From: Escherichia coli
Lineage (GTDB): Bacteria; Pseudomonadota; Gammaproteobacteria; Enterobacterales; Enterobacteriaceae
Direction: 5' to 3' (one strand)
Length of the DNA stretch: 64,000 bases
Assembly (NCBI RefSeq): GCF_044324785.1
Contig: NZ_CP172127.1
Position numbers and translations under genes: made by a program. The notes under the pieces were generated by a model. It was not told the origin of the DNA and made no database searches. It was given only the letters and a program-made list of their open reading frames with translations. Shown here piece by piece: positions 1 to 64,000 of this stretch. Positions within the stretch are counted from its first letter, which is position 1. The number at the start of each line of letters is the position of its first letter.

Positions 1-573
1 TATACAAAAGGTACGCAGTCACCCCATAAAGAGGCTCCCACTGCTTGTACGTACACGGTTTCAGGTTCTTTTTCACTCCCCTCGCCGGGGTTCTTTTCGC
101 CTTTCCCTCACGGTACTGGTTCACTATCGGTCAGTCAGGAGTATTTAGCCTTGGAGGATGGTCCCCCCATATTCAGACAGGATACCACGTGTCCCGCCCT
201 ACTCATCGAGCTCACAGCATGTGCATTTTTGTGTACGGGGCTGTCACCCTGTATCGCGCGCCTTTCCAGACGCTTCCACTAACACACACACTGATTCAGG
301 CTCTGGGCTGCTCCCCGTTCGCTCGCCGCTACTGGGGGAATCTCGGTTGATTTCTTTTCCTCGGGGTACTTAGATGTTTCAGTTCCCCCGGTTCGCCTCA
401 TTAACCTATGGATTCAGTTAATGATAGTGTGTCGAAACACACTGGGTTTCCCCATTCGGAAATCGCCGGTTATAACGGTTCATATCACCTTACCGACGCT
501 TATCGCAGATTAGCACGTCCTTCATCGCCTCTGACTGCCAGGGCATCCACCGTGTACGCTTAGTCGCTTAACC
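1..573 (-). rRNA. rrlH: 23S rRNA, 5' portion (continues beyond window start)
   Basis: Reverse complement of 556-573 matches the canonical 23S 5' end GGTTAAGCGACTAAGCGTACACGG; position after 16S-tRNAIle-tRNAAla spacer fits rrnH-type operon. Confidence 0.9.
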
Positions 574-747
574 TCACAACCCGAAGATGTTTCACTTCAG
601 AGTTGCGAAAATTTGAGAGACTCACGAACAACTTTCGTTGTTCAGTGTTTCAATTTTCAGCTTGATCCAGATTTTTAAAGAGCAAAACTTCGCAGTGAAC
701 CTTTGCAGGTACACTCTGAAGTATTTTTTATTTAATCACTACAGAGA

Positions 748-823
748 TGGTGGAGCTATGCGGGATCGAACCGCAGACCTCCTGCGTGCAAAGCAGGCGC
801 TCTCCCAGCTGAGCTATAGCCCC
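748..823 (-). tRNA. alaV: tRNA-Ala (UGC) in 16S-23S spacer
   Basis: Reverse complement reads GGGGCTATAGCTCAGCTGGGAGAGCGCCTGCTTTGCACGCAGGAGGTCTGCGGTTCGATCCCGCATAGCTCCACCA. Confidence 0.95.
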
Positions 824-865
824 ATAACATGTAGTTAAAACCTCTTCAAATTTGCGGTGCAAATT

Positions 866-942
<77 letters not shown>

Positions 943-1010
943 GTAGAGGTTTTACTGCTCATTTTCATCAGACAATCTGTGTGAGCACTACAAAGAACGC
1001 TTCTTTAAGG

Positions 1011-2552
<1,542 letters not shown>

Positions 2553-2677
2553 AAAAGTTTGATGCTCAAAGAATTAAACTTCGTAATGAATTACGTGTTC
2601 ACTCTTGAGACTTGGTATTCATTTTTCGTCTTGCGACGTTAAGAATCCGTATCTTCGAGTGCCCACACAGATTGTCT

Positions 2678-2697
2678 GATAAATTGTTAAAGAGCAG
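2678..2697 (-). promoter_or_regulatory. rrn leader boxA antitermination element
   Basis: Reverse complement contains TGCTCTTTAACAATTTATCA, the conserved rrn leader boxA. Confidence 0.6.
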
Positions 2698-2734
2698 TTG
2701 CGACGCGGCTTTCAGCTCACTGTCGCGAGGTGGC

Positions 2735-2766
2735 GTATATTACGCTTTCCTCTTTCAGAGTCAACC
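2735..2766 (-). promoter_or_regulatory. rrn P2 promoter (-35 TTGACT, -10 TAATAT)
   Basis: Reverse complement GGGTTGACTCTGAAAGAGGAAAGCGTAATATACGCC about 180 nt upstream of mature 16S 5' end. Confidence 0.55.
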
Positions 2767-2844
2767 CTAAATTTCAGGATTTTTCTCTTCAACCGAACCG
2801 GCTGTTTGTGTGAAGTGATTCACATCCGCCGCGTCGATGGAGGC

Positions 2845-2900
2845 GCATTATAGGGAGTCGGCTCAGGAAGACAAGCGGAAAAATGCATTTTTATTTCAAC
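2845..2900 (-). promoter_or_regulatory. rrn P1 promoter with AT-rich UP element (-35 TTGTCT, -10 TATAAT)
   Basis: Reverse complement AAAAATGCATTTTTCCGCTTGTCTTCCTGAGCCGACTCCCTATAATGCGCC, classic rrn P1 architecture about 290 nt upstream of 16S. Confidence 0.6.
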
Positions 2901-2917
2901 CGCTCATCTTTTAATCA

Positions 2918-3490
2918 TTACGCCGGTTTTTGCTGCTTTTTTATCGCTTGCGGCAGGTCTGCCAGGCTATTTAACACCCAATCCGCCGCGTTTTCTGCTT
3001 CAGGCGTAACAGGTTTACCCGTACGCACCAGCACTTTTGTTCCCACGTTCGCCGCAGCCGCTGCCTGCATATCTTCTAATTTATCGCCCACCATATAAGA
3101 AGCGGCCATATCAATATGCAAATAATCGCGTGCCGATAAAAGCATCCCCGGATGTGGTTTGCGGCAGTCGCAGACCTGGCGAAACTCTTCAACACTACCC
3201 TGCGGATGATGCGGGCAATAATAGATGCCATCCAGATCGACATCGCGGTCCGCCAGCGACCAGTCCATCCACTCGGTCAGCGTTTCAAACTGTGCTTCAG
3301 TAAATTTACCGCGAGCAATGCCAGACTGGTTGGTTACTACCACCAGCGCAAAGCCCATTTTTTTTAGCTCGCGCATGGCGTCAATAACACCGTCGATAAA
3401 TTCAAAGTTGTCGATCTCATGGACATAGCCGTGATCGACATTAATGGTGCCATCACGGTCAAGAAAAATTGCGGGTACGCTCTTCGCCAC
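2918..3490 (-). CDS. gmhB: D-glycero-beta-D-manno-heptose-1,7-bisphosphate 7-phosphatase
   Basis: 190-aa ORF, HAD-family DxDGT motif (FLDRDGTIN), recognised as GmhB; conserved position upstream of rrnH. Confidence 0.92.
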
Positions 3491-3571
3491 CTTTTATAGC
3501 TCCTTAATAAGGCATGTGACGCTAGTATCGCATGTTTCGACCAGCAAGAAAGTGCTCTTCGCATAAACCTG

Positions 3572-3595
3572 ATTGATTTAGACGTCTGGATGCCT
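3572..3595 (+). promoter_or_regulatory. Tandem MetJ boxes (met-box) in metN promoter region
   Basis: TGATTTAGACGTCTGGATGCCT contains a perfect AGACGTCT octamer flanked by degenerate 8-bp repeats, about 90 nt upstream of metN ATG. Confidence 0.5.
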
Positions 3596-3677
3596 TAACA
3601 TCCATTTCATTGACGGCGTTGCCCGTTCCAGGCATTCGAAATGCCACGACTAACTTAATGACGATAATAAATAATCA

Positions 3678-4709
3678 ATGATAAAACTTTCGAATATCAC
3701 CAAAGTGTTCCACCAGGGCACCCGCACCATCCAGGCGTTGAACAACGTCAGCCTGCATGTGCCAGCTGGACAAATTTATGGCGTTATCGGTGCCTCAGGC
3801 GCGGGTAAGAGTACGCTTATACGTTGTGTAAACCTGCTGGAGCGCCCAACCGAGGGTAGCGTGCTGGTCGATGGCCAGGAACTGACCACGCTGTCAGAAT
3901 CCGAGTTGACCAAAGCTCGCCGCCAGATTGGTATGATTTTCCAGCATTTTAACCTGCTCTCTTCACGTACTGTTTTTGGCAACGTGGCTCTGCCGCTGGA
4001 GCTGGACAACACACCGAAAGATGAGATCAAACGTCGCGTGACGGAATTGCTGTCATTGGTTGGTCTTGGCGATAAGCATGATAGCTACCCGTCGAATCTT
4101 TCCGGTGGGCAGAAACAGCGTGTGGCGATTGCCCGTGCGTTAGCCAGCAATCCCAAAGTATTGCTGTGTGATGAGGCCACCAGCGCGCTGGATCCGGCAA
4201 CGACACGTTCTATTCTCGAACTGCTGAAAGACATCAACCGCCGTCTGGGTTTGACGATTCTGTTGATCACCCACGAAATGGACGTTGTGAAGCGCATTTG
4301 TGATTGCGTGGCGGTCATCAGCAATGGCGAACTGATCGAGCAGGACACGGTAAGTGAAGTGTTCTCGCATCCGAAAACGCCGCTGGCGCAGAAGTTTATT
4401 CAGTCGACCCTGCATCTGGATATCCCGGAAGATTACCAGGAACGTCTGCAAGCGGAGCCATTCACTGACTGCGTGCCGATGCTGCGTCTGGAGTTTACCG
4501 GTCAATCGGTCGATGCCCCACTGCTTTCTGAAACCGCGCGTCGTTTCAACGTCAACAACAACATTATTAGCGCGCAGATGGATTACGCCGGTGGCGTTAA
4601 GTTCGGCATCATGCTGACTGAAATGCACGGCACACAACAAGATACGCAAGCCGCCATTGCCTGGCTGCAGGAACACCATGTAAAAGTAGAGGTACTGGGT
4701 TATGTCTGA
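3678..4709 (+). CDS. metN: Methionine ABC transporter ATP-binding protein
   Basis: 343-aa ORF with Walker [13 protein letters not shown] signature LSGGQKQR, C-terminal NIL domain. Confidence 0.95.
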
Positions 4710-5355
4710 GCCGATGATGTGGCTGCTGGTTCGTGGCGTATGGGAAACGCTGGCAATGACCTTCGTATCCGGATTTTTTGGGTTTGTGATTGGTCTGCCG
4801 GTTGGCGTCCTGCTTTATGTCACGCGTCCGGGGCAAATTATTGCTAACGCGAAGTTGTATCGTACCGTTTCTGCGATTGTGAACATTTTCCGTTCTATCC
4901 CGTTCATTATCTTGCTGGTATGGATGATTCCGTTTACCCGAGTTATTGTCGGTACATCGATTGGTTTGCAGGCAGCGATTGTTCCGTTAACCGTTGGTGC
5001 AGCACCGTTTATTGCCCGTATGGTCGAGAACGCTCTGCTGGAGATCCCAACCGGGTTAATTGAAGCTTCCCGCGCAATGGGTGCCACGCCAATGCAGATC
5101 GTCCGTAAAGTGCTGTTACCGGAAGCATTGCCGGGTCTGGTGAATGCGGCGACTATCACCCTGATTACCCTGGTCGGTTATTCCGCGATGGGTGGTGCAG
5201 TCGGTGCCGGTGGTTTAGGTCAGATTGGCTATCAGTATGGCTACATCGGCTACAACGCGACGGTGATGAATACGGTACTGGTATTGCTGGTCATTCTGGT
5301 TTATTTAATTCAGTTCGCAGGCGACCGCATCGTCCGGGCTGTCACTCGCAAGTAA
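4702..5355 (+). CDS. metI: Methionine ABC transporter permease
   Basis: 217-aa hydrophobic ORF overlapping metN stop by 8 nt; recognised MetI. Confidence 0.95.
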
Positions 5356-5394
5356 CGTTCAACACAACATAAATAATTGAAGAAGGAATAAGGT

Positions 5395-6210
5395 ATGGCG
5401 TTCAAATTCAAAACCTTTGCGGCAGTGGGAGCCCTGATTGGATCACTGGCATTGGTAGGCTGCGGTCAGGATGAAAAAGATCCAAACCACATTAAAGTCG
5501 GCGTGATTGTTGGTGCCGAACAGCAGGTTGCAGAAGTCGCGCAGAAAGTTGCGAAAGACAAATATGGTCTGGACGTTGAGCTGGTAACCTTCAACGACTA
5601 TGTTCTGCCAAACGAGGCATTGAGCAAAGGCGATATCGACGCCAACGCCTTCCAGCATAAACCGTACCTTGATCAGCAACTGAAAGATCGTGGCTACAAA
5701 CTGGTCGCAGTAGGCAACACTTTTGTTTATCCGATTGCTGGTTACTCCAAGAAAATCAAATCACTGGATGAATTGCAGGATGGTTCGCAGGTTGCCGTGC
5801 CAAACGACCCAACTAACCTTGGCCGTTCTCTGCTGCTGCTGCAAAAAGTGGGCTTGATCAAACTGAAAGATGGTGTTGGCCTGCTGCCGACAGTTCTTGA
5901 TGTTGTTGAGAACCCAAAAAATCTGAAAATTGTTGAGCTGGAAGCACCGCAGCTGCCGCGCTCTCTGGACGACGCGCAAATCGCTCTGGCAGTTATCAAT
6001 ACCACCTATGCCAGCCAGATTGGCCTGACTCCGGCGAAAGACGGTATCTTTGTCGAAGATAAAGACTCCCCGTACGTAAACCTGATCGTGACGCGTGAAG
6101 ATAACAAAGACGCCGAGAACGTGAAGAAATTCGTCCAGGCTTATCAGTCTGACGAAGTTTACGAAGCAGCAAACAAAGTGTTTAACGGCGGCGCTGTTAA
6201 AGGCTGGTAA
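5395..6210 (+). CDS. metQ: Methionine-binding lipoprotein
   Basis: 271-aa ORF with lipoprotein signal/lipobox LVGCGQ; recognised MetQ. Confidence 0.95.
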   Translation: MAFKFKTFAAVGALIGSLALVGCGQDEKDPNHIKVGVIVGAEQQVAEVAQKVAKDKYGLDVELVTFNDYVLPNEALSKGDIDANAFQHKPYLDQQLKDRGYKLVAVGNTFVYPIAGYSKKIKSLDELQDGSQVAVPNDPTNLGRSLLLLQKVGLIKLKDGVGLLPTVLDVVENPKNLKIVELEAPQLPRSLDDAQIALAVINTTYASQIGLTPAKDGIFVEDKDSPYVNLIVTREDNKDAENVKKFVQAYQSDEVYEAANKVFNGGAVKGW

Positions 6211-6247
6211 TTTTTAGGCTGTTTCCACAATTTGTAATATCATTCAG

Positions 6248-6276
6248 GACGGGCGCTTGCCCGTCTTGTCATTTTT
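6248..6276 (+). terminator. Rho-independent terminator after metQ
   Basis: GACGGGCGCTTGCCCGTC hairpin followed by TTGTCATTTTT. Confidence 0.55.
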
Positions 6277-6327
6277 ACAAGCTCCTGATTCAATATTGAC
6301 GTTTTGATCATACATTGAGGAAATACT

Positions 6328-6732
6328 ATGCGTGCTTTACCGATCTGTTTAGTAGCACTCATGCTAAGCGGCTGTTCCATGTTAAGCAGATCCCCTGTCG
6401 AACCCGTTCAAAGCACTGCACCCCAGCCGAAAGCGGAGCCTGCAAAACCGAAAGCGCCGCGCGCCACGCCGGTCCGAATTTATACCAATGCAGAAGAATT
6501 AGTCGGCAAACCGTTCCGCGATCTCGGTGAAGTCAGTGGCGATTCTTGCCAGGCCTCCAATCAGGACTCTCCGCCGAGCATTCCAACCGCACGTAAGCGG
6601 ATGCAAATCAACGCCTCGAAAATGAAGGCCAATGCGGTATTACTGCATAGCTGCGAAGTCACCAGCGGTACGCCAGGCTGCTATCGTCAGGCTGTATGTA
6701 TCGGTTCTGCGCTTAACATTACGGCGAAATGA
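6328..6732 (+). CDS. rcsF: Rcs phosphorelay outer-membrane lipoprotein sensor
   Basis: 134-aa ORF, lipobox LSGCS, Pro/Lys-rich linker, four-Cys C-terminal domain; recognised RcsF. Confidence 0.93.
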   Translation: MRALPICLVALMLSGCSMLSRSPVEPVQSTAPQPKAEPAKPKAPRATPVRIYTNAEELVGKPFRDLGEVSGDSCQASNQDSPPSIPTARKRMQINASKMKANAVLLHSCEVTSGTPGCYRQAVCIGSALNITAK

Positions 6733-7436
6733 GCAGTTTCCAGTTCGAGCAAATAGGCGTTATTCGCTCGCCCTATAAAGAAAAATTCGCCGTTCCGCGC
6801 CAGCCAGGTCTGGTAAAAAGCGCCAACGGCGAACTGCATCTCATTGCTCCCTACAACCAGGCCGATGCCGTTCGCGGCCTGGAAGCGTTCAGCCATTTAT
6901 GGATCCTTTTCGTCTTTCATCAAACGATGGAAGGCGGCTGGCGTCCGACTGTGCGTCCACCGCGCCTCGGCGGTAATGCCAGAATGGGTGTTTTCGCTAC
7001 GCGCTCCACTTTCCGCCCTAACCCGATTGGTATGTCGCTGGTAGAGCTGAAAGAGGTTGTTTGCCATAAAGACAGCGTGATTCTGAAGCTCGGCAGTCTG
7101 GATCTGGTAGATGGTACGCCGGTGGTGGATATCAAACCGTATCTCCCCTTTGCCGAATCGCTTCCAAATGCCAGTGCCAGCTATGCGCAAAGTGCGCCAG
7201 CGGCAGAGATGGCGGTGAGCTTTACCGCAGAGGTCGAAAAGCAGCTTTTGACGCTGGAGAAGCGTTATCCGCAGTTAACGCTGTTTATCCGCGAAGTACT
7301 GGCGCAGGACCCGCGCCCGGCCTATCGTAAAGGTGAGGAAACGGGCAAAACCTATGCCGTCTGGCTGCATGATTTTAACGTTCGCTGGCGCGTCACCGAC
7401 GCAGGTTTTGAAGTCTTTGCGCTGGAACCGCGTTAA
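6729..7436 (+). CDS. trmO: tRNA (adenine37-N6)-methyltransferase (formerly YaeB/TsaA)
   Basis: 235-aa ORF overlapping rcsF stop by 4 nt; recognised YaeB/TrmO. Confidence 0.9.
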   Translation: MSSFQFEQIGVIRSPYKEKFAVPRQPGLVKSANGELHLIAPYNQADAVRGLEAFSHLWILFVFHQTMEGGWRPTVRPPRLGGNARMGVFATRSTFRPNPIGMSLVELKEVVCHKDSVILKLGSLDLVDGTPVVDIKPYLPFAESLPNASASYAQSAPAAEMAVSFTAEVEKQLLTLEKRYPQLTLFIREVLAQDPRPAYRKGEETGKTYAVWLHDFNVRWRVTDAGFEVFALEPR

Positions 7437-7546
7437 ATTCGCTCCCTTCTCTTTTGACATTTCTTTTGCACTGGTAAACTAAATCACTTTTTTTGTCCCA
7501 GGCTCGCCTTGAGCCTGTTCTACCTTCCAACTGGAACCGTAACAAC

Positions 7547-9265
7547 ATGCGTACTAGCCAATACCTGCTCTCCACTCTCAAGGAGACACCTGCCGACGCC
7601 GAGGTGATCAGCCATCAGCTGATGCTGCGCGCCGGGATGATCCGCAAGCTGGCCTCCGGGTTATATACCTGGCTGCCGACCGGCGTGCGCGTTCTGAAAA
7701 AAGTCGAAAACATCGTGCGTGAAGAGATGAACAACGCCGGTGCGATCGAGGTGTCGATGCCGGTGGTTCAGCCAGCCGATTTGTGGCAAGAGAGTGGTCG
7801 TTGGGAACAGTACGGTCCGGAACTGCTGCGTTTTGTTGACCGTGGCGAGCGTCCGTTCGTACTCGGCCCAACTCATGAAGAAGTTATCACTGACCTGATT
7901 CGTAACGAGCTTAGCTCTTACAAACAGCTGCCGCTGAACTTCTATCAGATCCAGACCAAGTTCCGCGATGAAGTGCGTCCGCGTTTCGGCGTCATGCGTT
8001 CCCGCGAATTCCTGATGAAAGATGCTTACTCTTTCCATACTTCTCAGGAATCCCTGCAGGAAACCTACGATGCAATGTATGCGGCCTACAGCAAAATCTT
8101 CAGCCGCATGGGGCTGGATTTCCGCGCCGTACAGGCCGACACCGGTTCTATCGGCGGTAGCGCCTCTCACGAATTCCAGGTGCTGGCGCAGAGCGGTGAA
8201 GACGATGTGGTCTTCTCCGACACCTCTGACTATGCAGCGAACATTGAGCTGGCAGAAGCTATCGCGCCGAAAGAACCGCGCGCTGCTGCTACCCAGGAAA
8301 TGACGCTGGTTGATACGCCGAACGCGAAAACCATCGCGGAACTGGTTGAACAGTTCAATCTGCCGATTGAGAAAACGGTTAAGACTCTGCTGGTTAAAGC
8401 GGTTGAAGGCAGTAGCTTCCCGCTGGTTGCGCTGCTGGTGCGCGGTGACCACGAGCTGAACGAAGTTAAAGCAGAAAAACTGCCGCAGGTTGCCAGCCCG
8501 CTGACTTTCGCGACCGAAGAAGAAATTCGTGCCGTGGTTAAAGCCGGTCCGGGTTCACTGGGTCCGGTAAACATGCCAATTCCGGTGGTGATTGACCGTA
8601 CCGTTGCGGCGATGAGTGATTTCGCTGCTGGTGCTAACATCGATGGTAAACACTACTTCGGTATCAACTGGGATCGCGATGTCGCTACCCCGGAAATTGC
8701 TGATATCCGTAACGTAGTGGCTGGCGATCCAAGCCCGGATGGTCAGGGTACGCTGCTGATCAAACGTGGTATCGAAGTTGGTCACATCTTCCAGCTGGGT
8801 ACCAAGTACTCCGAAGCACTGAAAGCCTCCGTACAGGGTGAAGATGGCCGTAACCAAATCCTGACGATGGGTTGCTACGGTATCGGGGTAACGCGTGTAG
8901 TAGCTGCGGCGATTGAGCAGAACTACGACGAACGCGGCATCGTATGGCCTGACGCTATCGCGCCGTTCCAGGTGGCGATTCTGCCGATGAACATGCACAA
9001 ATCCTTCCGCGTACAGGAGCTGGCCGAGAAACTGTACAGCGAACTGCGCGCGCAGGGTATCGAAGTGCTGCTGGATGACCGCAAAGAGCGTCCAGGCGTG
9101 ATGTTTGCTGATATGGAACTGATCGGTATTCCGCACACTATTGTGCTGGGCGACCGTAACCTCGACAACGACGATATCGAATATAAATATCGTCGTAACG
9201 GCGAGAAACAGTTAATTAAGACTGGTGACATCGTCGATTATCTGGTGAAACAGATTAAAGGCTGA
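7547..9265 (+). CDS. proS: Prolyl-tRNA synthetase
   Basis: Recognised ProS; start placed at MRTSQYLL (572 aa) rather than the upstream in-frame ATG of the 590-aa ORF. Confidence 0.93.
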
Positions 9266-9271
9266 TGCCAG

Positions 9272-9301
9272 AAAGGGTCCTGAATTTCAGGGCCCTTTTT
9301 T
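9272..9301 (+). terminator. Rho-independent terminator after proS
   Basis: GGGTCCTGAATTTCAGGGCCC hairpin followed by TTTTTTT. Confidence 0.7.
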
Positions 9302-9317
9302 ACATGGATTGTATAAA

Positions 9318-10142
9318 ATGGATAAACCAAAGGCGCATTGCTGCCTGCTTCTCCCCTGCTTTCTTTTCCTTTCGGCCTGTACCGTAGATATCAGCCAGCC
9401 AGACTCATCAGCCACAGCGGTAGATGCCGGGGCAAAAACATGGGCTGTCAAATTCCAGCATCAAAGCTCTTTCACCGAACAATCAATAAAAGAAATAACG
9501 GTACCTGATCTCAAACACGGCGATTTGCTGTTCTCCTCAAGCCTTGGGGTAACCTCATTTGGAATCCGCGTCTTCAGCACTTCCTCTGTGAGTCACGTTG
9601 CAATCTATCTGGGTGATAATAACGTTGCAGAAGCGACAGGCGCTGGCGTCCAGATTGTTTCCCTCAAAAAAGCGATGAAGCATAGCGATAAGCTTTTCGT
9701 CTTACGAGTCCCGGATCTTACCCCGCAACAAGCCACAGAAATCACCGCGTTCACCAACAAAATTAAAGATAGCGGTTACAACTATCGCGGCATTGTCGAA
9801 TTTATTCCCTTTATGGTGACTCGCCAGATGTGCTCACTGAATCCGTTCTCCGAGGATTTTCGTCAACAGTGCGTCAGCGGCCTGGCGAAAGCGCAGTTAA
9901 GCAGTGTGGGCGAAGGAGACAAAAAGTCGTGGTTTTGTTCGGAATTTGTCACTGATGCATTTGCTAAAGCCGGGCATCCGCTTACACTGGCGCAATCGGG
10001 CTGGATTAGCCCTGCCGATCTGATGCATATGCGTATTGGTGATGTCTCTGCGTTTAAGCCAGAAACGCAGTTACAGTATGTTGGGCACCTGAAGCCAGGG
10101 ATTTATATCAAGGCGGGTCGCTTTGTTGGGCTGACTCAGTGA
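9318..10142 (+). CDS. yaeF: Predicted NlpC/P60-type lipoprotein YaeF
   Basis: 274-aa ORF with lipoprotein signal (FLFLSAC lipobox); recognised as YaeF from sequence and position; start chosen at second ATG. Confidence 0.8.
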   Translation: MDKPKAHCCLLLPCFLFLSACTVDISQPDSSATAVDAGAKTWAVKFQHQSSFTEQSIKEITVPDLKHGDLLFSSSLGVTSFGIRVFSTSSVSHVAIYLGDNNVAEATGAGVQIVSLKKAMKHSDKLFVLRVPDLTPQQATEITAFTNKIKDSGYNYRGIVEFIPFMVTRQMCSLNPFSEDFRQQCVSGLAKAQLSSVGEGDKKSWFCSEFVTDAFAKAGHPLTLAQSGWISPADLMHMRIGDVSAFKPETQLQYVGHLKPGIYIKAGRFVGLTQ

Positions 10143-10144
10143 TG

Positions 10145-10168
10145 AAAGCCGGAGAATGCTCCGGCTTT
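10145..10168. terminator. Hairpin shared by convergent yaeF and nlpE (bidirectional terminator)
   Basis: AAAGCCGGAG-AATG-CTCCGGCTTT perfect 10-bp stem in the 29-bp gap between the two stop codons. Confidence 0.5.
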
Positions 10169-10171
10169 CAA

Positions 10172-10882
10172 TTACTGCCCCAAACTACTGCAATCCTGGT
10201 TCGGATAAAATTTACCCGCCGTATCGGGCGCTAATACTTTGGTTGGCGCACCGGTATCCGGATTAGCCTCAAGCGTAAAGTGCCCTTCTAATGACAGTAA
10301 CATCGGTTTTTCACTATGACCGCGCGCAGCCAGGTAGCCACGCTCCAGCTCTGCGTTATTCGCTACCATGAAACGTTTTCCGGTCGCGCAATCAGTGAAG
10401 GTCGCCGCATCAGCCATATAAAAATACATGCCCCGCAGGGTCATCGGCGTCATGGGTAAACTGGATTGTGCCGGTTCCAGCGTATAGTTGAACTGCGATT
10501 CAATCGGATTACCTTCACGATCGAGCATCTCCAGCGCATCTCCTTTCGCCCGATAATATGACTTTTCACCTTTGCTGTCGGTTAATACCAGCTTGTCAGC
10601 GGTTCGCGCCCATGTACCGTAGGAAGCGAAAGAGGAAGGCTCTTCACGCGCACCAAGATAGCGTTCATTCATCACCCAGGTTCCATCTTTTTCGAGGAAC
10701 AAAGAGGTTTCGATCCCTTCGCAATCGGCACACGGCAGCACGCCGCGCCAACTTTGCGGCATCGGTTTCAGTTCGGCAGCCTGCGCCGGAGAAAGCGTGT
10801 CGACTTCGGCCCGATTATTACATCCCATCAGAGTAAAGAGGCTGATTACAGCCATCGCTGTCACTATCGCTTTTTTCACCAT
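10172..10882 (-). CDS. nlpE: Cpx-pathway outer-membrane lipoprotein NlpE (CutF)
   Basis: 236-aa ORF, lipobox LMGCN, CxxC motif; recognised NlpE. Confidence 0.93.
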   Translation of the reverse strand: MVKKAIVTAMAVISLFTLMGCNNRAEVDTLSPAQAAELKPMPQSWRGVLPCADCEGIETSLFLEKDGTWVMNERYLGAREEPSSFASYGTWARTADKLVLTDSKGEKSYYRAKGDALEMLDREGNPIESQFNYTLEPAQSSLPMTPMTLRGMYFYMADAATFTDCATGKRFMVANNAELERGYLAARGHSEKPMLLSLEGHFTLEANPDTGAPTKVLAPDTAGKFYPNQDCSSLGQ

Positions 10883-10895
10883 CCATTCCTTCTTT

Positions 10896-11318
10896 TTATT
10901 CCCGACCGCTGCGCACTTTGCCGCGCATCGCCTTCACGCTTGATTTTTGTGCTTTCGATGCCAGCCTGCGCTCTTTTGATGCGCGGGTGGGCCGCGTGGG
11001 TCGTCGGGCTTTTTGTTCTGTTGTTAAATCTTTAATCACTGCCACCAGCCGGGCCAGCGCCGCTTCGCGGTTGAGCTCCTGATTGCGGTATTCCTGTGCC
11101 TTAATGACAATCACCCCATCACTGCTGATCAAGTGATGGCTGGCGGCGAGCAGACGTTCTTTGTAATACTCTGGCAGGCTGGACGCCCGAATGTCAAAAC
11201 GCAGATGAATAGCCGTTGAGGTCTTATTAACATGCTGCCCGCCCGCGCCCTGCGCACGAATGGCGGTGATCTCAAGCTCACCATCGGGGATAGCAACATG
11301 TCGGGAAATCACAATCAT
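10896..11318 (-). CDS. arfB: Alternative ribosome-rescue factor B / peptidyl-tRNA hydrolase
   Basis: 140-aa ORF with GGQ motif ([12 protein letters not shown]) and basic C-terminal tail; recognised ArfB (YaeJ). Confidence 0.93.
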
Positions 11319-11860
11319 GAAGGTTGTTGCCAGGCGGTTAAGTTCACTTCCAGATTATTCTTATCATCCGATAACCAGATCACGCCATCCTGAATCGTTG
11401 CCTGCAGTGTCATGGTACGATCGGCAAAGGCGCTTACTTTCGCCAGTTGTTCATCGTCCAGATACCAGATGGAAAGATTGGAAAACTGCGCGCATTTGCT
11501 CTGATTTTGCTGCCACCAGATTTGCGCCGCCCGACTATTATAGGCAAACAGCGCCACTTCTGCGGCCTGGGTGCAGGCTTTCTTAATCCGCCGCTCATCC
11601 GGCAGCCCCAGCTCAATCCACAAATCAATGCCCAGGTGATCGTTACGCAGCCACGCTTCCGGCTCATCATCGGCACATAAACCACGGGTAAATTGCAGAC
11701 GTTCATCAGCATATTTCAGCCACGCCAGCAGGCGCAGCATCATACGCTCCTGGGTTTCTGAAGGATGGCGCGCCAGCGTCAGAGAGGCATCGAGAAACTG
11801 GTTACGGTCGAGATCGGCCACATTAACCGTTGCTTTATAAATTGTCGCTTTAAGCGCCAT
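11315..11860 (-). CDS. yaeQ: YaeQ family protein
   Basis: 181-aa ORF overlapping arfB start by 4 nt; recognised YaeQ. Confidence 0.9.
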
Positions 11861-12025
11861 AAGAAAACTCCTTTCGAATCAGGAGGCCATTGTAACGGAA
11901 TACGTGCAGTTGCGGCGCTGATATTGCAGAAATGAGTGTGGTATAGTCACCTTGCGAAACAGAGTTTATCTTCGTAGGCTTAGACTTGCATCCACGGTTA
12001 AGTCAGAGTGCTGACAGGAGGGCAT

Positions 12026-12226
12026 GTGGAAAAATATTGTGAGTTAATACGCAAGCGGTACGCGGAAATCGCCAGCGGAGACTTAGGATACGTTCCGGAC
12101 GCGCTGGGCTGCGTTTTGAAAGTGCTGAATGAAATGGCTGCCGACGACGCCCTTTCTGAGGCTGTCAGGGAAAAAGCAGCATACGCTGCGGCAAACTTAC
12201 TGGTGAGCGATTATGTCAATGAATGA
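12026..12226 (+). CDS. yaeP: UPF0253 small protein YaeP
   Basis: 66-aa protein recognised as YaeP; probable GTG start inside the 72-aa ORF. Confidence 0.8.
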
Positions 12227-12473
12227 TACGTATCAACCAATCAATTGTGATGATTACGATAATCTTGAGCTCGCCTGCCAGCATCATTTAATGCTGACAC
12301 TTGAGCTGAAAGATGGCGAAAAATTGCAGGCGAAGGCCAGCGATTTAGTCTCCCGCAAAAATGTGGAGTATCTGGTCGTCGAGGCCGCTGGTACAACCCG
12401 CGAGCTGCGTCTGGATAAAATTACCAGCTTTAGCCACCCGGAAATCGGTACGGTGGTGGTGAGCGAGTCCTGA
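12213..12473 (+). CDS. rof: Rho-binding antiterminator Rof
   Basis: 86-aa ORF overlapping yaeP end; recognised Rof (YaeO); exact start (first or third Met) uncertain. Confidence 0.88.
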
Positions 12474-12482
12474 TTGACTTTT

Positions 12483-12515
12483 GCCGGATGCGACGTTTGA
12501 TGCGTATCCGGCCTT
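12483..12515. repeat. REP-like imperfect palindrome between convergent rof and tilS
   Basis: GCCGGATGCGACG...GCGTATCCGGCC resembles REP consensus (GCCGGATG ... CATCCGGC). Confidence 0.45.
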
Positions 12516-12521
12516 CACTGA

Positions 12522-13817
12522 CTAACCATTTCTCTGCCAGACAAAACTTACTCCATTCTCACTTTCAGCCATACCTTCTTGCGTCATAAATACTCCTGCC
12601 GCCGCAATCAGCGTTTCGCCATAAAACAGCAGTGGCGTGGTGTCACGTAGCCACGGCGGAACGCCCAGCTCCTGCCAGATTTTCTTCAGCTTACGTCCGC
12701 CGTTGCGCCCGATAATATGCAGCAATCCTGGCGCTTTGAAACGCACGCTGACCGCTTCGTCTGCACGCGGAGGGCGAATATCGCCTCCCGCAGTAAGCTG
12801 TACACTTCCCAGTCCCGCCGGTAATTCCAGCGGTTGTAGCCACGTCTGCCACGGCACAATGGTTTCGCTTTGCCCAGTGACGGATTTAATCCACCACAGT
12901 TGCGACTGATAGCGGCGGATTTCAAACGCGCCCAGGCGTAAACAGGGGGAAGCATCTTCCCGCGCCAGCGCCACTTCCTGCCAGATCCTCACCAACGCGT
13001 CGCGGGAAGGCATCGGTGCATTCTTCCCTGCCAGCCAGCGGCGTATAATCGCCGCGCGGCGGGCATCACTCATCGCCAGCATTGGCGCAATCTGCAGCGT
13101 CCCCTGCGACGTTTGACAGTGCGCTATATCATCCGCCAGCAGTTCATCTAACAGGCTCTCTTGTTCAGCGCAAAGCGCAGCGCTGCGGGCCGTTGCTTCG
13201 GCAAAATGCGGCCAACGCTGCTGCAATAACGGCACCACGCGCAGGCGCAGAAAGTTACGATCGTATGAGTCGTCCTGATTACTTTCGTCTTCAATCCAGC
13301 GTAAACCATGCGCCAATGCCCACTGCGCCAGTTCCCCCCGCGTGCGGGCAAGCAACGGACGGATAAGCCGTGTTCCGGCAAACTCCGAAACTTCCGCCAT
13401 AGCCGAAAGCCCGGCAGGGCCGCTACCGCGTTTTAGCGCCAGCAGAAAAGTTTCACATTGATCGTCGAGATGTTGCGCGGTGACCAGCACTTCACCGGGC
13501 AACAAGGTGCGGGCAAATGCCTGATAACGCGCCTGCCGCGCCTGGGCCTCAATCCCCAGCCCCTCTTGCGCAAGTTGTACGCGTTCGACCACCAGCGGCA
13601 CCTGCCACTGTTGGCAGATGTTCTCGCAATGCCTAACCCAGGCATCGGCATTGGCACTTAAACCGTGATGCACATGGATAGCGCGTAGAGTGACGCCCGG
13701 ATTTTCCGTCCGCCACTGCACCAACTGATGCAGCAAAACGGTGGAGTCAAGCCCGCCGCTAAAGGCCACCAGAATCTGGCGTGAGGTGAGAAGTTGTCTA
13801 TTGAGCGTGAGTGTCAT
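12522..13817 (-). CDS. tilS: tRNA(Ile)-lysidine synthetase
   Basis: 431-aa ORF with PP-loop SGGLDS motif; recognised TilS (MesJ). Confidence 0.93.
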
Positions 13818-13881
13818 GATGGTGCGATTTTACAGTAGCAATGCCCGGCACGTTACCGGGCAAATGCGGCGATGACAAGCC

Positions 13882-14271
13882 TTACTGCTCATACAGTTCC
13901 AACGGCAGCCCGTCCGGATCGTTAAAGAACGTGAAGCGTTTTTGCGTGTATGGATCGACACGGATGGCTTCACACTTCACGTTATGGCTTTCAAGGTGCG
14001 CCGCTGCCGCATCTATATCATCAACGCTAAAAGCCAGATGACGCAGGCCGCAAGCTTCCGGTCGGCTGGGGCGCTCCGGCGGGAACGGAAATGAGAAAAG
14101 CTCAATCACATATTGCCCATTAAGCGCCAAATCCCCTTTCCACGAGTCGCGCGCTTCGCGATAGACTTCGCTTTGCAGCGTGAAACCAAGAATATCGCAG
14201 TAGAAAGCTTTGCTCACCGCATAATCCGTCGCAATAATCGCAATATGGTGAACCTGTTTTAAACCCAGCAT
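13882..14271 (-). CDS. yaeR: Glyoxalase/VOC-family protein YaeR
   Basis: Recognised YaeR; start placed at internal Met (MLGLKQVHH, 129 aa); upstream Met at 14298 is an alternative. Confidence 0.85.
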   Translation of the reverse strand: MLGLKQVHHIAIIATDYAVSKAFYCDILGFTLQSEVYREARDSWKGDLALNGQYVIELFSFPFPPERPSRPEACGLRHLAFSVDDIDAAAAHLESHNVKCEAIRVDPYTQKRFTFFNDPDGLPLELYEQ

Positions 14272-14327
14272 AACGTCTCCTTTATTTGTTAACAGCACGT
14301 TACTCGCCCGGAAGCCGCTCTGGCAAG

Positions 14328-16469
14328 TTATCCCGCCATTTTTAGGACTCGTACACGGTAAACGCCGTCTTCGTCCTGTTTCGCGCCGTGAATATCCGTT
14401 TCAAAACCGGGGTAATGTTGCCCTACGGAACAAAGCATCAGTAGAAAATCGAGTACCGTGCGGCTCTCTTTGGTCAGCATTTCTCCTGGCATCAGCAGCG
14501 GTACGCCAGGTGGATAAGGCAGGATCATATTTGCCGATACTCTACCGACCAGTTGTTCCAGCGCAATGGTTTCCACTTCGCCTTTAATCTGTCTCTGCCA
14601 TGCCTGATGTGGCGTCATGATCATTTCCGGCAAAGTATCGAATGCCCGCAACATCAAACCGGAAAGATCGTGTTTACGAATCAGCTTATGGATCCCTTGC
14701 GCCAGATTCTGAATACGCATATTGCGGTAGAAATCGGGATCTTCAGCATAGAGATCGGGTAGCATATTTTTGATCCGCAGGTTGAGATCGTAAGAGCGCT
14801 TAAATTCCGTCAACCCACGCAATAATCCCATTGCTTTGGTTTTATCGATGCCAATACTAAAGAGAAACAGCAGGTTATAAGGACCGGTTTTCTCTACTAC
14901 GATCCCTCGTTCGTCGAGGAATTTTGCTACCAGCGCCGCCGGGATCCCCTCCTCGCTCATATTGCCCTGCTCGTCCATCCCCGGTGTCAAAATAGTGACT
15001 TTAACCGGATCGAGAAACATATGATCGGCATCCGCATCGTTAAAGCCGTGCCACTGTTCGCCAGGCGCAACGGGCCAGCATTCGGCTTCATCCACCTGCG
15101 GCGGTTGCCAGATATCGAAAAACCAACCGTCAGACTCTTCCCGCAGCCGCTGGACCTCTTTGCGAAAATGCAGCGCCCGCTCCACCGAACGGTTAATCAG
15201 CCGTTTGCCCGGATTACCACGCAGCATCGCCGCCGCCGTCTCAACCGAAGCAACAATGGGATAACTGGGCGAGGTGGTGGTATGCATCATAAAGGCTTCA
15301 TTAAACGCCTCTTCGTCATACTCGCCTTTAATGTGGATCAGCGAAGCCTGCGATAACGCCGCCAGCATTTTGTGGGTCGATTGCGTTTCGAAGATCACTT
15401 TTCCCGCAACACGCTCACCGCTCATACCACTTTTACCCTGGTAGATCGGATGAAAATGGGTGTACGGCACCCAGGCAGAATCGAAGTGAATCGACGGGAC
15501 ATCCAGCGTCTGTTTGATCCAGTCGGTGTTGTAGAGCAAGCCATCATAGGTGGAGTTGGTAATCACCGCATGAACCGGCCATTGTGCTTGCGTGGTAGCA
15601 GCGACTTTCTCTGCGATGCTGTCGCGAGTAAATTCACGGCGCGGGATCCCACCCAGAATCCCCAACGCATTACGCGTCGGTTTCAGCCAGACTGGCACTA
15701 CATCGTTCATCATCAACAGATGCGCCAGCGATTTATGACAATTGCGGTCGATCAACAGCGTACTGCCGGATGGCGCGGCGTACATGCCCACAATTTTGTT
15801 CGACGTCGATGTTCCGTTGGTAACGATATAACTCTGTTCCGCGCCAAAAGTCCGGGCGATGTACTCTTCCGCTTCCAGGTGTGGCCCGGTGTGGTCGAGC
15901 AACGAGCCAAGCTCAGTTACCGAGATAGACACGTCCGCCTTGAGGGTATTGCCGCCGAAAAAATCATAAAACAGACAGCCAACCGGGCTTTTCTGATATG
16001 CGGTGCCGCCCATATGCCCCGGCGTACAAAAGGTGTACTTCCGCTCTTTGACGTAGGTAAACAAGGCTTTCGTGAACGGCGGTGTAATGTTATCAAGATA
16101 TTCGTTAGTGTACTGACGAATACGAATGGCGATATCTTCTGCCTGCCCCAGCGCATATTCAAAAAACCAGAGCGCCATCCGCATATCCTGCACGCTGACA
16201 TCCATCGTCGAGTGGGTGTTGATAAAGGCATAAAGCGGAAGATATTCATTAAGTTGATTGATATCGCTACATAAATCGAGACTGTACTCATCCCAGTCAA
16301 AAATCACGCCGCAAATTCGTGGGTTATGTTCGATAAACTTCAGCAAATCAACGCTGTTCTGTGGCCAGATAATCTGAAAGCCTTGCGCCACCAGCGCCGA
16401 CTCCAGTTCTTTGATGGGCTCATCTTTATAAAAGACGCCATGCGGTCCCATAATGGCAATGATGTTCAT
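14328..16469 (-). CDS. ldcC: Lysine decarboxylase 2 (constitutive)
   Basis: 713-aa ORF recognised as LdcC (Orn/Lys/Arg decarboxylase fold). Confidence 0.95.
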   Translation of the reverse strand: MNIIAIMGPHGVFYKDEPIKELESALVAQGFQIIWPQNSVDLLKFIEHNPRICGVIFDWDEYSLDLCSDINQLNEYLPLYAFINTHSTMDVSVQDMRMALWFFEYALGQAEDIAIRIRQYTNEYLDNITPPFTKALFTYVKERKYTFCTPGHMGGTAYQKSPVGCLFYDFFGGNTLKADVSISVTELGSLLDHTGPHLEAEEYIARTFGAEQSYIVTNGTSTSNKIVGMYAAPSGSTLLIDRNCHKSLAHLLMMNDVVPVWLKPTRNALGILGGIPRREFTRDSIAEKVAATTQAQWPVHAVITNSTYDGLLYNTDWIKQTLDVPSIHFDSAWVPYTHFHPIYQGKSGMSGERVAGKVIFETQSTHKMLAALSQASLIHIKGEYDEEAFNEAFMMHTTTSPSYPIVASVETAAAMLRGNPGKRLINRSVERALHFRKEVQRLREESDGWFFDIWQPPQVDEAECWPVAPGEQWHGFNDADADHMFLDPVKVTILTPGMDEQGNMSEEGIPAALVAKFLDERGIVVEKTGPYNLLFLFSIGIDKTKAMGLLRGLTEFKRSYDLNLRIKNMLPDLYAEDPDFYRNMRIQNLAQGIHKLIRKHDLSGLMLRAFDTLPEMIMTPHQAWQRQIKGEVETIALEQLVGRVSANMILPYPPGVPLLMPGEMLTKESRTVLDFLLMLCSVGQHYPGFETDIHGAKQDEDGVYRVRVLKMAG

Positions 16470-16566
16470 GTGTTCCTCCTGGAAAATCCTTCCTTAATCA
16501 TAGCCTGCTCAAACCGTGGCGATAAAAAAGGGCCACCGAAGTGACCCTTTTCAGAACATTTGCGAA

Positions 16567-17526
16567 TTACGCGTAACCGTAGCTCATCAGGCGCTGATAA
16601 CGACGATTTTTTAAATCTTCAGTGCTTAACACGTCGAGATCGGCCAGATCCGCCAGCAGTTGCGCTTTCAACGATGCCGCCATCGCTTCCGGGTTACGGT
16701 GAGCACCACCCAGCGGTTCCGGGATGATGGAGTCGATCAGTTTCAGTTCTTTCAGACGCGGAGCAATGATACCCATCGCTTCAGCCGCCAGCGGCGCTTT
16801 GTCGGCGCTCTTCCACAGAATGGACGCACAACCTTCCGGCGAGATAACGGAATAGGTGCTGTATTGCAGCATATTCACTTTATCGCCCACGCCAATCGCC
16901 AGCGCGCCGCCAGAACCACCTTCACCGATAACGGTACAAATAGTCGGTACGCTAAGGCGAGACATTTCACGCAGGTTGCGTGCAATGGCTTCAGACTGAC
17001 CGCGCTCTTCTGCGCCCACGCCCGGATAAGCCCCCGGGGTGTCGATAAAGGTGATGATTGGCATCTTAAAGCGTTCAGCCATTTGCATCAGACGCAGTGC
17101 TTTGCGGTAACCTTCTGGCGCTGGCATACCAAAGTTACGGCGAATTTTTTCTTTGGTTTCACGACCTTTTTGATGACCAATGATCATCACCGGACGACCA
17201 TCGAGACGGGCGATACCACCGACGATAGCTTTATCGTCTGCATACGCGCGGTCGCCAGCCAGTTCGTCAAATTCATCAAATGCCAGGCGAACGTAATCCA
17301 GGGTATAAGGACGCTGTGGATGGCGTGCCAGTTGCGCAATCTGCCATGCACCGAGATCGGCGAAGATTTTACGTGTCAGTTCTACGCTTTTTTCACGCAG
17401 ACGATGCACTTCTTCATCGATGTTAATATCCAGTTTCTCATCCTGACGGCTAACCGCAGTCAGAGAATCGATTTTCGCTTCCAGCTCTGCAATCGGCTGT
17501 TCAAAATCAAGGAAATTCAGACTCAT
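16567..17526 (-). CDS. accA: Acetyl-CoA carboxylase carboxyltransferase alpha subunit
   Basis: 319-aa ORF recognised as AccA. Confidence 0.96.
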
Positions 17527-17538
17527 AGTATTCCTGTA

Positions 17539-20500
17539 TTAGTCAAACTCCAGTTCCACCTGCTCCGAACCAATGAGGCCACGGAGATCGTTTAATAAAC
17601 GATCGCTCGGAGAGACACGCCACGTCGCGCCAAAACGCAACCGCGCGCGTGCATCCGCCCTCTGATAGTAGAGATGTACTGGAATTGTCCCAGAGCGGTG
17701 GGGTTCCAGAGACTGACGGAGTCGGTTTAAAAGCTGGTCATCAATTTGCCTGTCCGTCAGCGAGATAGCAAGCCCGCGAGCATATTTTTCCCGGGCTTCG
17801 TCAATATCCATCACTTCGCGAGCGGTCATTTTAAGCCCACCGCTGAAGTCATCAAAGCTGACCTGTCCGCTGACGATAAGTATGCGGTCTTTTTCCAGCA
17901 ATTGCTGGTATTTATCCAGGGCGTCAGTAAACAACATCACTTCCAGCCGCCCGGAACGGTCATCCAGCGTGCAGATACCGATACGATTGCCGCGCTTGGT
18001 GACCATAACCCGCGCGGCAACAACGAGCCCCGCAGCCGTGATGACTTTACCACGTTCTGTCGGGTGCATGTCTTTCAGCCTTACGCCTCCGACATAACGC
18101 TCAATCTCTTTTAAATACTGGTTGATAGGGTGTCCCGTCAGGTACAGACCTAACGTTTCACGTTCCCCATCTAACACCACCTGCTCCGGCCACGGTTGGC
18201 AGCTGGCGTAGGATTGTTCAATTTGTTCCGGCTCTTCGGCCAGCACGCCGAACATATCGGCCTGACCGATAGCTTCCGCTTTCGCGTGTTGATCTGCCGC
18301 TTTTAACGCATCGCCCAGCGAGTTCATCAGCGCCGCGCGGTGTGGCCCAAGACGGTCAAACGCCCCGGACATGATCAGTTTTTCCAGCACCCGCCGGTTT
18401 AACTTTTTGGTGTCGGTTCGGGCGCAGAGATCAAACAGTTCGCGGAAGTAGCCGCCTTTATTACGGGCTTCGATGATGGCCTCAATCGGACCTTCACCGA
18501 CCCCTTTGATCGCGCCAATACCATACACGATTTCGCCGTCGTCGTTGACGTGGAAATGGTAAAGACCGGAGTTTATATCTGGTGGCAGGATTTTCAGCCC
18601 CATCCGCCAGCACTCATCCACCAGGCCCACCACCTTCTCGGTGTTGTCCATATCGGCGGTCATTACCGCCGCCATAAACTCCGCCGGATAGTGCGCTTTC
18701 AGCCATAACGTTTGATATGACACCAAAGCATAGGCCGCAGAGTGCGATTTGTTAAATCCGTAACCAGCGAATTTTTCCACCAGGTCGAAGATTTTCATCG
18801 CCAGTTCAGCGTTGATTCCGTTCTTTTCTGCACCTTCAGCAAATACAGAACGCTGCTTAGCCATCTCTTCCGGCTTTTTCTTACCCATCGCACGACGCAG
18901 CATATCCGCGCCACCGAGGGTATAACCAGAAAGCACCTGCGCAATCTGCATGACCTGTTCCTGATACAGGATGATGCCGTAGGTTGGCTCCAGTACCGGT
19001 TTCAGGCTTTCATGCTGCCACTGTACGTCCGGATAGGAGATCTCTTCGCGACCATGTTTACGGTCGATAAAGTTATCCACCATCCCTGACTGCAACGGAC
19101 CAGGGCGGAACAGTGCCACCAGTGCGATCATATCTTCGAAGCAGTCAGGTTGCAGACGCTTGATCAGGTCTTTCATACCGCGCGATTCAAGCTGGAATAC
19201 CGCCGTGGTTTCCGAGCGTTGCAGCATGTCGAAGCTTTTCTTATCATCCAGCGGGATCGCGGCGATATCCAGCGGCGGCTCGCCATTCTTCGCCCGCCGC
19301 TTGTTGATCATCTCCAGCGCCCAGTTGATGATGGTGAGCGTACGCAAACCAAGGAAGTCGAACTTCACCAGTCCGGCGTATTCAACGTCGCTTTTATCAA
19401 ACTGGGTGACCGGATGTTTGCCCTCTTCATCGCAGTAAAGCGGCGCAAAATCGGTAATTTTGGTCGGTGCGATAACCACCCCACCGGCGTGCTTACCGGC
19501 GTTACGGGTGACCCCTTCCAGTTTGCGCGCCATGTCGATCAGCGCCTTAACTTCTTCATCCGCTTCGTAGATTTCTGGCAGCTGCGGCTCGGCTTCAAAC
19601 GCTTTCGCCAGCGTCATCCCCGGATCGGGCGGGATCAGTTTCGAGATACGATCGACAAAGCCGTACGGATGCCCCAGCACGCGACCTACGTCGCGGATCA
19701 CCGCTTTCGCCGCCATCGTACCGAAGGTGATGATCTGCGATACCGCATCACGACCGTACATGTCCGCCACGTGTTCGATAACCTGATCGCGTTTCTCCAT
19801 ACAGAAGTCAACGTCAAAGTCAGGCATGGAGACACGTTCCGGGTTAAGGAAACGTTCGAACAGCAGGTCAAATTCCAGCGGATCAAGGTCGGTGATTTTC
19901 AGCGCGTAGGCCACCAGTGAACCCGCACCGGAGCCACGGCCTGGCCCTACCGGTACGCCGTTATCCTTCGACCACTGGATAAATTCCATAACGATGAGGA
20001 AGTAGCCCGGGAAGCCCATCTGGTTGATAACCTGAAGTTCAGTCTCCAGACGTTCGTCATATTCCGGGCGACGCTTCAGACGTTCTTCCTCGTCAGGGAA
20101 TAAAAATGCCAGACGCTCTTCCAGGCCCTCTTTTGCACGCATGACCAGATAATCTTCGGTGCTCATGTCCCCGGTCGGGAACTGCGGCAGGAAGTATTCA
20201 CCAAGACGCACAGTTACGTTACAGCGTTTGGCGATCTCAACGGTGTTGGCAAGGGCTTCTGGGATGTCGGCAAACAGCTCGCACATCTCCTCTTCGCTAC
20301 GCATATATTGCTGCGGCGAATAGTTACGCGGGCGTTTAGGATCGTCGAGGGTAAAGCCGTCGTGGATTGCGACGCGGATTTCGTGTGCGTCAAAGTCGCT
20401 GCTGTCGATAAAGCGCACGTCGTTGGTCGCCACGACGGGCAAACCGCGCGCTTCCGCCAGTTCCACCGCCGCGTGCAGATAGCTTTCTTCGTCCGGCCTG

Positions 20501-21021
20501 CCGGTGCGGATCAGCTCGAGAAAATAGCGATCCGGGAAGTGTTCTTCATAAAACGCGACACACTCATCTACCAGCGCGCTGTTACCACGCAAAAGACTGC
20601 GTCCGACGTCGCCCATGCGCCCGCCAGAAAGAAGGATCAGCCCTTCGTTTAATTCGATAAGCCAGTCGCGATCGATGATCGGCCCGGCAGCACCGTACCC
20701 GCGCTGATACGCTTTTGAGATCAGCAACGTCAGATTCTGATAGCCGGTATTGTTCGCCGCCAGCACCGTCAGGTGGGTTAACTCATCACCCAGCAGGTCG
20801 CACTGGACATTAAAATCTGCCCCGACGATAGGCTTAATCCCTGCGCCATGTCCCGCTCCGTAGAACTTCACCAGACCGCAAAGGTTGGTGAAATCGGTGA
20901 TCGCCAGTGCTGGCATCCCTAACGCCGCCGCCTTTTTTACCAGCGGCGCGGTTTTGGCCAGGCCATCGATCATCGAGTAGTCGCTGTGCACCCGCAGGTG
21001 TACGAAACGTGGTTCAGACAT
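17539..21021 (-). CDS. dnaE: DNA polymerase III alpha subunit
   Basis: 1160-aa ORF recognised as DnaE (PHP domain N-terminus). Confidence 0.97.
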
Positions 21022-21057
21022 CTTCAGATTCCGGTTTACTTAATCTCGACACAAGAA

Positions 21058-21654
21058 TCAGGACGCAAGTCCCAGTGCGCGTTTGACAGGCCCAAAGCTG
21101 CGCCGATGGTGTTCGGTCGCGCCGTGTTCAGCCAGTTTTTCCAGATGAAAAGCGGTTGGATACCCTTTGTGTTGGGCAAAACCATATTGCGGGAAAACAA
21201 TATCCAGCGCCGCCATTTCGGCGTCACGCGTCACTTTCGCCAGGATAGACGCAGCACTGATTTCCGGTACGCGGCTATCGCCTTTCACCACTGCCATCGA
21301 AGGCATCGGTAATTTCGGGCAGCGGTTACCGTCAATCAACACATATTCCGGCGCAATATGCAGCCCAGCGACGGCACGCTGCATCGCCAGCATGGTCGCG
21401 TGTAAAATATTCAGTTCGTCGATTTCGTGGGGTTCCGCGCGGCCCAGACTCCAGCTCAACGCTTTCTCTTTGATCTCTTCACAGAGCGCCAGACGGCGTT
21501 TTTCGCTCAGCTTTTTGGAATCATTCAGCCCGGCAATCGGGCGCGATGGGTCAAGGATCACCGCAGCGGTGACGACCGCGCCAACTAACGGCCCGCGTCC
21601 GACTTCATCCACACCCGCAACCAGCTGCGTGTGCGGATAAACAAATTCGATCAT
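21058..21654 (-). CDS. rnhB: Ribonuclease HII
   Basis: 198-aa ORF recognised as RnhB; overlaps lpxB stop by 4 nt. Confidence 0.95.
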
Positions 21655-22799
21655 TGTGCTAACTCCAGAACGGCTTGTGCCGCCTGCTCATCGGCATTGC
21701 AGCGGATCTGCTGATGCAGTTCACGGAAGGTGTCGTGCATCGCGTGGCTGGTTTTCCCGTTCGCCAACAGCGGTAACAGCGCCGCAGCCAGTTTTTGCGG
21801 CTCACACTCTTCCTGCAATAACTCTTTGACTAACTCTCTGCCCGCCAGCAAATTGGGTAGAGAAACATAATCAGTTTTCACCAGTCGCTTCGCCAGCCAG
21901 AAGGTAAAAGGCTTCATGCGATATCCCACTACCATCGGGCATTTCGCCAGCATGCACTCCAGTGCTGCCGTCCCCGACGCCAATAGTGCCGCATCACTAG
22001 CGACCATCGCCTCACGGCCCATCCCATCCAACATATGAACCGACAGGTCTGGCGCAACTTCAGCTTTGATGCGTTCAAACTGCTCGCGGCGTTTGGCATT
22101 CACCAGCGGCACCACAATTTCGAGATCCGGATATGTCTGGCGCAAAAGCTGGGCCGTTTTCAGGAAATCGGCACTAAGCATTTCGACTTCTGCACCACGG
22201 CTGCCCGGCAACAATGCCAGACAGTGGGCATCGTGAGGGATCCCCAGCACATCACGGGCACCATTTTTATCTGGATCTAATGGCATGGCATCAGCCATGG
22301 TATGACCGATAAAGCGGCACGGTACGTTGTATTTGTCATAAAACGCTTTTTCGAAAGGCAGAAATGCGAGCACCAGATCGGTGGCTCTGCCTATTTTGAA
22401 AACGCGTTTCTGTCGCCACGCCCAGACGGACGGACTGACGTAATGAATGGTTTTGATACCCTGCTTTTTGAGGTTACCTTCAAGGGTAATATTGAAGTCA
22501 GGCGCATCAATACCGATAAAAACATCTGGCTTCAGTTCGCCAAAACGCGTTGTCAGATCGGCACGAATATGCAGTAAGCGACGCAGACGCCCGAGCACTT
22601 CAACAATGCCCATCACCGCCAGCTCTTCCATTTCGTACCAGGCTTCGCAGCCTTCAGCCTGCATTCGTGGCCCGGCAACACCAACAAAGCGGGCGTTGGG
22701 CACACGTTCTTTCAGAGCGCGGATTAAACCGGCCCCCAGGATATCGCCGGAGGTTTCTCCGGCGACCAGGGCAATCGTTAATGGACGCTGTTCAGTCAT
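21651..22799 (-). CDS. lpxB: Lipid-A-disaccharide synthase
   Basis: 382-aa ORF recognised as LpxB. Confidence 0.96.
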
Positions 22800-23587
22800 T
22801 AACGAATCAGACCGCGCGTTGAGCGTGCAAAGAAATCGGTAAAGGCTTTCACTTCCGGATATGTTTCCGCCAGTTCAGCAATTTCCGGTTTCACTTCATC
22901 GAGCGTTTTACCGCTACGATAAATCAGCTTATACGCATTGCGGATAGCGGTAATCGCCTCACGGCTGAATCCGCGGCGCTTCAGCCCTTCGATATTGACA
23001 CCAAACGGTGTTGCGTGGTTACCCTGCGCAATGACATAAGGAGGGACGTCCTGCGCCACACCGGAGCAGCCGCCAACCATCACATGCGCACCAATGATGC
23101 AGAACTGATGGACTGCGGTCATGCCGCCGATGATCGCGAAGTCGTCAACCGATACGTGACCCGCCAGCGTTGCGTTGTTGGCGAGAATACAGCGGTTACC
23201 TACCGTACAATCGTGCGCAATGTGCGCATTGATCATCAGTAAGTTGTCGCTGCCCACCTTCGTCAATCCACCGCCCTGGACTGTGCCACGATGAATGGTG
23301 ACGCTTTCGCGAATGCGGTTACGATCGCCGATTTCCACACGGGTCGGTTCGCCAGCATATTTCAGATCCTGGTTAACTTCGCCGATGGAGGCGAACTGAT
23401 AAATCTCATTATCGCGGCCAATTTTAGTATGACCATTCACGACAACGTGAGATTTCAGTACGGTACCCTCACCAATTTCGACATGGGGTCCAACGATACA
23501 AAAAGGACCAATGTGAGCGTTAGCGCCAATCGACGCGCCCTCTTCCACAATGGCGGTTGGATGCACAAAGGCGGATTTATCAATCAC
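22799..23587 (-). CDS. lpxA: UDP-N-acetylglucosamine acyltransferase
   Basis: 262-aa ORF with hexapeptide repeats, recognised as LpxA; 1-nt overlap with lpxB start. Confidence 0.96.
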
Positions 23588-23590
23588 GTA

Positions 23591-24046
23591 TCAGGCCTCC
23601 CGGCTACGAGCACACATCATCGTTGCTTCGCAAACTACTTTACCGTCGACCAGAGCAACCCCTTTAAAACGGGTCAGGCCGCGGCGCGTTTTTTCGAAAG
23701 TGACTTCCATGATCATTTGATCGCCAGGCACGACCGGGCGCTTGAAGCGCGCTTCGTCAATACCAGCGAAGTAGTACAGCTCACCCGGTTCCAGTTTTCC
23801 TACGCTTTTAAACGCCAGAATACCTGTTGCCTGTGCCATTGCTTCCAGAATCAGCACACCCGGGAAAATCGGTTTTCCAGGGAAATGGCCCTGGAAGAAT
23901 GGCTCATTGACAGAGACATTTTTTACTGCGCGCAGAAAACGACCTTCTTCAAAATCCAGCACGCGATCCACCAGTAAGAACGGGAAACGGTGCGGCAGAA
24001 GTTCTAAAATCTCTTCAATCTGCAGAGTATGAGTGTTAGTAGTCAA
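23591..24046 (-). CDS. fabZ: 3-hydroxyacyl-ACP dehydratase
   Basis: 151-aa FabZ recognised ([28 protein letters not shown]); known TTG start, so the 182-aa ATG-initiated ORF is trimmed. Confidence 0.92.
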
Positions 24047-24150
24047 GATACTCTTCCTGTCAAAATATAAGAAACGACAATAATAACACGGCCTGCCGCA
24101 ATCGTAAGAATGAGACAGGCCGTAAAGTTTGGCGAACAAAAGATGGAACG

Positions 24151-25176
24151 TTAGTCTTGTTGATTAACCTTGCGCTCAAGCGATTTCAGACGCTTGCTCA
24201 TGTCATCAATGTTCATCACCAGTGCAGCGGTTTTGCGCCAGACTTTGTTGGGTTGCAGCGGAATGCCTGAGGAATAGACGCCTGGTTCAGTGATGGGACG
24301 CATCACCATACCCATGCCCGTAACCGTCACTTTGTCGCATATTTCCATATGCCCGTTGATTACGCTGGCTCCGCCGATCATGCAGTAACGACCAATTTTC
24401 AGGCTGCCCGCCATAATGACGCCACCGGCAACCGCCGTATTGTCGCCAATCACGACGTTATGTGCAATCTGGCACTGGTTATCAATGATCACGCCATTGC
24501 CAATAACAGTGTCATCCAGCGCGCCGCGATCGATGGTTGTGCAGGCACCGATCTCCACGCGATCGCCAATAATTACGCGACCAATCTGTGGGATCTTCAC
24601 CCAGTTACCACGATCGTTGGCATAACCAAAGCCGTCTGCGCCTACCACTGTTCCGGACTGGATCAGGCAATTCTGACCGATCTGGATCTCATGGTAAATG
24701 GTTACGTTCGCCCAAAGACGCGAACCTGCACCGATTTTGCTGTTTTTACCTACGAAGCAACCGGCACCGATAATCACGTTATCGCCCAGTTCAACGTCGG
24801 ACTCAATCACCGCGTTAGCGCCAATCGATACGTTGTTACCCAGCTTCGCCGTCGCGTCGATCACCGCACTGGGTGCAATGTTCTGCGCGGGCTGCGGCGT
24901 GGTATCTAAAATTTGCGCCATGCGCGCGTAAGTCAGGTAGGGATTCTTCACTACCAGTGCGGCACTTTTCGCGAAAGGAAGATCGTCCTGGGTCATGACA
25001 ACCGCGGACGCCTGGCACAAGCCTAAATGCTCACGGTATTTTGGGTTAACCATGAACGTGATGTGACCTGTTTGTGCAGATTGCATGGACGCAACGCCGG
25101 TGATGACGATATCGCCATCACCGTGTAGTTCTGCATCCAACTGCTGCGCTAAATCAGCCAGTCGAATTGAAGGCAT
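24151..25176 (-). CDS. lpxD: UDP-3-O-(3-hydroxymyristoyl)glucosamine N-acyltransferase
   Basis: 341-aa ORF with hexapeptide repeats, recognised as LpxD. Confidence 0.96.
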
Positions 25177-25179
25177 TAC

Positions 25180-25665
25180 TTATTTAACCTGTTTCAGTAC
25201 GTCGGCAGTGATGTCTTTTACATCGCTGCTGTTGTAAGCAACGGCGTTTGCATCAACAACCAGATCGATATCCTGGCTGTTGGCAACGGATTTCACAGCA
25301 GTCTGGATACGAGTAACCAGTTTGCCGCGTTCTTCGTTGGAACGACGTGCGCGATCCTGCTCAAAAGCCTGCGCTTTCTGAGCAAAAGTCTGGCGCTGAG
25401 CCATCACGTCTTTTTCCAGTTTGGTGCGATCGCTGCCCGCTTTCATGGACTGCAGCTTTTTCATTTTAGCCTGCAGATCGGTTTCCATACGCTGCAGTTC
25501 GCTGGCACGGCCTTTGAACTCATTTTCCAGCGTGTTAGAAACACCGGTTTTCTGCGCTACCTGCTGGAACAGGCTGCCCATATTGACGATTGCAATTTTG
25601 TCAGCCGCCTGAGCAGAAGTTGCCAGTGCTAAACCAAGACCTGCAGCTAATAACCACTTTTTCAC
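25180..25665 (-). CDS. skp: Periplasmic chaperone Skp
   Basis: 161-aa ORF with signal peptide, recognised as Skp (HlpA). Confidence 0.96.
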
Positions 25666-25786
25666 AATAAACTCCTTACCATCCCATTTGCACCGGAGGG
25701 TGCAGTTCTTTGCGTGGCCCGGCGATCTTATATTGATCGCCTAAAGTCATCGCTACACTACCACTACATTCCTTTGTGGAGAACAC

Positions 25787-28237
<2,451 letters not shown>

Positions 28238-28248
28238 CTAACTAACTC

Positions 28249-29601
28249 TCATAACCGAGAGAAATCATTGAAAAGTGCAAGCCCCATTAACAGCACCAGC
28301 AGAATCGAGCCAATGCGATAACAAAAGTCTTGAACCCGCTCGGATACCGGTCCGCCCTTGATCTTTTCGATCGCAAGGAACAGCAGATGCCCCCCGTCAA
28401 GTACGGGCAACGGAAACAGGTTAATTATCCCTAAGTTCACGCTAATAAGCGCAAGAAACGGCAGGTAATAAACTACCCCGAGTTCCGCTGTCATCCCAGC
28501 CCCCTTGGCGATAGAGATCGGCCCACTGAGGTTGTTCAGTTTCACATCACCGGTGATCAATTTTCCCAGCATACTGACCGTCAGCTTCATCAGCTGCCAC
28601 GTTTTGTCCGTGGCTTCGACGATGGCGTTGAACGGCCCATACTGGCGTACAACTTTATACTCATCTGGCAAAGGAATGACTTTCGGCTCAATACCGACAA
28701 AACCAATCGCTTTACCATTACCCGGTTTACTCTCCGGGATTAATGTCAAAGACAAGGGACTCCCCTGCCTTTCGATTTCTAACGCTAAGGATTTACCCGG
28801 GTTATCCCGGACAAGCATCACAAAGGTCACCCACTGCGTTAAGGGCTGACCATCGACTTTAACGATCCTGTCGCCTGCTTGCAAACCTGCCTTGCTTGCC
28901 GCCGAGTTTGGCTGCACATTTTCCAGTACAGGTTCAATTTGCGGCCCACGAGGACGAATCCCCAGCGAAGTTACCGGATCTTCTTTATCAGGCTCAAACG
29001 CCCAGTGACGTAAATCGAGCTTTACATCCCGCCGTTGGTCGCTGCCAAATGGCGCTACCGTAATGGTGGTGCTTTCATCGCCAATTTTATCGACCAACTG
29101 CAAACGCACGGCATCCCAATCAGGCGTTTCGATACCATCTACGGCTTTTAGTTCCGTACCTGGTGCAATTTGTGCTTCCGCAGCTATCGAATTGGCTGCT
29201 ATTTCGCCAACCACCGGACGTACGCCAGGCACACCAATAATAAAAACCAGCCAGTAGGCAAAGATAGCAAAAATGAAGTTTGCAACCGGACCTGCGGCAA
29301 TAATCGCCGCTCGTTGGCCGACAGATTTATTATTGAAGGCATGGTGGCGGAGTTCCGGAACGACCGGTTCTGCGCGCTCATCCAGCATTTTGACATAACC
29401 GCCCAGCGGGATCAGGGCGATAACATATTCGGTGCCGAGCTTATCAGTTCGCCGCCAGAGCGCCTTACCAAACCCTATAGAGAAACGCTCAACGCGAACA
29501 CCACAACGCCGGGCAACCCAGAAATGACCAAATTCATGCACGGTGATAAGTACACCCAGTGCAACGATGAACGAAGCCAAATCCCAGAGAAAACTCAGCA
29601 T
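28249..29601 (-). CDS. rseP: Regulated intramembrane protease RseP (site-2 protease)
   Basis: 450-aa protein recognised (HEFGH zinc motif, PDZ domains); start at MLSFLWDL inside the longer 465-aa ORF. Confidence 0.93.
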
Positions 29602-29612
29602 ATTACCTTCCG

Positions 29613-30470
29613 TTAAAGCGTCCTGAATACCAGTAACAACAAGCAAGCAAAGACCGGTACCGCAGCCGTCAGACTATCAATACGATCTAAAATACCACCG
29701 TGTCCTGGAATTAAATGACCGCTGTCCTTAATTCCTGCTTCACGCTTAAACATACTCTCGGTCAGATCGCCGAGCACTGAGGCTAACGCTGCGACAATAG
29801 AGCAAATGAGTAAGGTGACGGGAGCGACGTCGAGATTCGCCCACATGCCATAACCCCATGAGATTACCGCTGCAGTCGCGAGTCCACCGATAAAGCCTTG
29901 CCAGGTTTTACCCGGAGAAACCTTCGGTGCCAGTTTATGTTTACCAAACAATTTGCCAAACATATATGCGCCAGAGTCAGCACCCCATACCAGGATCATG
30001 ACATAGAGCAGCCATATTGCGCCACTGTAATGATTCTCGTCGTAGTGCCAGGCCCGTAATGCCAGCATGCCCCAGAAGAAGGGAACAATGGTTAGCACGC
30101 CAAAAATAATGCGCAATGTTTTAGAGTTACGCCAGATTGCTGCGGAACCTGGGTAAAACAGCACCAGCAATAGCGCGACAATCCACCAACCCAGCGAAGC
30201 CCAAAGTGAGATTTCAACCAGCGGTTGATGAATATTTCGGTGATATTCCGGCAACAGAAAAAGCATCAGCGCCAACAATAACCCGCATAACACCGCCAAC
30301 CATACTCGCTGCGAGCGAGTGGTAAAACCGCTAAGCTGTCCCCATTCCCACGCTGCCAGCATGCAGACCACCAGCGTTACAATGGCGAACCCCACCGGCG
30401 GCAACAGAAACAACGCCGCGATGACGACGGGTATTAACACAAAAGCAGATATCAGGCGATACTTCAGCAA
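29613..30470 (-). CDS. cdsA: CDP-diglyceride synthase
   Basis: 285-aa polytopic membrane ORF recognised as CdsA. Confidence 0.95.
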
Positions 30471-30482
30471 AAGCGACCCCCA

Positions 30483-31244
30483 TCAGGCTGTTTCATCACC
30501 GGGCTCGGTGCCGCCGAAACGACGCTCTCGATTAGCAAAGGCATTTAACGCCCCTTCAAAGTCTTGTTCATCGAAATCGGGCCAGAGAACATCTGTAAAG
30601 TAAAGTTCGGCATAGGCAATTTGCCAAAGCAAAAAGTTACTAATGCGATGCTCTCCCCCAGTCCTAATTACTAAATCTACAGGGGCCAGTTCATGCATAC
30701 AGACATGCTGGTTTAGCATCTCTTCATCTATCTGATCTGGTTGCAGGTTTCCTTGCTGCACCTTTTCAGCCAGTTGCCTGACTCCCTGGACTATATCCCA
30801 ACGTCCACCGTAGTTCGCCGCAATATTCAGCGTCAGACCGGTATTCCCGGCTGTTAGCGCTTCAGATTTACGAATACGTTCTTGCAAACGCGAGTTAAAG
30901 CGACTGGTATCGCCAATAATACGCAGACGCACGTTATGTCGGTGCAGACTCTTTACTTCGCTATCAAGCGCCCACACAAACAGTTCCATTAACGCACTGA
31001 CTTCCTGCGCTGGTCGGTTCCAGTTTTCACTACTAAAGGCATACAGAGTTAACGCCTCAATACCGTTGTTGGCCGCAAAAGAGACAGCCCGGCGGACGGA
31101 TTTTGCCCCGGCTTTATGCCCAAAGGCACGAATCTTCCCTTGCTTTTTTGCCCAGCGACCATTGCCGTCCATAATGATCGCAACATGACGACAGCCATGC
31201 GCTGGCAATTTTTCGCTAAGTGGTTGAGTAGCAGACAACATCAC
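30483..31244 (-). CDS. uppS: Undecaprenyl pyrophosphate synthase
   Basis: 253-aa ORF recognised as UppS/IspU (IIMDGNGRWA motif). Confidence 0.95.
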   Translation of the reverse strand: MMLSATQPLSEKLPAHGCRHVAIIMDGNGRWAKKQGKIRAFGHKAGAKSVRRAVSFAANNGIEALTLYAFSSENWNRPAQEVSALMELFVWALDSEVKSLHRHNVRLRIIGDTSRFNSRLQERIRKSEALTAGNTGLTLNIAANYGGRWDIVQGVRQLAEKVQQGNLQPDQIDEEMLNQHVCMHELAPVDLVIRTGGEHRISNFLLWQIAYAELYFTDVLWPDFDEQDFEGALNAFANRERRFGGTEPGDETA

Positions 31245-31429
31245 GCGTTTCTTATTCCCTGACAGGGTTTACGGTACTCAGGAATACTGAAGCCTATACA
31301 AAAAAAAGCCGTGTAAAACCACGGCATACCTGACCTTATAAAGCCAACTACTTACGATCAGATGGCGCAGACTATATCACTGAAGCCCTACGCTAACAAA
31401 TAGCGCGACTCTCTGTAGCCGGATTATCC

Positions 31430-32626
31430 TCAGCTTGCGAGACGCATCACCTCTTTTCTGGCGACTTCACGCGCGTTCGCATCAACAGATAACACATCGT
31501 CCACACATTGTGGTTCGCGCATATCCATTTTTTCCAGTACGGATAAATTCAACGCGGCGATATCCGTAAAGCGGATTTGTTGCGCAAGAAAAGCAGCAAC
31601 GGTGATTTCGTTTGCGGCATTCAATGCTGTCGTCGCTGCCTGGCCTTGTTCGAACGCCTCCATCGCCAGTTTCAGGCATGGATAACGATCATAATCCGGT
31701 GCGGCAAATGTCAACGCACTTAGTTTGCAAAAATCGAGCGGCTTCACGCCAGAGTTCACGCGATTCGGCCATGCCATGGTGTGGGCAATTGGCGTACGCA
31801 TATCCGGTTCCCCCAGCTGCGCCAGAACACTGCCGTCCTGATAGCGCACCATTGAGTGAATCACTGACTGCGGGTGAATCAGCACTTCCATCTGGCTGGC
31901 GCTGGCGTTAAACAGCCAACGCGCTTCAATGTATTCCAGACCTTTGTTCATCATGGTAGCCGAATCGACAGAAATTTTACGCCCCATCGACCAGTTCGGA
32001 TGACGGCAGGCTTGATCCGGCGTCATTGTTGCCAAATCGCGCAATGGCGTCTCACGGAAAGGGCCACCAGACCCGGTAAGTAAAATGGACACCACGCCAT
32101 TTTGCTCAAGGTCAGCGTATCCCAGATTATGCTGGATAGGTTGCGGTAAACTCTGAAAAATGGCGTTATGTTCGCTATCGACCGGTAACAATTGCGCTTT
32201 GCTCTGCTTTACGGCGTCCATAAACAGACGTCCGCAAGTAACCAGTGATTCTTTATTGGCCAGCAAAATGGTTTTACCCGCGCGGATCGCAGCAAGCGTA
32301 GGTAACAGCCCAGCAGCACCAACAATGGCTGCCATCACCTGATCAACCTCCTCAAGCGCTGCCATATCGCAAGCGGCTTGTTGCCCACTTAAGACTTCGG
32401 TGCAGCTCCCCTGTTGCTGTAGCATCGTTTTAAGAAGTTTCGCACTCGCTTCATCGTCCATTACGGCATAGCGGGGAGAGAATTCCAGGCACTGTTCTAC
32501 CATGCGAGTGACATTTTTGCCTGCCACCAGCGCAACTACGCGGAAGTGTTCGGGATTATGGCGCACCACGTCCAGCGTGCTGCAACCAATCGAGCCGGTC
32601 GAGCCCAGAATGGTGAGTTGCTTCAT
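31430..32626 (-). CDS. dxr: 1-deoxy-D-xylulose 5-phosphate reductoisomerase
   Basis: 398-aa ORF recognised as Dxr/IspC (GSTGSIG NADPH motif). Confidence 0.96.
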
Positions 32627-32639
32627 GAAACATCCAGAG

Positions 32640-32700
32640 TTGAGACAGAATAAAAAGCAAAACGCCGCCAGCCGATCCGCAAGGATCTACTGAGCGGCGT
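32640..32700 (-). terminator. Compound hairpin downstream of frr (possible terminator/attenuator before dxr)
   Basis: AAACGCCGC ... GCGGCGTTTT outer stem with nested GATCCTTGCGGATC palindrome, followed on minus strand by U-rich run. Confidence 0.35.
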
Positions 32701-32717
32701 TTTTGTCGTTCAAGAAA

Positions 32718-33275
32718 TCAGAACTGCATCAGTTCTGCTTCTTTGTCTGCCAGCGCCGCTTCAATTTTCTTGATTGCAGCATCAGTCAGTTTCTGTACAT
32801 CGTCCTGAGAACGGCGATCGTCGTCTTCGCTGATCTCTTTATCTTTCAACAGTGCTTTCACTTTGTCGTTCGCGTCACGACGCACGTTACGTACTGCAAC
32901 ACGCGCTTGTTCTGCTTCACCACGAACGATTTTGGTCAGATCTTTACGACGTTCTTCCGTCAGCGGCGGCAGCGGAACACGGATGTCGCTACCCGCAGAG
33001 TTCGGGTTCAGGCCAAGATCGGACGCCATAATCGCTTTTTCAACGGCCGGAGACATTGAACGATCAAACACGTTGATTTTCAGAGTACGGGAATCTTCTA
33101 CCGTTACGCTTGCCAGCTGACGCAGCGGCGTCGGCGTGCCGTAATATTCCACGACAATGCCATCCAGCAGGCTGGGAGAAGCACGACCCGTGCGTATTTT
33201 GCTGATTTGGGTTTTGAACGCTTCTACGCATTTGTCCATGCGTACTTCAGCATCTTTTCTGATATCGCTAATCAC
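32718..33275 (-). CDS. frr: Ribosome recycling factor
   Basis: 185-aa ORF recognised as Frr. Confidence 0.96.
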
Positions 33276-33566
33276 GTTACGAATCCTTGAAAACTTGTCT
33301 CAGTCAGACCAGACAGTCACACACAGTGGAAGTGTGCTAAGTATAGCCCTGATTAAACATATTACGGGTAATCGTCTGGATTATTAGGCTATTTTATTTG
33401 CCATTTTGGCCCTGGGCAGTGCTCGCCATCCTCACGCACTTGTGTACGCTCCGGTTGCTGCGCGCTGGCCGTGACCAAACTGCCTGCAACAATAACGCCT
33501 TATAACCAGACTTACGCCCCCGCGATACTTACGCGGAATCTTACCCTTATTTATCCATCACGGGAA

Positions 33567-34292
33567 TTATTCCGTGATTAAAGTCCCTTCTTTTTCACCC
33601 ATTACCACACGGCGCAGCGCACCCGGTTTGTTCATGTTGAAAACACGAATCGGTAATTTATGGTCACGAGCCAGCGTGAAGGCCGCCAGGTCCATGACTT
33701 TCAGCTCTTTTTCGAGCACTTCGCTGTAAGTCAGTTGCTCGTACATGGTTGCGGTTGGATCTTTCGCCGGATCAGCGGTAAACACGCCGTCAACTTTGGT
33801 TGCTTTCAGCACCACATCGGCTTCAATTTCGATACCACGCAGGCAAGCTGCTGAGTCGGTGGTAAAGAACGGGTTACCTGTACCGGCGGAGAGGATCACC
33901 ACACGGTTGTTGCGCAACAGGCTGATAGCTTCTGCCCAGCTGTAGCTGTCGCACACGCCATTCAATGGAATAGCGGACATCAGACGAGCGTTCACATAGG
34001 CGCGGTGCAGTGCATCACGCATTGCCAGGCCGTTCATTACGGTCGCCAGCATCCCCATGTGGTCGCCCACAACGCGGTTCATACCCGCTTTCGCCAGACC
34101 AGCGCCACGGAACAGGTTACCCCCACCAATCACCACACCAACCTGAATACCCAGTTCAACCAGTTCTTTGATTTCCTGAGCCATGCGATCCAGTATGCTT
34201 GCATCAATACCGAAGCCTTCAGTGCCCTGCAGAGCTTCGCCACTCAACTTAAGCAGAATGCGTTTATAGACGGGTTTTGCATTGGTAGCCAT
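33567..34292 (-). CDS. pyrH: UMP kinase
   Basis: 241-aa ORF recognised as PyrH. Confidence 0.96.
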
Positions 34293-34396
34293 GTTTCTTT
34301 CCTGAGACTGTCAACGATTGAAATGAATTAATACTAGCGACATTGTACGTCGCTTTTCAGCGCAGCCCCACAAGGGTTAGCTGAATTTACAAGATG

Positions 34397-34428
34397 GGCA
34401 CAAAAAGAAGCCGCCCTCAGGCGGCTCC
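34397..34428 (-). terminator. Rho-independent terminator after tsf
   Basis: Minus strand reads GGAGCCGCCTGAGGGCGGCTTC hairpin followed by TTTTTGTG. Confidence 0.7.
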
Positions 34429-34438
34429 TTTTCGATAA

Positions 34439-35290
34439 TTAAGACTGCTTGGACATCGCAGCAACTTCTGCTGCAAAGTCAGTCTCAACTTTCTCGATGC
34501 CTTCACCCACTTCGAAGCGGATGAAGCCAGTCACTTCAGCGTTATGCTCTTTCAGCAGCTGACCAACAGTTTTGCTTGGTTCCATAACGAACGGCTGACC
34601 GGTCAGAGAAACTTCGCCGGTGAATTTCTTCATGCGGCCTTCAACCATTTTCTCTGCGATTTCTTTCGGCTTACCAGACTGCATCGCGATATCCAGCTGT
34701 ACCTGGTATTCTTTTTCTACCACTTCAGCGGATACGTCTTCCGGTTTGATGAATTCTGGCTTGCTTGCAGCAACGTGCATAGCGATGTGTTTAACCAGCT
34801 CTTCGTCAGCGCCTTTAGCAGCAACCAGAACGCCGATACGCGCACCGTGCTGATAAGAACCCAGAACGTCGCCTTCCAGCGCAGCAACGCGGCGAATGTT
34901 GATGTTTTCACCAATTTTCGCTACCAGCGCAACACGTTCTTCTTCGAACTGTGCTTTCAGAACTTCAACGTCAGTGATTTTGCCAGCAACAGCTGCGTCC
35001 AGAACTTTGTCTGCGAACGCCTGGAAACCAGCGTCTTTTGCAACGAAGTCAGTCTGGCAGTTAACTTCCAGAATGATGCCGTAGTTGCCGTCGATTTTGG
35101 TTTTGATCACGCCGTCAGCAGCAACGTTGCCTGCTTTTTTCGCTGCTTTAATAGCACCGGACTTACGCATGTTTTCGATTGCCAGCTCGATGTCGCCGTT
35201 AGCTTCAGTCAGTGCTTTTTTGCAATCCATCATGCCTGCGCCAGTACGCTCACGCAGCTCTTTTACCAGGGATGCGGTAATTTCAGCCAT
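34439..35290 (-). CDS. tsf: Elongation factor Ts
   Basis: 283-aa ORF recognised as EF-Ts. Confidence 0.97.
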
Positions 35291-35334
35291 TCTAAAATCC
35301 TCGGAGATGTGATCTGCCCGGCATTAAACCGCAC

Positions 35335-35372
35335 AGATATAAAAGTGAAAAAGGGGGCCATATGCAGGCCCC
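35335..35372 (-). terminator. Hairpin/attenuator between rpsB and tsf
   Basis: GGGGGCCTGCATATGGCCCCC stem-loop followed by TTTTTCACTTTTAT on minus strand. Confidence 0.6.
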
Positions 35373-35547
35373 CTAACCAAACGTGTACTACCTGGTCTAT
35401 AAGGGCTCTCCCCCTTCATATTTCGCGCCGCAGATGCGTTATCTTCGCTCGCTCATCCCGGTCACTTACTGATGTAAGCTCCCGGGAATTCTCGAGCTTG
35501 CCGCCTTTCTGCAACTCGAACTATTTTGGGGGAGTTATCAAGCCTTA

Positions 35548-36495
<948 letters not shown>

Positions 36496-36640
36496 TCAGA
36501 CGTTGAATTTTCTATTATAGAAAACCTTCAGTGGCACGTTTGGCGAAATTCAGAATGATTCTCAATTTGCCCGGGTGTGATACCATTGACGGCACTTACA
36601 TATATATTGTCGGTATCACCGACGCTGATGGACAGAATTA

Positions 36641-37435
36641 ATGGCTATCTCAATCAAGACCCCAGAAGATATCGAAAAAATGCGCGTCGCTGGCCGACTG
36701 GCTGCCGAAGTGCTGGAGATGATCGAACCGTATGTTAAACCGGGCGTCAGCACCGGCGAGCTGGATCGCATCTGTAATGATTACATTGTTAATGAACAAC
36801 ACGCGGTTTCTGCCTGCCTCGGCTATCACGGTTATCCGAAATCCGTCTGCATCTCTATTAATGAAGTGGTGTGCCACGGTATCCCGGACGACGCCAAGCT
36901 GCTGAAAGATGGCGATATCGTTAACATTGATGTCACCGTAATCAAAGATGGTTTCCACGGCGATACCTCGAAAATGTTTATCGTCGGTAAGCCGACCATC
37001 ATGGGCGAACGTCTGTGCCGCATCACGCAAGAAAGCCTGTACCTGGCGCTGCGCATGGTCAAACCTGGCATTAATCTGCGCGAAATCGGTGCGGCGATTC
37101 AGAAATTTGTTGAAGCAGAAGGTTTCTCCGTCGTTCGTGAATATTGTGGACACGGTATTGGTCGTGGCTTCCATGAAGAACCGCAGGTACTGCACTATGA
37201 CTCCCCTGAAACCAACGTCGTGCTGAAACCGGGGATGACCTTCACCATCGAGCCAATGGTCAACGCGGGTAAAAAAGAGATCCGCACCATGAAAGATGGC
37301 TGGACGGTAAAAACCAAAGATCGCAGCTTGTCTGCACAATATGAGCATACTATTGTGGTGACTGATAACGGCTGCGAAATTCTGACGCTACGCAAGGATG
37401 ACACCATCCCGGCGATAATCTCGCACGACGAATAA
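36641..37435 (+). CDS. map: Methionine aminopeptidase
   Basis: 264-aa ORF recognised as Map. Confidence 0.97.
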   Translation: MAISIKTPEDIEKMRVAGRLAAEVLEMIEPYVKPGVSTGELDRICNDYIVNEQHAVSACLGYHGYPKSVCISINEVVCHGIPDDAKLLKDGDIVNIDVTVIKDGFHGDTSKMFIVGKPTIMGERLCRITQESLYLALRMVKPGINLREIGAAIQKFVEAEGFSVVREYCGHGIGRGFHEEPQVLHYDSPETNVVLKPGMTFTIEPMVNAGKKEIRTMKDGWTVKTKDRSLSAQYEHTIVVTDNGCEILTLRKDDTIPAIISHDE

Positions 37436-37437
37436 GA

Positions 37438-37466
37438 TGAAGCCGGCGAATGCCGGCTTTTTTAAT
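37438..37466 (+). terminator. Rho-independent terminator after map
   Basis: AGCCGGCGAATGCCGGCT hairpin followed by TTTTTTAAT. Confidence 0.75.
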
Positions 37467-37478
37467 GCGATAATTTAA

Positions 37479-40169
<2,691 letters not shown>

Positions 40170-40199
40170 TGTGTTTACTGATATGAAAAGAGTTTAACA

Positions 40200-41024
40200 A
40201 TGCAGCAGTTACAGAACATTATTGAAACCGCTTTTGAACGCCGTGCCGAGATCACGCCAGCCAATGCAGACACCGTTACCCGCGAAGCGGTAAATCAGGT
40301 GATCGCCCTGCTGGATTCCGGCGCACTGCGTGTGGCGGAAAAAATTGACGGTCAGTGGGTGACGCATCAGTGGTTGAAAAAGGCGGTGCTGCTCTCTTTC
40401 CGTATTAATGATAATCAGGTGATCGAAGGGGCAGAAAGCCGCTACTTCGATAAAGTGCCGATGAAATTCGCCAACTACGATGAAGCGCGTTTCCAGAAAG
40501 AAGGCTTCCGCGTTGTACCACCAGCGGCGGTACGTCAGGGTGCGTTCATTGCCCGTAACACCGTGCTGATGCCGTCTTACGTCAACATCGGCGCATATGT
40601 TGATGAAGGCACCATGGTTGATACCTGGGCGACCGTCGGTTCCTGTGCGCAGATTGGTAAAAACGTCCATCTTTCCGGTGGCGTAGGTATCGGCGGCGTG
40701 CTGGAGCCATTACAGGCGAACCCGACCATTATTGAAGATAACTGCTTCATTGGCGCGCGTTCTGAAGTGGTTGAAGGCGTAATTGTCGAAGAAGGTTCCG
40801 TCATTTCCATGGGCGTATACATCGGTCAGAGCACCCGTATTTACGACCGTGAAACCGGCGAAATCCACTACGGTCGCGTTCCGGCGGGGTCTGTGGTTGT
40901 TTCAGGTAATCTGCCGTCGAAAGATGGCAAATACAGTCTTTACTGTGCGGTTATCGTTAAGAAAGTTGACGCGAAAACTCGCGGCAAAGTCGGCATTAAC
41001 GAACTGCTGCGTACCATCGACTAA
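40200..41024 (+). CDS. dapD: Tetrahydrodipicolinate N-succinyltransferase
   Basis: 274-aa ORF recognised as DapD. Confidence 0.96.
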
Positions 41025-41076
41025 AAATCAGTACACGGGCAGCATGACGCTGCCCGATTTTTTGCAGGGATGGATG

Positions 41077-41889
41077 ATGATCACACGCAGGCGTTTTTTA
41101 CAGGCAGCCGCCGCGACGTTAGCTGCCGGATCAAGCCTCAGCTATATGCATTATTGGGAACCTGGCTGGCTTGAAATAACCCATCACAGCATCAGCTTTT
41201 TTAAAGACAAAGCCCTACCTTTTAAAATTCTTTTTCTGGCAGATCTCCATTACTCCCGCTTTGTTCCGCTTACCTTGTTTTCAGACGCCATTAATCATGG
41301 AGTGGCACAAAAGCCCGATTTGATTCTGCTAGGCGGCGATTACGTATTGTTTGATATGCCGCTGAATTTTTCAGCCTTCAGTGACGTACTCTCTCCCCTT
41401 GCCAAATGTGCGCCGACATTTGCCTGTTACGGCAACCACGATCGCCCCGTGAGAACGGAGAAAAATCACTTAATTGGCGAGGCGTTAAAGACGGCGGGGA
41501 TCACGGTGTTATTTAACGAAGCCACGCTTATCTCCACTCAGAAGCAGCAATTTGAACTGGTTGGCGCAGGTGATTTATGGGCCGGGCAATGTAATCCACC
41601 CGGCGTAAATGACGCGAGTCTGCCACGGCTGATGCTGGCGCATAATCCCGACAGTAAAGAACGCCTGCGCGAAGAAAAATGGGATCTAATGCTTTGCGGT
41701 CATACTCACGGCGGGCAGCTCCACGTGCCGTTAATAGGCGAACCTTTTGCGCCTGTTGCCGATAAACGCTACGTCGCCGGGTTAAATGCCTTTGGCGAGC
41801 GGCAAATTTACACCACCCGCGGCGTGGGAAATTTGCATGGCTTGCGTCTGAACTGCCGCCCGGAAGTGACGATGCTGGAACTGATTTAA
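41077..41889 (+). CDS. yaeI: Tat-signal metallophosphoesterase YaeI
   Basis: 270-aa protein with twin-arginine signal (TRRRFLQAAAATLAAG) and calcineurin-like GDY/GNHD motifs; start trimmed from the 368-aa ORF that runs back into dapD. Confidence 0.88.
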   Translation: MITRRRFLQAAAATLAAGSSLSYMHYWEPGWLEITHHSISFFKDKALPFKILFLADLHYSRFVPLTLFSDAINHGVAQKPDLILLGGDYVLFDMPLNFSAFSDVLSPLAKCAPTFACYGNHDRPVRTEKNHLIGEALKTAGITVLFNEATLISTQKQQFELVGAGDLWAGQCNPPGVNDASLPRLMLAHNPDSKERLREEKWDLMLCGHTHGGQLHVPLIGEPFAPVADKRYVAGLNAFGERQIYTTRGVGNLHGLRLNCRPEVTMLELI

Positions 41890-41903
41890 CTGGAGATTCA
41901 ATA

Positions 41904-42614
41904 ATGGATTATTTTCTCGGCGGCTATATGTTGCTACATTGCCTGCCCGTTGAGGGGCTTCATCCGCAACTTAAAGGTAAACCACTGCTAACGTGCAGTA
42001 CCTGTTTTAATGAAAGTCTGCTTTGTGCCTGGTCTTACGCGTGGTTAGGTTCCGATAAAGACTCTCCTTATGATGGCAATATGTCACTTTACGAACATCT
42101 GGAAGCCACTTTTTTGCTTACAGACGAAGACAGGGAACAGATCCGCATCCGGGCAAATGATTGGTTCAATGAGGATAAAGTTGGCTGGGAAAGTATATTC
42201 ATGGATAAATCGACCGCTATTGAATATAAACAAAGTTTCTTTCCCCATATCGAGAATTGCTACCTTCTTGCAATCTATATCAGAGAACCGAATGTACAAG
42301 AGTTCTCCCTTTATCCATCCCATGATGGTATTGCTGCAAGGCTTCTTCGCAGGCAGCCTGAACGAAATGAAATGGATGAAAAGTTATTAGGTTACGATAT
42401 TCTGGGTCTGGAAATCGGCGGGCAGTTCCATACATCTCACTGCCATCCATTGTATAACGAACTCCACCAGCGCTTCGGTCTCACCCTCAATCAACACGGA
42501 CTTTATAACGAAATCCCGGACTGGCAACCGGTCGTGGACTATATGAACGACGACGCCACGGGATGCGAACCCGTCCCCTGGGGTATCGCCACAATAAAGC
42601 AGGTAATTTTTTGA
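41904..42614 (+). CDS. Hypothetical protein, unrecognised family (accessory ORF between yaeI and yaeH)
   Basis: 711-nt ORF filling an otherwise intergenic gap; GGAG Shine-Dalgarno 8 nt upstream of ATG; starts 14 nt after yaeI stop, same strand; AT-richer than neighbours; no signal peptide or TM segment evident; 7 Cys incl. CSTC and HTSHCH motifs. Confidence 0.72.
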   Translation: MDYFLGGYMLLHCLPVEGLHPQLKGKPLLTCSTCFNESLLCAWSYAWLGSDKDSPYDGNMSLYEHLEATFLLTDEDREQIRIRANDWFNEDKVGWESIFMDKSTAIEYKQSFFPHIENCYLLAIYIREPNVQEFSLYPSHDGIAARLLRRQPERNEMDEKLLGYDILGLEIGGQFHTSHCHPLYNELHQRFGLTLNQHGLYNEIPDWQPVVDYMNDDATGCEPVPWGIATIKQVIF

Positions 42615-42733
42615 TTTTTACGCCATGATAGAAGTCTGGAAGAAAAAGGCTTTCTGCGATCACAGTCGAGCCGAGCGGGCCAGGCCAAATGCTAAAATAA
42701 GCACAATTTACTGACTCATTTTGAGGTAACGCT

Positions 42734-43120
42734 ATGTACGACAATCTGAAAAGTCTGGGTATTACCAATCCTGAAGAAATTGATCGTTACAGCCTCCGGC
42801 AGGAAGCCAACAACGATATTCTGAAAATCTATTTCCAGAAAGACAAAGGCGAGTTTTTTGCCAAGAGCGTGAAATTTAAATATCCGCGTCAGCGTAAAAC
42901 GGTCGTCGCCGATGGTGTGGGTCAGGGTTATAAAGAAGTGCAGGAGATTAGCCCTAATCTTCGCTATATCATTGATGAGTTAGATCAAATCTGCCAGCGT
43001 GACCGCAGCGAAGTTGATCTTAAGCGTAAGATCCTCGACGACTTACGTCACCTGGAGTCAGTAGTAACCAATAAGATCAGCGAGATTGAAGCCGATCTGG
43101 AAAAACTGACGCGTAAATAA
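42734..43120 (+). CDS. yaeH: UPF0325 protein YaeH
   Basis: 128-aa ORF recognised as YaeH; GAGG SD upstream. Confidence 0.92.
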
Positions 43121-43132
43121 TGCCATTCTGTG

Positions 43133-43164
43133 GGCCGGGTAAAGTCTCACCCGGCTGTAATTTT
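43133..43164 (+). terminator. Rho-independent terminator after yaeH
   Basis: GCCGGGTAAAGTCTCACCCGGC hairpin followed by TGTAATTTT. Confidence 0.6.
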
Positions 43165-43173
43165 GTCATCGAC

Positions 43174-44331
43174 CTACCGCTCTTCATCCAGTTGTAACGC
43201 CACATACAGCAGCAATCTGTCATCAAAATTGCCCAAATCAAGCCCGGTCAGTTCCGATATACGATTAAGCCGATACTCCAGAGTATTACGATGAATAAAC
43301 AACGCCTTTGACGTTGCCAGCGGTTGCACATTGTGGCGAAACCACGCCGCCAGCGTTCGCCGCAGCAAGCCGTTATTGTCCATCGCTTTCAGCCGCGCCA
43401 GCGGTCGCGCCAGTTCGTTGGCCTGCCAGTCGCCACGCAAACTGTCGAGTAACACAGGCAACATCAGATCCTGATAAAAATAGCAGCGACTTTCAGGCAT
43501 TCGCTGTTTACCCACCACCATCGTCGTTTTCGCCGTACGATAGGATCGGGCAATACTGCCCGGTCCGGTAAAATAGTTGCCCAGCGAAACGCGAAAACGC
43601 AGCTGGCCGTACTCTTTCATGCGGGTAATGAGTTGTTCAACTCGCTTACGATGATCTTCTGCATCCCAGCGCCCAAAAGAGTTCAACGCCGGTTTCAACA
43701 CCACCATTTCGGTCAGCGAGACAATCGCCACCAGATTATTACGCTCAGGCGTAGTCAGCGCGTTTTGCAGTTGCTGTAACTCCGCCATTGCGCTGTCCAC
43801 GCCAAGCTGACCGCTGTCGACCTCAACAATAGCCACCACTCGCGGTTGATTGAGATCGATCCCCAGCCGTTGCGCCCATTCAGTAAGTGCGGGGGTATTC
43901 TCCTCAGCCTGAATCAGGTTCATCACCAGTTCTTCCCGCAAACGGCTATCCTGCGCCAACAGGTGCATCAACCGCGACTGTTCCAGCATCATTTCAGCCG
44001 TCATGCAGACCAGTTCGCCATATTTACGCAGGTTCTCTGGTTCACCAGTCAGGCCAATTACGCCGACAATTTCACCTTCCAGCCGTAACGGTAGATTAAT
44101 CCCTTGCCGCACACCGTGCAGATGACGTGCCACCGCGTCATCGATATCCACTACTCGTCCCTGTGAAAGTACCAGCAATGCACCTTCGTGCAATTCACCA
44201 ATACGCTCACGATCGCCGCTGCCGATAATTCGCCCGCGGGCATCCATTACGTTGATATTGGTATCGATGATGCGCATGGTACGTGCCACGATATCCTGCG
44301 CCATTTTGGTATCAAGATGCCAGCCAGCCAT
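43174..44331 (-). CDS. cdaR: Carbohydrate diacid regulator (SdaR)
   Basis: 385-aa protein recognised as CdaR with C-terminal HTH; start at MAGWHLD inside the 391-aa ORF. Confidence 0.9.
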   Translation of the reverse strand: MAGWHLDTKMAQDIVARTMRIIDTNINVMDARGRIIGSGDRERIGELHEGALLVLSQGRVVDIDDAVARHLHGVRQGINLPLRLEGEIVGVIGLTGEPENLRKYGELVCMTAEMMLEQSRLMHLLAQDSRLREELVMNLIQAEENTPALTEWAQRLGIDLNQPRVVAIVEVDSGQLGVDSAMAELQQLQNALTTPERNNLVAIVSLTEMVVLKPALNSFGRWDAEDHRKRVEQLITRMKEYGQLRFRVSLGNYFTGPGSIARSYRTAKTTMVVGKQRMPESRCYFYQDLMLPVLLDSLRGDWQANELARPLARLKAMDNNGLLRRTLAAWFRHNVQPLATSKALFIHRNTLEYRLNRISELTGLDLGNFDDRLLLYVALQLDEER

Positions 44332-44439
44332 AAGTCCTCCGTTATGCACGGCTTAGCATAAGGAAGTACGTAACGTACGGCATTGTGCAAATGCCCAAAG
44401 GATGATGAAGATGTATGGAGTTGTGGCGAAGTTCACAGA

Positions 44440-44477
44440 TTGTAAGGAGAACCCCTTCCCGTATTCAGGAAGGGGTT
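44440..44477 (-). terminator. Terminator hairpin after degP
   Basis: AACCCCTTCC-loop-GGAAGGGGTT 10-bp stem immediately downstream of degP stop. Confidence 0.55.
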
Positions 44478-44485
44478 GAGGGAGA

Positions 44486-45910
44486 TTACTGCATTAACAG
44501 GTAGATGGTGCTGTCGCCGCGCTGAATGTTCAGTGCCAGCACAGACGGTTTGCTGTCGAGAACTTTACGCAGTTCAGCGATATTTTTCACTGCCTGCTGG
44601 TTCGCGCCAATAATCACATCACCTTTTTTCAGGCCGATCTGCGCAGCCGGAGTGCCCGTTTTCACGTTGTTCACTACCACGCCCTGATCTTTGCCTTTGT
44701 TGCTCATCTCAGCGCCTTCAATGCCGTTGAAGATGGAGCTGGAATCAACCTGATTCTGGCTGCTCTGCTGCAGTTCCAGGTTCACGTTAACCTGCTTACC
44801 GTCGCGCAGTAAGCCCAGGGTCAGTTTGCTACCCACCGGCATAGTACCCACCTGAGCACGCAGCGCGGCAAAGCTGCTGATTGGCTTACCGTTCAGTGAG
44901 GTGATCACATCACCCGCTTTAATGCCCGCTTTTGCAGCGGAGGAGTTAGGCAGAACCTGGCTTACGAAAGCACCGCGCTGGGCGTCAACTTTCATCGCTT
45001 TCGCCAGTTCGGAGTTCAGCTCAGTCCCCATAATACCCAGCTCACCGCGTTTCACCTGGCCGTATTCCACCATCTGAGAGGTCAGGTTTTTCACCATGTT
45101 ACTCGGGATAGCAAAACCGATACCGATGTTGCCGCCGTCCGGTGCGAGGATCGCGGTGTTGATACCGATCAGTTCGCCGTTCAGGTTAACCAACGCACCA
45201 CCGGAGTTACCACGGTTGATCGCTGCATCGGTCTGGATGAAGTTTTCGTAGTTTTCAGCATTCAGGCCGCTACGCCCCAGCGCAGAGACAATCCCGGAAG
45301 TTACCGTCTCACCCAGACCAAACGGGTTACCAATTGCTACGGTGTAATCACCCACGCGCAGTGCATCAGAATCCGCCATCTTAATTGCGGTCAGATTTTT
45401 CGGGTTCTGGATCTGGATCAGCGCGATATCAGAGCGCGGATCTTTGCCAACCATCTTCGCGTCGAACTTACGACCATCGCTCAGCTGGACTTTAATCACC
45501 GTCGCGTTATCAACAACGTGGTTGTTGGTGACGACATAGCCTTTATCGGCATCAATGATGACGCCGGAACCCAGCGCCATGAATTTCTGTTGCTGGCCGC
45601 CGCCATTACCGCCCTGGCCCCCCTGGCAGAACGGAGAGCTCTGGAACGGAGAACCTTCCTGGCAGAACGGAGAATCATCACCGAAGAACTGCTGGAAATT
45701 ACGCGGCATACGCGGCGTATTAACGGTTGTGCTACCTTCTACGTTAATGCTGACCACTGAAGGCATCACCTTTTCGAGCATCGGTGCAAGGCTTGGCATC
45801 TGCTGGGCTGTCGTTGCTGAAGAAGTCTCAGCCGCCGTTGCAGAGAGCGGAGATAACGCCAAACCTAAACTCAGAGCCAGTGCACTCAGTGCTAATGTGG
45901 TTTTTTTCAT
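44486..45910 (-). CDS. degP: Periplasmic serine endoprotease/chaperone DegP (HtrA)
   Basis: 474-aa ORF with signal peptide, trypsin-like domain (GNSGGAL) and two PDZ domains; recognised DegP. Confidence 0.97.
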   Translation of the reverse strand: MKKTTLALSALALSLGLALSPLSATAAETSSATTAQQMPSLAPMLEKVMPSVVSINVEGSTTVNTPRMPRNFQQFFGDDSPFCQEGSPFQSSPFCQGGQGGNGGGQQQKFMALGSGVIIDADKGYVVTNNHVVDNATVIKVQLSDGRKFDAKMVGKDPRSDIALIQIQNPKNLTAIKMADSDALRVGDYTVAIGNPFGLGETVTSGIVSALGRSGLNAENYENFIQTDAAINRGNSGGALVNLNGELIGINTAILAPDGGNIGIGFAIPSNMVKNLTSQMVEYGQVKRGELGIMGTELNSELAKAMKVDAQRGAFVSQVLPNSSAAKAGIKAGDVITSLNGKPISSFAALRAQVGTMPVGSKLTLGLLRDGKQVNVNLELQQSSQNQVDSSSIFNGIEGAEMSNKGKDQGVVVNNVKTGTPAAQIGLKKGDVIIGANQQAVKNIAELRKVLDSKPSVLALNIQRGDSTIYLLMQ

Positions 45911-45949
45911 GTATTTCAGTCTCGATTAACAGATAACGCAAAATTGCTG

Positions 45950-45990
45950 TGTTCTTCAGATTCGTTTTATAGCGCGAAGTTCCGAACTAA
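45950..45990 (-). promoter_or_regulatory. Sigma-E (RpoE) promoter of degP
   Basis: Minus strand reads CGGAACTTCGCGCTATAAAACGAATCTGAAGAACAC: -35 GGAACTT and -10 TCTGA with canonical spacing. Confidence 0.7.
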
Positions 45991-46039
45991 AGTTTCTGCA
46001 AAAGGTAAAAATTTATTGTTCGTCTTTACAAAAGCCTGG

Positions 46040-47557
46040 TTATTGTTCTACGGCCATCAGACGTCGGTATTCATCCCAGGCATAGAGGTCGGTCATACCG
46101 CTGATATAATCCTGCAGCAGGCGGCAACGGTAATAATATTCCCATAGCGGAAACTCAGGAGAATCTGACGGTAATTTACTGACAGCCTCGACATAGGCCA
46201 GCCGATGGCGCGTCGAGAGTTTGTGGAATAAGCGCGATTCAATAGGGAAACGTTTCACCCGTTCTTTTTCTACCAGTTCAGTAAAGTCTGATAACGACAG
46301 GCTTAATAAAGGACGATAAATCTCTAATAATCCGCTAATGACCCGATAGCCCTGCAATTCAAGCTGCTCGACATCTGGATGGCTAAATACATGTTTTACA
46401 GCGACATTTTTATATAGCTTTAGAAGATCGCTGCATTCGCTGGCATCTTCCAATAATGCATGATTAAACGTTCCGGCGAAAATCGCAGGCAGATTATCAA
46501 TAAATCGTTGTGCCGCGTAGGGTACCAGTTTATTTAGGGTGTTTACCCGTAAATACATAAAAAACTGATCTTCCGTACTGCGGCTTAAAGTATTTGAGCG
46601 TGATTTTTCCCAGGCATTTTCAACCACCAGCGAAAAGAGCGAACCTTTCTCATGCTTGCCCCACGCTTCGTGCAAATGATGATAAAGCTGCTCAACGCTA
46701 AATATTCTTTTCTCTACCGCATCTTCAAGATCTGCCACACAATAGGAGATGTCGTCGGCAGCTTCCATAATCCACGTTAATGGAAAACGACTGTAAAGCG
46801 CCAAATTAAGTTCTTTACGCAACCGGGCAATATAGGCTTCTTCAGAAAGATAATAACCCGGCTTTTTCATTAAATAGTGATGTGTCTCAGGCGTTTCGCC
46901 ACGCCACCACGCCGGACGGGTATATTTTAAAATAACGCCAACCTGTGCCCAGGTGAGATTCATCCGCATCAATGTATGCACCAGACGAATGCCTTGTGCA
47001 TTCCCCTCAAAATGACATAAGTCCTGACGAATCTTGCGCCGCAGCTCGTTAAGCGGTTCTTCCCCGTCCCGTAAACGTAGTGCCGCCACGCTGCAGCGAT
47101 CGTCAGTCAGAGGCTGGCTTTCGGCATCTTCCGGGTGCAAACGTTGGCGAAACCAGTCATTTATCGCTGCTTCGCCAAAATGACCAAACGGCGGATTGCC
47201 GATATCGTGCATCAGGCATGACATCTCAACAATGCTTTCAAAAGGTCCGGTCAGTTCATCCAGGCCGTATGCTTCCAGCAATTTAAGCTCTTTCAGACGG
47301 CTTAAAATTTCTTTGGCGATGTAGCGCCCCACCTGCTGGACTTCCATTGAGTGGGTAAGACGCGTGCGCACGGCAGCATTGCGCTCCAGTGGAAAAACCT
47401 GGGTCTTTTGTTGCAGACGACGAATTGCCGGAGAGTTGATGATACGCCCGCGATCGCTCTCGAAGATCCGCAGAATCTCATGTTCGGTTTTAACGCCCTG
47501 CGGTGAACGGTAACGACGATGCCAGTTTATTTTTTTTCGGAAATCAATCTGTGCCAT
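46040..47557 (-). CDS. dgt: dGTP triphosphohydrolase
   Basis: 505-aa ORF with HD motif; recognised Dgt. Confidence 0.95.
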
Positions 47558-47640
47558 GTCCTCTCCCGCGTGAGAAATACGCTTCCCCGTAAGCGCATGG
47601 TAAACTATGCCTTCAAATCGGGCTTATCGCGAGTAAATCT

Positions 47641-48339
47641 ATGAAAATCGGCATCATTGGTGCAATGGAAGAAGAAGTTACGCTGCTGCGTGACAAAATC
47701 GAAAACCGTCAAACTATCAGTCTGGGCGGTTGCGAAATCTATACCGGCCAACTGAATGGAACCGAGGTTGCGCTTCTGAAATCGGGCATCGGTAAAGTCG
47801 CTGCGGCGCTGGGTGCCACTCTGCTGTTGGAACACTGCAAGCCAGATGTGATTATTAACACCGGTTCTGCCGGTGGCCTGGCACCAACGCTGAAAGTGGG
47901 CGATATCGTTGTCTCGGACGAAGCACGTTATCACGACGCGGATGTCACGGCATTTGGTTATGAATACGGTCAGTTACCAGGCTGCCCGGCTGGCTTCAAA
48001 GCTGACGATAAACTGATCGCTGCCGCTGAGGCCTGCATTGCCGAACTGAATCTTAACGCTGTACGTGGCCTGATTGTCAGCGGCGACGCTTTCATCAACG
48101 GTTCTGTTGGTCTGGCGAAAATCCGCCACAACTTCCCACAGGCCATTGCTGTAGAGATGGAAGCGACGGCAATCGCCCATGTCTGCCACAATTTCAACGT
48201 CCCGTTTGTTGTCGTACGCGCCATCTCCGACGTGGCCGATCAACAGTCTCATCTTAGCTTCGATGAGTTCCTGGCTGTTGCCGCTAAACAGTCCAGCCTG
48301 ATGGTTGAGTCACTGGTGCAGAAACTGGCACATGGCTAA
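47641..48339 (+). CDS. mtnN: 5'-methylthioadenosine/S-adenosylhomocysteine nucleosidase
   Basis: 232-aa ORF recognised as Mtn/Pfs. Confidence 0.96.
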
Positions 48340-49132
48340 GTCACTGTTCAGGGCGCTGGTCGCCCTGTCTTTTCTTGCGCCACTGTGGCTCAACGCCGCG
48401 CCGCGCGTCATCACGCTTTCTCCCGCCAACACTGAACTTGCCTTTGCCGCCGGGATCACGCCGGTTGGGGTCAGCAGCTATTCCGACTATCCTCCACAAG
48501 CGCAAAAGATTGAGCAGGTTTCCACCTGGCAGGGGATGAATCTGGAACGCATTGTCGCGCTGAAACCCGATCTGGTGATTGCCTGGCGTGGAGGTAATGC
48601 CGAGCGGCAGGTTGACCAGCTGGCTTCTCTGGGAATAAAAGTGATGTGGGTCGATGCGACAAGCATTGAACAAATTGCCAATGCGTTACGTCAACTGGCC
48701 CCCTGGAGTCCGCAACCAGACAAGGCCGAACAAGCCGCGCAATCCCTGCTGGACCAGTACGCGCAATTGAAAGCGCAATATGCTGATAAACCTAAAAAAC
48801 GTGTTTTTCTGCAATTCGGCATTAATCCGCCATTTACCAGTGGAAAAGAGTCGATTCAAAACCAGGTACTCGAAGTTTGTGGCGGAGAAAACATCTTTAA
48901 AGACAGCCGGGTTCCCTGGCCGCAAGTTAGCCGCGAACAGGTGTTAGCACGCTCGCCACAGGCGATTGTCATTACAGGCGGACCGGACCAAATTCCTAAA
49001 ATCAAACAATACTGGGGTGAACAGCTCAAAATTCCCGTTATTCCTCTCACGAGTGACTGGTTTGAACGTGCAAGCCCACGTATTATCCTCGCTGCACAAC
49101 AGCTCTGTAATGCGCTTTCACAGGTAGATTAG
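48332..49132 (+). CDS. btuF: Vitamin B12 periplasmic binding protein
   Basis: 266-aa protein recognised as BtuF with signal peptide; start (MAKSLFRAL) overlaps mtn stop by 8 nt. Confidence 0.92.
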
Positions 49133-49169
49133 CGCCTGACCTTTTCAGGTGCTCAGTGGGGATTGAACA

Positions 49170-49793
49170 ATGCTCGTCTATTGGCTGGATATAGTCGGCA
49201 CAGCGGTATTTGCCATCTCCGGCGTTTTGTTAGCCGGAAAATTGCGTATGGACCCTTTTGGTGTTCTGGTATTGGGCGTAGTTACCGCAGTAGGCGGCGG
49301 AACAATTCGCGACATGGCGCTGGATCACGGCCCGGTATTTTGGGTGAAAGATCCCACCGATCTGGTCGTTGCAATGGTCACCAGCATGCTGACCATCGTG
49401 CTGGTGCGCCAGCCAAGACGCTTACCAAAATGGATGTTGCCGGTGCTGGACGCCGTTGGTCTGGCGGTGTTTGTCGGCATTGGCGTGAATAAAGCCTTTA
49501 ATGCGGAAGCCGGTCCGTTAATCGCGGTTTGTATGGGCGTCATTACTGGCGTTGGCGGCGGGATCATTCGTGATGTACTGGCCCGCGAGATCCCCATGAT
49601 TTTACGTACAGAAATCTACGCAACAGCCTGTATTATCGGCGGTATTGTCCACGCTACGGCTTATTACACATTTTCCGTACCACTGGAAACAGCCAGTATG
49701 ATGGGCATGGTCGTGACGCTATTGATTCGACTGGCGGCTATTCGTTGGCATCTTAAGCTACCGACGTTTGCGCTGGATGAGAATGGGCGTTGA
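49170..49793 (+). CDS. yadS: UPF0126 inner-membrane protein YadS
   Basis: 207-aa hydrophobic ORF with duplicated Gly-rich halves; recognised YadS. Confidence 0.9.
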   Translation: MLVYWLDIVGTAVFAISGVLLAGKLRMDPFGVLVLGVVTAVGGGTIRDMALDHGPVFWVKDPTDLVVAMVTSMLTIVLVRQPRRLPKWMLPVLDAVGLAVFVGIGVNKAFNAEAGPLIAVCMGVITGVGGGIIRDVLAREIPMILRTEIYATACIIGGIVHATAYYTFSVPLETASMMGMVVTLLIRLAAIRWHLKLPTFALDENGR

Positions 49794-49802
49794 AGAGAGA
49801 AG

Positions 49803-49829
49803 ATGTGCCGGATAGTTTATCCGGCACAT
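49803..49829. terminator. Perfect 12-bp hairpin between convergent yadS and erpA
   Basis: ATGTGCCGGATA-GTT-TATCCGGCACAT. Confidence 0.45.
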
Positions 49830-49839
49830 GAACAACAGA

Positions 49840-50184
49840 TTAGATACTAAAGGAAGAACCGCAACCGCAGGTGCTTTTCGCGTTCGGGTTGGTCACGATG
49901 AAACGAGAACCTTCCAGACCTTCGGTATAGTCAACGGAACCGCCGACCAGATATTGCAGGCTCATCGGGTCAACCACCAGGCCAACGCCCTGTTTTTCGA
50001 TGGTCATATCGCCTTCGTTCACCTGATCATCAAAGGTGAAACCATACTGGAAGCCGCTGCAACCGCCACCGGTGATATACACGCGTAATTTCAGATTCGG
50101 GTTATCTTCGTCAGCGATCAGGCTTTTAACTTTGTTGGCTGCTGCGTCGGTAAACTCCAGCGGCAGTGCTACGTCATCACTCAT
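49840..50184 (-). CDS. erpA: Iron-sulfur cluster insertion protein ErpA
   Basis: 114-aa A-type carrier recognised (CSGFQYGF ... CGCGSSF); start trimmed to MSDDVALPL. Confidence 0.93.
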
Positions 50185-50265
50185 ATTTTGCTCCAAACGA
50201 CATCGGCAATTGGGCAAATTCTAACCCAATAATAATCGCCATTATCTAATACCCTGGTATTTCGT

Positions 50266-51705
<1,440 letters not shown>

Positions 51706-51911
51706 TCATACAAATAAGATGACGGCATTTTACTCGCACGTTCCATGAAAATCCTTTGCAAAGCGTAATGTTTCAAATGCACAAAACTTTTATACTCTAA
51801 GAAATCAGGATTGCACCAGTACAAGCAGCCTGATGTTTGACGAGTATTTAACTTGTTATGAATAACATAGAATAGCAGCCATTCACTTTTTCTACGAATC
51901 AGGAACCCTCC

Positions 51912-53192
51912 ATGAGTAAGTCTGAAAATCTTTACAGCGCAGCGCGCGAGCTGATCCCTGGCGGTGTGAACTCCCCTGTTCGCGCCTTTACTGGCGTGGG
52001 CGGCACTCCACTGTTTATCGAAAAAGCGGACGGCGCTTATCTGTACGATGTTGATGGCAAAGCCTATATCGATTATGTCGGTTCCTGGGGGCCGATGGTG
52101 CTGGGCCATAACCATCCGGCGATCCGCAATGCCGTGATTGAAGCCGCCGAGCGTGGTTTAAGCTTTGGTGCACCGACCGAAATGGAAGTGAAAATGGCGC
52201 AACTGGTGACCGAACTGGTCCCGACCATGGATATGGTGCGCATGGTGAACTCCGGCACTGAAGCGACCATGAGCGCCATCCGCCTGGCCCGTGGTTTTAC
52301 CGATCGCGACAAAATCATTAAATTTGAAGGTTGTTACCACGGTCACGCTGACTGCCTGCTGGTGAAAGCCGGTTCTGGCGCACTCACGTTAGGCCAGCCA
52401 AACTCGCCGGGCGTTCCGGCAGATTTCGCCAAACATACCTTAACCTGTACTTATAACGATCTGGCCTCTGTACGCGCCGCTTTCGAACAGTACCCGCAAG
52501 AGATTGCCTGTATTATCGTCGAGCCGGTGGCAGGCAATATGAACTGCGTTCCACCGCTGCCAGAGTTCCTGCCAGGTCTGCGTGCGCTGTGTGACGAATT
52601 TGGCGCGTTGCTGATCATCGATGAAGTGATGACCGGTTTCCGCGTAGCGCTAGCTGGCGCACAGGATTATTACGGCGTAGTACCAGATTTAACCTGCCTC
52701 GGCAAAATCATCGGCGGTGGAATGCCGGTAGGCGCATTCGGTGGTCGTCGTGATGTAATGGATGCGCTGGCCCCGACCGGTCCGGTCTATCAGGCGGGTA
52801 CGCTTTCCGGTAACCCGATTGCGATGGCAGCCGGTTTCGCCTGTCTGAATGAAGTCGCACAGCCGGGCGTTCACGAGACGCTGGATGAGCTGACAACACG
52901 TCTGGCAGAAGGTCTGCGGGAAGCGGCAGAAGAAGCCGGAATTCCGCTGGTGGTAAACCACGTTGGCGGCATGTTCGGTATTTTCTTTACCGACGCCGGG
53001 TCCGTGACGTGCTATCAGGATGTGATGGCCTGTGACGTGGAACGCTTTAAGCGTTTCTTCCATATGATGCTGGACGAAGGTGTTTACCTGGCACCGTCAG
53101 CGTTTGAAGCGGGCTTTATGTCTGTGGCGCACAGCATGGAAAATATCAATAACACCATCGATGCTGCACGTCGGGTGTTTGCGAAGTTGTGA
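51912..53192 (+). CDS. hemL: Glutamate-1-semialdehyde 2,1-aminomutase
   Basis: 426-aa ORF recognised as HemL. Confidence 0.96.
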
Positions 53193-53226
53193 TGATTTTG
53201 CCTCGCCCACCGGGCGAGGCATTCGA

Positions 53227-55209
53227 TTAACGGCTCTGCTTTCTCAACAAATAGATAAAATACGGCGCGCCGATAAAGGTCGACAGCAGCCCCGCTGGGA
53301 TCTGGAATGGAAACAGCACCATCCGCCCACACCAGTCAGCGAACACCAGCAGTAAACCACCCACCAGCGCCGAAATTACGATGTGCGGCATCGTCCGTCG
53401 AAAGCCCATCATCCGCGCAATATGCGGTGCCATTAAACCAACAAAACTCAACGGTCCAATGGTCATTGTCGCGGTCGCCGTCAGGCAAGCCGCTAACAGC
53501 AGCAGCGCAATTCGCGTCGGCGTCAGCGCCATTCCCACGGCTCGTGCGGTATCACCTCCCAGCGGTAAAATGGTCAGCCAGCGGCGGCACAGCGGGGTAA
53601 TCGCCAGCAAAATCACCATCACAATTCCCGTGCGCCAGACCTGCGCATCGGTCGCGTTGTAGGTCGAACCGGAAATCCAGGTCAGAACTTGCGCCATTCG
53701 CGGGTCACCACTTGCCTGCAACATCATCAAAAGCATGGTGAACGCGGTACTTAACGCCATCCCCGCCAGTAACATGCGGTGTGGGGAAAATCCACCGCGT
53801 CCGGCGGCGATCATAATGATCAACAGCGTCACTGCCGCCCCGAGACTTCCCGCGGGTAACAGCCAGCCAAAGGCATTACCCGGCACCAGAAACAGCATTA
53901 ATACCACGCCAAACGCCGCGCCGGAGCTAATCCCCAGCACTTCCGGGCTTGCCATCGGGTTGCCGGTCAGCCGCTGAATAATACAGCCCGCCACCGCCAG
54001 CATGACGCCCGCAAACAGCGCCGCCATAATTCGCGGCCAGCGCCAGGGCATCAAATCCTCGAGCAACGCCCCGCTCGCCCACGTCCAGCCGTGCGCATCA
54101 CGACCAAACGACAGCGCCACCACCACAGCCATCAACAGCAGCACGCCGCCCGCGAGGGCAAACGCCAGCACATGTTGGCGTTCAGCAGCGACACGATCGT
54201 TCACCTTCATATCCGGCGCGCTAATGCTGCGTAAACGCGGCAGCAGCCACAGCAGCAGCGGCGCACCGAGGAGCGCAGTGACCGAACCGGTAGAAACTTC
54301 CATCCACACGCGAGTCAGCCAGAGGATGATTTGATCAGAAAGCCACAGAATTAACGCCCCAATCAGCGACGCCAGCATCAATCGTGGCAACAAACGCCGC
54401 GCCCCCAGCATTTTTGCCAGCAGCGGCGCGAACAACCCGATAAAGCCGATAATCCCCACTGCATTCACCAGCAGCGCACTGATGACTATCGCCAGCGACA
54501 GCGCCGCCAGACGCGCCAGCGACAAGGCCAGACCGAGATTGCGCGCCACGCCATCATCAAGCCCCATCAGGGTTAACGGGCGAAGTAGCAATAATGTCAG
54601 CATCACGCCGCCCAGCAGCTGCGGCCATAAACGCTCAACGCCGCCCCAGTCGGTTTGCGTCAGCGTTCCGGTGCTCCACAGGAACATGCTTTGTAGCTGG
54701 TCGTGATGGAAGATAACCAGTAACTGATTGATTGCTCCGCAATAAAGGCTCACCACCAGCCCCGCGAGGATCAGCGTTACCGGCGACAGCCGTTTCCCCC
54801 ACGCGACGCCAAAGACAATTAAGCCAACAACGCAAGCCCCTGCCAGCGCAGCAAACTGGCTCGCCATAGCACCTGGGATCGCCCAGAGCGTAGTGACGGT
54901 AATCCCCAGTTGCGCGCCTGTTGCAACGCCCAACGTCGTCGGTTCCGCCAGCGGGTTACGCAGCACTTGCTGAAACAGCACACCCACCAGCCCCAGGCCC
55001 GCGCCCACCAGCAGCGAAATCGCCAGACGCGGCAACAAGCTGTAGTGAAAAATCATCTGCTCGATGACATCGATATCCGGCGACCAGGCAGCCTGCGCCC
55101 ACTGGCTACGCGGCAGCGCTTGCGAAAAGTTCATCCAGGTGAGCGCCGCTGCGACAATCACCAGCAGCGCCAGCAATAACGCCGGGAAAAGCGCAATTCG
55201 TTTACTCAC
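53227..55209 (-). CDS. fhuB: Ferric hydroxamate ABC transporter permease
   Basis: 660-aa duplicated permease recognised as FhuB; overlaps fhuD stop by 4 nt. Confidence 0.95.
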   Translation of the reverse strand: MSKRIALFPALLLALLVIVAAALTWMNFSQALPRSQWAQAAWSPDIDVIEQMIFHYSLLPRLAISLLVGAGLGLVGVLFQQVLRNPLAEPTTLGVATGAQLGITVTTLWAIPGAMASQFAALAGACVVGLIVFGVAWGKRLSPVTLILAGLVVSLYCGAINQLLVIFHHDQLQSMFLWSTGTLTQTDWGGVERLWPQLLGGVMLTLLLLRPLTLMGLDDGVARNLGLALSLARLAALSLAIVISALLVNAVGIIGFIGLFAPLLAKMLGARRLLPRLMLASLIGALILWLSDQIILWLTRVWMEVSTGSVTALLGAPLLLWLLPRLRSISAPDMKVNDRVAAERQHVLAFALAGGVLLLMAVVVALSFGRDAHGWTWASGALLEDLMPWRWPRIMAALFAGVMLAVAGCIIQRLTGNPMASPEVLGISSGAAFGVVLMLFLVPGNAFGWLLPAGSLGAAVTLLIIMIAAGRGGFSPHRMLLAGMALSTAFTMLLMMLQASGDPRMAQVLTWISGSTYNATDAQVWRTGIVMVILLAITPLCRRWLTILPLGGDTARAVGMALTPTRIALLLLAACLTATATMTIGPLSFVGLMAPHIARMMGFRRTMPHIVISALVGGLLLVFADWCGRMVLFPFQIPAGLLSTFIGAPYFIYLLRKQSR

Positions 55210-56096
55210 GCTTTACCTCCGATGGCGTTATCCAGAATACGCACAAAGTGCATTGCCGAAAGCGTCGCGCCATAGAACCAGACCGCCGGAACGCGCTGAA
55301 AACGTCCTGCACGGACAAACGGCATGGCCTGCCACAGCGGGGTTGCCATTAGCGCATCCATGTCTTTGCTGTTGTCGTGATCAAAACAGAGCACATCAAC
55401 GTCTTTATACGCCGCCAGACGATCGATACTGACGGCGGTACTGCCCCAGAAGTTGGTTTCCCCTTGCCAGGCATTTGGGATGCCGTACTCATCAAGAATT
55501 TCCTGGAACAAGCTGTTTGGACCGAAGACCAGCATATGGCGCGGATCGATAAGCGTCGTCAGCAATAACGGGCGTGCACCACGCTTCACAAAGCGGGGTT
55601 TCATGCTGCGGATAAAGTCTTCATATTGCGCTAAATGCGTTTCTGCTGCGCTTTGCAGGTTAAGTAAATCTGCCATTTCCGTCAGTGATTTACGCGCCAT
55701 CACCAGCGGCTGTTTGCCGTCGCTGAAGTTAAATCCGCGCCCCGGCGCAATGCGTGCCAGCATTTCTGGTGAAGGGCCATATCCTGCCGACCAGACCATA
55801 AACGACGGTTTCATTTCGGTCAGCAGTTCAAGGTTAGGTTCTGTACGCAAACCAACGTCAATCACTGAGTCCGGCAATGGCGGTTCGCTGACCCACAGGC
55901 GATAGTTGATGGTATCCGCCACGCCGTAAGGCACGATGCCGAGCGCCAGCAGTAATTCCACCGGCAACCACTCCAGCGCCACAATACGATTGGGATCAAT
56001 AGCCGCCGCGTGGGCGGTATTCATCTGCCATAACAACGGAGAAAGCGCCATCGCCGTTAACAGTCGGCGGCGCGAAATAAGAGGTAAGCCGCTCAT
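55206..56096 (-). CDS. fhuD: Ferric hydroxamate periplasmic binding protein
   Basis: 296-aa protein with Tat-like signal (SRRRLLTAMA); recognised FhuD. Confidence 0.93.
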   Translation of the reverse strand: MSGLPLISRRRLLTAMALSPLLWQMNTAHAAAIDPNRIVALEWLPVELLLALGIVPYGVADTINYRLWVSEPPLPDSVIDVGLRTEPNLELLTEMKPSFMVWSAGYGPSPEMLARIAPGRGFNFSDGKQPLVMARKSLTEMADLLNLQSAAETHLAQYEDFIRSMKPRFVKRGARPLLLTTLIDPRHMLVFGPNSLFQEILDEYGIPNAWQGETNFWGSTAVSIDRLAAYKDVDVLCFDHDNSKDMDALMATPLWQAMPFVRAGRFQRVPAVWFYGATLSAMHFVRILDNAIGGKA

Positions 56097-56893
56097 CAAT
56101 AAACAAAACTCACAGGTGCAGCACCCGCCGGATGCGGCAGAATACCCATCGGGATGCCATAAATCATTTCGAGGGTTTCGCCGCGCATAATTTCCGCAGG
56201 CGTTCCCTGAGCAATCATTTCACCGCCGCGCAGGGCGACCAGATAATCACAGTAACGCGCAGCCATATTGATATCGTGCAGCACGGCAATGACCGTCAGG
56301 CCACGCTCCTGACTTAAACGATGCACCAGCGCCAGCACATCAACCTGGTGGGCGATATCCAGCGCCGAGGTCGGTTCGTCGAGCAACAGACAACGGCTAT
56401 CCTGCGCCACCAGCATGGCGATCCACGCCCGCTGACGTTCGCCGCCAGAGAGACTATCGACCAGCCGATGCGCCAGCGGTTTTAAGCCAACCAGCGAGAT
56501 AGCTTCCTCGACCTTTTCGCGATCTGCCGCACCAAAGCGCCCCAGCGCGCCATGCCACGGGTAACGACCAATCGCCACCAGTTCACGCACCGTCATCCCT
56601 TCTGCCGGAGGAAGCTGCTGCGGCAAATAAGCCACTTTGCGGGCAAACGCTTTGCTGCTCCAGCTTTCCAGCGGTTGGGCATCAAGAAGAATCTCCCCTT
56701 CCGACGGCGGCTGGTGACGACCAAGCATTTTGAGCAGAGTGGATTTACCAGAACCGTTGTGACCAATCAAACCAGTCACTTTCCCGGCAGGAAAGGTTAA
56801 CGACAGCGGATGCAAAAGCGTGCGCCCTGGCACACGAAAGGAGATATTACGCAGTGCAAAAGTGGTATCGGAATGATTCGTGTATTCCTGCAT
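56096..56893 (-). CDS. fhuC: Ferric hydroxamate ABC transporter ATPase
   Basis: 265-aa protein recognised (Walker A GHNGSGKST, LSGGERQR); start at MQEYTNHSD inside the longer ORF; 1-nt overlap with fhuD. Confidence 0.93.
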   Translation of the reverse strand: MQEYTNHSDTTFALRNISFRVPGRTLLHPLSLTFPAGKVTGLIGHNGSGKSTLLKMLGRHQPPSEGEILLDAQPLESWSSKAFARKVAYLPQQLPPAEGMTVRELVAIGRYPWHGALGRFGAADREKVEEAISLVGLKPLAHRLVDSLSGGERQRAWIAMLVAQDSRCLLLDEPTSALDIAHQVDVLALVHRLSQERGLTVIAVLHDINMAARYCDYLVALRGGEMIAQGTPAEIMRGETLEMIYGIPMGILPHPAGAAPVSFVY

Positions 56894-56943
56894 AACAGCC
56901 AACTTGTGAAGCGGGCACGGAAATCCGTGCCCCAAAGGAAAAA

Positions 56944-59133
56944 TTAGAAACGGAAGGTTGCGGTTGCAACGACCTGACGTTCTGCGCCCCAGAAGCAGCC
57001 ATAGGTCTGGAAGCAACTGGCAACATACTCACGATCGAGCAAATTGTTGACGTTCACAGCAAGGCTGGATCCCGCCATACCAAAGCGTGCCAGATCATAT
57101 TTTACAACAGCATCCATTACAGCTGCGCTACCCACTTTAAAAGTGTTCGCCGGATCACCATAGCTGGAACCAATAAAACGACCACCTGTTCCCAATGTTA
57201 AACCAGAAAGCGGCCCTTCATTGAAGGTATAATCCCCCCAGAGAGATGCCATATGCTCCGGTACTTGTTCTGGAGTTTTACCTTTGAGATTGGTGTCTTT
57301 GGTGTATTCCGCATCGGTGTAGGTATAAGAAGCCGTCAAGTTAATATTGGCATTTAACGCCGCTTTTGCTTCAAGTTCCACACCACGAGCGCGAATCTCA
57401 CCTGCCGGGACTTGCGCTAATGGGTTTGTTGGGTCTGCTGTCAGGTTATTTGTTTTCGTCAATTGATAGACTGCGCCCGTAACAACGACCGGCATATCAT
57501 TCGGAACATATTTTACGCCAGCTTCATACTGTTCACCTTTCGATGGCTTATAGGAAACGCGCGGGTTGCTCCACAGATCGAAAGCACTCGGTTCAAAGGA
57601 CTGGCTATAGCTAAAGTAAGGTGAAATACCATTATCGAATAAGTAATTTACACCACCGCGCCAGGTGAACTGATGATCATTGCGCTCAATATAACCTTCA
57701 GTCGGCGTATAAGAGTTTTCACGAACAGTGGTCGCTTGCTTAGACCAATCGTAGCGTCCCCCCAGAGTGAATACCCATTTATTCCATTCCGCCTGATCCT
57801 GAACATAAATACCTGTTTGTTTGCTTTCATTCATCTGGTATGGCTCTGCGCTACCAAATGCAAAGTATTCAGGATGGTATTTGTTATAAAGATCGATGGA
57901 TGGTGCAGATCCAAAGCTGGCATTGATATCATTGCGCATACGCATGAAGTCTACCCCTGTCAGCAAAGTATGCCCGACGTCACCTGTAGCAAACTTACTT
58001 TCAAGCTGGGTATCAACGCTAAAGTTTTGTAGACGCTCATTATCCACCACTGTCCCGCGGTTTAGGGTATGACCATCGCTGGCAATCCCTGTGCCATAAA
58101 CACTTTTCTGTGAGGTTTTCATTTCACTGAAACGCAGATTCTGACGCACGGTGAAGGTGTCATTAAAACCATGTTCAAAACTATATCCCACCATTTTCTG
58201 GTTACGGGAGTATGTATTATTCGATGCACCTTCATTGAAGTCAGTCGGTAGACGCTTACCATTAGGCAATGGCTCAACGGTCCCCTCTTTCGGCAACCAA
58301 CCGTAATAACCCGTTTCTGGTTCGTTCTGAAAATAGGACAGGAAAGTAAAATTGGTTTTGTCGTCTGGACGCCATGAGAATGATGGAGCAATGGTATAAC
58401 GCTGAGATTCAGAGTTTTTCTGCTGTTCGTTTGTTGAGCGTGCGAGGCCAGTCAAACGGTAGGAGAACTCACCGTTATCATCCAGCGCATCACTGAAATC
58501 GAATCCGGTCTGAAACAGATTATCCGTCCCCATTTTAAACTGAATTTCTTTCAGGGGTTCAGTTGTCGGACGCTTACTCACCATAGAAATAATCCCACCA
58601 GGATTACTTTTCCCATAGAGAACAGACGTCGGCCCGCGCATCAGTTCAACCCTCTCGAGCATGTAAGGATCAATCACAGCATCGTTATAAAAGTTGCCCT
58701 GAAGTTTTAGTCCATCAAGGTAATTATTTTGATTCAGACCAACAGATGAGAAACCACGAATGATAACAAAATCATATGTATTAGAAGCACCACGACTGCT
58801 AACCGTAACGCCAGGTGTATAACCTAATGCTTCTTTTACAGACTGAAATTGATGCATCTGCATCTCTTCATTTGTCACAACCGAAATAGACTGCGGCGTT
58901 TTTTCAATTGGTGTATCCGTTTTAGTCGCAGTAGCAGAGTGCTTCGCCGCAATAGTTGCAGCCGGTCCCCATGCGCTTTCTTGCGGCGCAGGTGCAGCGG
59001 TAACGGTGATAGTGTCTTCTTTCGGTTCAACCGCTGCCTGTGCATAAACAGACATGCCGCTAACCGCTGTGGCTACTACAACTGCGATTTTACGCAGTGA
59101 GTGTTTTGGCTGAGCAGTTTTGGAACGCGCCAT
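56944..59133 (-). CDS. fhuA: TonB-dependent ferrichrome outer-membrane receptor FhuA, divergent allele (729 aa)
   Basis: Signal peptide and TonB box (DTITVTA) plus C-terminal barrel end (ASCFQTYGCFWGAERQVVATATFRF) recognised; much of the intervening sequence differs from the K-12 protein as I recall it. Confidence 0.9.
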   Translation of the reverse strand: MARSKTAQPKHSLRKIAVVVATAVSGMSVYAQAAVEPKEDTITVTAAPAPQESAWGPAATIAAKHSATATKTDTPIEKTPQSISVVTNEEMQMHQFQSVKEALGYTPGVTVSSRGASNTYDFVIIRGFSSVGLNQNNYLDGLKLQGNFYNDAVIDPYMLERVELMRGPTSVLYGKSNPGGIISMVSKRPTTEPLKEIQFKMGTDNLFQTGFDFSDALDDNGEFSYRLTGLARSTNEQQKNSESQRYTIAPSFSWRPDDKTNFTFLSYFQNEPETGYYGWLPKEGTVEPLPNGKRLPTDFNEGASNNTYSRNQKMVGYSFEHGFNDTFTVRQNLRFSEMKTSQKSVYGTGIASDGHTLNRGTVVDNERLQNFSVDTQLESKFATGDVGHTLLTGVDFMRMRNDINASFGSAPSIDLYNKYHPEYFAFGSAEPYQMNESKQTGIYVQDQAEWNKWVFTLGGRYDWSKQATTVRENSYTPTEGYIERNDHQFTWRGGVNYLFDNGISPYFSYSQSFEPSAFDLWSNPRVSYKPSKGEQYEAGVKYVPNDMPVVVTGAVYQLTKTNNLTADPTNPLAQVPAGEIRARGVELEAKAALNANINLTASYTYTDAEYTKDTNLKGKTPEQVPEHMASLWGDYTFNEGPLSGLTLGTGGRFIGSSYGDPANTFKVGSAAVMDAVVKYDLARFGMAGSSLAVNVNNLLDREYVASCFQTYGCFWGAERQVVATATFRF

Positions 59134-59164
59134 TGGTATATCTCTGATGTAAAGTGAATGATAA

Positions 59165-59195
59165 CGTAAACGAGAATGATTATTATAAAGATAAG
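59165..59195 (-). promoter_or_regulatory. Fur box in fhuA promoter
   Basis: Minus strand reads TTATAATAATCATTCTCGTTTACGTTATCATTC about 30-60 nt upstream of fhuA ATG, matching GATAATGATAATCATTATC-type Fur operator. Confidence 0.55.
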
Positions 59196-59352
59196 ATAAT
59201 ATTCGAAACGCTGGCGGGTTCGCAAGCGGTACGCAATCTGAGCGTTCCTGAAGGGTTAATAAACAACCAGATGAAAAGAAAGGGTTAATACTTTGGGTGG
59301 GATGTTATTTTACCGGATGGCTACTCGCCATCCGGTATGTCACGCTTAGACG

Positions 59353-61878
59353 TTAATTACTACCAAACATATCCTTGATCCAACCAGCTACACCGTCGCT
59401 GTCTTTCTGCTCTTGCTGAGCAGGTTGCTGTTGCTGCGGCTGAGAAGACTGATCAAACGGATTGCCTGACGGTTGCTGCTGCATCTCACTCTGCTGGCAC
59501 AGCGATTGCGGATCGCTGGTCCAGACCGGCAAGACACGCATACCACCGCTGCAAACAAAGTTGCCGTCGTAGTCCACGCCCATATCTGCAATATCTTCTG
59601 GCGGAACAAGATTTAGCGGCGTTGGCGTCTGGTTAGCCAGATAACGCTGATAAATCGACATTGCCCCGCTGGCTCCATACAGTTTGGTCGGCTGGTTGTT
59701 ATCACGGCCGACCCAGGTGATGGTCACCGTGCTGCCGTCAATGCCCGCAAACCAGGTATCTACGTTGTTGTTGGTAGTCCCGGTTTTTCCCGCCAGATGC
59801 AGATTTGGATATTTCGCCCCAAGCTGACGCCCCGTACCACGTTGTACCACCTGCTGCATGGTCCATAGTGTCAGATACGCCGCCTGCGCCGGAACAGCGC
59901 GTTCTGCCTGCGGGAAGCTCTGATACAGCACCTTGCCATCTTCCGCGATTACCGAACGCAGCGCAGAAAGCGGAGCACGGTTACCGCCGCTGGCGATGGT
60001 CTGGAATGCCTGCGCCACTTCGATTGGCGTTAAGTTCAACGCCCCCAGCAGCATCGCCGGAACCGGATGCAGCTGATCTTTCGGTACGCCCAGTTTAATC
60101 CAGGTCTCCGTAACCGCAGGCAGCCCCAGCGCCATCCCCAGATTTACCGTCGGCACGTTCATCGAACGGGTCAACGCATCCACCAGCATCACTCTGCCGC
60201 TTTCGCTATAACGACGGTCATCGTTCTGCGGTGACCAGACCTGGCCATTTGGCTGACGCAGCGCGATTGGCGCATCCGCAATCCACGTATTCAGACGATA
60301 GATTTTCGGCTGGCTTAAAGCCGTCAGATAAGTCGCTGGTTTTGCAAGGGAACCAATCGAACGACGCGCCTGCATCGCACGGTTGTAGCCCGCAAACTGC
60401 GGCTCAGAACCACCGACCATCGCACGAACTTCACCGCTAAAGCGGTCAACAACCACAATCGCGGTTTCAAGATCGCTCAACTTACGCTGTTTCTTCAGTG
60501 CCGGAATGCCTTCCACGGCGGCTTTTTCTGCCGCGTCCTGGGCCACCGAGTCAAAGGTAGTGAAGATCTTCACGCCGGAGAGATCTTTTACCTTATCGCC
60601 TAATTTCGCCTGCAGCTCCTGACGCACCAGTTGCATAAAGGCTGGCTGAGGAGAGATCACCCCACCGCGCGGCTGAACACCCAGCGGACGTGCACTCAAC
60701 ATATCATAGAGTTCTTGATCAATAATCTGTTGCTGTTGCAGCAAACGTAGCACCAGGTTACGTCGCTCCAGCGCCAGTTTCGGGTTACGCCACGGGTTGT
60801 AGATGGACGCCCCTTTAACCATACCCACCAACAGCGCCTGCTGATCGAGGCTCAATTCTTCTACCGGACGACCAAAGTAATACAAGCTCGCCAGCGGGAA
60901 GCCGCGGATTTCGTTGTCGCCGCTCTGACCGAGATACACCTCGTTCATATACAGCTCAAGAATACGGTCTTTGCTGTAACGCGCGTCCATGATCAGCGCC
61001 ATGTAAGCTTCGTTCGCTTTACGCCAGTAAGAGCGCTCGCTGGAGAGGAACAGGTTTTTCACCAGCTGTTGCGTCAGCGTACTCGCACCCTGCACCGTGC
61101 GTCCGGCGGTCAGGTTTGCCAGCACCGCACGCCCAATTGAGTAGAGGCTGATCCCATCATGTTCGTAGAAATGACGGTCTTCTGTCGCCAGCAAAGTATC
61201 CACCAGCAAATCCGGGAAACCACTGCGCGGCACAAACAGACGCTGCTCACCGTTTGGCGAAGAGATCATGGTGATCAGACGCGGATCAAGACGGAAGAAA
61301 CCGAACTGACGGTTGTTCTCCATATTGACGATCGTCGCCAGATGATCGCCATCAAAGGTCAGACGTGCACGCACCTGCCCTTCTTTACTGTCCGGGAAAT
61401 CAAACGGACGGCGGATCATCTCAATGCTGTTGGCCTGCACGGTAAATTCGCCGGGACGGGTCATTTTCGACACCTGACGATACTGGGTCGCCTCCAGCAG
61501 CTTCACCATCTCGTTCTTGCTGATGGTCATGTCTGGCTCAAGGTTGACCATCCGGCCATAAACTGCCGCGGGCAGTTGCCAGACCTTACCATCAATACGG
61601 CTGCGAATTTTTTGATCGAGATAAACGCCGTAAATGGCGATCAGCACGGCAAAAACGATAGCCAGTTTTAGCAGCAGCCATAGCCAGCCGCGTTTGCCAC
61701 GAGGCTTACGCCCTTTGCCTTTGCCCTTACCTTTGCGCGGCATCGGTTCTTCATCCTCATAGTCATCATAATCGTCGTAATCATCGTCATCTTCGTAACG
61801 ACGACGGCTTACCTTTTGTTTGACCGGACGCGTCGGTTTCCCTTTGCGTCCAATTGGCTCGCGGTCATTCCCGGCCAT
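59353..61878 (-). CDS. mrcB: Penicillin-binding protein 1B
   Basis: Recognised MrcB (acidic [15 protein letters not shown] and KGKGKGKG N-terminal repeats, TM anchor, transglycosylase and transpeptidase domains); start at MAGNDREP. Confidence 0.95.
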
Positions 61879-61971
61879 GCTTTTTCTCCGCAATATTCAG
61901 GCGCAAAAGCCCGATTTTCTGTTCTTCTGTTGCAAGACAGAAGAAGATATCTCTCAAATTTACTTTGATCT

Positions 61972-64000
61972 TCACGAATACTTTTTCGTTCGTCGCGTTG
62001 GTGCTGTGTTTGCCGGGTCGTCCGGCCAGACATGTTTGGGATAACGCCCTTTCATCTCTTTTTGCACCTCACGGTACGCTCCTTTCCAGAAGGCGCTCAA
62101 ATCACGCGTGATTTGCAGCGGCCTTTGGGCAGGGGAAAGCAACTCCAGCACCAGCGGCACGCGCCCCTGAGCGATCGTCGGATTGGTGGCCTCACCAAAC
62201 ATCTCCTGCATTCTCACCGCCAGCGCGGGCGGGTTATCTTCATGATAACGAATGGCGATCCGGCTTCCCGTCGGCACAGTGTAATGCGCAGGCAATTCAC
62301 TATCCAGACGTTGCTGCATTCCCCAATCAAGTAATCCGCGTAGTGCCTGATAAATGTCGAGTGATTTCAGGCCGCGTAGTGAATGCACGCCGCTCATATG
62401 CGGCAGTAGCCACGTTTCCAGCGTCGCCAACAAACTCTCATCATCAACCGCTGGCCAGTCATATTCCGGCAACCACTTTGCGGCGCATAACAAACGCAAG
62501 CGTAGCTGTTCCGCTTCCGCCGTCCAGTTGAGCACGCTTAAACCTTTATCACGAATGCCGTTAAGCATCGCCTGATGCAACTCGTCTTCCGAGGGTTTCG
62601 CCAGCGGCTGCACTTTCACCGTCAACTGACCGATTTGCAGCCGACGCCAGGCTTTCAGCGTACCTTGCGCGTCATCCCACTCCACAGTGTCAGACTGCTG
62701 TACCAGCTGCGGACAGCGTTGTACTAACTCATCAATATCGACCGGCAGCGCCAGTAAAATCCGTGCATCCGGCGAGGCGCTGCCCTGCAATAATAACGGT
62801 GCGATCAACCATTCGTGGCGGCTTAGCGCATCGTCGGCATCGAGCATCGCCCCCATGCCGTTTGCCAGTTGATAGCGTCCATCTTGCCCACGGCGACGAG
62901 CAATGCGATCGGCATACGCCCCGGCAAGTAGCGGCGCGATAAGCGAACTGTCTGCCTCACCGCCGCGTACGTTTAAACGTTTTAACAGTTGCTGACTACG
63001 TTGCTGCCAGGCGGGTTGATTGCGCGAAAATGCCACGCCCAGGTCACAATTGCCCATCCGTGGCGGCTCTTCGAGAATAGCGGCAATTTTTGCCGCGGTA
63101 GCAGCTTCGTCGTCGCTCTTCGCGCTCACCAGCATTGCCGCTAAACGCGGATCGTTACCCAGCGCCGCCATTTTTTGCCCTTGCGCGCTTAGCCGTTCGC
63201 CATCCAGCGCTCCCAGCATCCGTAACAGGCGTTTCGCGGCCTGTAAATTCACTGCTGGCGGTTGATCCAGCCAGCTCATCTGCGCCGGATCGCTGCATCC
63301 CCATTGCAGTAATTCCATCAGCAAACCGGAAAGATCGCTTTGTAAGATCTCCGGTTCACTTTGCGCGGCAGCGCGTTCTGCTTGTTCTTTGGCGATTAAA
63401 TGCAGGCAGATACCCGGCTCCAGACGCCCGGCGCGCCCGGCACGCTGCGTCATGGATGCCTGACTAACGCGTTGAGTAATCAACCGCGTAAGCCCCGTGC
63501 GCGGATCAAAACGCGCCACACGCTCCTGGGCACAATCCACCACCAGACGAATACCTTCGATGGTTAAACTTGTTTCAGCAATATTGGTCGCCAGCACCAC
63601 TTTGCGCATTCCTTGCGGTGCCGGAAGGATCGCTTTTCGCTGATCGTTCAGCGACAACGCGCCATACAGCGGGCAGAGCAACACATCACTGCCGATGCGC
63701 GAAGCCAGTTGTTCCTGCACGCGCTGAATTTCTCCGACGCCAGGTAAAAATAACAGTAATGATCCGCTTTCCTGACGCAGCATTTCGGCGGTGGCTACCG
63801 CAACGGCTTCGTCAAAACGCTGATGCGCGGGCAGCGGTAAATAACGGCGTTCAACCGGAAACGAGCGCCCTTCTGAGATGACGACGGGCGCTTCTGGCAG
63901 CATTTGCTGCAAGCTGTCGTTGTCCAGCGTAGCCGACATAATCAGCAGTTTAAGGTCATCACGCAGACCTTGTTGCACATCGAGTAACAGCGCCAACGCC
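61972..64000 (-). CDS. hrpB: ATP-dependent RNA helicase HrpB (DEAH-box), 5'-truncated by window end
   Basis: 674-aa C-terminal portion recognised as HrpB; N-terminus lies beyond position 64000. Confidence 0.9.
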   Translation of the reverse strand, partial: ALALLLDVQQGLRDDLKLLIMSATLDNDSLQQMLPEAPVVISEGRSFPVERRYLPLPAHQRFDEAVAVATAEMLRQESGSLLLFLPGVGEIQRVQEQLASRIGSDVLLCPLYGALSLNDQRKAILPAPQGMRKVVLATNIAETSLTIEGIRLVVDCAQERVARFDPRTGLTRLITQRVSQASMTQRAGRAGRLEPGICLHLIAKEQAERAAAQSEPEILQSDLSGLLMELLQWGCSDPAQMSWLDQPPAVNLQAAKRLLRMLGALDGERLSAQGQKMAALGNDPRLAAMLVSAKSDDEAATAAKIAAILEEPPRMGNCDLGVAFSRNQPAWQQRSQQLLKRLNVRGGEADSSLIAPLLAGAYADRIARRRGQDGRYQLANGMGAMLDADDALSRHEWLIAPLLLQGSASPDARILLALPVDIDELVQRCPQLVQQSDTVEWDDAQGTLKAWRRLQIGQLTVKVQPLAKPSEDELHQAMLNGIRDKGLSVLNWTAEAEQLRLRLLCAAKWLPEYDWPAVDDESLLATLETWLLPHMSGVHSLRGLKSLDIYQALRGLLDWGMQQRLDSELPAHYTVPTGSRIAIRYHEDNPPALAVRMQEMFGEATNPTIAQGRVPLVLELLSPAQRPLQITRDLSAFWKGAYREVQKEMKGRYPKHVWPDDPANTAPTRRTKKYS

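Follow-up and report, generated by a model that had tools for sequence, protein, structure and literature searches.

The stretch of DNA analyzed here, a 64-kb segment of an Escherichia coli genome (hereinafter the window), is collinear with the 162.5-226.3 kb region of K-12 MG1655 in reverse orientation and spans the genes from hrpB to rrnH, with 92-98.5% identity between the two genomes in the aligned blocks. Among 5,426 complete RefSeq genomes of E. coli, the top match to window positions 6000-30000 comes from strain N3, with an identity of only 99.2%; over the same range, strain 042, which we take to belong to phylogroup D, is 98.8% identical, and the lineage of the window has its relatives among phylogroup D strains, 042 being an example. 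Elsewhere along the alignment, about 700 bp of fhuA (57400-58093) have no megablast alignment to K-12 and are bounded on either side by blocks that are only 92-94% identical, a divergence that fits diversifying variation in a phage and colicin receptor. Relative to K-12, 9 bp (GCTGTTGCG, in frame) are missing near the 3' end of mrcB (window position 59427), and 5 bp are missing from the rrnH spacer region (position 594).

Three short intergenic spacers are of special interest. The yaeF gene (9318-10142, plus strand, with the start deduced from the RefSeq gene length of 825 bp) encodes a C92/NlpC-P60 permuted papain-like enzyme (Pfam PF05708 and PF00877, together with the RefSeq annotation of matching genomes) and converges on nlpE (10172-10882, minus strand), the gene for the Cpx-activating lipoprotein; the stop codons of the two genes are located at 10140-10142 and, on the complement, at 10172-10174, leaving a spacer of exactly 29 bp (10143-10171). 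Similarly, hemL (51912-53192, plus strand) and fhuB (53227-55209, minus strand), with stop codons at 53190-53192 and, on the complement, at 53227-53229, converge across 34 bp (53193-53226). The third spacer, of 93 bp (61879-61971, minus strand), separates the stop codon of hrpB (61972-61974) from the ATG of mrcB (61878-61876). All three lengths coincide with those given in a preliminary description of this DNA, which presented the three loci as convergent gene pairs; this is correct for yaeF/nlpE and hemL/fhuB but not for hrpB and mrcB, which are co-directional, both on the minus strand. Altogether, the window contains five convergent spacers of 29-53 bp, namely yaeF/nlpE (29 bp), rof/tilS (48 bp), yaeH/cdaR (53 bp), yadS/erpA (46 bp) and hemL/fhuB (34 bp), and each of the five holds one GC-rich hairpin.

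The hairpin in the yaeF/nlpE spacer, GAAAGCCGGAG-AATG-CTCCGGCTTTC (10144-10169), is a perfect palindrome with an 11-bp stem and a 4-nt loop, flanked on both strands by an A-run on the 5' side and a T-run on the 3' side. In folding predictions, the plus strand reaches -27.5 kcal/mol (z = -8.3) and the minus strand -24.2 kcal/mol (z = -5.5), and none of 200 shuffled sequences folds as well on either strand, so that the single shared hairpin noticed in the initial inspection of the sequence is real. The core is invariant across seven short alleles with diverged flanks and accordingly gives no covariation for the structure. The U-tracts are short (UUUCAAUU and UUUCAUCA), and neither GTAG nor CTAC is found next to the palindrome, the sequence after the hairpin being TTTCAATTA. 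The hemL/fhuB spacer contains a hairpin with a 9-10-bp stem, (T)GCCTCGCCC-ACC-GGGCGAGGC(A) (53199-53221), which occurs once in the window and folds with -26.4 and -20.6 kcal/mol on the two strands (z = -5.0 and -3.6). The tails here are AUUCGAUU and, on the fhuB side, AAAAUCAU, the latter a poor tail for an intrinsic terminator, and this palindrome also lacks an adjacent GTAG or CTAC, being followed by ATTCGATTA. Thus, a stable GC-rich stem-loop is present on both strands at both convergent sites, with z values between -3.6 and -8.3.

So what could these compact hairpins be? Being palindromic, they form in both convergent transcripts, and judging by the sequence, each most likely represents a putative shared Rho-independent terminator and/or a 3'-exonuclease block, such that one palindromic hairpin would serve both transcripts as a terminator and/or a 3'-end protector. 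The resemblance to bidirectional Rho-independent terminators, 306 of which were identified in E. coli according to a study cited in a recent preprint (bioRxiv 10.64898/2026.03.23.713779), consists in the GC-rich palindromic stem with A-run and T-run flanks between convergent stop codons. Unlike such terminators, the window hairpins have short U-tracts and begin only 1-6 nt from the stop codons. A terminator consensus scan called neither the yaeF/nlpE nor the hemL/fhuB hairpin. A search of the whole window against Rfam at the gathering threshold detected rRNA, tRNA, CssrA, t44, StyR-44 and the HtrA thermometer, with no match in the yaeF/nlpE, hemL/fhuB or hrpB/mrcB spacers.

In MG1655, the same three spacers are 199 bp (yaeF/nlpE), 157 bp (hemL/fhuB) and 195 bp (hrpB/mrcB) long, that is, the reference is longer than the window at all three sites, in accord with the preliminary description, which supposed longer K-12 spacers at some of these sites and attributed the extra DNA to REP/BIME. 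By definition, a REP is an imperfect palindrome whose foot bears the conserved tetranucleotide GTAG/CTAC (Ton-Hoang et al. 2012, PMC3333891). No repeat_region features are listed at these intervals in the NC_000913.3 annotation, and therefore the K-12 REPs were identified from sequence, using blastn-short with y, z1 and z2 consensus sequences. The syntenic region of K-12 yields four strong matches, with E values of 1e-11 to 1e-14. Between nlpE and yaeF, K-12 carries a z1 unit and a y unit that agree with the consensus at 35 of 36 and 33 of 34 positions, respectively, with GTAG and CTAC; between fhuB and hemL, there are y and z1 units, each with 31 of 32 positions matching, and a weaker third (y) unit. 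At both convergent sites, the REP units show 97% identity to the consensus and are arranged as paired inverted REPs, and an 83-nt segment of the K-12 BIME is found in at least 36-80 places per genome. The extra K-12 DNA between yaeF and nlpE and between fhuB and hemL is canonical REP/BIME. In the same search, none of the three consensus sequences was matched over its full length anywhere in the 64-kb window; the window gave nothing better than E = 0.02, and the three spacers gave no hit. A fixed-length IUPAC REP consensus (Stern-type, with up to six mismatches) found no match even in K-12, because the loop length varies.

The hairpins at yaeF/nlpE and hemL/fhuB are not REPs: they show no consensus match, no GTAG/CTAC and no internal mismatch, and even with all hits up to E = 10 counted, the 30-nt yaeF/nlpE hairpin has no more than 1-3 places in a genome, two places being the two strands of one palindrome. 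The hairpins are perfect palindromes of 18-26 nt, compared to 30-40 nt for a REP. Apart from a degenerate y-type hairpin between the convergent genes rof and tilS (12483-12512), present in K-12 as well, the window contains no REP-like element. The possibility presents itself that, rather than independent terminators, the compact hairpins are miniaturized or decayed REPs, that is, relics of internal deletion or excision. Indeed, the GCCGGA...TCCGGC foot of the yaeF/nlpE stem exactly reproduces the outer stem of a y-type REP, and the left flank AAAGCC is also present in the BIME allele. The pattern GCCGGA-N(2-28)-TCCGGC occurs four times in the window against 0.19 expected, a number that none of 100 shuffles reaches; three of the copies (10148-10165, 12483-12512 and 49807-49825) are hairpins in convergent spacers, so that this motif is found in three of the five such spacers, and the fourth (22746-22763) lies inside lpxB. 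However, the foot lacks GTAG/CTAC, and the palindrome is perfect, whereas TnpA(REP) binding requires both a mismatch and GTAG (PMC3333891); the length falls short of that of a REP, the copy number is low, and the hemL/fhuB hairpin has no similarity to REPs at all. On balance, we consider a relic origin improbable and favor the interpretation of the hairpins as putative terminators or 3'-end protectors that are distinct from REPs, although some of the compact hairpins could have a relationship to REPs. The yadS/erpA spacer (49794-49839, 46 bp), with the hairpin GTGCCGGATA-GTT-TATCCGGCAC, has the same length as in K-12. The yaeH/cdaR spacer (43121-43173, 53 bp) contains the hairpin GGCCGGGT..ACCCGGCT, and its K-12 counterpart is 88 bp long, with a different hairpin. 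This is the fourth spacer replaced wholesale relative to K-12, with a REP in neither allele, and the window version of it is found in 1,783 of the 5,426 genomes.

The hrpB-mrcB site is a different case. The additional 102 bp of K-12 at this site comprise an inverted pair of CCCTCTCCC/GGGAGAGGG/GGGTGAGGG blocks, with no similarity to REPs. The BoxC/PIT/TMECO repeats are recognized by three consecutive CCCTC(T/G)CCC ... GGG(A/G)GAGGG ... GGGTGAGGG blocks, often in the form of an A+B inverted pair, and the K-12 pair is the one listed as TMECO no. 1 (MG1655 164547-164580) and no. 2 (164631-164597) in PMC4666352 Table 1. This identity rules out a REP as the extra DNA, so that the attribution to REP/BIME in the preliminary description, which is valid for the two convergent sites, fails here. 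Each of the four diagnostic BoxC 9-mers is present at K-12 hrpB-mrcB and none in the window, where the spacer is in the empty, BoxC-free state. In window coordinates, K-12 has its insertion between 61974 and 61973, within the stop codon of hrpB; the insertion is clean and changes this codon from TGA to TAA. BoxC/PIT/TMECO elements are intrastrand-triplex repeats that form unstable loci (Holder et al. 2015, PMC4666352), and the TMECO motifs are often absent or deleted among E. coli strains and are absent from Salmonella (PMC4666352). A 64-bp internal deletion in the BoxC pair of an O111:NM strain fits this reported instability. In the window, the element is simply missing. The spacer is 93 bp long in E. 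albertii and 80 bp in Salmonella, in both cases collinear with the window, and hence, as far as sequence comparison goes, the hrpB-mrcB spacer of the window looks like an ancestral empty site.

The vicinity of this site shows additional variation. In C. koseri, a REP pair directly follows the hrpB stop codon, at the same point as the BoxC pair of K-12 and where the window, E. albertii and Salmonella are empty, which suggests a hot spot at which palindromic repeats of different kinds insert. In E. albertii, a chaperone-usher fimbrial operon that is found neither in the window nor in K-12 lies between mrcB and fhuA, in the order fimbrial subunit, PapD-like chaperone, usher, fimbrial subunit.

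How common are the short alleles? Junction queries that consisted of each spacer with 20-22 nt of each flank were run by blastn against the 5,426 complete E. coli genomes and identified one place per genome for each of the three sites. The short allele was detected in 538 of 5,426 genomes (9.9%) at yaeF-nlpE, in 3,713 of 5,426 (68.4%) at hemL-fhuB, where it is accordingly the majority state, and in 1,884 of 5,426 (34.7%) at hrpB-mrcB; conversely, a BIME occupies the yaeF-nlpE site in about 90% of E. coli. The short alleles are common polymorphisms rather than K-12 peculiarities, and the notion of strain-specific K-12 insertions, put forward in the preliminary description, has to be abandoned. 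The same counts bear on a trivial explanation, namely that repeats were collapsed or dropped in the assembly of the window genome, given that short palindromic repeats are prone to mis-assembly from short reads. Identical short junctions in hundreds to thousands of independently finished complete genomes lead us to reject such an artifact, the more so as the short alleles hold unique hairpin sequences of their own and are not clean deletions; the chance of it being the cause is vanishingly small.

Which state came first at each of the three sites? Between the stop codons at yaeF-nlpE and hemL-fhuB, there is almost no sequence in common between the short and the long alleles. Accordingly, the difference amounts to replacement of the whole spacer, or to the arrival of a foreign allele, and not to a clean insertion. 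At least four alleles can be distinguished between yaeF and nlpE: the 29/30-bp hairpin, a 154/155-bp y-L-z2 BIME, the 199-bp K-12 form and a BIME with IS621. The 621 bp around this site are only 95.7% identical to K-12, compared to about 98% for the neighboring DNA. For a broader comparison, NlpE was searched for in species-representative genomes and the nlpE loci of 80 Enterobacteriaceae species were examined. The same y-L-z2 BIME adjoins nlpE in E. whittamii, Escherichia sp. E1V33 and Escherichia sp. MOD1-EC7003; strain MOD1-EC7003 has kept the BIME but has lost yaeF except for a remnant. The Citrobacter species that possess yaeF have spacers of 47-78 bp with a plain A-stem-T terminator. In two genomes of E. 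albertii, the gap between fhuB and hemL holds a z1+y BIME that is homologous to that of K-12, in one as a single copy (118 bp) and in the other in tandem (210 bp), and Salmonella and C. koseri have REP-like palindromes of their own. In one E. albertii strain, fhuB is extended to 668 aa and runs into the BIME.

Judged by parsimony over a small number of outgroup genomes, which within the genus come from E. whittamii, Escherichia sp. E1V33, Escherichia sp. MOD1-EC7003 and E. albertii, the BIME state appears to be older than E. coli at yaeF-nlpE and hemL-fhuB because homologous BIMEs are present in other Escherichia. If so, the hairpin alleles at these two sites arose later, as replacements or through introgression, although genetic exchange among Escherichia species could give the same appearance of common descent at these sites. 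The preliminary description assumed the opposite polarity, with the short state ancestral, and the outgroups are compatible with this assumption only at hrpB-mrcB (E. albertii, Salmonella). The corresponding general scenario, under which the short form would be ancestral at all three sites and K-12 would have gained strain- or lineage-specific REP/BIME insertions, is not devoid of appeal: K-12 is longer at three of three sites, strains of phylogroup A are the richest in REPs (approximately 546 vs 395; PMC3333891), the short hrpB-mrcB form is shared with E. albertii and Salmonella, and the short hemL-fhuB form is in the majority. Nevertheless, this scenario has to contend with the homologous BIMEs in three other Escherichia at yaeF-nlpE and in E. 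albertii at hemL-fhuB, as well as with the prevalence of the BIME at yaeF-nlpE within E. coli itself. The long alleles contain no remnant of the short-allele hairpins and so are not simple insertions into the short ones, and the element at hrpB-mrcB is BoxC, not a REP. We deem insertion at all three sites an unlikely history.

The scenario that we consider quite probable combines two different histories. At yaeF-nlpE and hemL-fhuB, a low-copy, perfect GC-rich stem-loop that fills the whole gap between the stop codons would have replaced the BIME of other strains, so that these hairpins would be derived replacements or introgressed alleles rather than an untouched ancestral state. At hrpB-mrcB, the window would have kept the ancestral empty site, and K-12 along with about 65% of E. 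coli would have gained the inverted BoxC/TMECO pair of about 102 bp. The window thus probably combines repeat-free alleles at three sites, with hairpins in the place of BIMEs at two of them and an ancestral empty site at the third. A broader and more speculative generalization is that in the convergent spacers of E. coli, BIMEs and compact unique hairpins are interchangeable and substitute for one another by whole-spacer replacement, and that the hairpins with the y-REP foot are miniaturized derivatives or progenitors of REPs. We put this forward only tentatively, as a rather doubtful proposition; if true, such sites would offer a natural series for the birth, decay and functional substitution of REPs.

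Several other features of the yaeF-nlpE site are worth recording. The query for this locus was split in about 15% of the genomes: in 798 of 5,422 complete genomes, 80% coverage of it was not reached in any one place. In all three split genomes that were inspected (strains 492, C21 and 06_3235), a copy of IS621, an element of the IS110 family, separates the y REP of the BIME from the z2 REP, and the split genomes apparently are those in which the BIME is interrupted by IS621. This element targets REP sequences, and the REP-free allele of the window offers it no REP target at yaeF-nlpE. The yaeF gene itself has a patchy distribution: E. coli, E. whittamii, Escherichia sp. E1V33, some Citrobacter and members of the Klebsiella oxytoca group possess it; E. 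albertii, Salmonella arizonae and diarizonae, like many others, do not, and in these nlpE converges directly on proS. The YaeF protein of the window is just 94.6% identical to that of E69, another E. coli with the short allele.

A separate observation concerns a segment of about 700 bp (41884-42583) that, at megablast sensitivity, has no counterpart in K-12 or in any of the 5,426 complete genomes. The segment encodes a 236-aa protein (gene at 41904-42614) for which no match was found in Pfam, NCBIfam, PADLOC, PHROG or PDB sequences. The protein, which has conserved Cys/His residues, belongs to a small family of 21 clusters, and the corresponding locus of E. albertii and of an Enterobacter-like contig encodes homologues. 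This orphan gene may deserve more attention than the spacer differences.

In a wider context, the presence or absence, copy number and type of BIMEs have long been known to vary among E. coli strains (Bachellier et al. 1997, Genetics 145:551, as cited in PMC3333891). Both the copy number of BIMEs and the number of REPs differ between strains (Ton-Hoang et al. 2012, PMC3333891), with 286-574 REPs per genome and the highest numbers in phylogroup A (PMC3333891). Convergent gene pairs account for the location of about 60% of REPs, with a REP in 207 of 704 convergent spacers, and REPs are described as acting as terminators and stabilizers, with locations that differ between strains (bioRxiv 10.64898/2026.03.23.713779). 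The sites described here behave in the same manner, in that BIME sites of K-12 are empty, or have a different number or type of REPs, in other isolates. What is added here is that the REP-free alleles of the window are not bare excision scars: a unique hairpin fills the gap between the stop codons. The outgroups add the detail that the BIME state is indicated to be the older one at two sites. Differences between strains in REP/BIME and BoxC occupancy are already known and common, and nothing here departs from that picture.

What the comparison does provide is a set of lessons for the reading of E. coli genomes, in which REP/BIME and BoxC occupancy is a documented major source of intergenic polymorphism. 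K-12 is REP-rich and does not represent the default state; a difference in length from K-12 is not necessarily due to a REP; and 'absent here' is not equivalent to 'inserted there'. In functional terms, the putative role of the window hairpins matches what has been reported for REPs in 3'-UTRs. Given that REPs affect both termination and the stability of the mRNAs of flanking genes, the alternative spacer alleles could slightly alter the expression of nlpE, and with it Cpx signaling, as well as that of yaeF, hemL and fhuB, between lineages of E. coli.

Follow-up and report, generated by a model that had tools for sequence, protein, structure and literature searches.

We found that the spacer between frr and dxr in the window, i.e., the whole 64,000-nt stretch of Escherichia coli DNA analyzed here, almost certainly holds the Rho-independent (intrinsic) terminator of frr, and that this terminator is leaky. 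The element is the already known, previously documented frr terminator and an ordinary member of the intrinsic-terminator class. Observations of structure, position, in vivo 3′ ends, read-through counts and conservation carry this reading. The RNA of the transcribed strand forms a stable GC-rich stem-loop, with the U-rich tract UUUUGCUUUUUAUU directly 3′ of the stem. It closes a transcription unit, in the orientation of frr, and starts 14 nt past the frr stop codon. RNA 3′ ends fall in the U-tract in vivo (284 and 222 reads), although the site is absent from the list of Adams et al. (2021), and the structure is retained in relatives despite sequence change, a supportive feature that does not define the class. 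The first-pass annotation had suggested a partial terminator that passes some frr transcription into dxr, and this suggestion was borne out by the minus-strand hairpin and U-tract, the mapped 3′ ends, a read-through of 6–19% and the presence of frr-dxr transcripts. The RefSeq/PGAP records annotate no feature in the spacer, which is why the element looked unexplained in the raw sequence. Its significance beyond correct annotation is small; it defines where the frr transcription unit ends.

The window is from E. coli: of 5426 complete E. coli genomes, 5424 matched a 1-kb query around the site, with frr and ispC/dxr as the annotated genes. The terminator element occurred at one place per genome in 5424 of the 5426, with an identity of 99% or more in 5345. 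Over 141 nt around the spacer, the alignment to K-12 MG1655 showed 100% identity, and coordinates were converted as MG1655 = 193430 + (32717 − window coordinate). On the minus strand of the window, the gene order is rpsB-tsf-pyrH-frr-dxr-ispU-cdsA-rseP, and the flanking genes are all co-directional. The ORF limits of frr and dxr gave a spacer of 91 nt (32627–32717), the length that had been claimed before. A weak Shine–Dalgarno-like GGAUG is located at 32635–32631 (−) in the dxr leader. The coordinates of the features are listed in Table 1.

Table 1. Features of the frr-dxr junction in window coordinates.
Feature	Position	Strand	Basis
frr (ribosome-recycling factor) CDS	32718..33275	-	ORF list; matches to frr-annotated E. 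coli genomes; MG1655 b0172
frr stop codon UGA	32720-32718	-	sequence
Linker from frr stop codon to hairpin base, 14 nt, UUUCUUGAACGACA	32704..32717	-	sequence and fold
Outer stem 5′ arm, AAAACGCCGC, A-tract plus GC core	32694..32703	-	inverted repeat and fold
Hairpin interior: middle helix, inner helix, loop; two GATC sites	32669..32692	-	fold
Inner helix GAUCC/GGAUC	32687-32683 with 32678-32674	-	fold
UUGC loop	32682-32679	-	fold
Outer stem 3′ arm, GCGGCGUUUU	32659..32668	-	inverted repeat and fold
U-rich tract UUUUGCUUUUUAUU; first four U able to pair with the A-tract	32649..32662	-	sequence
dxr leader on read-through transcripts, CUGUCUCAACUCUGGAUGUUUC	32627..32648	-	sequence
dxr (ispC) CDS, reached by read-through	31430..32626	-	ORF list; genome matches; MG1655

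The spacer had been described as an outer inverted repeat enclosing an inner palindrome. The outer repeat is real, but it is one base longer than had been given: its arms, AAAACGCCGC at 32659–32668 and GCGGCGTTTT at 32694–32703, are 10 nt long, 100% complementary and 25 nt apart. The inner palindrome, GATCCTTGCGGATC in the minus-strand reading at 32687–32674, was confirmed with 5-bp arms and a 4-nt loop. Between the two lies a middle 4-bp helix (CAGU at 32692–32689 with GCUG at 32672–32669), which had been overlooked and which unites both palindromes. Folding of the minus-strand RNA, which had been proposed as a check, returned one single 19-bp hairpin with three single-nucleotide interruptions, consisting of a 10-bp outer stem, the 4-bp middle stem, a 5-bp GAUCC/GGAUC inner stem and a UUGC loop. 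Two Dam GATC sites, at 32674–32677 and 32684–32687, are located in the apical stem of the terminator, 10 bp apart.

The nested palindromes in the frr-dxr spacer are not a chance occurrence. None of 200 dinucleotide shuffles, which averaged −14.8 ± 2.8 kcal/mol, was as stable as the 54-nt hairpin region, with its folding energy of −30.4 kcal/mol (z −5.6); the fold of the whole spacer had a z of −4.2. When both strands of the 64-kb window were scanned for stems of −20 kcal/mol or better that end directly on a T-rich tail, just eight such sites were obtained, two of which, one per strand, are the frr-dxr locus. A consensus terminator scan of the window did not list the frr-dxr site. That scan requires an uninterrupted stem and a loop of 3–8 nt; the interruptions in this stem and a strict loop of more than 8 nt explain why it missed the site.

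We then compared the hairpin with published transcript 3′ ends. SMRT-Cappable-seq, which sequences full-length primary transcripts, gives 3′ ends inside the U-tract (PMC6131387, Supplementary Data 1). For transcripts from the frr promoter (TSS 192616) in M9 medium, the termination site (TTS) was 193491; 475 reads started, 284 ended at the TTS, 72 passed it and 17 ended within 50 bp downstream (PMC6131387). In rich medium, the TTS from the same TSS was 193490, and the corresponding reads were 556, 222, 30 and 254 (PMC6131387). Both TTS rows carry the label "terminator b0172 193470", i.e., they were matched by the authors to the previously known frr terminator (PMC6131387). The hairpin and U-tract together span MG1655 193444–193498, and the midpoint of this span, about 193470, is the annotated center. 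By the 100% identical alignment, 193490 and 193491 correspond to 32657 and 32656 in the window, in the U-tract and 6–7 nt past the GC core. This distance is the classical release position.

The check by 3′-end mapping was nevertheless divided in its outcome: SMRT-Cappable-seq ends are present here, whereas the curated Term-seq list of Adams et al. (2021), which covers three growth conditions, has no entry at 19348x–19350x. The neighboring ends in that list are 190800, 192871, 192996 and 194843. Thresholding or 3′-end heterogeneity may lie behind the absence, and the discrepancy remains. The TERMITe supplements contained no per-site E. coli table with the frr terminator coordinate, and the TRS paper mentions frr for its 5′ UTR only.

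Read-through into dxr was computed from the published counts as 19.3% in M9 and 5.9% in rich medium (counts from PMC6131387). The difference is threefold (Fisher p of about 1e-9 on read counts) and comes from two libraries that differ in 3′-end spread (17 versus 254 reads). By these counts, the terminator holds transcription into dxr about 5- to 17-fold below that of frr. Eight transcript contexts are shown for frr (PMC6131387). The variants ending at frr are frr alone, pyrH-frr, tsf-pyrH-frr and rpsB-tsf-pyrH-frr, and the read-through forms are frr-dxr, frr-dxr-ispU, frr-dxr-ispU-cdsA, pyrH-frr-dxr and tsf-pyrH-frr-dxr (PMC6131387). According to the same paper, RegulonDB and earlier literature (Shimizu & Kaji 1991) held a monocistronic frr transcript only.

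The transcripts that cover dxr all start upstream of frr, at TSS 192616, 192813, 191734, 191811 and 190794 (operon table, PMC6131387). The SMRT-Cappable-seq operon list contains none starting between frr and dxr and none with dxr only (PMC6131387). A promoter scan of the frr-dxr spacer gave no promoter-like site. The distance from the U-tract to the dxr ATG is about 30 nt; since no start site was detected in these approximately 30 nt between terminator and ATG, the dxr mRNA, together with part of that of ispU-cdsA, would come from read-through. That is, E. coli dxr mRNA appears to be made by read-through of the frr terminator, as judged from the operon list of one dataset, and from this one list we infer that dxr has no other promoter. 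A stronger proposal starts from the lack, in E. coli, Citrobacter and Salmonella, of a promoter-like element that 15 sampled loci of other Enterobacterales genera have downstream of the terminator; dxr of this lineage would be expressed only through condition-tuned leakage of the frr terminator (threefold between M9 and rich medium), perhaps by way of ribosome occupancy at the stop codon 14 nt upstream. We regard this as unlikely. If it were true, the dosage of envelope and isoprenoid genes would be tied to the translation-factor operon, and perhaps also to the state of ribosome recycling. The dxr gene is essential, and its product catalyzes the first committed step in the MEP route to isoprenoids. 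It follows from the read-through that altering frr transcription or the hairpin should change the expression of dxr, ispU and cdsA. The practical relevance lies in MEP pathway engineering, cassette insertion at frr and CRISPRi at frr.

Conservation was assessed in a sample obtained by a DNA-pattern scan for the Dxr N-terminus with one genome per species, which gave 109 loci, almost all from Enterobacterales. In 102 of the 109, frr lies directly upstream of dxr, and all 102 of these Enterobacterales loci have a hairpin and T-tract in the spacer (96 by fold, six by eye). With a hairpin cut-off of −10 kcal/mol or better, 96 of the 102 showed a hairpin starting within 35 nt of the frr stop codon followed by a T-tract, with a median of −26 kcal/mol; in most loci of other species, the hairpin starts 13–22 nt after the stop codon. 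The six exceptions to the 35-nt rule were inspected by eye, and a terminator was present in each. They comprise Salmonella arizonae, in which the terminator is farther downstream of the stop codon, two Klebsiella loci with the outer stem around an insertion of about 125 nt, and three loci with an ERIC-like element ahead of the terminator. In L074 (Klebsiella michiganensis) and the related L096, the outer stem AAACGCCGTACAG...CTGGCGGCGTTTTGCTTTTT is kept at about 45–200 of the spacer; the insertion of about 125 nt in the outer-stem loop is self-complementary, and the hairpin reaches about −80 kcal/mol. Two non-enterobacterial loci, L057 and L087, one of them from a Burkholderiales MAG, have the end of a CdsA-like gene (…LDRIDAL…) 5–7 nt before dxr, and not frr; the frr-dxr junction is therefore not universal.

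An alignment of 38 sequences from diverse Enterobacteriaceae, Erwiniaceae and Dickeya separated the constant from the variable parts of the element. CGCCG/CGGCG and TTTT were invariant in 38 of 38, as was CGGCGTTTT of the outer stem 3′ arm, and the A-tract upstream of the stem was conserved. The next (closing) pair after the invariant core was U-A in 16 sequences, C-G in 13 and U-G in nine. MAFFT combined with RNAalifold recovered the 7-bp outer stem alone, because the interiors are too divergent for sequence alignment. When pairing of the interior was examined per sequence, 50 of 58 unique interiors folded better than 95% of their own shuffles (median z −2.9), a count that is descriptive, as the sequences are related. 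Apart from Escherichia, only two Citrobacter-like loci have the GATCC/GGATC stem. Elsewhere, the apical stems are of at least 10 unrelated kinds; GATC-containing stems of different design were seen in a few other loci. Yersinia, Serratia, Hafnia and Pectobacterium have a shorter, different stem, AGCGTCGC-loop-GCGGCGCU, followed by a T-run. These comparisons indicate that selection is on a long hairpin with a U-tract and not on the sequence of the palindrome. The comparative addition to the known terminator is that it is kept in every sampled Enterobacterales species, with an interior whose sequence drifts within a pairing constraint.

Four other explanations of the palindromes were weighed against the leaky terminator. 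The first-pass annotation had offered an attenuator, in which an antiterminator or a ribosome at the frr stop codon competes with the terminator so that read-through is tuned by translation status or growth condition. The read-through of 19% in M9 against 6% in rich medium is in keeping with this idea, as are the start of the hairpin just 14 nt past the stop codon and the condition-dependent read-through at other terminators (PMC6131387); however, the gap between the media may be technical, given the unequal 3′-end heterogeneity of the libraries (17 versus 254 reads). A competing structure can be drawn in E. coli, where, before the 3′ arm exists, the minimum-energy fold pairs frr codons AGCGGCG (32760–32754) with CGCCGCU of the 5′ arm (32699–32693). 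This candidate pairing requires two GCG codons (Ala-Ala), and species differ freely at the synonymous sites there; just some 20 of 90 unique sequences show pairing at that position, an E. coli variant differing by one base (L014) already lacks it in the minimum-energy fold, and the full RNA fold favors the terminator by a wide margin. A conserved antiterminator was thus rejected on non-conservation and synonymous codon dependence, even though the helix exists in E. coli. A search of Rfam 15 gave no leader or riboswitch match; at a permissive E-value, it returned noise only, the best overlap being rnk_pseudo with 20.3 bits against a gathering score of 55 (E = 3.4). With its sole candidate antiterminator not conserved and no Rfam family match, the attenuator was set aside as improbable. 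A control element acting in DNA, either a palindromic operator or a Dam-methylation-sensitive GATC site that governs dxr, would account for the perfect dyad symmetry and for the pair of GATC sites, spaced 10 bp, that the inner palindrome (32674–32687) carries just upstream of dxr. Such a site should keep its letters; instead, the inner sequence is replaced by at least 10 unrelated apical stems across species while pairing alone is kept, and the conserved parts, the GC stem and the T-tract, are terminator features. There is also no nearby promoter-like site or TSS on which an operator could act. A sequence-specific protein site is therefore disfavored, since the inner sequence varies freely and yet pairs, and the protein-binding option raised earlier did not hold up; we rejected the operator or Dam-site reading because the dyad sequence is not conserved, and its probability is close to nil.

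The hairpin may instead serve as a stabilizer or processing structure only; transcription would then continue past it, and 3′ exonucleases would shorten the longer RNAs as far as the hairpin base. SMRT-Cappable-seq cannot separate termination from such trimming. The great stability of the hairpin (−30 kcal/mol) would suit trimming, the 3′ ends are only 2–3 nt beyond the fully extended stem when A-U pairs are counted, the site is missing from one curated Term-seq list, and many reads in rich medium end up to 50 bp downstream. Against this stand the position of the ends 6–7 nt after the GC core, at the classical release position, and the canonical U-tract after the stem, conserved together with it in 38 of 38 aligned sequences. 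The site was also matched by the authors to a previously known terminator (PMC6131387). The conserved U-tract in particular speaks against a trimmed stabilizer without termination, which is unlikely, and we gave it a very small chance overall. A terminator acting in both directions, which would also halt antisense transcription from dxr toward frr, is suggested by the plus-strand hairpin (−31.4 kcal/mol, z −5.5), which is followed by TTTTTGTCGTT (window 32694–32710) and scores as a terminator too, and by the conserved A-tract upstream of the stem. However, the A-tract would equally serve sense-strand termination, as it makes the stem longer, the flanking genes all run in one direction with no convergent gene, and no antisense promoter, transcript or plus-strand end was seen in the data examined; a bidirectional role is thus decidedly improbable, though less so than the stabilizer. 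A REP, BIME or ERIC repeat was rejected because the element is present as a single copy per genome and not as many dispersed copies.

For the leaky intrinsic terminator, we propose the following course of events. Nascent RNA past the frr stop codon would fold into the 19-bp GC-rich hairpin (window 32703–32659, −) while the weak rU:dA hybrid of the UUUUGCU... tract occupies the active site. Most complexes would then probably release the RNA 6–7 nt after the GC core, and the hairpin may afterwards shield the 3′ end of the frr mRNA. The interruption of the U-tract by GC after four U is a likely cause of the leakiness, by which about 6–19% of polymerases go on. The terminator would thus act as a fixed step-down valve from a highly expressed translation-factor gene to low-abundance isoprenoid and envelope genes.

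The element was compared with known systems. The annotated E. coli K-12 frr terminator (b0172, center 193470; PMC6131387, whose text makes the comparison with RegulonDB) is the same object, with no sequence difference. Upstream in this row of genes, the known tsf terminator (b0170; TTS 191745) is a canonical intrinsic example that shares the GC-rich hairpin and U-tract after a stop codon. Partial read-through occurs at 70–75% of E. coli termination sites (PMC6131387), and the frr terminator is no different in this respect. Compared with canonical intrinsic terminators, its stem is longer (19 bp with three single-nucleotide interruptions) and A-U-extended, and after the first four U a GC interrupts its U-tract. 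It resembles leader attenuators and riboswitch platforms in that transcription has to pass a terminator directly ahead of dxr for that gene to be expressed; however, it has no conserved antiterminator or sensor, and it sits at the end of a translated gene instead of in a dedicated leader. REP/BIME and ERIC elements are likewise intergenic, GC-rich and palindromic, whereas the frr element is single copy per genome. ERIC/IRU-like palindromic elements, inserted next to the terminator and distinct from it, were seen in the frr-dxr spacer of several species, before the terminator in L037, L038 and L049 and after it in L048, L072, L090 and L110. These insertions lengthen the spacer to 183–318 nt and have the ends ...TACCCTAAATAATTCGAGTTGCAGGA... 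and ...GCAACTTGAAGTATGACGGGTAT; by their likeness to the ERIC consensus, they are putative ERIC elements.

Several further features were noted in the spacers and around the locus. In 15 sampled loci, a conserved promoter-like motif, TAGACA-N17-CAnACT, is found 33–47 nt upstream of the dxr ATG and downstream of the frr terminator. The loci include L003, L009, L013, L031, L043 and L073, and Cedecea, Hafnia, Buttiauxella and Chimaeribacter are among the genera; the motif is missing from the short spacers of E. coli, Citrobacter and Salmonella. Another hairpin, AAGAAGCAGAACUG-AUG-CAGUUCUGAUUUCUU, straddles the frr stop codon (window 32711–32745, −). At −14.7 kcal/mol, the fold of the 37-nt region of this stop codon is more stable than that of any of the 54 other stop regions of long ORFs in the window, whose minimum is −11.7 kcal/mol. 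The core of the E. coli stop hairpin, GAACUG/CAGUUC, follows from common codons of E-L-M-Q-F. In other Enterobacterales, the frr stop region often has a hairpin built differently, e.g., GAUGGAUUUCUAAUCCAUC in Dickeya, and z was below −2 in 32 of 82 unique regions. The dxr-ispU gap holds a hairpin, GCCGTGGTTTTACACGGC, followed by T8 (window 31308–31325, −). The MG1655 annotation has a small RNA, ispZ, at this place (194784–194844), and the hairpin also agrees with a Term-seq 3′ end at 194843 that is very strong (Adams et al. 2021). Two 3′ ends of Adams et al. lie near the start of frr, one at window 33276 (MG1655 192871), the base before the GTG start codon, and the other at window 33151 (192996), 124 nt inside frr. 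A 3′ end in the frr 5′ UTR is also given in the TRS paper, and the 256-nt 5′ UTR of frr (TSS 192616) may hold a regulatory element of its own.

Follow-up and report, generated by a model that had tools for sequence, protein, structure and literature searches.

A reading frame of an undescribed protein family behind yaeI in Escherichia coli, most likely co-transcribed with the phosphoesterase gene and unlikely to encode its functional partner

The window analysed here is the whole stretch of 64,000 nucleotides of Escherichia coli DNA (GCF_044324785.1, NZ_CP172127.1), and within it the genes follow in the order map-glnD-dapD-yaeI-ORF-yaeH-cdaR-degP, where the ORF is an unannotated open reading frame on the same strand as its neighbors (Table 1). 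Among complete genomes E. coli strain N3 is the closest; its identity to the flanks of the locus is 98.6–99.5%, which places the window in E. coli proper. The intrinsic terminator behind dapD is common to E. coli, E. albertii, Pseudocitrobacter and Enterobacter in the alignment, and the terminator scan reported, in addition to this site and the one behind yaeH, a weak terminator-like site within the ORF itself (41984–41999).

Table 1. Features of the dapD–yaeH interval, in coordinates of the window
Feature	Position	Strand	Evidence or remark
dapD intrinsic terminator	41036..41056	+	8-bp stem, 7 GC pairs, then T run; terminator scan
yaeI, calcineurin-like metallophosphoesterase, 270 aa	41077..41889	+	NF008460, Metallophos, TIGR01409
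yaeI stop codon, TAA	41887-41889	+	sequence
yaeI–ORF spacer, 14 nt, ctggagattcaata	41890..41903	+	sequence
Shine-Dalgarno GGAG, 8 nt 5' of the ORF ATG	41892-41895	+	sequence
ORF, 236 codons/aa, uncharacterised family, ATG at 41904	41904..42614	+	homologues, alignments, dN/dS, AF2 model
ORF 3' end, kept as a non-coding scar in ORF-less E. coli	42564..42614	+	genome matches, alignment
ORF–yaeH spacer, 119 nt	42615..42733	+	96% identity to E. coli yaeH upstream region
yaeH (DUF3461), 128 aa	42734..43120	+	Pfam PF11944, 2.4e-55
yaeH terminator	43133-43156	+	terminator scan

The upstream gene is a full-length YaeI equivalog. The NCBIfam model for phosphodiesterase YaeI (NF008460) aligns with residues 1–270 at 477.3 bits against a cut-off of 188, and Pfam Metallophos matches at 1.7e-12, which upholds the metallophosphoesterase identity proposed in an earlier note on this DNA. 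The twin-arginine (Tat) signal proposed in the same note is borne out in part: the N terminus carries a twin-arginine-type TRRRFLQ sequence (the pattern sought was S/T-R-R-x-F-L-K) and TIGR01409 scores 18.5 against a cut-off of 16.7, but Pfam TAT_signal (PF10518) reaches 16, below its cut-off of 22.7. A search of a literature collection for YaeI together with the twin-arginine pathway found no paper, and on function the papers found on YaeI give only its annotation in lipid A biosynthesis. The gene is dispensable in E. coli; it is present in 2,084 of 5,426 complete genomes, where its nucleotide identity to the allele in the window is 81–88%. The allele here is diverged while the flanks are 98–99.5% identical to those of other E. 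coli, and yaeI dN/dS (0.12–0.32) is far above that of glnD, dapD and yaeH (0–0.04). E. coli that lack yaeI, including O157:H7 and ST131, carry ~170 nt of unrelated AT-rich DNA between the dapD terminator and the ORF scar described below (L015, 1326–1637).

The ORF is a real protein-coding accessory gene and belongs to a family that is uncharacterised and of sporadic distribution. When 5.8 billion proteins were searched with a word index, 21 clusters matched, most of them full length (230–245 aa) and 33–62% identical to the query; an E. coli entry matched at 99% identity, and one match is a fragment of 151 aa. An exhaustive profile search returned 727 representative clusters at E <= 0.001, those listed being mostly stand-alone proteins of ~230–245 aa. 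At 50% identity the family amounts to ~700 clusters from Bacteroidota, Acinetobacter, Acidobacteria, a few Enterobacteriaceae and others. Homologues share the N-terminal sequence MxYYLGGY, which supports the ATG at 41904, and 22 positions are invariant among the closest 22 sequences. At 0.09 between the window and E. albertii and 0.14 between Pseudocitrobacter and Enterobacter, dN/dS points to purifying selection on the ORF. One could instead regard it as non-functional, a chance frame or decaying pseudogene between yaeI and yaeH, since it occurs in no complete E. coli genome, has no family annotation and has been deleted repeatedly; set against full-length homologues in many phyla, the invariant positions, the low dN/dS, a confident structural model and the conserved start codon and Shine-Dalgarno sequence, that reading has next to no probability. 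A spurious ORF was rejected on conservation and dN/dS.

No name attaches to the family, as every source name retrieved for it, including those of ten distant clusters, is 'hypothetical protein'. The ORF and up to 53 diverse members gave no match to Pfam, NCBIfam, PADLOC or PHROGs; for the four members compared with the defence profiles of PADLOC-DB 2.0 no family appeared at E <= 1, no PDB sequence matched the family profile at E <= 10, and tblastn against plasmids and phages found no copy of the ORF. Its GC content is 45%, compared with 52% for the whole window.

The predicted product is free of hydrophobic segments (Kyte-Doolittle means over 19 residues peak at 0.88), its pI is 4.8 and its N terminus is modelled as a conserved beta-strand, in agreement with the earlier note's description of a cytoplasmic-looking protein, and we consider a soluble, acidic, cytoplasmic protein a reasonable prediction. 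An AF2 model built from a 22-sequence alignment is a single alpha/beta domain (pLDDT 90, pTM 0.89), and Foldseek searches of this model found no structure in the PDB or BFVD at E <= 0.001. In an alignment of 145 full-length members, conservation of polar residues is highest at C34 (93%), H176 (89%), C180 (96%), N196, E222 and W226. The first three positions read Cys-His-Cys in 129 of the 145 and Cys-Cys-Cys in 4, and all three are replaced together in 6. Exchange of His for Cys and joint loss are typical of metal-ligand sets, and both being seen here argues for a single set of metal ligands rather than a Cys-His catalytic dyad. We therefore take C34, H176 and C180 to be the probable ligands of a single metal ion, most likely zinc, and the product most likely acts alone in the cytoplasm as a putative metal-binding protein. 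The arrangement H176-x3-C180 plus the distant C34 recalls the H-x3-C-x2-C motif of the ZAS anti-sigma factors. Unlike in those proteins, residue 183 is Leu, so that there is no second Cys at +3, no sigma-factor gene is adjacent, and the model places H176 in a short strand (175–177) and C180 between that strand and a helix (184–191), with no helical bundle. The ORF matched no Pfam zinc domain.

The earlier note had reported that the ORF begins 14 nt past the yaeI stop codon on the same strand with no hairpin in between, and had judged co-transcription likely. Both observations are confirmed: the yaeI TAA and the ATG at 41904 are separated by exactly this distance, the terminator scan found no site from 41600 to 41910, and the RNA fold across the junction is no stabler than that of shuffled sequence (z = -0.71). 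The ORF–yaeH spacer likewise contains no terminator in the scan and shows no extra fold stability (z = +0.51). The yaeI–ORF spacer is identical in E. albertii and has an 11-nt counterpart in Pseudocitrobacter, and the start codon and Shine-Dalgarno sequence of the ORF are conserved in the alignment. A consensus scan of the second half of yaeI, which is weak evidence, detected no + strand promoter. Given the shared strand, the 14-nt spacing, the GGAG and the lack of a hairpin, co-transcription of yaeI and the ORF is plausible and, judged from this anatomy, most likely.

Only ~14 nt separate the end of the dapD terminator's T run from the yaeI start codon, too little for a conventional, separate yaeI promoter. 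Expression of yaeI may depend on read-through of this terminator or on a promoter inside dapD, and the ORF would then be the distal gene of a yaeI–ORF message, with no recognisable promoter of its own, the two genes probably being expressed jointly and at a low level. Alternatively, the ORF might be driven by a promoter within the 3' part of yaeI. In Enterobacter sp. kpr-6 the ORF sits after the dapD terminator, and so must be expressed in some other way. Further downstream, the ORF–yaeH spacer is the likely site of yaeH's own promoter, and in K-12 the yaeI–yaeH spacer has an RpoD holoenzyme site (PMC3946193, Table 2). The sequence TGcTAAAAT at ~42690–42698, ~36 nt upstream of the yaeH start, resembles an extended -10 element by eye and is a candidate for that site; the consensus promoter scan did not report it. 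Visual inspection of the 3' end of the ORF for a sigma-70 promoter, whose presence could account for retention of the scar described below, gave no convincing -35/-10 pair.

Four presence/absence states all occur at the single dapD–yaeH slot. Both genes are missing from ~3,300 complete E. coli genomes, N3 among them (e.g., L015), and yaeI stands alone in the 2,084 complete genomes already mentioned (e.g., L014). Both genes are found in the window, in 24 read contigs of rare E. coli, in 12 E. albertii contigs, in Escherichia sp. MOD1-EC7003 and in Pseudocitrobacter cyperus (two-gene loci L001–L008 and L016), and the ORF stands alone between dapD and yaeH in Enterobacter sp. kpr-6 (L011/L051). 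The ORF occurs in none of the 5,426 complete E. coli genomes; it is rare in this species, and in E. albertii its presence varies. The distribution of either gene is independent of the other, as of two dispensable genes in one variable slot.

The E. coli genomes that lack the ORF retain a trace of it. The last 31–50 nt of the ORF (…tatcgccacaataaagcaggtaattttttga) precede the yaeH upstream region in these genomes, and 5,424 E. coli genomes match window positions 42564–42733 and nothing further upstream. The junction of this scar lies at 42584 where yaeI is present and at ~42564 where it is missing. A scar of the ORF 3' end with two different junctions means that the ORF is ancestral at this site and was later removed in E. 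coli by at least two different deletions. The retained segment (42564–42614) may overlap a yaeH control element. In Enterobacter and Pseudocitrobacter, the codons for the C-terminal WGIAKIKQVIF also show unusually high nucleotide conservation.

Divergence along the locus is uneven. Between the window and E. albertii, pS is 0.745 (saturated) for the ORF, compared with 0.33–0.42 for glnD, dapD, yaeI and yaeH (yaeI, 0.417), and the amino-acid identity of the ORF product is 58%, compared with 97–100% for those of glnD, dapD and yaeH. When the window was compared over 36800–43100 with the ORF-carrying E. coli L001–L003, the stretch from ~41600 through the ORF and yaeH showed 0–2 mismatches per 300 nt, and the region from map through the 5' half of yaeI mostly 9–17 mismatches per 300 nt with a few near-identical blocks. 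This pattern suggests a recombination breakpoint inside yaeI and a recent spread of the ORF segment. Together with the diverged yaeI allele and the low GC content of the ORF, the mosaic divergence argues for old alleles that were moved by recombination.

To place the family outside this slot, one genome per species was scanned in 100,044 species, which gave 47 loci. Most of these are in Bacteroidota; others come from four Acinetobacter species, and one each from Acidobacteria, Ignavibacteria, a spirochaete and a clostridial MAG. Their neighborhoods were compared together with those of the metagenomic loci L009, L010 and L013. A phmmer search for YaeI within 6 kb of the homologue found no match at the 49 loci outside Escherichia and matched at the Escherichia locus only, the query being one YaeI sequence, which very distant metallophosphoesterases could escape. 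All-against-all clustering of 1,236 flanking ORFs revealed no neighbor shared beyond within-genus synteny. Pfam scans of 115 neighbor proteins gave a mixed picture, with AraC regulators, GNAT acetyltransferases, beta-lactamase family proteins, SDR and DUF4180 proteins, and further TIR, ArsC and methyltransferase proteins, and with many neighbors unassigned; Metallophos does not recur among these families.

In the four Acinetobacter species (L035, L037, L038 and L041, at ~4618–7223) the homologue lies 4–5 nt after cysG, which encodes siroheme synthase, and 51–55 nt before a SpoU-family methylase gene, and the Brucepastera homologue follows a beta-lactamase-family gene at a distance of 22 nt. 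Close placement behind genes as different as these indicates that tight spacing is a habit of the family and not a sign of partnership. Two sets of distant homologues have settings of their own. That of L009 (JGI 3300043788, 1–12714) has a relaxase, a NikA-like protein, an HTH_17 excisionase-type protein and a tyrosine integrase within 6 kb, and from these neighbors looks to be located on a mobilisable element. Those of L010, L013 and L058 have in common a downstream GntP-family permease gene and an opposite-strand McrBC-family gene, the only case of cross-locus synteny outside single genera.

The earlier note had also raised a functional link between the two proteins, with the ORF product as partner, inhibitor, immunity-like protein or chaperone of YaeI, and the co-occurrence comparison that it proposed bears directly on this. 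A dedicated partner would be either a Tat proofreading chaperone, bound to the twin-arginine signal until export, or a protein of inhibitor or immunity-like type that prevents phosphoesterase activity in the cytoplasm. The tight same-strand spacing and the Shine-Dalgarno sequence are conserved in E. coli, E. albertii, MOD1-EC7003 and Pseudocitrobacter, a Tat-type signal on YaeI and a cytoplasmic ORF product have the topology that a pre-export chaperone would need, and a lineage-specific functional tie would also produce a conserved short spacer where both genes are present. Yet all 2,084 complete E. coli genomes with yaeI lack the ORF, Enterobacter sp. kpr-6 has the ORF but no yaeI, and the 49 loci in other phyla have no YaeI-like neighbor within 6 kb. 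Occurrence of the ORF at unrelated loci without yaeI, which the earlier note had named as a finding that would speak against the link, is thus what these loci show. The ORF and yaeI do not share a history either, as their pS values relative to E. albertii differ so widely. The ORF has no match to the TorD/DmsD (PF02613), NapD (PF03927) or immunity families of Pfam, and its model is mixed alpha/beta with no PDB match. A dedicated YaeI partner is therefore very improbable, and functional partnership with YaeI in general unlikely. Because each gene is often found without the other, and the family elsewhere stands behind unrelated genes, we suggest that the coupling is positional and not functional; of the earlier interpretation of the pair, co-transcription is backed by the anatomy of the junction (the 14-nt spacer, the Shine-Dalgarno sequence and the lack of a terminator), and the functional link is not.

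Comparison with known systems leads to the same point. The Tat maturation proteins TorD/DmsD and NapD resemble the ORF product in that a small cytoplasmic protein is encoded beside a gene with a twin-arginine signal. The ORF product has no similarity to them in sequence or fold and belongs to neither family, being alpha/beta in the model where TorD is all-helical, and unlike these proteins it does not co-occur with its supposed substrate, YaeI. YaeI is not known to have a cofactor of the kind handled by Tat maturation chaperones. Nor does the ORF match the polymorphic-toxin immunity families of Pfam (Imm, SUKH type), and no recurrent adjacent gene accompanies it as these would lead one to expect. 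The calcineurin-like phosphoesterases of the YaeI and LpxG-like kind are represented here by the upstream gene alone; the ORF is unrelated to them.

A stand-alone protective determinant, gained and lost singly in variable regions, is another reading of the ORF, whether as orphan immunity, an anti-phage function, or a protein that modifies or binds xenobiotics or antibiotics. Its distribution is patchy across phyla, rare in E. coli and variable in E. albertii, its GC content is low relative to the window, and its alleles are strongly divergent where glnD, dapD and yaeH are nearly identical; its neighbors include GNAT, AraC, beta-lactamase family, TIR, McrBC, PIN-like and ankyrin proteins, and one copy lies on an element with a relaxase and an integrase. 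Such a distribution and such neighborhoods would suit a protective or detoxifying function. However, the family has no PADLOC, PHROG or immunity-family Pfam match, no copy was found on plasmids or phages, neither a cognate toxin nor another partner gene recurs beside it, dN/dS well below 1 indicates no whole-gene diversifying selection, and the neighborhoods are too heterogeneous for one activity. We regard a protective function as possible but doubtful. With similar reserve, we put forward as a tentative outline an undescribed family with a fold unlike solved structures and a Cys-His-Cys metal site, serving as a single-gene protective or detoxifying determinant of variable slots, which in Escherichia would be an ancient polymorphic gene mostly deleted, with the scar kept because it overlaps the yaeH control region.

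Among the closest parallels to the ORF are the DUF-type families found in variable slots, such as the DUF3461 of yaeH. The ORF product is likewise a single domain of ~235 aa, conserved across phyla and with no assigned function, whose gene lies between housekeeping genes and is present or absent among close strains. It differs from DUF3461 in that its family has no Pfam or NCBIfam model at all and in that no PDB or BFVD structure resembles its model. The family is undescribed, with no name, Pfam model or structural relative, and is otherwise an ordinary 'conserved hypothetical'.

Taken as a whole, it is probable that the ORF is a real accessory gene in a variable slot, that its co-transcription with yaeI is positional, and that its product is a metal-binding cytoplasmic protein with a function of its own. 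The anatomy of the locus, the reality of the gene, the independent distribution of the two genes and the deletion scar are observed here, and co-transcription, the metal site and the stand-alone function are inferred.

Tight spacing behind a gene for a Tat-signal phosphoesterase is in this case no evidence of partnership, and experiments that treat the ORF product as a chaperone or inhibitor of YaeI would probably be wasted. The absence of yaeI from ~62% of complete E. coli genomes limits the essential or core roles that can be proposed for it, for example in lipid A metabolism. The family of the ORF folds confidently in prediction, and structure determination and phenotype screens would be reasonable next uses of it. 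The dapD–yaeH interval, for its part, is a compact four-state presence/absence polymorphism with a scar and signs of recombination, and is usable as a marker in E. coli population genomics.

Follow-up and report, generated by a model that had tools for sequence, protein, structure and literature searches.

A putative cytoplasmic metalloenzyme of a new protein family with a candidate Cys-His-Cys site, whose ancestral gene appears to have been lost from mainstream Escherichia coli

Background

Beta-class carbonic anhydrases (CxDxR...HxxC) and the catalytic zinc site of alcohol dehydrogenase exemplify Cys-His-Cys zinc centres. Here we discuss a gene of E. coli whose product may possess a site of this kind. 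The gene is situated between yaeI and yaeH in a stretch of 64,000 nt (contig NZ_CP172127.1, assembly GCF_044324785.1), to which we refer as the window. Judging from its relatives, the product would share the set of two Cys and one His with these enzymes, and the likeness would extend to a conserved carboxylate nearby and to the provision of ligands by an N-terminal loop and a strand-to-helix turn. The zinc-binding anti-sigma (ZAS) motif, H-x3-C-x2-C, invites another comparison, as the family shares its His-x3-Cys spacing and a distant upstream Cys. However, the window protein has Leu at position 183 in place of the second cysteine of the CxxC. It is also an alpha/beta protein of 236 aa, unlike the small, helical ZAS domains, and its gene has neither a sigma-factor gene nearby nor a Pfam match.

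Two further systems resemble the locus rather than the site. Tat proofreading chaperones of the TorD/DmsD/NapD type are small cytoplasmic proteins encoded in an operon with a twin-arginine protein, and such an arrangement is apparent here. Unlike in those systems, no sequence or fold match exists and the linkage to yaeI is confined to enterics, where it is dispensable in both directions. Orphan immunity genes (SUKH/Imm) share with our gene a stand-alone cytoplasmic product of about 230 aa, patchy spread and divergent alleles at one slot. In contrast to them, none of 130 family members matches a Pfam Imm or SUKH family, the SUKH folds in the PDB are unmatched, and the gene neither adjoins a toxin gene nor forms arrays and is under purifying selection.

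We propose that the gene specifies a putative cytoplasmic metalloenzyme of a new family with a Cys-His-Cys site, and that it is an ancestral gene which mainstream E. coli has lost. We would give this reading as a whole an even chance of being correct. Many dark families of this sort exist. What makes this one experimentally tractable is an E. coli-compatible member and a locus open to simple allelic exchange in K-12.

Results and discussion

The gene and its neighbours

The left-hand neighbour of yaeI is dapD (40200-41024), and yaeH is followed by cdaR on the minus strand. The features of the locus are as follows.

41036..41056, plus strand: terminator-like hairpin 3' of dapD, at the left edge of the variable yaeI+ORF segment
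41060-42563: variable yaeI+ORF segment, an indel relative to strain CFSAN061763
41077..41889, plus strand: yaeI, metallophosphoesterase with an RRRFLQ twin-arginine-like N-terminus
41892..41895, plus strand: Shine-Dalgarno GGAG, 8 nt 5' of the ATG, by direct reading
41904..42614, plus strand: coding sequence of the 236-aa protein (ORF with its stop codon), from homologues and dN/dS
42615..42733, plus strand: spacer 5' of yaeH, nearly invariant in Escherichia, with TGCTAAAAT inside
42734..43120, plus strand: yaeH (DUF3461), the conserved right-hand neighbour

Direct reading and the ORF list agree that the ORF is intact, with a length of 711 nt or 236 codons, and its ATG is 14 nt 3' of the yaeI stop codon. 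A preliminary description of this DNA had reported the ORF, the N-terminus of its product and the GGAG ahead of it, and all three are present. Is this a gene or a chance ORF? The start Met is common to the product and its full-length homologues in alignment, dN/dS is 0.20 (dS 0.12) between the window allele and that of Escherichia sp. MOD1-EC7003, and pN is lower than pS in every region of every pair of alleles. On these grounds the ORF is a real gene. It is under purifying selection and its protein is constrained throughout, the centre (residues 46-158) evolving fastest with dN of about 0.5. Region-wise dN/dS gave no sign of positive selection, though this test is a weak one with dS saturated between divergent alleles.

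The G+C content of the ORF is 45.4%, with 45.5% in the first 110 nt and 41-44% in the middle, much as the preliminary description had estimated by hand. Its statement that the ORF is AT-richer than the neighbouring genes is right for dapD (52.5%) and yaeI (50.9%), as it is for the window as a whole (52.2%), but wrong for yaeH (43.9%). Since this core neighbour is equally AT-rich, low G+C is not distinctive here and is a weak argument for the horizontal acquisition that had been read from it.

The protein has a mass of 27.4 kDa, is acidic (pI 4.8) and hydrophilic, and contains 7 Cys and 10 His. Neither a signal peptide nor a membrane segment is predicted from its sequence, and a soluble, cytoplasmic protein would be the best explanation of these properties. 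The spacing of 14 nt, together with the lack of a terminator-like site between the ORF and yaeH (42615-42733; the next one is 3' of yaeH), suggests that yaeI and the ORF are probably co-transcribed, possibly with yaeH. A candidate extended -10 element for yaeH, TGCTAAAAT, is located near 42689-42697. In K-12 a constitutive sigma-70 promoter has been mapped to the yaeI-yaeH spacer (PMC3946193).

An Rfam scan of the region found no RNA above threshold. A sub-threshold sroE-like match on the minus strand (41021-41065; 23 bits against a gathering threshold of 51, E=0.019) falls on the dapD terminator hairpin and is probably a chance likeness of terminator stems.

A widespread family with no described relatives

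A word-indexed search returned 21 clusters, with full-length matches at E-values from 1e-30 to 1e-164. An exhaustive profile search of 1.84 billion representatives extended this to 727 relatives at E<=1e-3, 435 of them at E<=1e-10; these are clusters at 50% identity and the figure is a lower bound. Nearly all are single-domain proteins of 215-260 aa; A0A0Q8PQX5, a fusion of 402 aa, has an extra domain. Members occur in many Bacteroidota, in Acinetobacter, Acidobacteriota and Ignavibacteria, and in a spirochaete and a Clostridiales MAG. Through the AFDB the list grows by Leptospira, Paenibacillus, Bacillus, Deinococcus, Stigmatella and Akkermansia, and the window protein matches the AFDB models of the family with TM-scores of 0.8-0.96. 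In NCBI and UniProt these proteins are unnamed and labelled 'hypothetical protein'. The motifs GGY, SxC, GWPxVF, LGYDxxG, FH(S/T)xxC, NxxGL and EPVxW run through the family and are conserved in the window protein, which by these sequence matches belongs to a single widespread, sparsely distributed and uncharacterised family. A 3,347-aa match was discarded as spurious, the protein being repetitive. In Candidatus Brachybacter algidus the homologue is split into two adjacent ORFs, by a frameshift, as a pseudogene or through an assembly error.

The suggestion of the preliminary description that the product belongs to no family one could name holds for Pfam, NCBIfam, PHROGs, PADLOC and the sequences of the PDB. 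In Pfam-A the best E-value of the window protein was 0.059, and 0 of 130 diverse members reached E<=0.001. NCBIfam and PADLOC (13 members) and PHROGs (3 members) gave nothing better than E=0.008, far short of curated cut-offs. Sequence and profile searches of the PDB gave no match, and a second word-indexed search with a broad alignment added no named or fused relatives. The family is unrelated to known families.

The AlphaFold2 model is confident (pLDDT 90.7, pTM 0.89). It consists of a mixed sheet (strands 3-12, 119-127, 159-169, 175-177 and 226-234) and seven helices, and its structural neighbours all come from its own family. The predicted fold is thus alpha/beta and, as modelled, unlike any solved structure. 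We use the word new in the sense of distance from the described families and folds tested; it concerns the family rather than a biological mechanism. In all, hundreds of sequence clusters from Bacteroidota, Proteobacteria, Firmicutes, Deinococcota, Spirochaetota and others make up a family for which neither a domain model nor a structure exists and no fold neighbour is predicted.

A conserved Cys/His site

Three short stretches of the gene encode most of the residues that matter for the following argument.

41994..42005, plus strand: codons for Cys31-Ser-Thr-Cys34; Cys34 is a family-wide ligand candidate, Cys31 is subfamily-specific
42429..42446, plus strand: codons for His176-Thr-Ser-His179-Cys180-His181; His176 and Cys180 are family-wide, His179 and His181 subfamily-specific
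42564..42581, plus strand: codons for Cys221-Glu222-Pro-Val-Pro-Trp226, the C-terminal motif; Glu222 is conserved in 91% and Trp226 in 98% of the family

G7, C34, G163, G168, C180, N196, G199, L200, E222 and W226 hardly vary among 130 diverse members, and the next most conserved positions are D/E165 (100%), S/T177 (98%), H176 (88%) and S32 (85%); Asn196 stands at 95%. Mean-field direct-coupling analysis of 219 non-identical sequences (Neff 179) ranked C34-H176 third and C34-C180 eighth of about 26,000 pairs, a signal which for these three positions rests on about 14 divergent sequences that possibly share ancestry. Other high-ranking pairs are F35-T177, S32-G168, T30-G173, N36-L200, H181-E222 and H181-C221, and plausible antiparallel strand pairings (120-233, 125-230, 159-234) were recovered as well. 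On this coevolution, the loop 30-36 most likely packs on the hairpin-helix 165-181 and on the segment 221-226. Cys34, His176 and Cys180 would then form a clustered site with Glu222 nearby.

How these positions vary is informative. Cys or His is present at all of 34, 176 and 180 in 205 of the 219 sequences and at none of them in 6 (Fisher p about 1e-9 to 1e-12, phylogeny not being corrected for). Four sequences have Cys-Cys-Cys and one has His-Cys-Cys, variants that keep ligand character and lose acid-base chemistry. Positions 34, 176 and 180 thus combine conservation, apparent clustering and swaps of ligand type. Since exchange between His and Cys and all-or-none loss fit metal ligands rather than acid-base dyads, we infer a metal centre at Cys34/His176/Cys180, with zinc as the probable ion. 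Glu222 is replaced in about 8% of the members that keep the Cys-His-Cys trio, so its part in the site is less certain.

In the subfamily of the window protein there are additional candidates: Cys31, which creates a CxxC, His179, His181 and often Cys221. These would enlarge the site, and a second ion or a larger cluster is possible. Three protein ligands accompanied by conserved Glu, Asn and Asp favour a catalytic rather than a purely structural centre. By analogy with enzymes that have such centres, a metalloenzyme is the most likely role.

The same residues could also be read without a metal. Cys34 or Cys180 would be a nucleophile activated by His176, with Asn196 or Glu222 assisting, in a hydrolase or transferase with a Cys-His dyad or triad. 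Such a thiol enzyme would account for Cys34-His176 being the strongest functional coupling in the direct-coupling analysis, and Asn196, Asp/Glu165 and Glu222 are polar residues of the kind typically found beside catalytic dyads. The Cys-Cys-Cys and His-Cys-Cys variants are at odds with it, as a dyad would need the acid-base partner that they lack. The fold typical of papain-like, NlpC-P60 or transglutaminase Cys-His hydrolases, in which the Cys starts a helix and the His lies in a beta-strand, was looked for and not found. We regard a metal-free thiol enzyme as unlikely, though it comes closer than any of the alternatives discussed below.

Distribution in E. coli and alleles at the locus

None of the 5,426 complete E. 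coli genomes contains the ORF, either by megablast or by word-11 blastn, which reaches 65-70% identity. The exact window protein is nevertheless found on 291 contigs labelled E. coli and its 90% cluster comprises about 380 contigs; five of the assemblies with the protein have the same gene order, and carriers can be recognised by protein EEU9145001.1. The ORF is rare in E. coli, yet no singleton. The blastn search matched 4,202 genomes; when these were sampled at even intervals, about half of the sample had yaeI alone and the other half had only the last 47-51 nt of the ORF. The yaeI alleles of this sample are 81-88% identical to that of the window, and the K-12 type is 80.9% identical (DNA). 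The yaeI-yaeH spacer of a K-12 derivative measures 161 nt and the ORF is absent from it. The expectations of the preliminary description, namely a short non-coding spacer in K-12 and a strain-variable ORF, are thereby borne out.

The gene yaeI is itself hypervariable: flanking genes show 96-99% identity where the window allele of yaeI shows 80.9% (DNA) to K-12, and the YaeI proteins of the window and of MOD1-EC7003 are 78% identical (dS about 1.0). Roughly 60% of the complete E. coli genomes, including CFT073, lack it altogether. A pan-genome study found yaeI enriched in phylogroup A (bioRxiv 10.1101/096479).

Outside E. coli, an orthologue is located at this position in Escherichia sp. MOD1-EC7003 (94.5% aa identity), in E. 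albertii (58.7%), in Pseudocitrobacter (62%) and in Enterobacter sp. kpr-6 (59%), and three metagenomic alleles are likewise placed between yaeI (or dapD) and yaeH. Only two enteric carriers were found among 100,044 species representatives. In comparison of the window with E. albertii, dS is 0.43 for dapD, 0.43 for yaeH and 0.61 for yaeI, whereas in the ORF dN is 0.33 and dS is saturated (pS 0.68-0.79 in all three thirds). The divergent alleles from E. albertii, Pseudocitrobacter and Enterobacter are about 57-62% identical. Since the E. albertii allele is as far from the E. coli allele as are those of other genera, the alleles must be much older than their host species. Comparison with MOD1-EC7003, where dS is 0.12 in the ORF and 1.0 in yaeI, indicates that the locus is a mosaic.

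Is the protein a partner of YaeI or a conflict gene?

In eight of nine enteric allele lineages the gene starts 11-14 nt 3' of the Metallophos/yaeI gene. The product could then be a dedicated cytoplasmic partner of YaeI, that is, a maturation or metal-loading chaperone or an inhibitor of this phosphodiesterase with a twin-arginine signal. The YaeI N-terminus, MITRRRFLQAAAA, is a twin-arginine-type motif; we presume that YaeI is a Tat substrate. That yaeI is likewise hypervariable and variably present would also suit a partnership. However, the two genes do not depend on each other, with exceptions to co-occurrence both ways: Enterobacter sp. kpr-6 has the gene without yaeI, and K-12 is one of the E. 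coli strains, about 40% in all, that have yaeI but lack the gene. Recombination has uncoupled them, as the disparate dS values against MOD1-EC7003 attest, and a Metallophos neighbour does not recur in 41 non-enteric loci. We therefore consider a dedicated partner improbable. A compromise can also be imagined, in which a Cys-His-Cys metalloenzyme family of new fold cooperates with YaeI in Enterobacteriaceae, for example as a cytoplasmic metal-loading or holding factor, and three ancient haplotypes (yaeI with the gene, yaeI only, and empty) are maintained as alternative Escherichia states. We hold out little hope for this combination, or for its picture of the haplotypes.

The gene could instead be an orphan immunity gene that protects against an interbacterial toxin, or a single-gene anti-phage defence, and the hypervariable locus would then preserve old alternative alleles of it. 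Its polymorphic presence and its patchy distribution among taxa are suggestive of such conflict, and so is allele divergence far older than the host species, with dS saturated against 0.43 in the flanks. Genomic context outside enterics is where further signs might be sought. There, homologues are usually monocistronic and separated from the genes to their left and right by 100-700 nt. Clustering of the neighbourhoods of 46 loci revealed no conserved neighbour beyond within-genus synteny, an example being the position 3' of cysG that four species of Acinetobacter share. In favour of a conflict role, an integrase/relaxase element carries one homologue as cargo, and a second homologue adjoins McrBC. 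The contexts of three distant members are mutually inconsistent (ADP-ribosylglycohydrolase; a HEAT-repeat protein; YjgF with a histidine kinase), and no operon partner or neighbourhood that would hint at a pathway is conserved outside enterics.

Against a role in conflict, immunity and toxin Pfam families do not recur among 139 neighbours, where the commonest families are GNAT (5), AraC (4), beta-lactamase (3) and SDR (2). PADLOC matches none of 13 members, no toxin gene is adjacent, and no tandem paralogues were found. Recurrence in defence or toxin islands or in mobile elements was not observed in the 46 loci, and neither tblastn against phage and plasmid collections nor an IMG/VR scan yielded a homologue. 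Moreover, pN is below pS in all regions, and near-invariant Cys, His and Glu would be unusual for a pure binding protein. Conflict seems to us a poor prospect, on a par with partnership with YaeI.

Loss of an ancestral gene

The metalloenzyme reading includes a claim about history. The preliminary description had left two alternatives, an insertion in the window lineage or a deletion in K-12, and the ORF-less strains allow a choice between them, because they retain in-frame relics of the ORF.

42564..42614, plus strand: stretch of the ORF retained as a relic, 16 codons in yaeI-less strains and the last 9 in the K-12 type

In yaeI-positive strains of the K-12 type the last nine codons (42585-42611) are unchanged and read IATIKQVIF*; the order there is yaeI stop codon, 11 nt, then TATCGCCACAATAAAGCAGGTAATTTTTTGA. 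In the yaeI-less strains CFT073, 7/2 and CFSAN061763, 16 degenerate codons with an in-frame stop remain. They read C*SIPWNIATIKQVIF*, i.e. C*SIPW(N/ )IATIKQVIF*, which is a decayed copy of CEPVPWGIATIKQVIF*. Relics of both types are in the correct frame and position. The motif EPVPW is the most conserved C-terminal motif of the family, even in Bacteroidota, and because it is the conserved C-terminus bearing this motif that remains, the stumps could come only from a gene that was once intact.

The two relic types are reciprocal, one retaining more of the ORF but no yaeI and the other retaining yaeI but less of the ORF. Neither is derivable from the other, which implies at least two independent deletions. 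From these relics we conclude that the ORF is ancestral at the locus and was deleted from K-12 and mainstream E. coli at least twice; deletion is the alternative that stands and insertion the one that falls. In Enterobacteriaceae the gene is placed as a second cistron after yaeI in the dapD-yaeH interval, and the ancestor of Escherichia had it. Mainstream E. coli lost it in no fewer than two separate events. Alleles that have diverged deeply from one another persist in a rare lineage of E. coli, in a cryptic Escherichia species, in some E. albertii, in Pseudocitrobacter and in one lineage of Enterobacter. In K-12, the most thoroughly annotated genome, the yaeI-yaeH spacer thus holds the stump of a lost gene that rare relatives still have intact.

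That foreign DNA was recently inserted into a yaeI-yaeH spacer that had been short to begin with is very improbable: G+C of 45% in the ORF against 52% in the window, rarity in E. coli and raised divergence in the adjoining glnD-dapD, which suggests an imported tract, would fit it, but every ORF-less E. coli examined has the in-frame C-terminal relic at the same spot, four genera have orthologues in this slot, yaeH is no less AT-rich than the ORF, and no repeats, integrase or tRNA were found at the borders of the segment. A different event, re-import of the ancestral haplotype by homologous recombination, is possible.

The window can be aligned with CFSAN061763 at 99.0% identity over 25094-41059 and 98.9% over 42564-46491. 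Between these blocks there is a clean indel, with 41060-42563 of the window (yaeI and ORF, 1,504 bp) corresponding to about 107 bp in CFSAN061763. The filler of about 107 bp in CFT073-type strains is AT-rich and by tblastn shows no similarity to yaeI or to any allele of the ORF. The dapD-yaeI-yaeH region is just 91-93% identical to complete E. coli genomes, and the 20 kb downstream are 98.5% identical to many E. coli. An assignment of the window to a non-coli Escherichia on the strength of the 91-93% was rejected, as the flanks are 99% E. coli. In the 3.5 kb to the left of the segment (37500-41059; 3' glnD and dapD) the window is 95-97% identical to the complete E. coli genome closest to it, down from 99-100% further away. 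This drop is consistent with a recombination tract that arrived with the yaeI+ORF haplotype, or with an old haplotype.

To the right, the last 30 nt of the ORF and the 119-nt spacer (42585-42733) are near-invariant in all Escherichia, with the ORF present or absent, and are partially conserved in Pseudocitrobacter and Enterobacter. The last 10 codons of the ORF have 0 synonymous changes between the window and E. albertii, whereas the rest of the gene is saturated. This suggests that 42585-42733 may be a regulatory element of yaeH or the right-hand recombination boundary of allele exchange.

Follow-up and report, generated by a model that had tools for sequence, protein, structure and literature searches.

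A candidate metal site in an undescribed protein family encoded downstream of yaeI in a divergent Escherichia lineage

Introduction

Treble-clef and zinc-ribbon sites combine a CxxC turn with a His/Cys pair supplied by another structural element, usually within an autonomous finger of 20-40 aa, and a given ligand position may be His in one homologue and Cys in another. The beta-carbonic anhydrases (PF00484) and the cytidine/deoxycytidylate deaminases (PF00383) use a set of two Cys and one His, arranged as CxDxR...HxxC in the former and as H/CxE...PCxxC in the latter. Structural zinc sites can also be dispensable, for example that in the lid of adenylate kinase, and their ligands then follow an all-or-none pattern of loss.

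The window analysed here, 64,000 nucleotides of contig NZ_CP172127.1 from an assembly deposited as Escherichia coli (GCF_044324785.1), contains an ORF encoding a 236-aa protein whose Cys and His residues invite comparison with each of these systems. Like the treble-clef and zinc-ribbon proteins, it has a CxxC turn (C31, C34) and a His/Cys pair (H176-x3-C180) coming from another element, with ligands exchanged between His and Cys among homologues. Unlike them, it carries the two halves of the putative site in one alpha/beta domain spanning all 236 aa, and the first knuckle Cys is dispensable or shifted to position 36. The protein was not assigned to the zinc ribbons or treble clefs, since the halves lie at 31-34 and 176-180 and only sub-threshold matches to zf-DNL and Zn_ribbon_GRF were obtained; the initial annotation, which had noticed that the spacing is not that of a canonical zinc ribbon, was right, the halves being 142 residues apart.

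With the beta-carbonic anhydrases and cytidine deaminases the protein shares the ligand set, a near-invariant acidic residue (E222) close by, a similar size and an alpha/beta architecture, while its family motif, [C]xxC...HxxxC...E, differs from both of theirs. It matches neither group in Pfam, in PDB sequences or by fold and is not considered a member of either, yet its ligand chemistry could be similar. The behaviour of its ligands also appears analogous to that in the adenylate kinase lid and in the C+/C- ribosomal proteins, where the ligands vanish together and the rest of the protein is conserved; neither has a sequence or fold relationship to the ORF product.

The gene and its surroundings

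The gene order in the window is glnD, dapD, yaeI, ORF, yaeH, cdaR and degP, the last two genes being on the minus strand (Table 1). The yaeI stop codon (41887-41889) and the ATG of the ORF are separated by 14 nt, as read from the sequence, and the spacing of the two genes is similarly tight in E. albertii and Pseudocitrobacter. Terminator-like hairpins were located at 41036-41056, after dapD, and at 43133-43156, after yaeH, and none was found between yaeI, the ORF and yaeH. yaeI and the ORF probably belong to one transcription unit, which may also include yaeH. The G+C content of the ORF together with yaeH (window 41900-43100) is 42-45%, as against 50-55% in the surrounding genes. A mechanically listed 368-aa ORF starting with TTG (40783-41889) over-extends yaeI into dapD; the YaeI N-terminus (41077-41140) is MITRRRFLQAAAATLAAGSS, a signal of the twin-arginine (Tat) type.

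Table 1. Features of the yaeI-ORF locus and homologues found at the same junction
Feature	Position in the window	Strand	Evidence or description
yaeI, upstream neighbour	41077..41889	+	Metallophos phosphodiesterase with twin-arginine signal; annotation; N-terminus MITRRRFLQAAAATLAAGSS
GGAG Shine-Dalgarno sequence	41892..41895	+	8 nt before the ATG; read from the sequence
ORF, protein-coding, 236 aa	41904..42614	+	ATG at 41904; homologues; dN/dS 0.20; AlphaFold2 model
Loop T30-C31-S32-T33-C34-F35-N36	41991..42011	+	C34 family-wide ligand candidate; C31 subfamily-specific fourth ligand candidate
H176-T-S-H179-C180-H181	42429..42446	+	H176 and C180 family-wide ligand candidates; H179 and H181 subfamily-specific
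N196	42489..42491	+	Nearly invariant (96-97%), in the conserved cluster around the putative site
C221-E222-P-V-P-W226	42564..42581	+	E222 and W226 nearly invariant; couple to H181
3' end of the ORF	42584..42614	+	Persists in ordinary E. coli as a deletion scar after yaeI; E. coli alignment and sequences
Syntenic homologue, Escherichia sp. MOD1-EC7003			Same junction; 94% protein identity to the window ORF
Syntenic homologue, Pseudocitrobacter cyperus			Same junction; 62% protein identity to the window ORF
Syntenic homologue, E. albertii			Same junction; 59% protein identity to the window ORF
Syntenic homologue, Enterobacter sp. kpr-6 (no yaeI)			Same junction; 59% protein identity to the window ORF

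The ORF is a real gene and not a chance reading frame, because its product has 21 close and 727 distant homologues and because dN/dS against the allele of Escherichia sp. MOD1-EC7003, whose protein is 94% identical, equals 0.20, which places it under purifying selection. It is nevertheless dispensable. Certain assemblies of E. albertii and Enterobacter, and some labelled E. coli, contain the gene in split or truncated form (183+74 aa, 80 aa, 95-197 aa), which could reflect ongoing pseudogenisation or an assembly artefact.

A functional link between the ORF product and YaeI, as a Tat chaperone or an inhibitor, was considered and rejected. In Enterobacter sp. kpr-6 (about 5890-6000 of its locus) the homologue lies directly after dapD and yaeI is absent, so the ORF is independent of yaeI; conversely, E. 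coli keeps yaeI without the ORF, and the non-enteric members of the family have no Metallophos neighbour.

The product has seven Cys residues, at positions 13, 31, 34, 41, 119, 180 and 221, and ten His residues. Amounting to 3.0% and 4.2% of the protein, respectively, these residues are more abundant than in a typical E. coli cytoplasmic protein, with roughly 1% Cys and 2% His. The initial annotation had counted seven cysteines, placed C13, C31-S-T-C34 (encoded at 41994-42005) and C41 near the N-terminus and H-T-S-H-C-H at 176-181, and all these positions were confirmed. A signal peptide or a lipobox at C13 was rejected: the n-region is acidic, a His occupies position -1 before C13, and C13 itself is unconserved. 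Since there is no signal peptide, the Cys residues are predicted to reside in a reducing compartment.

An undescribed protein family

An exhaustive profile search yielded 727 cluster representatives (50% identity) at E <= 1e-3. Among the best 150 of these 727 the full-length members have about 215-260 aa, and the two longest members inspected in detail (P0024 and P0058) contain no added domain. The ORF product is a standalone, single-domain protein and bears the annotation 'hypothetical protein' wherever a source names it. When sampled at one genome per species, the carriers belong mostly to the Bacteroidota (Cytophagales, Flavobacteriales, Saprospiraceae and others); the remainder include four Acinetobacter species, Acidobacteria, Ignavibacteria, one clostridial genome and one spirochaete.

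Searches of Pfam-A (2025 copy), NCBIfam 20, PHROGs v4 and PADLOC-DB 2.0 with the protein and 22 or 145 homologues returned only chance-level matches: PPO1_DWL (E = 0.03), TriTu (E = 0.003, in one of the 145), zf-DNL (E = 0.003, in two of the 145) and Zn_ribbon_GRF (in one of the 145). Nothing in PADLOC reached E < 0.001, no PHROGs match was recurrent, and the search of the PDB by sequence profile gave nothing meaningful. An AlphaFold2 model built from a 22-sequence alignment predicts an alpha/beta protein with high scores (pLDDT 90, pTM 0.89), to which no structural match was found. As far as the libraries searched reach, the family is undescribed and its predicted fold is without a solved relative.

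Nor did the genomic context yield a conserved partner. All-against-all BLAST and Pfam scans of about 50 loci revealed no conserved neighbour gene beyond within-genus synteny, the Pfam families of the neighbouring genes being miscellaneous. The homologue of the four Acinetobacter species follows a cysG-like sirohaem synthase gene at a distance of 3-4 nt and lies downstream of serS (locus 4765-6700), an arrangement that is specific to the genus and has no parallel elsewhere.

An origin from a mobile element was rejected, no relatives having been found on plasmids, on phages or in IMG/VR. Membership in the PADLOC anti-phage defence families or the PHROGs phage families was likewise dismissed, phage genomes and IMG/VR being devoid of relatives. 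The only hint of mobility in the family comes from metagenome contig Ga0454598_0000001 (1-12714), in which one distant homologue is part of an element that also encodes a relaxase, a NikA-like protein, an HTH protein of the excisionase type and an integrase.

Loss of the gene from E. coli proper

Apart from its 3' end, the ORF is absent from all 5,424 matching complete RefSeq E. coli genomes, in which yaeI and yaeH are adjacent. The E. coli matches resume inside the ORF, at window position 42564 or 42584, leaving its last 31-51 nt (window 42564-42614). Directly after the yaeI stop codon E. coli has ATCGCCAGAATAAAGCAGGTAATTTTTTGA, which corresponds to the last nine codons of the ORF and its stop; the remnant codons read I-A-R/T-I-K-Q-V-I-F-stop. 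Because this remnant of the ORF end directly follows yaeI, the gene was lost from E. coli proper when some 695 bp were deleted.

The window itself represents a divergent Escherichia lineage, assemblies of which carry the label E. coli, since its glnD-dapD-yaeI stretch (37497-41889) does not exceed 95.2% identity with any of the 5,424 complete E. coli genomes. The exact protein is present in hundreds of assemblies labelled E. coli, and its context was the same in all 24 contigs read.

In the cross-organism comparisons of Table 1 the flanking proteins are 87-100% identical. Between the window and E. albertii the synonymous sites of the ORF are saturated (pS 0.75), as against pS 0.23-0.48 in the flanks, and the divergence of the ORF is therefore old rather than fast; across the ORF comparisons dN/dS ranges from 0.14 to 0.20. 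Against MOD1-EC7003, pS of the ORF is 0.11, below the 0.23-0.32 of the flanks, i.e., the ORF is more similar than its surroundings, and the history of the locus appears to be mosaic. yaeI is unusually variable, with a protein 78% identical to that of MOD1-EC7003, compared with 94% for the adjacent ORF and 98-100% for the flanks, and most E. coli yaeI alleles fall below the megablast threshold. To judge from these sequences, the yaeI/ORF locus looks like a recombination mosaic.

Conservation and coevolution of the candidate ligands

The initial annotation had regarded the CxxC pair and the His/Cys cluster as compatible with a zinc or iron site or with a redox function. Conservation was assessed in 145 homologues, down to about 20% identity, and in a set of 207 sequences. 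Only three of the Cys and His residues are conserved family-wide, namely C34 (93-95%), H176 (89-92%) and C180 (96-97%). C31 (32-49%), H179 (36-54%), H181 (42-59%, otherwise Asn) and C221 (14-28%) co-occur in a subfamily that includes the window protein, while C13, C41 and C119 are unconserved. Of the residues originally singled out, C34, H176 and C180 thus hold throughout the family, C31, H179 and H181 in the subfamily only, and C13 and C41 drop out. Several other residues are also strongly retained: S32 in 87%, E222 in 92-94%, W226 in 98%, and G163, G168, N196, G199, E222 and W226 as a group in 92-99%.

The recurrent substitutions at the triad are confined to ligand-type residues, with H176 replaced by Cys in four members and C34 by His in two. 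Six members lack C34, H176 and C180 together and retain N196, E222 and W226; they belong to at least four lineages with mutual identities below 30%, and for each of the six there is an intact relative that is 31-45% identical. For this joint loss the pairwise Fisher p values are 1e-9 to 1e-11, uncorrected for phylogeny. Among the 195 triad-intact members C31 is present in 100 and C36 in 32, both occur in one and neither in 62, so that C31 (giving CxxC) and C36 (giving CxC) are almost mutually exclusive; some members are all-Cys, with C34, C36, C176 and C180.

Mean-field DCA, run on the 207 sequences (Neff 168) without correction for phylogeny, placed the pair 34-176 at rank 2, 34-180 at rank 7 and 35-177 at rank 11 among 24,114 pairs, with 181-221, 181-222 and 181-223 at about ranks 21-25; couplings 163-196, 36-200 and 168-224 were detected as well. 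Segments 30-36, 163-181, 196-200 and 219-226 are joined by 12 of the 60 top couplings, where 1.3 would be expected (p = 4e-9). Both the AlphaFold2 model and the coevolution method are supported by further top couplings, such as 120-233, 122-231 and 125-230, which agree with strands of the model. The joint loss and the DCA result both depend on a small number of events and carry no correction for phylogeny.

The candidate ligands are thus 89-97% conserved, swap recurrently only with ligand residues and depend on each other, as is characteristic of a mononuclear Cys/His metal site. C34, H176 and C180 probably act as joint ligands of one metal ion, likely zinc, given the His-Cys swaps, the joint loss of the triad, the alternation of C31 and C36 and the coevolution of 34 with 176 and 180. 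The original interpretation is thus partly supported: a metal site is the best explanation, with C34, H176 and C180, plus C31 in this protein, as putative ligands and without C13 and C41. The redox part found no support, C31 being dispensable in most of the family.

Possible roles of the site

We give about an even chance to the ORF product being a cytoplasmic single-domain alpha/beta protein in which C34, H176, C180 and a subfamily-variable fourth ligand bind one metal in a mainly structural role. C34, H176 and C180, together with C31 in the window protein (CxxC...HxxxC), would hold a single ion, most probably Zn2+, which is favoured because the ligands are Cys and His in a predicted cytoplasmic protein; the fourth ligand would differ between subfamilies. 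The ion would staple the N-terminal loop (30-36) to the strand and turn at 175-181 and would sit beside the invariant N196/E222/W226 cluster, the only conserved patch of the family. It would thereby organise a pocket, and the pocket rather than the metal would carry the binding or catalytic function. A structural role is favoured because the site appears to have been discarded as a unit in several lineages, with the rest of the protein conserved, and because most members have four protein ligands. Some features fit it poorly. C31 and C36 are both missing from 62 of the 195 triad-intact members, some of which have H181, the rest having three ligands and E222, and three ligands plus water are the signature of a catalytic rather than a structural centre; in addition, conserved Gly, Asn, Glu and Trp residues surround the putative site much as they would an active site. 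The window protein has seven candidate ligands (C31, C34, H176, H179, C180, H181 and C221), so that its subfamily may have a different or binuclear centre.

The main rival to a structural role, which we consider possible if rather unlikely, is a catalytic mononuclear zinc (or Fe2+) centre, in which C34, H176 and C180 would bind the metal together with a water molecule and E222 would be the general base of an undescribed hydrolase, deaminase or lyase. The members without C31 and C36 speak for it, a part of them having no H181 either and hence only three ligands, as do the coupling of E222, N196, W226 and several Gly residues, 92-99% conserved, to the ligand segments (181-222, 163-196, 168-224) and the small accessory enzymes (GNAT, SDR, DinB-like, beta-lactamase) often found among the Bacteroidota neighbours. 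The six members that have shed all three ligands and kept E222, N196, W226 and the rest are, however, hard to reconcile with an essential metal; a fourth protein ligand is available at C31 or C36 in most members, and neither Pfam nor the fold searches linked the protein to any Cys2His enzyme. The bolder version, that the ORF product is the Escherichia representative of an undescribed metalloenzyme family with a new alpha/beta fold, a Cys-His-Cys zinc centre whose fourth position is open or exchangeable, and E222 as the base, strikes us as decidedly unlikely.

A more elaborate centre, limited to the enterobacterial subfamily, would use C31, C34, C180 and C221 with H176, H179 and H181 to bind a mitoNEET- or Rieske-type Fe-S cluster (3Cys-1His or 2Cys-2His), or a binuclear site, for redox or sensing. 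H179 occurs in 37 of the 45 members with C31 and in 15 of the 100 without it, C221 in 18 of the 45 and in two of the 100, and the DCA pair 31-179 ranks 112 of 24,114. This co-occurrence may, however, reflect one clade, the two Cys conserved family-wide are too few for a cluster, and the motifs resemble neither the Rieske (CxH...CxxH) nor the CDGSH pattern, so we regard such a centre as improbable. Still less credible is a metal-free function, either a Cys-His catalytic dyad of a cysteine hydrolase or transferase, to which the order C34...H176...N196/E222 gives a superficially papain-like look, or a redox disulfide C31-x-x-C34. Both are unlikely in view of the swaps at the ligand positions and the low conservation of C31, and the His-Cys swaps together with the joint loss of the triad favour a metal site over either. 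The protein was not placed among the papain-like, NlpC-P60 or other Cys-His hydrolases, nor among the thioredoxin-fold CxxC oxidoreductases, C31 occurring in 32-49% of members and no thioredoxin or glutaredoxin match being found in Pfam or by fold. There is also only a slim chance that the gene encodes an orphan immunity or conflict protein, such as a toxin inhibitor, diverging in an arms race with the Cys/His site as a structural staple. The identity of 57-62% between enterobacterial genera, as against 87-100% for the flanking proteins, the patchy presence with pseudogenised copies and the one relative in a relaxase/integrase element would suit such a protein. Against it, neither a toxin nor a conserved neighbour of another kind turned up across about 50 loci, no relatives were found on phages or plasmids, and no Imm or PADLOC family matched, the TriTu match being at chance level; the saturated synonymous sites, which point to old divergence, and dN/dS of 0.14-0.20 speak against it as well. 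The polymorphic-toxin immunity proteins, with no recurring neighbour and a single TriTu match (E = 0.003) among 145 homologues, were not accepted as its class.

Significance

What is new here is a family and a predicted fold without description in the libraries searched, whereas the chemistry of the proposed Cys/His metal site is of a familiar kind. The family, of at least 727 clusters (50% identity) and mostly from Bacteroidota, is not represented in Pfam, NCBIfam, PHROGs, PADLOC or the PDB. Its practical impact will stay limited for as long as no function can be assigned, the genomic context of about 50 loci giving no clue to it; confirmation of the fold and of a catalytic function would raise its significance. 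Should the protein prove to be a Cys-His-Cys zinc enzyme, it would be a metalloenzyme of a new kind, widespread among Bacteroidota but removed from E. coli proper by deletion.

For E. coli, the yaeI-yaeH junction is the deletion scar of an ancestral enterobacterial gene. Because divergent Escherichia lineages, part of E. albertii, Pseudocitrobacter and an Enterobacter have retained this gene, it might be used to mark lineages. For the family, if the site does bind metal as proposed, a metal site with a movable fourth ligand would offer a natural experiment on the ways in which zinc sites arise, change and disappear.

Follow-up and report, generated by a model that had tools for sequence, protein, structure and literature searches.

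The window (the whole stretch of E. coli DNA analysed here, 64,000 nt) carries on its minus strand an intact fhuA reading frame, lying between mrcB and fhuC as the first gene of a fhuACDB operon (Table 1). Its product is the same protein as RefSeq WP_001545231.1, and strains 200164 and ST38 have a FhuA with exactly this amino acid sequence. The preliminary description, made from the sequence alone, had seen here a strongly divergent and shortened allele in an otherwise conserved operon, and both parts hold: K-12 FhuA has 747 aa against 729 here, and a global protein alignment finds 559 of 722 residues identical (77.4%, not the near-identity that would have spoken against divergence), while the locus is otherwise about 98% K-12-like. 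Relative to K-12, 17 aa are missing from L4, and 2 and 6 aa in and after L5; 5 aa are added in L6, and single residues at two places in L7.

The protein matches the NCBIfam FhuA equivalog NF007465 with 1409 bits (cutoff 803) over profile positions 1-726 of 726. It falls below the cutoffs for FoxA (592 bits; cutoff 1300) and FhuE (92 bits; cutoff 666), which speaks against another TonB-dependent receptor at the fhuA position. In Pfam, residues 76-181 match Plug (E 6e-25), and TonB_dep_Rec_b-barrel is matched by residues 254-698 (E 4e-66). Solved FhuA chains match it full-length at E=0, with 77% identity across the whole mature protein.

Table 1. Features of the fhuA locus, in window coordinates.
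Feature	Coordinates	Strand	Remarks
Recent intraspecies recombination tract	56940..59386	-	haplotype common to window strain and E. coli 200164
fhuA coding sequence, E3-class allele	56944..59133	-	intact ORF, 729 aa
fhuC, fhuD, fhuB (downstream operon genes)	53227..56893	-	96-98% identical to K-12; not replaced
mrcB-fhuA intergenic region with fhuA promoter	59134..59352	-	97.9% identical to K-12 over 390 bp
Codons 1-63, E. coli-typical	58945..59133	-	protein identical to K-12; signal peptide, and TonB box at 59002-59016
Class-defining divergent block, codons 64 to 709/710	57004..58944	-	~70% DNA identity to K-12
Last ~20 codons and stop	56944..57003	-	DNA identical to K-12; 3′ class junction just upstream
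L3, residues 276-306	58216..58308	-	30/31 residues as in K-12; ferrichrome ligands Y244 and W246 (mature numbering) kept
L4 stub, residues 351-355 (ASDGH)	58069..58083	-	17-aa deletion relative to K-12
L5, residues 415-430	57844..57891	-	38% identical to K-12, 2 aa shorter; 6-aa deletion just after
L6, residues 471-479	57697..57723	-	29% identical to K-12; 5-aa insertion spans L6 end (Wang's Indel 5)
L7, residues 515-530	57544..57591	-	21% identity to K-12; longer by 2 aa (Wang's Indel 6)
L8, residues 567-573	57415..57435	-	K-12 DPEGSFF to DPTNPLA (F557L, F558A); same as Salmonella S2

The allele has in common with K-12 FhuA (class E1; PDB 1BY3, 2FCP, 8A8C, 8B14) its locus, operon and promoter, the plug and 22-strand barrel family, most of the residues listed for the ferrichrome pocket, the L11 disulfide, and loops L3, L10 and L11 (for L10 and L11, 14 of 16 and 18 of 19 residues are identical; L3 and L10 align without gaps). 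Residues 1-63 and the C-terminal 20 are identical, including the TonB box (D7-T8-I9-T10-V11), as had been supposed for the signal peptide, TonB box and extreme C-terminus. From 59267 to 59118, sliding 100-bp windows are 100% identical to K-12, the intergenic differences adjoining mrcB; given this identity in the promoter region, regulation of fhuA is presumably the same as in K-12.

Nine of the eleven positions on our list of ferrichrome-pocket residues are kept (R81, G99, F115, Y116, Y244, W246, Y313, F391, F693), a list that reportedly goes back to work by Ferguson and by Locher in 1998 (plug apices, L3, beta7, beta9, L11). The other two are changed, Q100L and Y315T, and both changes are also found in Salmonella S2. 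We take R81, G99, Q100, Y313, Y315, F391 and F693 to be pocket positions. For Y244, W246, F115 and Y116, this role is corroborated in the literature.

The plug has 29 substitutions relative to K-12 (residues 53-193), and the surface loops L4-L8 are built unlike those of K-12. The L4 deletion corresponds to K-12 mature residues P321-K337, taking Y325 and C329 with it and leaving 5 residues where K-12 has 22; as K-12 C318 is also replaced, by Ala, the L4 disulfide is lost. Loops L5, L6, L7 and L8 are only 21-38% identical. Loop limits were guided by AlphaFold2 strand boundaries, solely within the segment with pLDDT of 60-84 (residues ~300-640); the model as such (34-sequence alignment; mean pLDDT 48.7, pTM 0.49) was rejected for structural claims and for fold search.

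At the DNA level the divergence is sharply bounded. In 500-bp tiles the median identity to K-12 is 98.2% (128 tiles), but in the four tiles over 57001-59000 it drops to 65-77%, with abrupt edges. Base-by-base comparison puts the 5′ junction between 58963 and 58944, at codon 64, and the 3′ junction after 57004-57007, at codon 709/710. Within the block, 67.5% of fourfold-degenerate sites differ from K-12, against 9.5% in mrcB, fhuC and fhuD together; pS is 0.77, against 0.046 in codons 1-63 and 0.07-0.11 in the flanks. This drop in identity, far beyond chance, is the strong evidence for a divergent allele. Codons 1-63 differ from K-12 at 0.048 of fourfold sites, and from Salmonella S2 at 0.256.

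The gene is also AT-richer than its flanks, as the preliminary description had thought: its G+C content is 46.2% (GC3 42%), against 56.6% in fhuC, 55.1% in mrcB and 52.2% in the whole window. The 1,941-bp block has 45.0% G+C, less than any other stretch of equal length in the window (the dgt region comes second, at 46.5%), and its GC3 of 0.417 is the lowest among 85 homologues. As a sign of foreignness, however, low G+C is weak by itself, since fhuA of K-12 (51.2%) is also AT-richer than its own flanks, and dgt is about 98% K-12-like.

The allele corresponds to a published class. Wang, Chen, Hu, Zhu, White and Koster (2018; Infect Immun 86:e00573-18; preprint 10.1101/320069) described a FhuA cluster E3 of E. 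coli, which is without the L4 (Indel 3) and L5 (Indel 4) insertions of E1, S1 and E2, carries insertions in L6 (Indel 5) and L7 (Indel 6), and groups with Salmonella S2; the insertions typical of E4, in L3 (Indel 1) and L10 (Indel 2), are absent from it. In the window FhuA the L4 and L5 insertions are absent, the L6 and L7 insertions present, and the E4-type L3 and L10 insertions absent. By these described features, rather than by the strain lists of that study, the allele is assigned to E3 and appears no different in kind from it. We put at roughly 85% the probability that the gene is a functional fhuA of this natural class, encoding a TonB-dependent ferrichrome transporter; its competence for transport is suggested by the conserved sequence features.

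The E3 block is found in 562 of 5,426 complete E. coli genomes (10.4%), in single copy and always on the chromosome. Its carriers belong to several unrelated lineages, and among them are the commensal strain HS, WCHEC020032 (ST410) and an isolate with the label ST38. In all carriers examined base by base the junctions are the same (the window, ST38, 200164, HS, ST410-020032, D10 and L003). Each third of the block (5′, middle, 3′) is present at an identity of at least 95% in 562 genomes, and no E1/E3 mosaics were found among the 5,426 complete genomes. In these genomes, then, the block behaves as a cassette. Divergence within the class is 1.6%, not far below the 2-3% diversity of the flanking genes, but these 36 nucleotide changes produce just 4 amino acid changes, so that strong purifying selection acts inside the class. 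The subtype of HS and ST410 (WP_000124383.1) differs from the window protein by 4 aa; an allelic swap has been documented in ST410, and the allele there is of the same class as that of the window (WP_000124383.1 in both HS and 020032). A recent transfer is visible as a tract in which the window strain and 200164 have 5 mismatches in 2,446 bp, while the flanks just outside differ by about 3.4%.

These observations suggest how the class is inherited. The 1.94-kb core (codons 64-709/710), at about 70% identity, is too diverged from E1 DNA for recombination with it, and for that reason is inherited as an indivisible cassette. It passes from one E. coli lineage to another by homologous recombination in the ends of the gene and in the flanks, which are conserved. 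Its maintenance at about 10% beside the other classes is likely, to judge from this pattern, to be due to frequency-dependent (balancing) selection by phages and bacteriocins that target FhuA. There is a clear likeness to the mosaic outer-membrane protein genes (OmpA, OmpC, OmpF, LamB, FhuA; Chen et al., 2022; PMC12175518, 2025), in that a phage-receptor gene exists in a few discrete types, which cross lineages and are incongruent with the species tree, as E3 is. What that model emphasises, however, is local recombination in hypervariable regions that lie apart, whereas in E3 the whole core is co-inherited.

As for relatives, S. Typhimurium FhuA (S2, 729 aa) is 94.8% identical to the window protein without indels, and eight Salmonella proteins of 729 aa are 94.5-94.8% identical, likewise without indels. 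L3, L8 and L11 of S2 are identical to those of the window FhuA, and L4-L7 nearly so. The FhuA proteins of Citrobacter sp., Superficieibacter, Lelliottia and Kluyvera are 89-93% identical. The DNA tells a different story: against S2 the block is just ~80% identical, with saturated synonymous sites (pS 0.81), GC3 is 0.57 in S2 and 0.42 in the E3 block, and the N-terminal 63 codons are species-specific. E3 and S2 are therefore not recent copies of one another. Against all relatives, pS in the block is 0.75-0.82; as NG86 values above 0.75 might reflect composition, the comparison was rechecked with fourfold-site differences (0.61-0.68 in the block, 0.45-0.48 in the flanks) and transversions. Between E3 and S2, fourfold differences are 0.672 against 0.448 in the flanks, and transversions 0.366 against 0.257. 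After this recheck the block is still more diverged than the flanks, roughly 1.3-1.8-fold.

A scan of 100,044 species representatives (one genome per species, by exact peptide patterns; Salmonella was missed, and recovered through a protein cluster) found no donor, the best non-Escherichia block being that of Citrobacter sp. Res13 at 80.2% DNA identity. Candidate donors have a GC3 of 0.48-0.78, all above that of the E3 block. Given synonymous saturation against every relative found, none of them can be singled out as a recent donor, and the class is old: its likeness to S2 is confined to the protein (95%) and does not extend to synonymous sites. The preliminary description had proposed import of a foreign allele by recombination with breakpoints near the gene ends. 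Replacement stands, as do the breakpoints (codons 64 and 709/710 for the class, 59386..56940 for the recent tract); a recent or strain-specific origin is not supported, in view of the presence of the allele in 10.4% of complete E. coli genomes, the identical junctions of the carriers examined, and the lack of a donor above about 80% among the species returned by the scan.

A more far-reaching, tentative reading, to which we give a little less than an even chance, is that the split between E1 and E3, and between S1 and S2, dates very far back and is a receptor dimorphism maintained by selection, instead of having arisen through recent exchange between genera. As a non-recombining cassette, the E3 core would have kept its protein within 5% of S2 while its synonymous sites became saturated and drifted toward A+T. 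This drift might mean that the core came from an unsampled low-GC enterobacterial lineage, or that a non-recombining minority cassette escapes GC-biased gene conversion and codon selection. Wang et al. (2018) read the class as a recent acquisition; the common junctions, the frequency, the lack of mosaics, the saturation and the AT shift argue against this, and if the dimorphism is indeed old, their interpretation needs revision.

One alternative is that a two-class polymorphism predates the Escherichia-Salmonella split, that each genus inherited both classes, and that recombination within species has homogenised the gene ends only, in which case E3 would not be foreign at all. This is somewhat less likely than not. 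Both classes occur at the same locus in both species, with codons 1-63 species-specific and the core class-specific; fourfold transversions between E1 and S1 (0.279, against 0.253 in the flanks) are near co-divergence; for S2 versus Citrobacter sp. and Superficieibacter the values are 0.29-0.30, with 0.27-0.28 in the flanks; and records labelled Lelliottia nimipressuralis and Trabulsiella odontotermitis have alleles from two different classes. Yet the divergence between E3 and S2 exceeds the species background by both fourfold measures, so that simple vertical co-inheritance misfits E3 unless an extra AT-biased acceleration is invoked, and the alleles of E. whittamii and Escherichia sp. E1V33 are E1-like. 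All these distances are near saturation and discriminate poorly.

Recent import from Salmonella enterica S2, or from another named enterobacterial genus, is improbable. It would account for a protein closer to those of other genera than to that of K-12 (77%), and for a block AT-richer than its surroundings. But the block DNA is no more than 80.2% identical to any locus returned from the 100,044 representatives; its excess of fourfold differences over the flanks is measured in the same genomes; its GC3 lies under that of every candidate donor; and 562 E. coli genomes carry it with common junctions and 1.6% internal diversity. For the sampled genera, recent import is largely refuted.

It is very improbable that the gene encodes a different TonB-dependent receptor (FoxA-like or FhuE-like) or is a decaying pseudogene. 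The protein is 18 aa shorter than K-12 FhuA, lacks the L4 disulfide and is altered at two pocket residues, but the frame is intact and full-length, the equivalog scores and the identity to solved FhuA point to FhuA, few of the substitutions within the class reach the protein, and ferrichrome competes at the S2 homologue. Rapid divergence of the resident gene in situ, driven by phages through positive selection and without recombination, can practically be dismissed: fhuA has been reported to be under positive selection in E. coli (Chen, 2006; Petersen, 2007), and the surface loops have changed most, but the synonymous-site pattern, with its abrupt edges, refutes it, plug and strands also differ by 17-28%, dN/dS against relatives of the class is very low (dN 0.029 with saturated dS), and closer protein relatives occur in other genera than in Escherichia.

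A ligand and phage profile different from that of K-12 is plausible for E3 FhuA, because L4-L8 are remodelled and the 95%-identical S2 protein differs in microcin specificity. S2 is the best functional proxy: it has L133 and T348 in common with the window FhuA, binds ferrichrome, and takes up microcin Y but not microcin J25. At the FhuA of S. Typhimurium, ferrichrome is a competitor of microcin Y. This FhuA is unable to import MccJ25, while E. coli fhuA gives hypersensitivity to it; of the two Salmonella FhuA clades, one corresponds to MccJ25 and the other to MccY susceptibility. By analogy, E3 carriers are predicted to resist microcin J25 and to be sensitive to microcin Y.

For the phages, 23 of 27 hydrogen bonds of T5 pb5 are to FhuA EL4, EL5 and EL8; T1 depends on L4, and T5, phi80 and SO1-like phages on L8, which is reported to be important, as is F557. 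To go by its loop anatomy, E3 FhuA should be a poor receptor for T1 and phi80 (L4/L8-dependent) and for T5 pb5, and would still serve as a receptor for other phages. T5 tolerates the loss of any single loop but L8, so T5 resistance of E3 carriers is not certain. The one T5 test on S. Typhimurium, in which the phage did not adsorb (Degroux preprint), was discarded as evidence. O-antigen, capsule or exclusion are confounding factors in it; Shigella and EPEC strains also failed to adsorb, though their contact residues are unchanged; and the stated FhuA identities of 96-100% do not fit an S2 allele. FhuA classes are not treated in a Salmonella Tequintavirus host-range preprint or in the phage Cit2 paper.

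The E3 class is thus already published (Wang et al., 2018) and annotated, and is not a discovery. The additions made here are modest: the exact junctions, the cassette-like inheritance, and evidence that the likeness to S2 is ancient rather than recent, together with the frequency of E3 in 5,426 complete genomes, the absence of mosaics, the synonymous saturation and the AT shift. T1, T5, phi80 and many newly isolated coliphages use FhuA as their receptor, and it is also through FhuA that colicin M, albomycin and the microcins J25 and Y enter the cell. The FhuA class of a strain is useful to know for the prediction of phage host range, the design of cocktails and the use of lasso-peptide microcins: were K-12 FhuA assumed, about one in ten sequenced E. 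coli would be mispredicted, HS, the ST38-labelled isolate and WCHEC020032 among them.

The window is a K-12-like chromosome segment running from hrpB to the rrnH region, with a median identity to K-12 of 98.2% over 500-bp tiles; two places only fall well below this median, the body of fhuA and a patch near yaeI. The preliminary description of a divergent, shorter fhuA in conserved surroundings is therefore real, and its coordinates hold: the encoded protein has 729 aa, against 747 in K-12 FhuA (b0150), and a global alignment of the two gives 559 identities in 722 aligned positions (77.4%), not near-identity. Residues 1-63, the last 20 residues and the TonB box are the same in both, as had been claimed, and fhuA is AT-richer than its neighbors (46.2% G+C and 42% GC3, vs. 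56.6% G+C in fhuC and 55.1% in mrcB).

Sliding identity to K-12 is 100% from the promoter-proximal intergenic sequence into the beginning of fhuA, drops to 60-78% within the gene, and returns to at least 96% shortly before the stop codon. In base-by-base alignment, class-specific differences begin at 58944-58942 (codon 64) and end at 57007-57004 (codons 709/710), which locates the recombination breakpoints proposed near the gene ends. The G+C content of the block between them is the minimum among all windows of its length in the 64 kb; dgt, otherwise ordinary, goes as low as 46.5%.

Features of the window discussed here
Feature	Position	Strand	Description
fhuA ORF	56944-59133	minus	intact, 729 aa
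Divergent block of fhuA	57004-58944	minus	1,941 bp, 45.0% G+C; base-by-base alignment
yaeI-like gene	~41078-41889	plus	~81% identity to K-12 yaeI; adjoins the 236-aa ORF
Extra 236-aa ORF	41904-42614	plus	between yaeI and yaeH; G+C ~44%; absent from K-12

Fast evolution of fhuA in situ is ruled out by the contrast between block and flanks. By Nei-Gojobori proportions, the block differs from K-12 with pS 0.77 and pN 0.168, vs. 0.046 and 0 for codons 1-63 and pS 0.07-0.11 for mrcB, fhuC, and fhuD; at fourfold sites, 67.5% differ in the block and 9.5% in the flanks. Synonymous divergence confined in this way requires recombination.

The second divergent patch (41000-43500) contains the extra ORF; dapD and cdaR, neighbors of the yaeI-like gene, are ordinary. 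None of 5,426 complete E. coli genomes covers 41000-43200 to 80% or more (the best gives 68% coverage at 90.4%), and low-stringency blastn found no match to the ORF among them, the yaeH side of the query alone matching. Its product falls in no family of Pfam or NCBIfam; 291 contigs carry exactly this protein, with the source name “hypothetical protein [Escherichia coli].” Besides fhuA, the window has in this patch another site of allelic replacement or insertion. At the mrcB 3′ end (59435, in the Gln-rich tail), a 9-bp indel that sets the window apart from each of six E. coli strains compared makes the MrcB C-terminal tail three residues shorter (841 aa from the ATG start, vs. 844 aa in K-12; CDS 2,535 bp). 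The fhuB-hemL spacer (53193-53226) is 34 bp, vs. 157 bp in K-12, and like it the hrpB-mrcB spacer (~61894-61971) is about 100-120 bp shorter than that of K-12; the latter is long in HS, ST410, and K-12, and short in 200164, ST38, and D10. These length differences probably reflect REP-type elements, present or absent.

The divergent fhuA is an already described, common, and annotated allelic class. Wang et al. (2018, preprint 10.1101/320069) distinguished four clusters of E. coli FhuA, E1-E4, and two of Salmonella FhuA, S1 and S2; by alignment and loop comparison the window allele fits the published description of E3 exactly, K-12 being E1. For “mosaic evolution,” a concept this group later applied to genes of outer-membrane proteins, fhuA served as the founding example. 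Megablast with the whole gene finds the allele at ≥95% identity in 562 of the 5,426 complete genomes, with the annotation “ferrichrome porin FhuA”; the remainder match at ~77%. Strains 200164 and ST38 carry the identical protein under accession WP_001545231.1, which is recorded on at least 1,000 contigs. A study of ST410 reported that the carbapenem-resistant B4/H24RxC clone swapped its fhuA through recombination; the allele lost, WP_000124383.1, is the E3 subtype present in E. coli HS and ST410 strain WCHEC020032. The suggestion of foreign import thus holds for recombination at the gene ends, but not for a recent or unusual event. In E. coli Br_112_kylling (NZ_CP182371.1, ~4999430-5000946), the E3 match is split in two, spans just 69% of the gene, and has no more specific annotation than “TonB-dependent siderophore receptor”; this copy is probably disrupted or truncated. 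The 90%-identity protein cluster of the window FhuA also contains 265-aa FhuC proteins (Salmonella, Klebsiella), which looks like a clustering artefact rather than biology, perhaps arising through fused fhuA-fhuC gene calls.

Both junctions are common to all E3 carriers compared (the window, ST38, 200164, HS, ST410-020032, D10, and L003, a divergent “E. coli” GTDB representative). The 5′ third, middle, and 3′ third of the block, matched separately, are each found at ≥95% identity in 562 of the 5,426 genomes, indicating that the core is passed on whole; no E1/E3 intragenic mosaics were seen among these genomes, as would follow if homologous exchange within it needs more than 70% identity. The cassette does move between E. 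coli backgrounds: the window and strain 200164 differ by five mismatches across 59386-56940 (0.2%), and by ~3.4% directly outside on either side, in mrcB (upstream) and fhuC (downstream). E3 has two subtypes, ~99.7% and ~98.1-98.4% identical to the window. The 36 nucleotide but just four amino-acid differences from HS fhuA point to strong purifying selection, and these sequence comparisons indicate a residence in E. coli roughly comparable in age to the diversity within the species. The strict cassette inheritance and exact junctions go beyond the existing literature, as far as surveyed.

The origin of E3 was approached by scanning bacterial genomes, one for each species. The nearest non-Escherichia proteins are from Citrobacter sp. 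Res13 (93%) and Superficieibacter (92%), followed by Lelliottia nimipressuralis CCUG 25894 (91%) and Kluyvera intermedia (89%); those of E. whittamii and Escherichia sp. E1V33 reach 73-74%. The 90% cluster has a Salmonella enterica FhuA as its representative; the window protein aligns to S. Typhimurium FhuA without indels at 94.8% identity. At the DNA level the block shares ~80% identity with Salmonella, and no fetched locus exceeds 80.2%, values equal to or below those of the flanking genes; against every relative pS is 0.75-0.82, with dN merely 0.03-0.07. Since the block's GC3 (~0.415) is the lowest of 85 homologues (others 0.48-0.78), fourfold sites were rechecked. E3 and S2 differ at 0.672 of these (transversions 0.366), vs. 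0.448 (0.257) in the flanks; for E1 and Salmonella S1 the values are 0.557 (0.279) and 0.467 (0.253). Divergence between S2 and Citrobacter sp. or Superficieibacter is on par with their flanks, as is that between K-12 E1 and E. whittamii, and E1 looks vertically inherited within Escherichia. In E. coli and Salmonella alike, codons 1-63 go with the species and the core with the class.

From these sequence data it is a fair conclusion that no sampled taxon, Salmonella included, is a recent donor of E3, and that the E3-S2 protein likeness is ancient and kept by purifying selection. Wang et al. (2018) inferred “recent acquisition” from short protein branches, with which the synonymous sites disagree. 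Either E3 would then have been imported long ago from an unsampled lineage of lower GC, or it would belong to a dimorphism predating the genera, as one of its arms, with an AT shift that has no explanation. Pairs of records under one species name carry different FhuA classes in Lelliottia nimipressuralis (91% vs. 65% to the window protein) and Trabulsiella odontotermitis (84% vs. 66%), so the dimorphism apparently exists in other genera too. The E3/S2-like blocks of Lelliottia and Kluyvera have GC3 ~0.49-0.50, well under the local G+C of 0.56-0.57, which hints at a class whose composition may be “foreign” to several of its hosts. As far as surveyed, the synonymous-site and GC3 evidence for an old class without a sampled donor is also new to the literature.

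By every sequence test the gene product is FhuA: it covers the full profile of the NCBIfam FhuA equivalog (1409 bits, cutoff 803), reaches no other NCBIfam receptor model's own cutoff, has both the Pfam Plug and barrel domains, and matches solved FhuA structures with E=0. Identity to K-12 is 79% in the plug, 58-83% in the strands, and 97, 88, and 95% in surface loops L3, L10, and L11 (disulfide kept). The ferrichrome-pocket residues, which we take per Ferguson/Locher 1998 to be R81, G99, Q100, F115, Y116, Y244, W246, Y313, Y315, F391, and F693, are kept at nine positions; the changes, Q100L and Y315T, are both also found in S2. Published papers confirm Y244/W246 and F115/Y116 as pocket residues, and ferrichrome binding is reported to need L3 and L11. 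As ferrichrome and microcin Y compete for FhuA in S. Typhimurium, E3 FhuA is likely transport-competent.

The other loops are much altered. L4 has lost 17 residues and a disulfide, identity to K-12 is 38% in L5, 29% in L6, 21% in L7, and 29% in L8, and DPEGSFF in L8 of K-12 is replaced by DPTNPLA. Phage T5 pb5 makes 23 of 27 hydrogen bonds to EL4, EL5, and EL8; T1 relies on L4, and T5, phi80, and SO1-like phages on L8, with F557 singled out. Microcin J25 cannot be imported via S. Typhimurium FhuA, while E. coli fhuA renders the same cells hypersensitive, and the two FhuA clades of Salmonella correspond to MccJ25-susceptible and MccY-susceptible isolates. On these published contacts and microcin data, the altered sensitivity profile first suggested for this allele is plausibly right. 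E3 may be a poor receptor for T1, phi80, and T5, a prediction made with less confidence because T5 tolerates most single-loop FhuA deletions; by analogy with Salmonella, we predict with moderate confidence that E3 carriers would be refractory to MccJ25 and susceptible to MccY.

Follow-up and report, generated by a model that had tools for sequence, protein, structure and literature searches.

The window (the whole 64,000-nucleotide stretch of Escherichia coli DNA that was analysed) carries an intact fhuA gene of 729 codons. mrcB lies upstream, and fhuC, fhuD, and fhuB follow downstream. This mrcB-fhuACDB order is the same in K-12 and in strain 200164. A place at the head of fhuACDB, in the interval between mrcB and hemL, is the one expected of fhuA. 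The main features of the locus are as follows.

56944..59133, minus strand: fhuA coding sequence, 729 amino acids including a 33-residue signal peptide, very probably an E3/S2-type allele (open reading frame and profile matches)
53227..56893, minus strand: fhuC, fhuD, and fhuB, which complete the fhuACDB operon and match K-12 at 95-100% identity
58967..59133, minus strand: 5' end of fhuA, encoding the signal peptide and the N-terminus in which the TonB-box region lies, without a mismatch to K-12 (100% identity)
57004..58966, minus strand: divergent allelic block, approximately codons 56-710, with about 70% nucleotide identity to K-12 fhuA and a GC content of 43-47%

Several matches support the identity of the product. 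With the NCBIfam profile NF007465 ("ferrichrome porin FhuA") it reaches 1409 bits, where the cutoff is 803, over residues 1-729 and profile positions 1-726. The Pfam domains Plug and TonB_dep_Rec_b-barrel are both matched, and HMMER pairs the protein with the PDB entries of solved K-12 FhuA (8a60, 1by3) at E=0. The signal peptide is identical to that of K-12 at 33 of 33 positions. Indeed, there are zero mismatches to K-12 over 58967-59290, which includes the region upstream of fhuA. An open reading frame on the opposite strand inside fhuA (57673..58032, plus strand) exists on paper only and was set aside.

The window protein is predicted with high confidence to fold as FhuA. An AF2 model, made with an alignment of 150 diverse homologues as input, has a pLDDT of 92.1, a pTM of 0.90, and 22 barrel strands. 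Foldseek superposes it on the crystal structure 1BY5 with a TM score of 0.94 and an rmsd of 1.8 A. The model and the Pfam domains both point to the plug (cork) and 22-strand beta-barrel architecture. Loop boundaries were taken from the DSSP elements of this model, and a UniProt-style membrane topology gives the same picture.

The original prediction had focused on loop L4, in the region of 58050-58200, which corresponds to residues 312-362 of the window FhuA. It described an L4 that is shorter than in K-12 and lacks cysteines. The elements concerned are these.

58084..58155, minus strand: strand b7, running into L4, residues 327-350 (AF2 DSSP)
58069..58083, minus strand: L4 apex ASDGH, residues 351-355 (AF2 DSSP and alignments)
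57985..58068, minus strand: strand b8, running out of L4, residues 356-383 (AF2 DSSP)
58048..58095, minus strand: GTGIASDGHTLNRGTV, the peptide that the prediction quoted, residues 347-362 (translation)

This part of the prediction holds. L4 is a 5-residue turn (ASDGH) in the window FhuA, whereas in K-12 it has 22 residues (C318-H339) and is stapled by the Cys318-Cys329 pair. HMMER alignments to 8a60 and 1by3 place a single 17-residue gap in L4 opposite K-12 ...GYGVCSDPANAYSKQCAALAPADKGHYLARKY..., a stretch also given as ...VCSDPANAYSKQCAALAPADKGH..., and they agree with the K-12 loop sequence that the prediction gave. Both elements of the K-12-type (E1) gating loop, the long stapled L4 and the 334-PADKGH-339 segment, are missing. 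The only cysteines in the window FhuA are C707 and C713, as against C318, C329, C692, and C698 in mature K-12 FhuA. The change is also extracellular, as proposed, and does not fall in a membrane strand or a periplasmic turn. The model that superposes on crystal FhuA has its turn at 351-355 between b7 and b8. Published delta-L4 constructs remove mature residues 318-339, and residues 334-339 of K-12 FhuA have been described as belonging to loop 4.

Are the missing cysteines an event of their own? A survey of L4 in the window FhuA and in the FhuAs of 79 enterobacterial species-representative genomes argues against this. The length of the L4 apex is bimodal among these 80 proteins. The loop is short (3-6 residues) in 41 of them and every one of the 41 has 0 cysteines, whereas it is long (16-28 residues) in 38 and every one of these has exactly 2. 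The remaining protein is intermediate, with 10 residues and 0 cysteines. It follows that the missing cysteines go with the short loop. Where there is no long L4 to staple, its cysteine pair is missing as well, and a separate loss of cysteines is not supported. Within the family, the short L4 is also no less usual than the K-12 form. The motif IA[AS]DGHT is found again in Salmonella, Citrobacter sp., Superficieibacter, Lelliottia, Kluyvera intermedia, Kosakonia, Scandinavium-like genomes, and others.

L4 is not the only part of the protein that departs from K-12. The other loops of interest are listed here, with all comparisons made to K-12.

58216..58311, minus strand: L3, residues 275-306, about 30/31 to 31/32 identical, with Y244 and W246 kept
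57844..57891, minus strand: L5, residues 415-430, 9 K-12 positions missing and 1 extra, 5 of 15 aligned residues identical
57697..57723, minus strand: L6, residues 471-479, lengthened by 5 residues, identity at 1 of 4 aligned positions
57544..57591, minus strand: L7, residues 515-530, lengthened by 2 residues, identity at 3 of 14 aligned positions
57415..57435, minus strand: L8 apex, residues 567-573, equal in length, DPEGSFF in K-12 and DPTNPLA here, 2 of 7 residues identical
56995..57021, minus strand: L11 motif ASCFQTYGC, with C707 and C713 equivalent to K-12 mature C692 and C698 (translation)

All of the protein indels relative to K-12 fall in four loops (L4 -17, L5 -9/+1, L6 +5, and L7 +2). 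The L8 apex keeps its length but exchanges F557 for L and F558 for A. At the other extreme are L10 (14/15 identical) and L11 (21/23 identical). The C-terminal cysteine pair is retained, as had been stated, and 56992-57021 on the minus strand translates to ASCFQTYGCF. Broken down by structural class, identity to K-12 is highest in the cork (82%), followed by the periplasmic turns (79%), the DSSP strands (76%), and the loops (69%).

The divergence is not confined to the loops either. A cluster of mismatches to K-12 runs from 58966 to 57004, a block of 1.96 kb, so that the allele differs over fhuA nucleotides ~160-2170. In 100-nucleotide windows the identity is 52-85% from 58917 down to 57003, and it drops to 36% in the window with the L4 indel. 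Identity is back at 96-100% in most 100-nucleotide windows of the flanking sequence, which comprises fhuC at one end and, at the other, mrcB, the intergenic spacer, and the opening ~165 nucleotides of fhuA itself. A divergent block enclosed by K-12-like gene ends and flanks is the pattern expected from homologous recombination of a whole allele. To call L4 "replaced" is therefore misleading, since approximately codons 56-710 are divergent and the short loop is common to Salmonella and about half of the species representatives.

The pattern of indels has a precedent. Wang et al. (2018; bioRxiv 10.1101/320069; Infect Immun 86:e00573-18) sorted FhuA into clusters E1-E4 in E. coli and S1-S2 in Salmonella. 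Their E3/S2 type is defined by insertions in L6 and L7 (Indels 5 and 6, respectively) and by the absence of those in L4 and L5 (Indels 3 and 4). The window protein matches this definition exactly, and this identifies the window fhuA as an E3 allele. It is very probable that the whole description applies, namely an E3 allele encoding an intact ferrichrome transporter with an altered outer rim, divergence across the whole gene, and a different docking surface. Among protein clusters, that of Salmonella enterica FhuA (729 amino acids; Salmonella P0001) comes nearest, with 95% identity, as against 77% both to K-12 and to E2 alleles. The window protein thus groups with S2-type FhuA of Salmonella and not with E1 or E2 of E. 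coli.

Nor is the allele rare. L4-region types were called in 5,426 complete E. coli genomes, with the window type requiring at least 95% nucleotide identity. The K-12 type is found in 3,700 genomes (68%), the E2 family type in 1,069 (20%), and the window (E3) type in 562 (10.4%). By subtraction, ~95 genomes (~2%) have another type or none. A region present in 562 of 5,426 genomes is neither chance nor a sequencing artefact. The short-L4 E3 allele is a common and ordinary natural variant that Wang et al. (2018) had already described.

The next question is where this allele came from. The divergent block is saturated at synonymous sites in two comparisons, with a pS of 0.755 against K-12 and of 0.79 against Salmonella. 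The pN against Salmonella is only 0.027, and dN is about equal in the loops (0.029) and in the rest of the protein (0.027). The protein is conserved across genera. The window fhuA is under strong purifying selection. GC3 is 0.42 in the block, whereas it is 0.53 in K-12 fhuA, 0.56 in Salmonella, and 0.58-0.61 in the flanking genes. Lastly, E3 alleles of different E. coli are closer to each other than their flanks are. Four-fold differences between E3 genomes are 0.003 and 0.07 in fhuA, and 0.08-0.10 and 0.16-0.20 in fhuC/fhuD of the same pairs.

These observations best fit the arrival of E3 from an unsampled lineage, followed by recombinational spread within E. coli. The similarity of E3 alleles and a GC3 that has not drifted both fit a later arrival and then a spread through recombination. 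Among the enterobacterial species-representative genomes, none exceeds ~80% nucleotide identity to the block. In its full form the idea is that E3 is a foreign whole-gene cassette with a GC3 of 0.42, that it came from an unsampled enterobacterial lineage and spread by homologous recombination via the conserved gene ends, that its protein, surface loops included, stays nearly constant across genera, and that there was no recent exchange with Salmonella. This full form is put forward tentatively.

Perhaps E3 was never imported. It might instead be an ancient polymorphism that predates the split of E. coli and Salmonella and has been kept by trans-species balancing selection. Synonymous saturation against both the K-12 and the Salmonella alleles would be in keeping with this, as would a protein conserved across genera. 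In addition, the allele types of the two species form pairs, E1 with S1 and E3 with S2 (Wang et al., 2018). However, two observations speak against it. The fhuA sequences of E3 genomes resemble each other more closely than the neighbouring genes do, and GC3 has stayed at 0.42 without drifting to the E. coli value. On balance this explanation is rather unlikely.

A recent horizontal import of Salmonella fhuA into E. coli is very unlikely. It would account for the 95% protein identity to Salmonella enterica FhuA, exchange of fhuA between species was proposed by Wang et al. (2018), and in Salmonella fhuACDB is counted among the hot regions of recombination. However, at the nucleotide level the block is only ~80% identical to Salmonella, and 67% of its four-fold sites differ as against 44-49% in the flanking genes (fhuC, fhuD, and mrcB). 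GC3 also disagrees (0.42 in the block, 0.56 in Salmonella). For the Salmonella allele that was sampled, nucleotide identity, four-fold sites, and GC3 together refute a recent import. A gene in decay, whose product is unstable without the L4 disulfide and which is turning into a pseudogene, is most improbable, for although one E3 allele is frameshifted (strain Br_112_kylling) and the fhuA genes of Typhi and Paratyphi A are reported to be truncated, the 729-residue reading frame is intact, pN is very low in comparisons with distant relatives in which synonymous sites are saturated, the predicted fold is of high confidence, the upstream region is identical to K-12, and a cysteine-free short L4 is the norm in half of the sampled genera. 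Equally far-fetched is a local, recent event that deleted or replaced only L4 in a K-12-like gene, for example under phage selection, since the largest single indel is indeed L4 (17 residues, both cysteines among them) but the sequence around it is not K-12-like, 1.96 kb is divergent at ~70% nucleotide identity and a pS of 0.755, four more loops differ, and the identical L4 occurs in 562 E. coli genomes and many genera; the divergence outside L4 rules such a deletion out.

If E3 did arrive as a foreign cassette, this would imply that frequency-dependent selection maintains discrete "receptor types", with no continuous diversification of the receptor.

What might the E3 protein do? Judged from its sequence, it is most likely an intact ferrichrome transporter with a different docking surface for phages and colicin. 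It would be a complete TonB-dependent transporter built as a 22-strand barrel with a cork. The cork and the ligand loops L3, L10, and L11 are close to those of K-12 and the TonB-box region is identical, and ferrichrome import is probably retained. Y244 and W246 are named in the literature as ferrichrome-binding sites, and Y116 is also named there as a ferrichrome contact. There may be changes in the pocket itself. Three putative ligand-pocket positions differ from K-12 (Q100 to L, Y315 to T, and K344 to G), so that the affinity for ligand could be altered. The list of contacts from which these three come is partly unreliable, as its position 702 is Ala in K-12, and little weight is placed on it.

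The outer rim is another matter. It combines a tight L4 hairpin, a shorter L5, longer L6 and L7, and a substituted L8 tip. Phages and toxins adapted to K-12-type FhuA (T1, phi80, T5, colicin M) would be expected to bind such a docking surface weakly, if they bind it at all. In the structure of the T5 receptor-binding protein pb5 with FhuA, pb5 touches all of the loops but EL1-EL3, and 23 of the 27 hydrogen bonds come from EL4, EL5, and EL8. These main hydrogen-bonding loops are the ones deleted or replaced in the window FhuA. The specificity loops cited by Wang et al. (2018; bioRxiv 10.1101/320069) are L4, L5, and L8 for T1 and phi80 and L5 and L8 for T5. For colicin M and antibiotics they are L3, L4, L7, L8, and L11. 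It is somewhat probable that sensitivity to K-12-adapted FhuA ligands is reduced or absent, and that this would come from the combined change in L4 to L8 and not from L4 alone.

Loss of T5 sensitivity in E3 FhuA is plausible in particular. T5 is not adsorbed by S. Typhimurium, although this could reflect shielding by O-antigen and not the FhuA type. T5 binding survives single-loop deletions except that of L8, and the pb5 interface has been called resilient. An older result with a PADKGH peptide was not reproduced. Conversely, ES18 uses Salmonella FhuA, and E3 FhuA may be open to phages adapted to the Salmonella type, those resembling ES18 among them. The original prediction was right about where L4 lies and how it differs, and is not supported as to replacement, separate cysteine loss, and L4 as the single most likely site of functional change. 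L5, L6, L7, and the L8 apex differ too, and deleting L4 alone leaves T5 binding in place.

Wang et al. (2018; bioRxiv 10.1101/320069) wrote that differences in binding "need to be verified experimentally", and in the literature on natural FhuA variants and phage sensitivity we found no experimental work on E3-type FhuA. This matters because roughly a tenth of E. coli genomes encode a FhuA surface unlike that of the K-12 receptor behind nearly all work on phages, colicin M, and microcin. The FhuA type of a strain is an easily scored marker, of use in predicting phage host range, in composing therapy cocktails, and for antibiotics targeted to FhuA (albomycin-type Trojan horses). Apart from this practical value, there is nothing here that goes beyond Wang et al. 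(2018).

How does the window FhuA compare with known forms? The nearest is the E3/S2 cluster of Wang et al. (2018), with the same indel signature, the same locus, and 95% identity to Salmonella FhuA. At the protein level there is no difference. What is added lies at the DNA level, namely whole-gene divergence of E3 from K-12, synonymous saturation against Salmonella S2, and a low GC3. Together these make a poor fit to recent exchange between E3 and S2. A later paper from the same group presents FhuA as a standard example of "mosaic evolution" in outer-membrane proteins.

K-12 FhuA (E1; PDB 1BY3, 2FCP, 8A8C, and 8B14) shares the fold (TM 0.94), the operon, the first ~55 codons, the L11 disulfide pair, and near-identical L3, L10, and L11 loops. 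It differs in having an L4 of 22 residues instead of 5, the Cys318-Cys329 pair, a longer L5, shorter L6 and L7, and F557/F558 in L8. The E2 family (752 amino acids in ABU83972/Nissle, 749 in GN05652) likewise consists of natural alleles of this locus, found in ~20% of genomes. However, its L4 is longer still (25-28 residues) and contains the disulfide, unlike the window L4. E2 alleles depart from K-12 only in a central mosaic (~nt 990-1900), whereas the window allele does so across the whole gene.

The last comparison is with a laboratory construct. The L4 deletion mutant is reportedly resistant to T1 and phi80 and sensitive to T5. Its design (delta 318-339::NSEGS; Endriss and Braun, 2004; rebuilt by Lewis et al., 2023) leaves a 5-residue connector, equal in length to the natural ASDGH. 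Nevertheless, the two are not equivalent. The engineered protein retains the remaining K-12 loops, whereas the natural allele of the window also alters L5 to L8.

Between E. coli genomes, E3 fhuA genes are closer to one another than are the neighbouring fhuC and fhuD genes. When two other E. coli loci (L002 and L010) are compared with window positions 55206-59133, fhuA shows differences of 0.003 and 0.07 at four-fold sites, and its flanks show 0.08-0.20. Because the differences are lower in the gene than around it, these sequence comparisons suggest that E3 fhuA has moved among E. coli backgrounds via recombination.

The fhuA allelic block (window 57004-58966) has a GC content of 43-47% and a GC3 of 0.42, compared with 54-60% and about 0.6 in the flanks. 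GC3 is 0.53 in K-12 fhuA and 0.56 in Salmonella fhuA. No close DNA-level relative of the block was found among the sampled species, the best match having about 80% nucleotide identity.

Upstream of fhuA lies mrcB in both K-12 and the window, whereas in strain GN05652 (L003) fimbrial usher and fimbrial protein genes are directly upstream (positions 1-1281 of that locus). The glutamine-rich 3' end of mrcB (window ~59418-59508) has a 9-nt indel relative to K-12. Upstream of position -146, L010 and the window likewise have different sequences. The E. coli genome search gave three fhuA matches that are plasmid-borne and not chromosomal, all with K-12-type L4. An E3-type fhuA in strain Br_112_kylling (L005, NZ_CP182371.1) is 99.5% identical to that of the window across 69% of the gene, and is annotated as a frameshifted pseudogene.

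In the window and 79 enterobacterial species-representative genomes (L010-L089), the length of the L4 apex is bimodal and strictly coupled to cysteine content. A short apex of 3-6 residues occurs in 41 sequences, each lacking Cys; a long apex of 16-28 residues occurs in 38, every one with exactly two. The single intermediate apex (10 residues) has no Cys. One record, titled Chryseobacterium sp. 18061 (L067, CACSKA010000010.1), contains an enterobacterial-type fhuA (67% identical), and this assembly is probably mislabelled or contaminated.

The FhuA proteins of Salmonella and Shigella test strains have been described as 96-100% identical to that of laboratory E. coli (bioRxiv 10.1101/2022.09.22.509047). 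The S2-type protein of Salmonella shares only about 77% identity with K-12 FhuA. Perhaps S. bongori, a T5-sensitive species, has an E1/S1-type allele.

The E. coli genome search also returned 85 genomes matching window fhuA at 80-90% overall identity, none of which matches its L4 region at 80-95%. These may have E4 or mosaic alleles. E2-type genes (L003 and L004, compared with K-12, L001) encode proteins of 749 and 752 residues with a longer, disulfide-containing L4, and differ from K-12 only between about nucleotides 990 and 1900. In other words, E2 is a central mosaic, whereas E3 diverges from K-12 across the whole gene.
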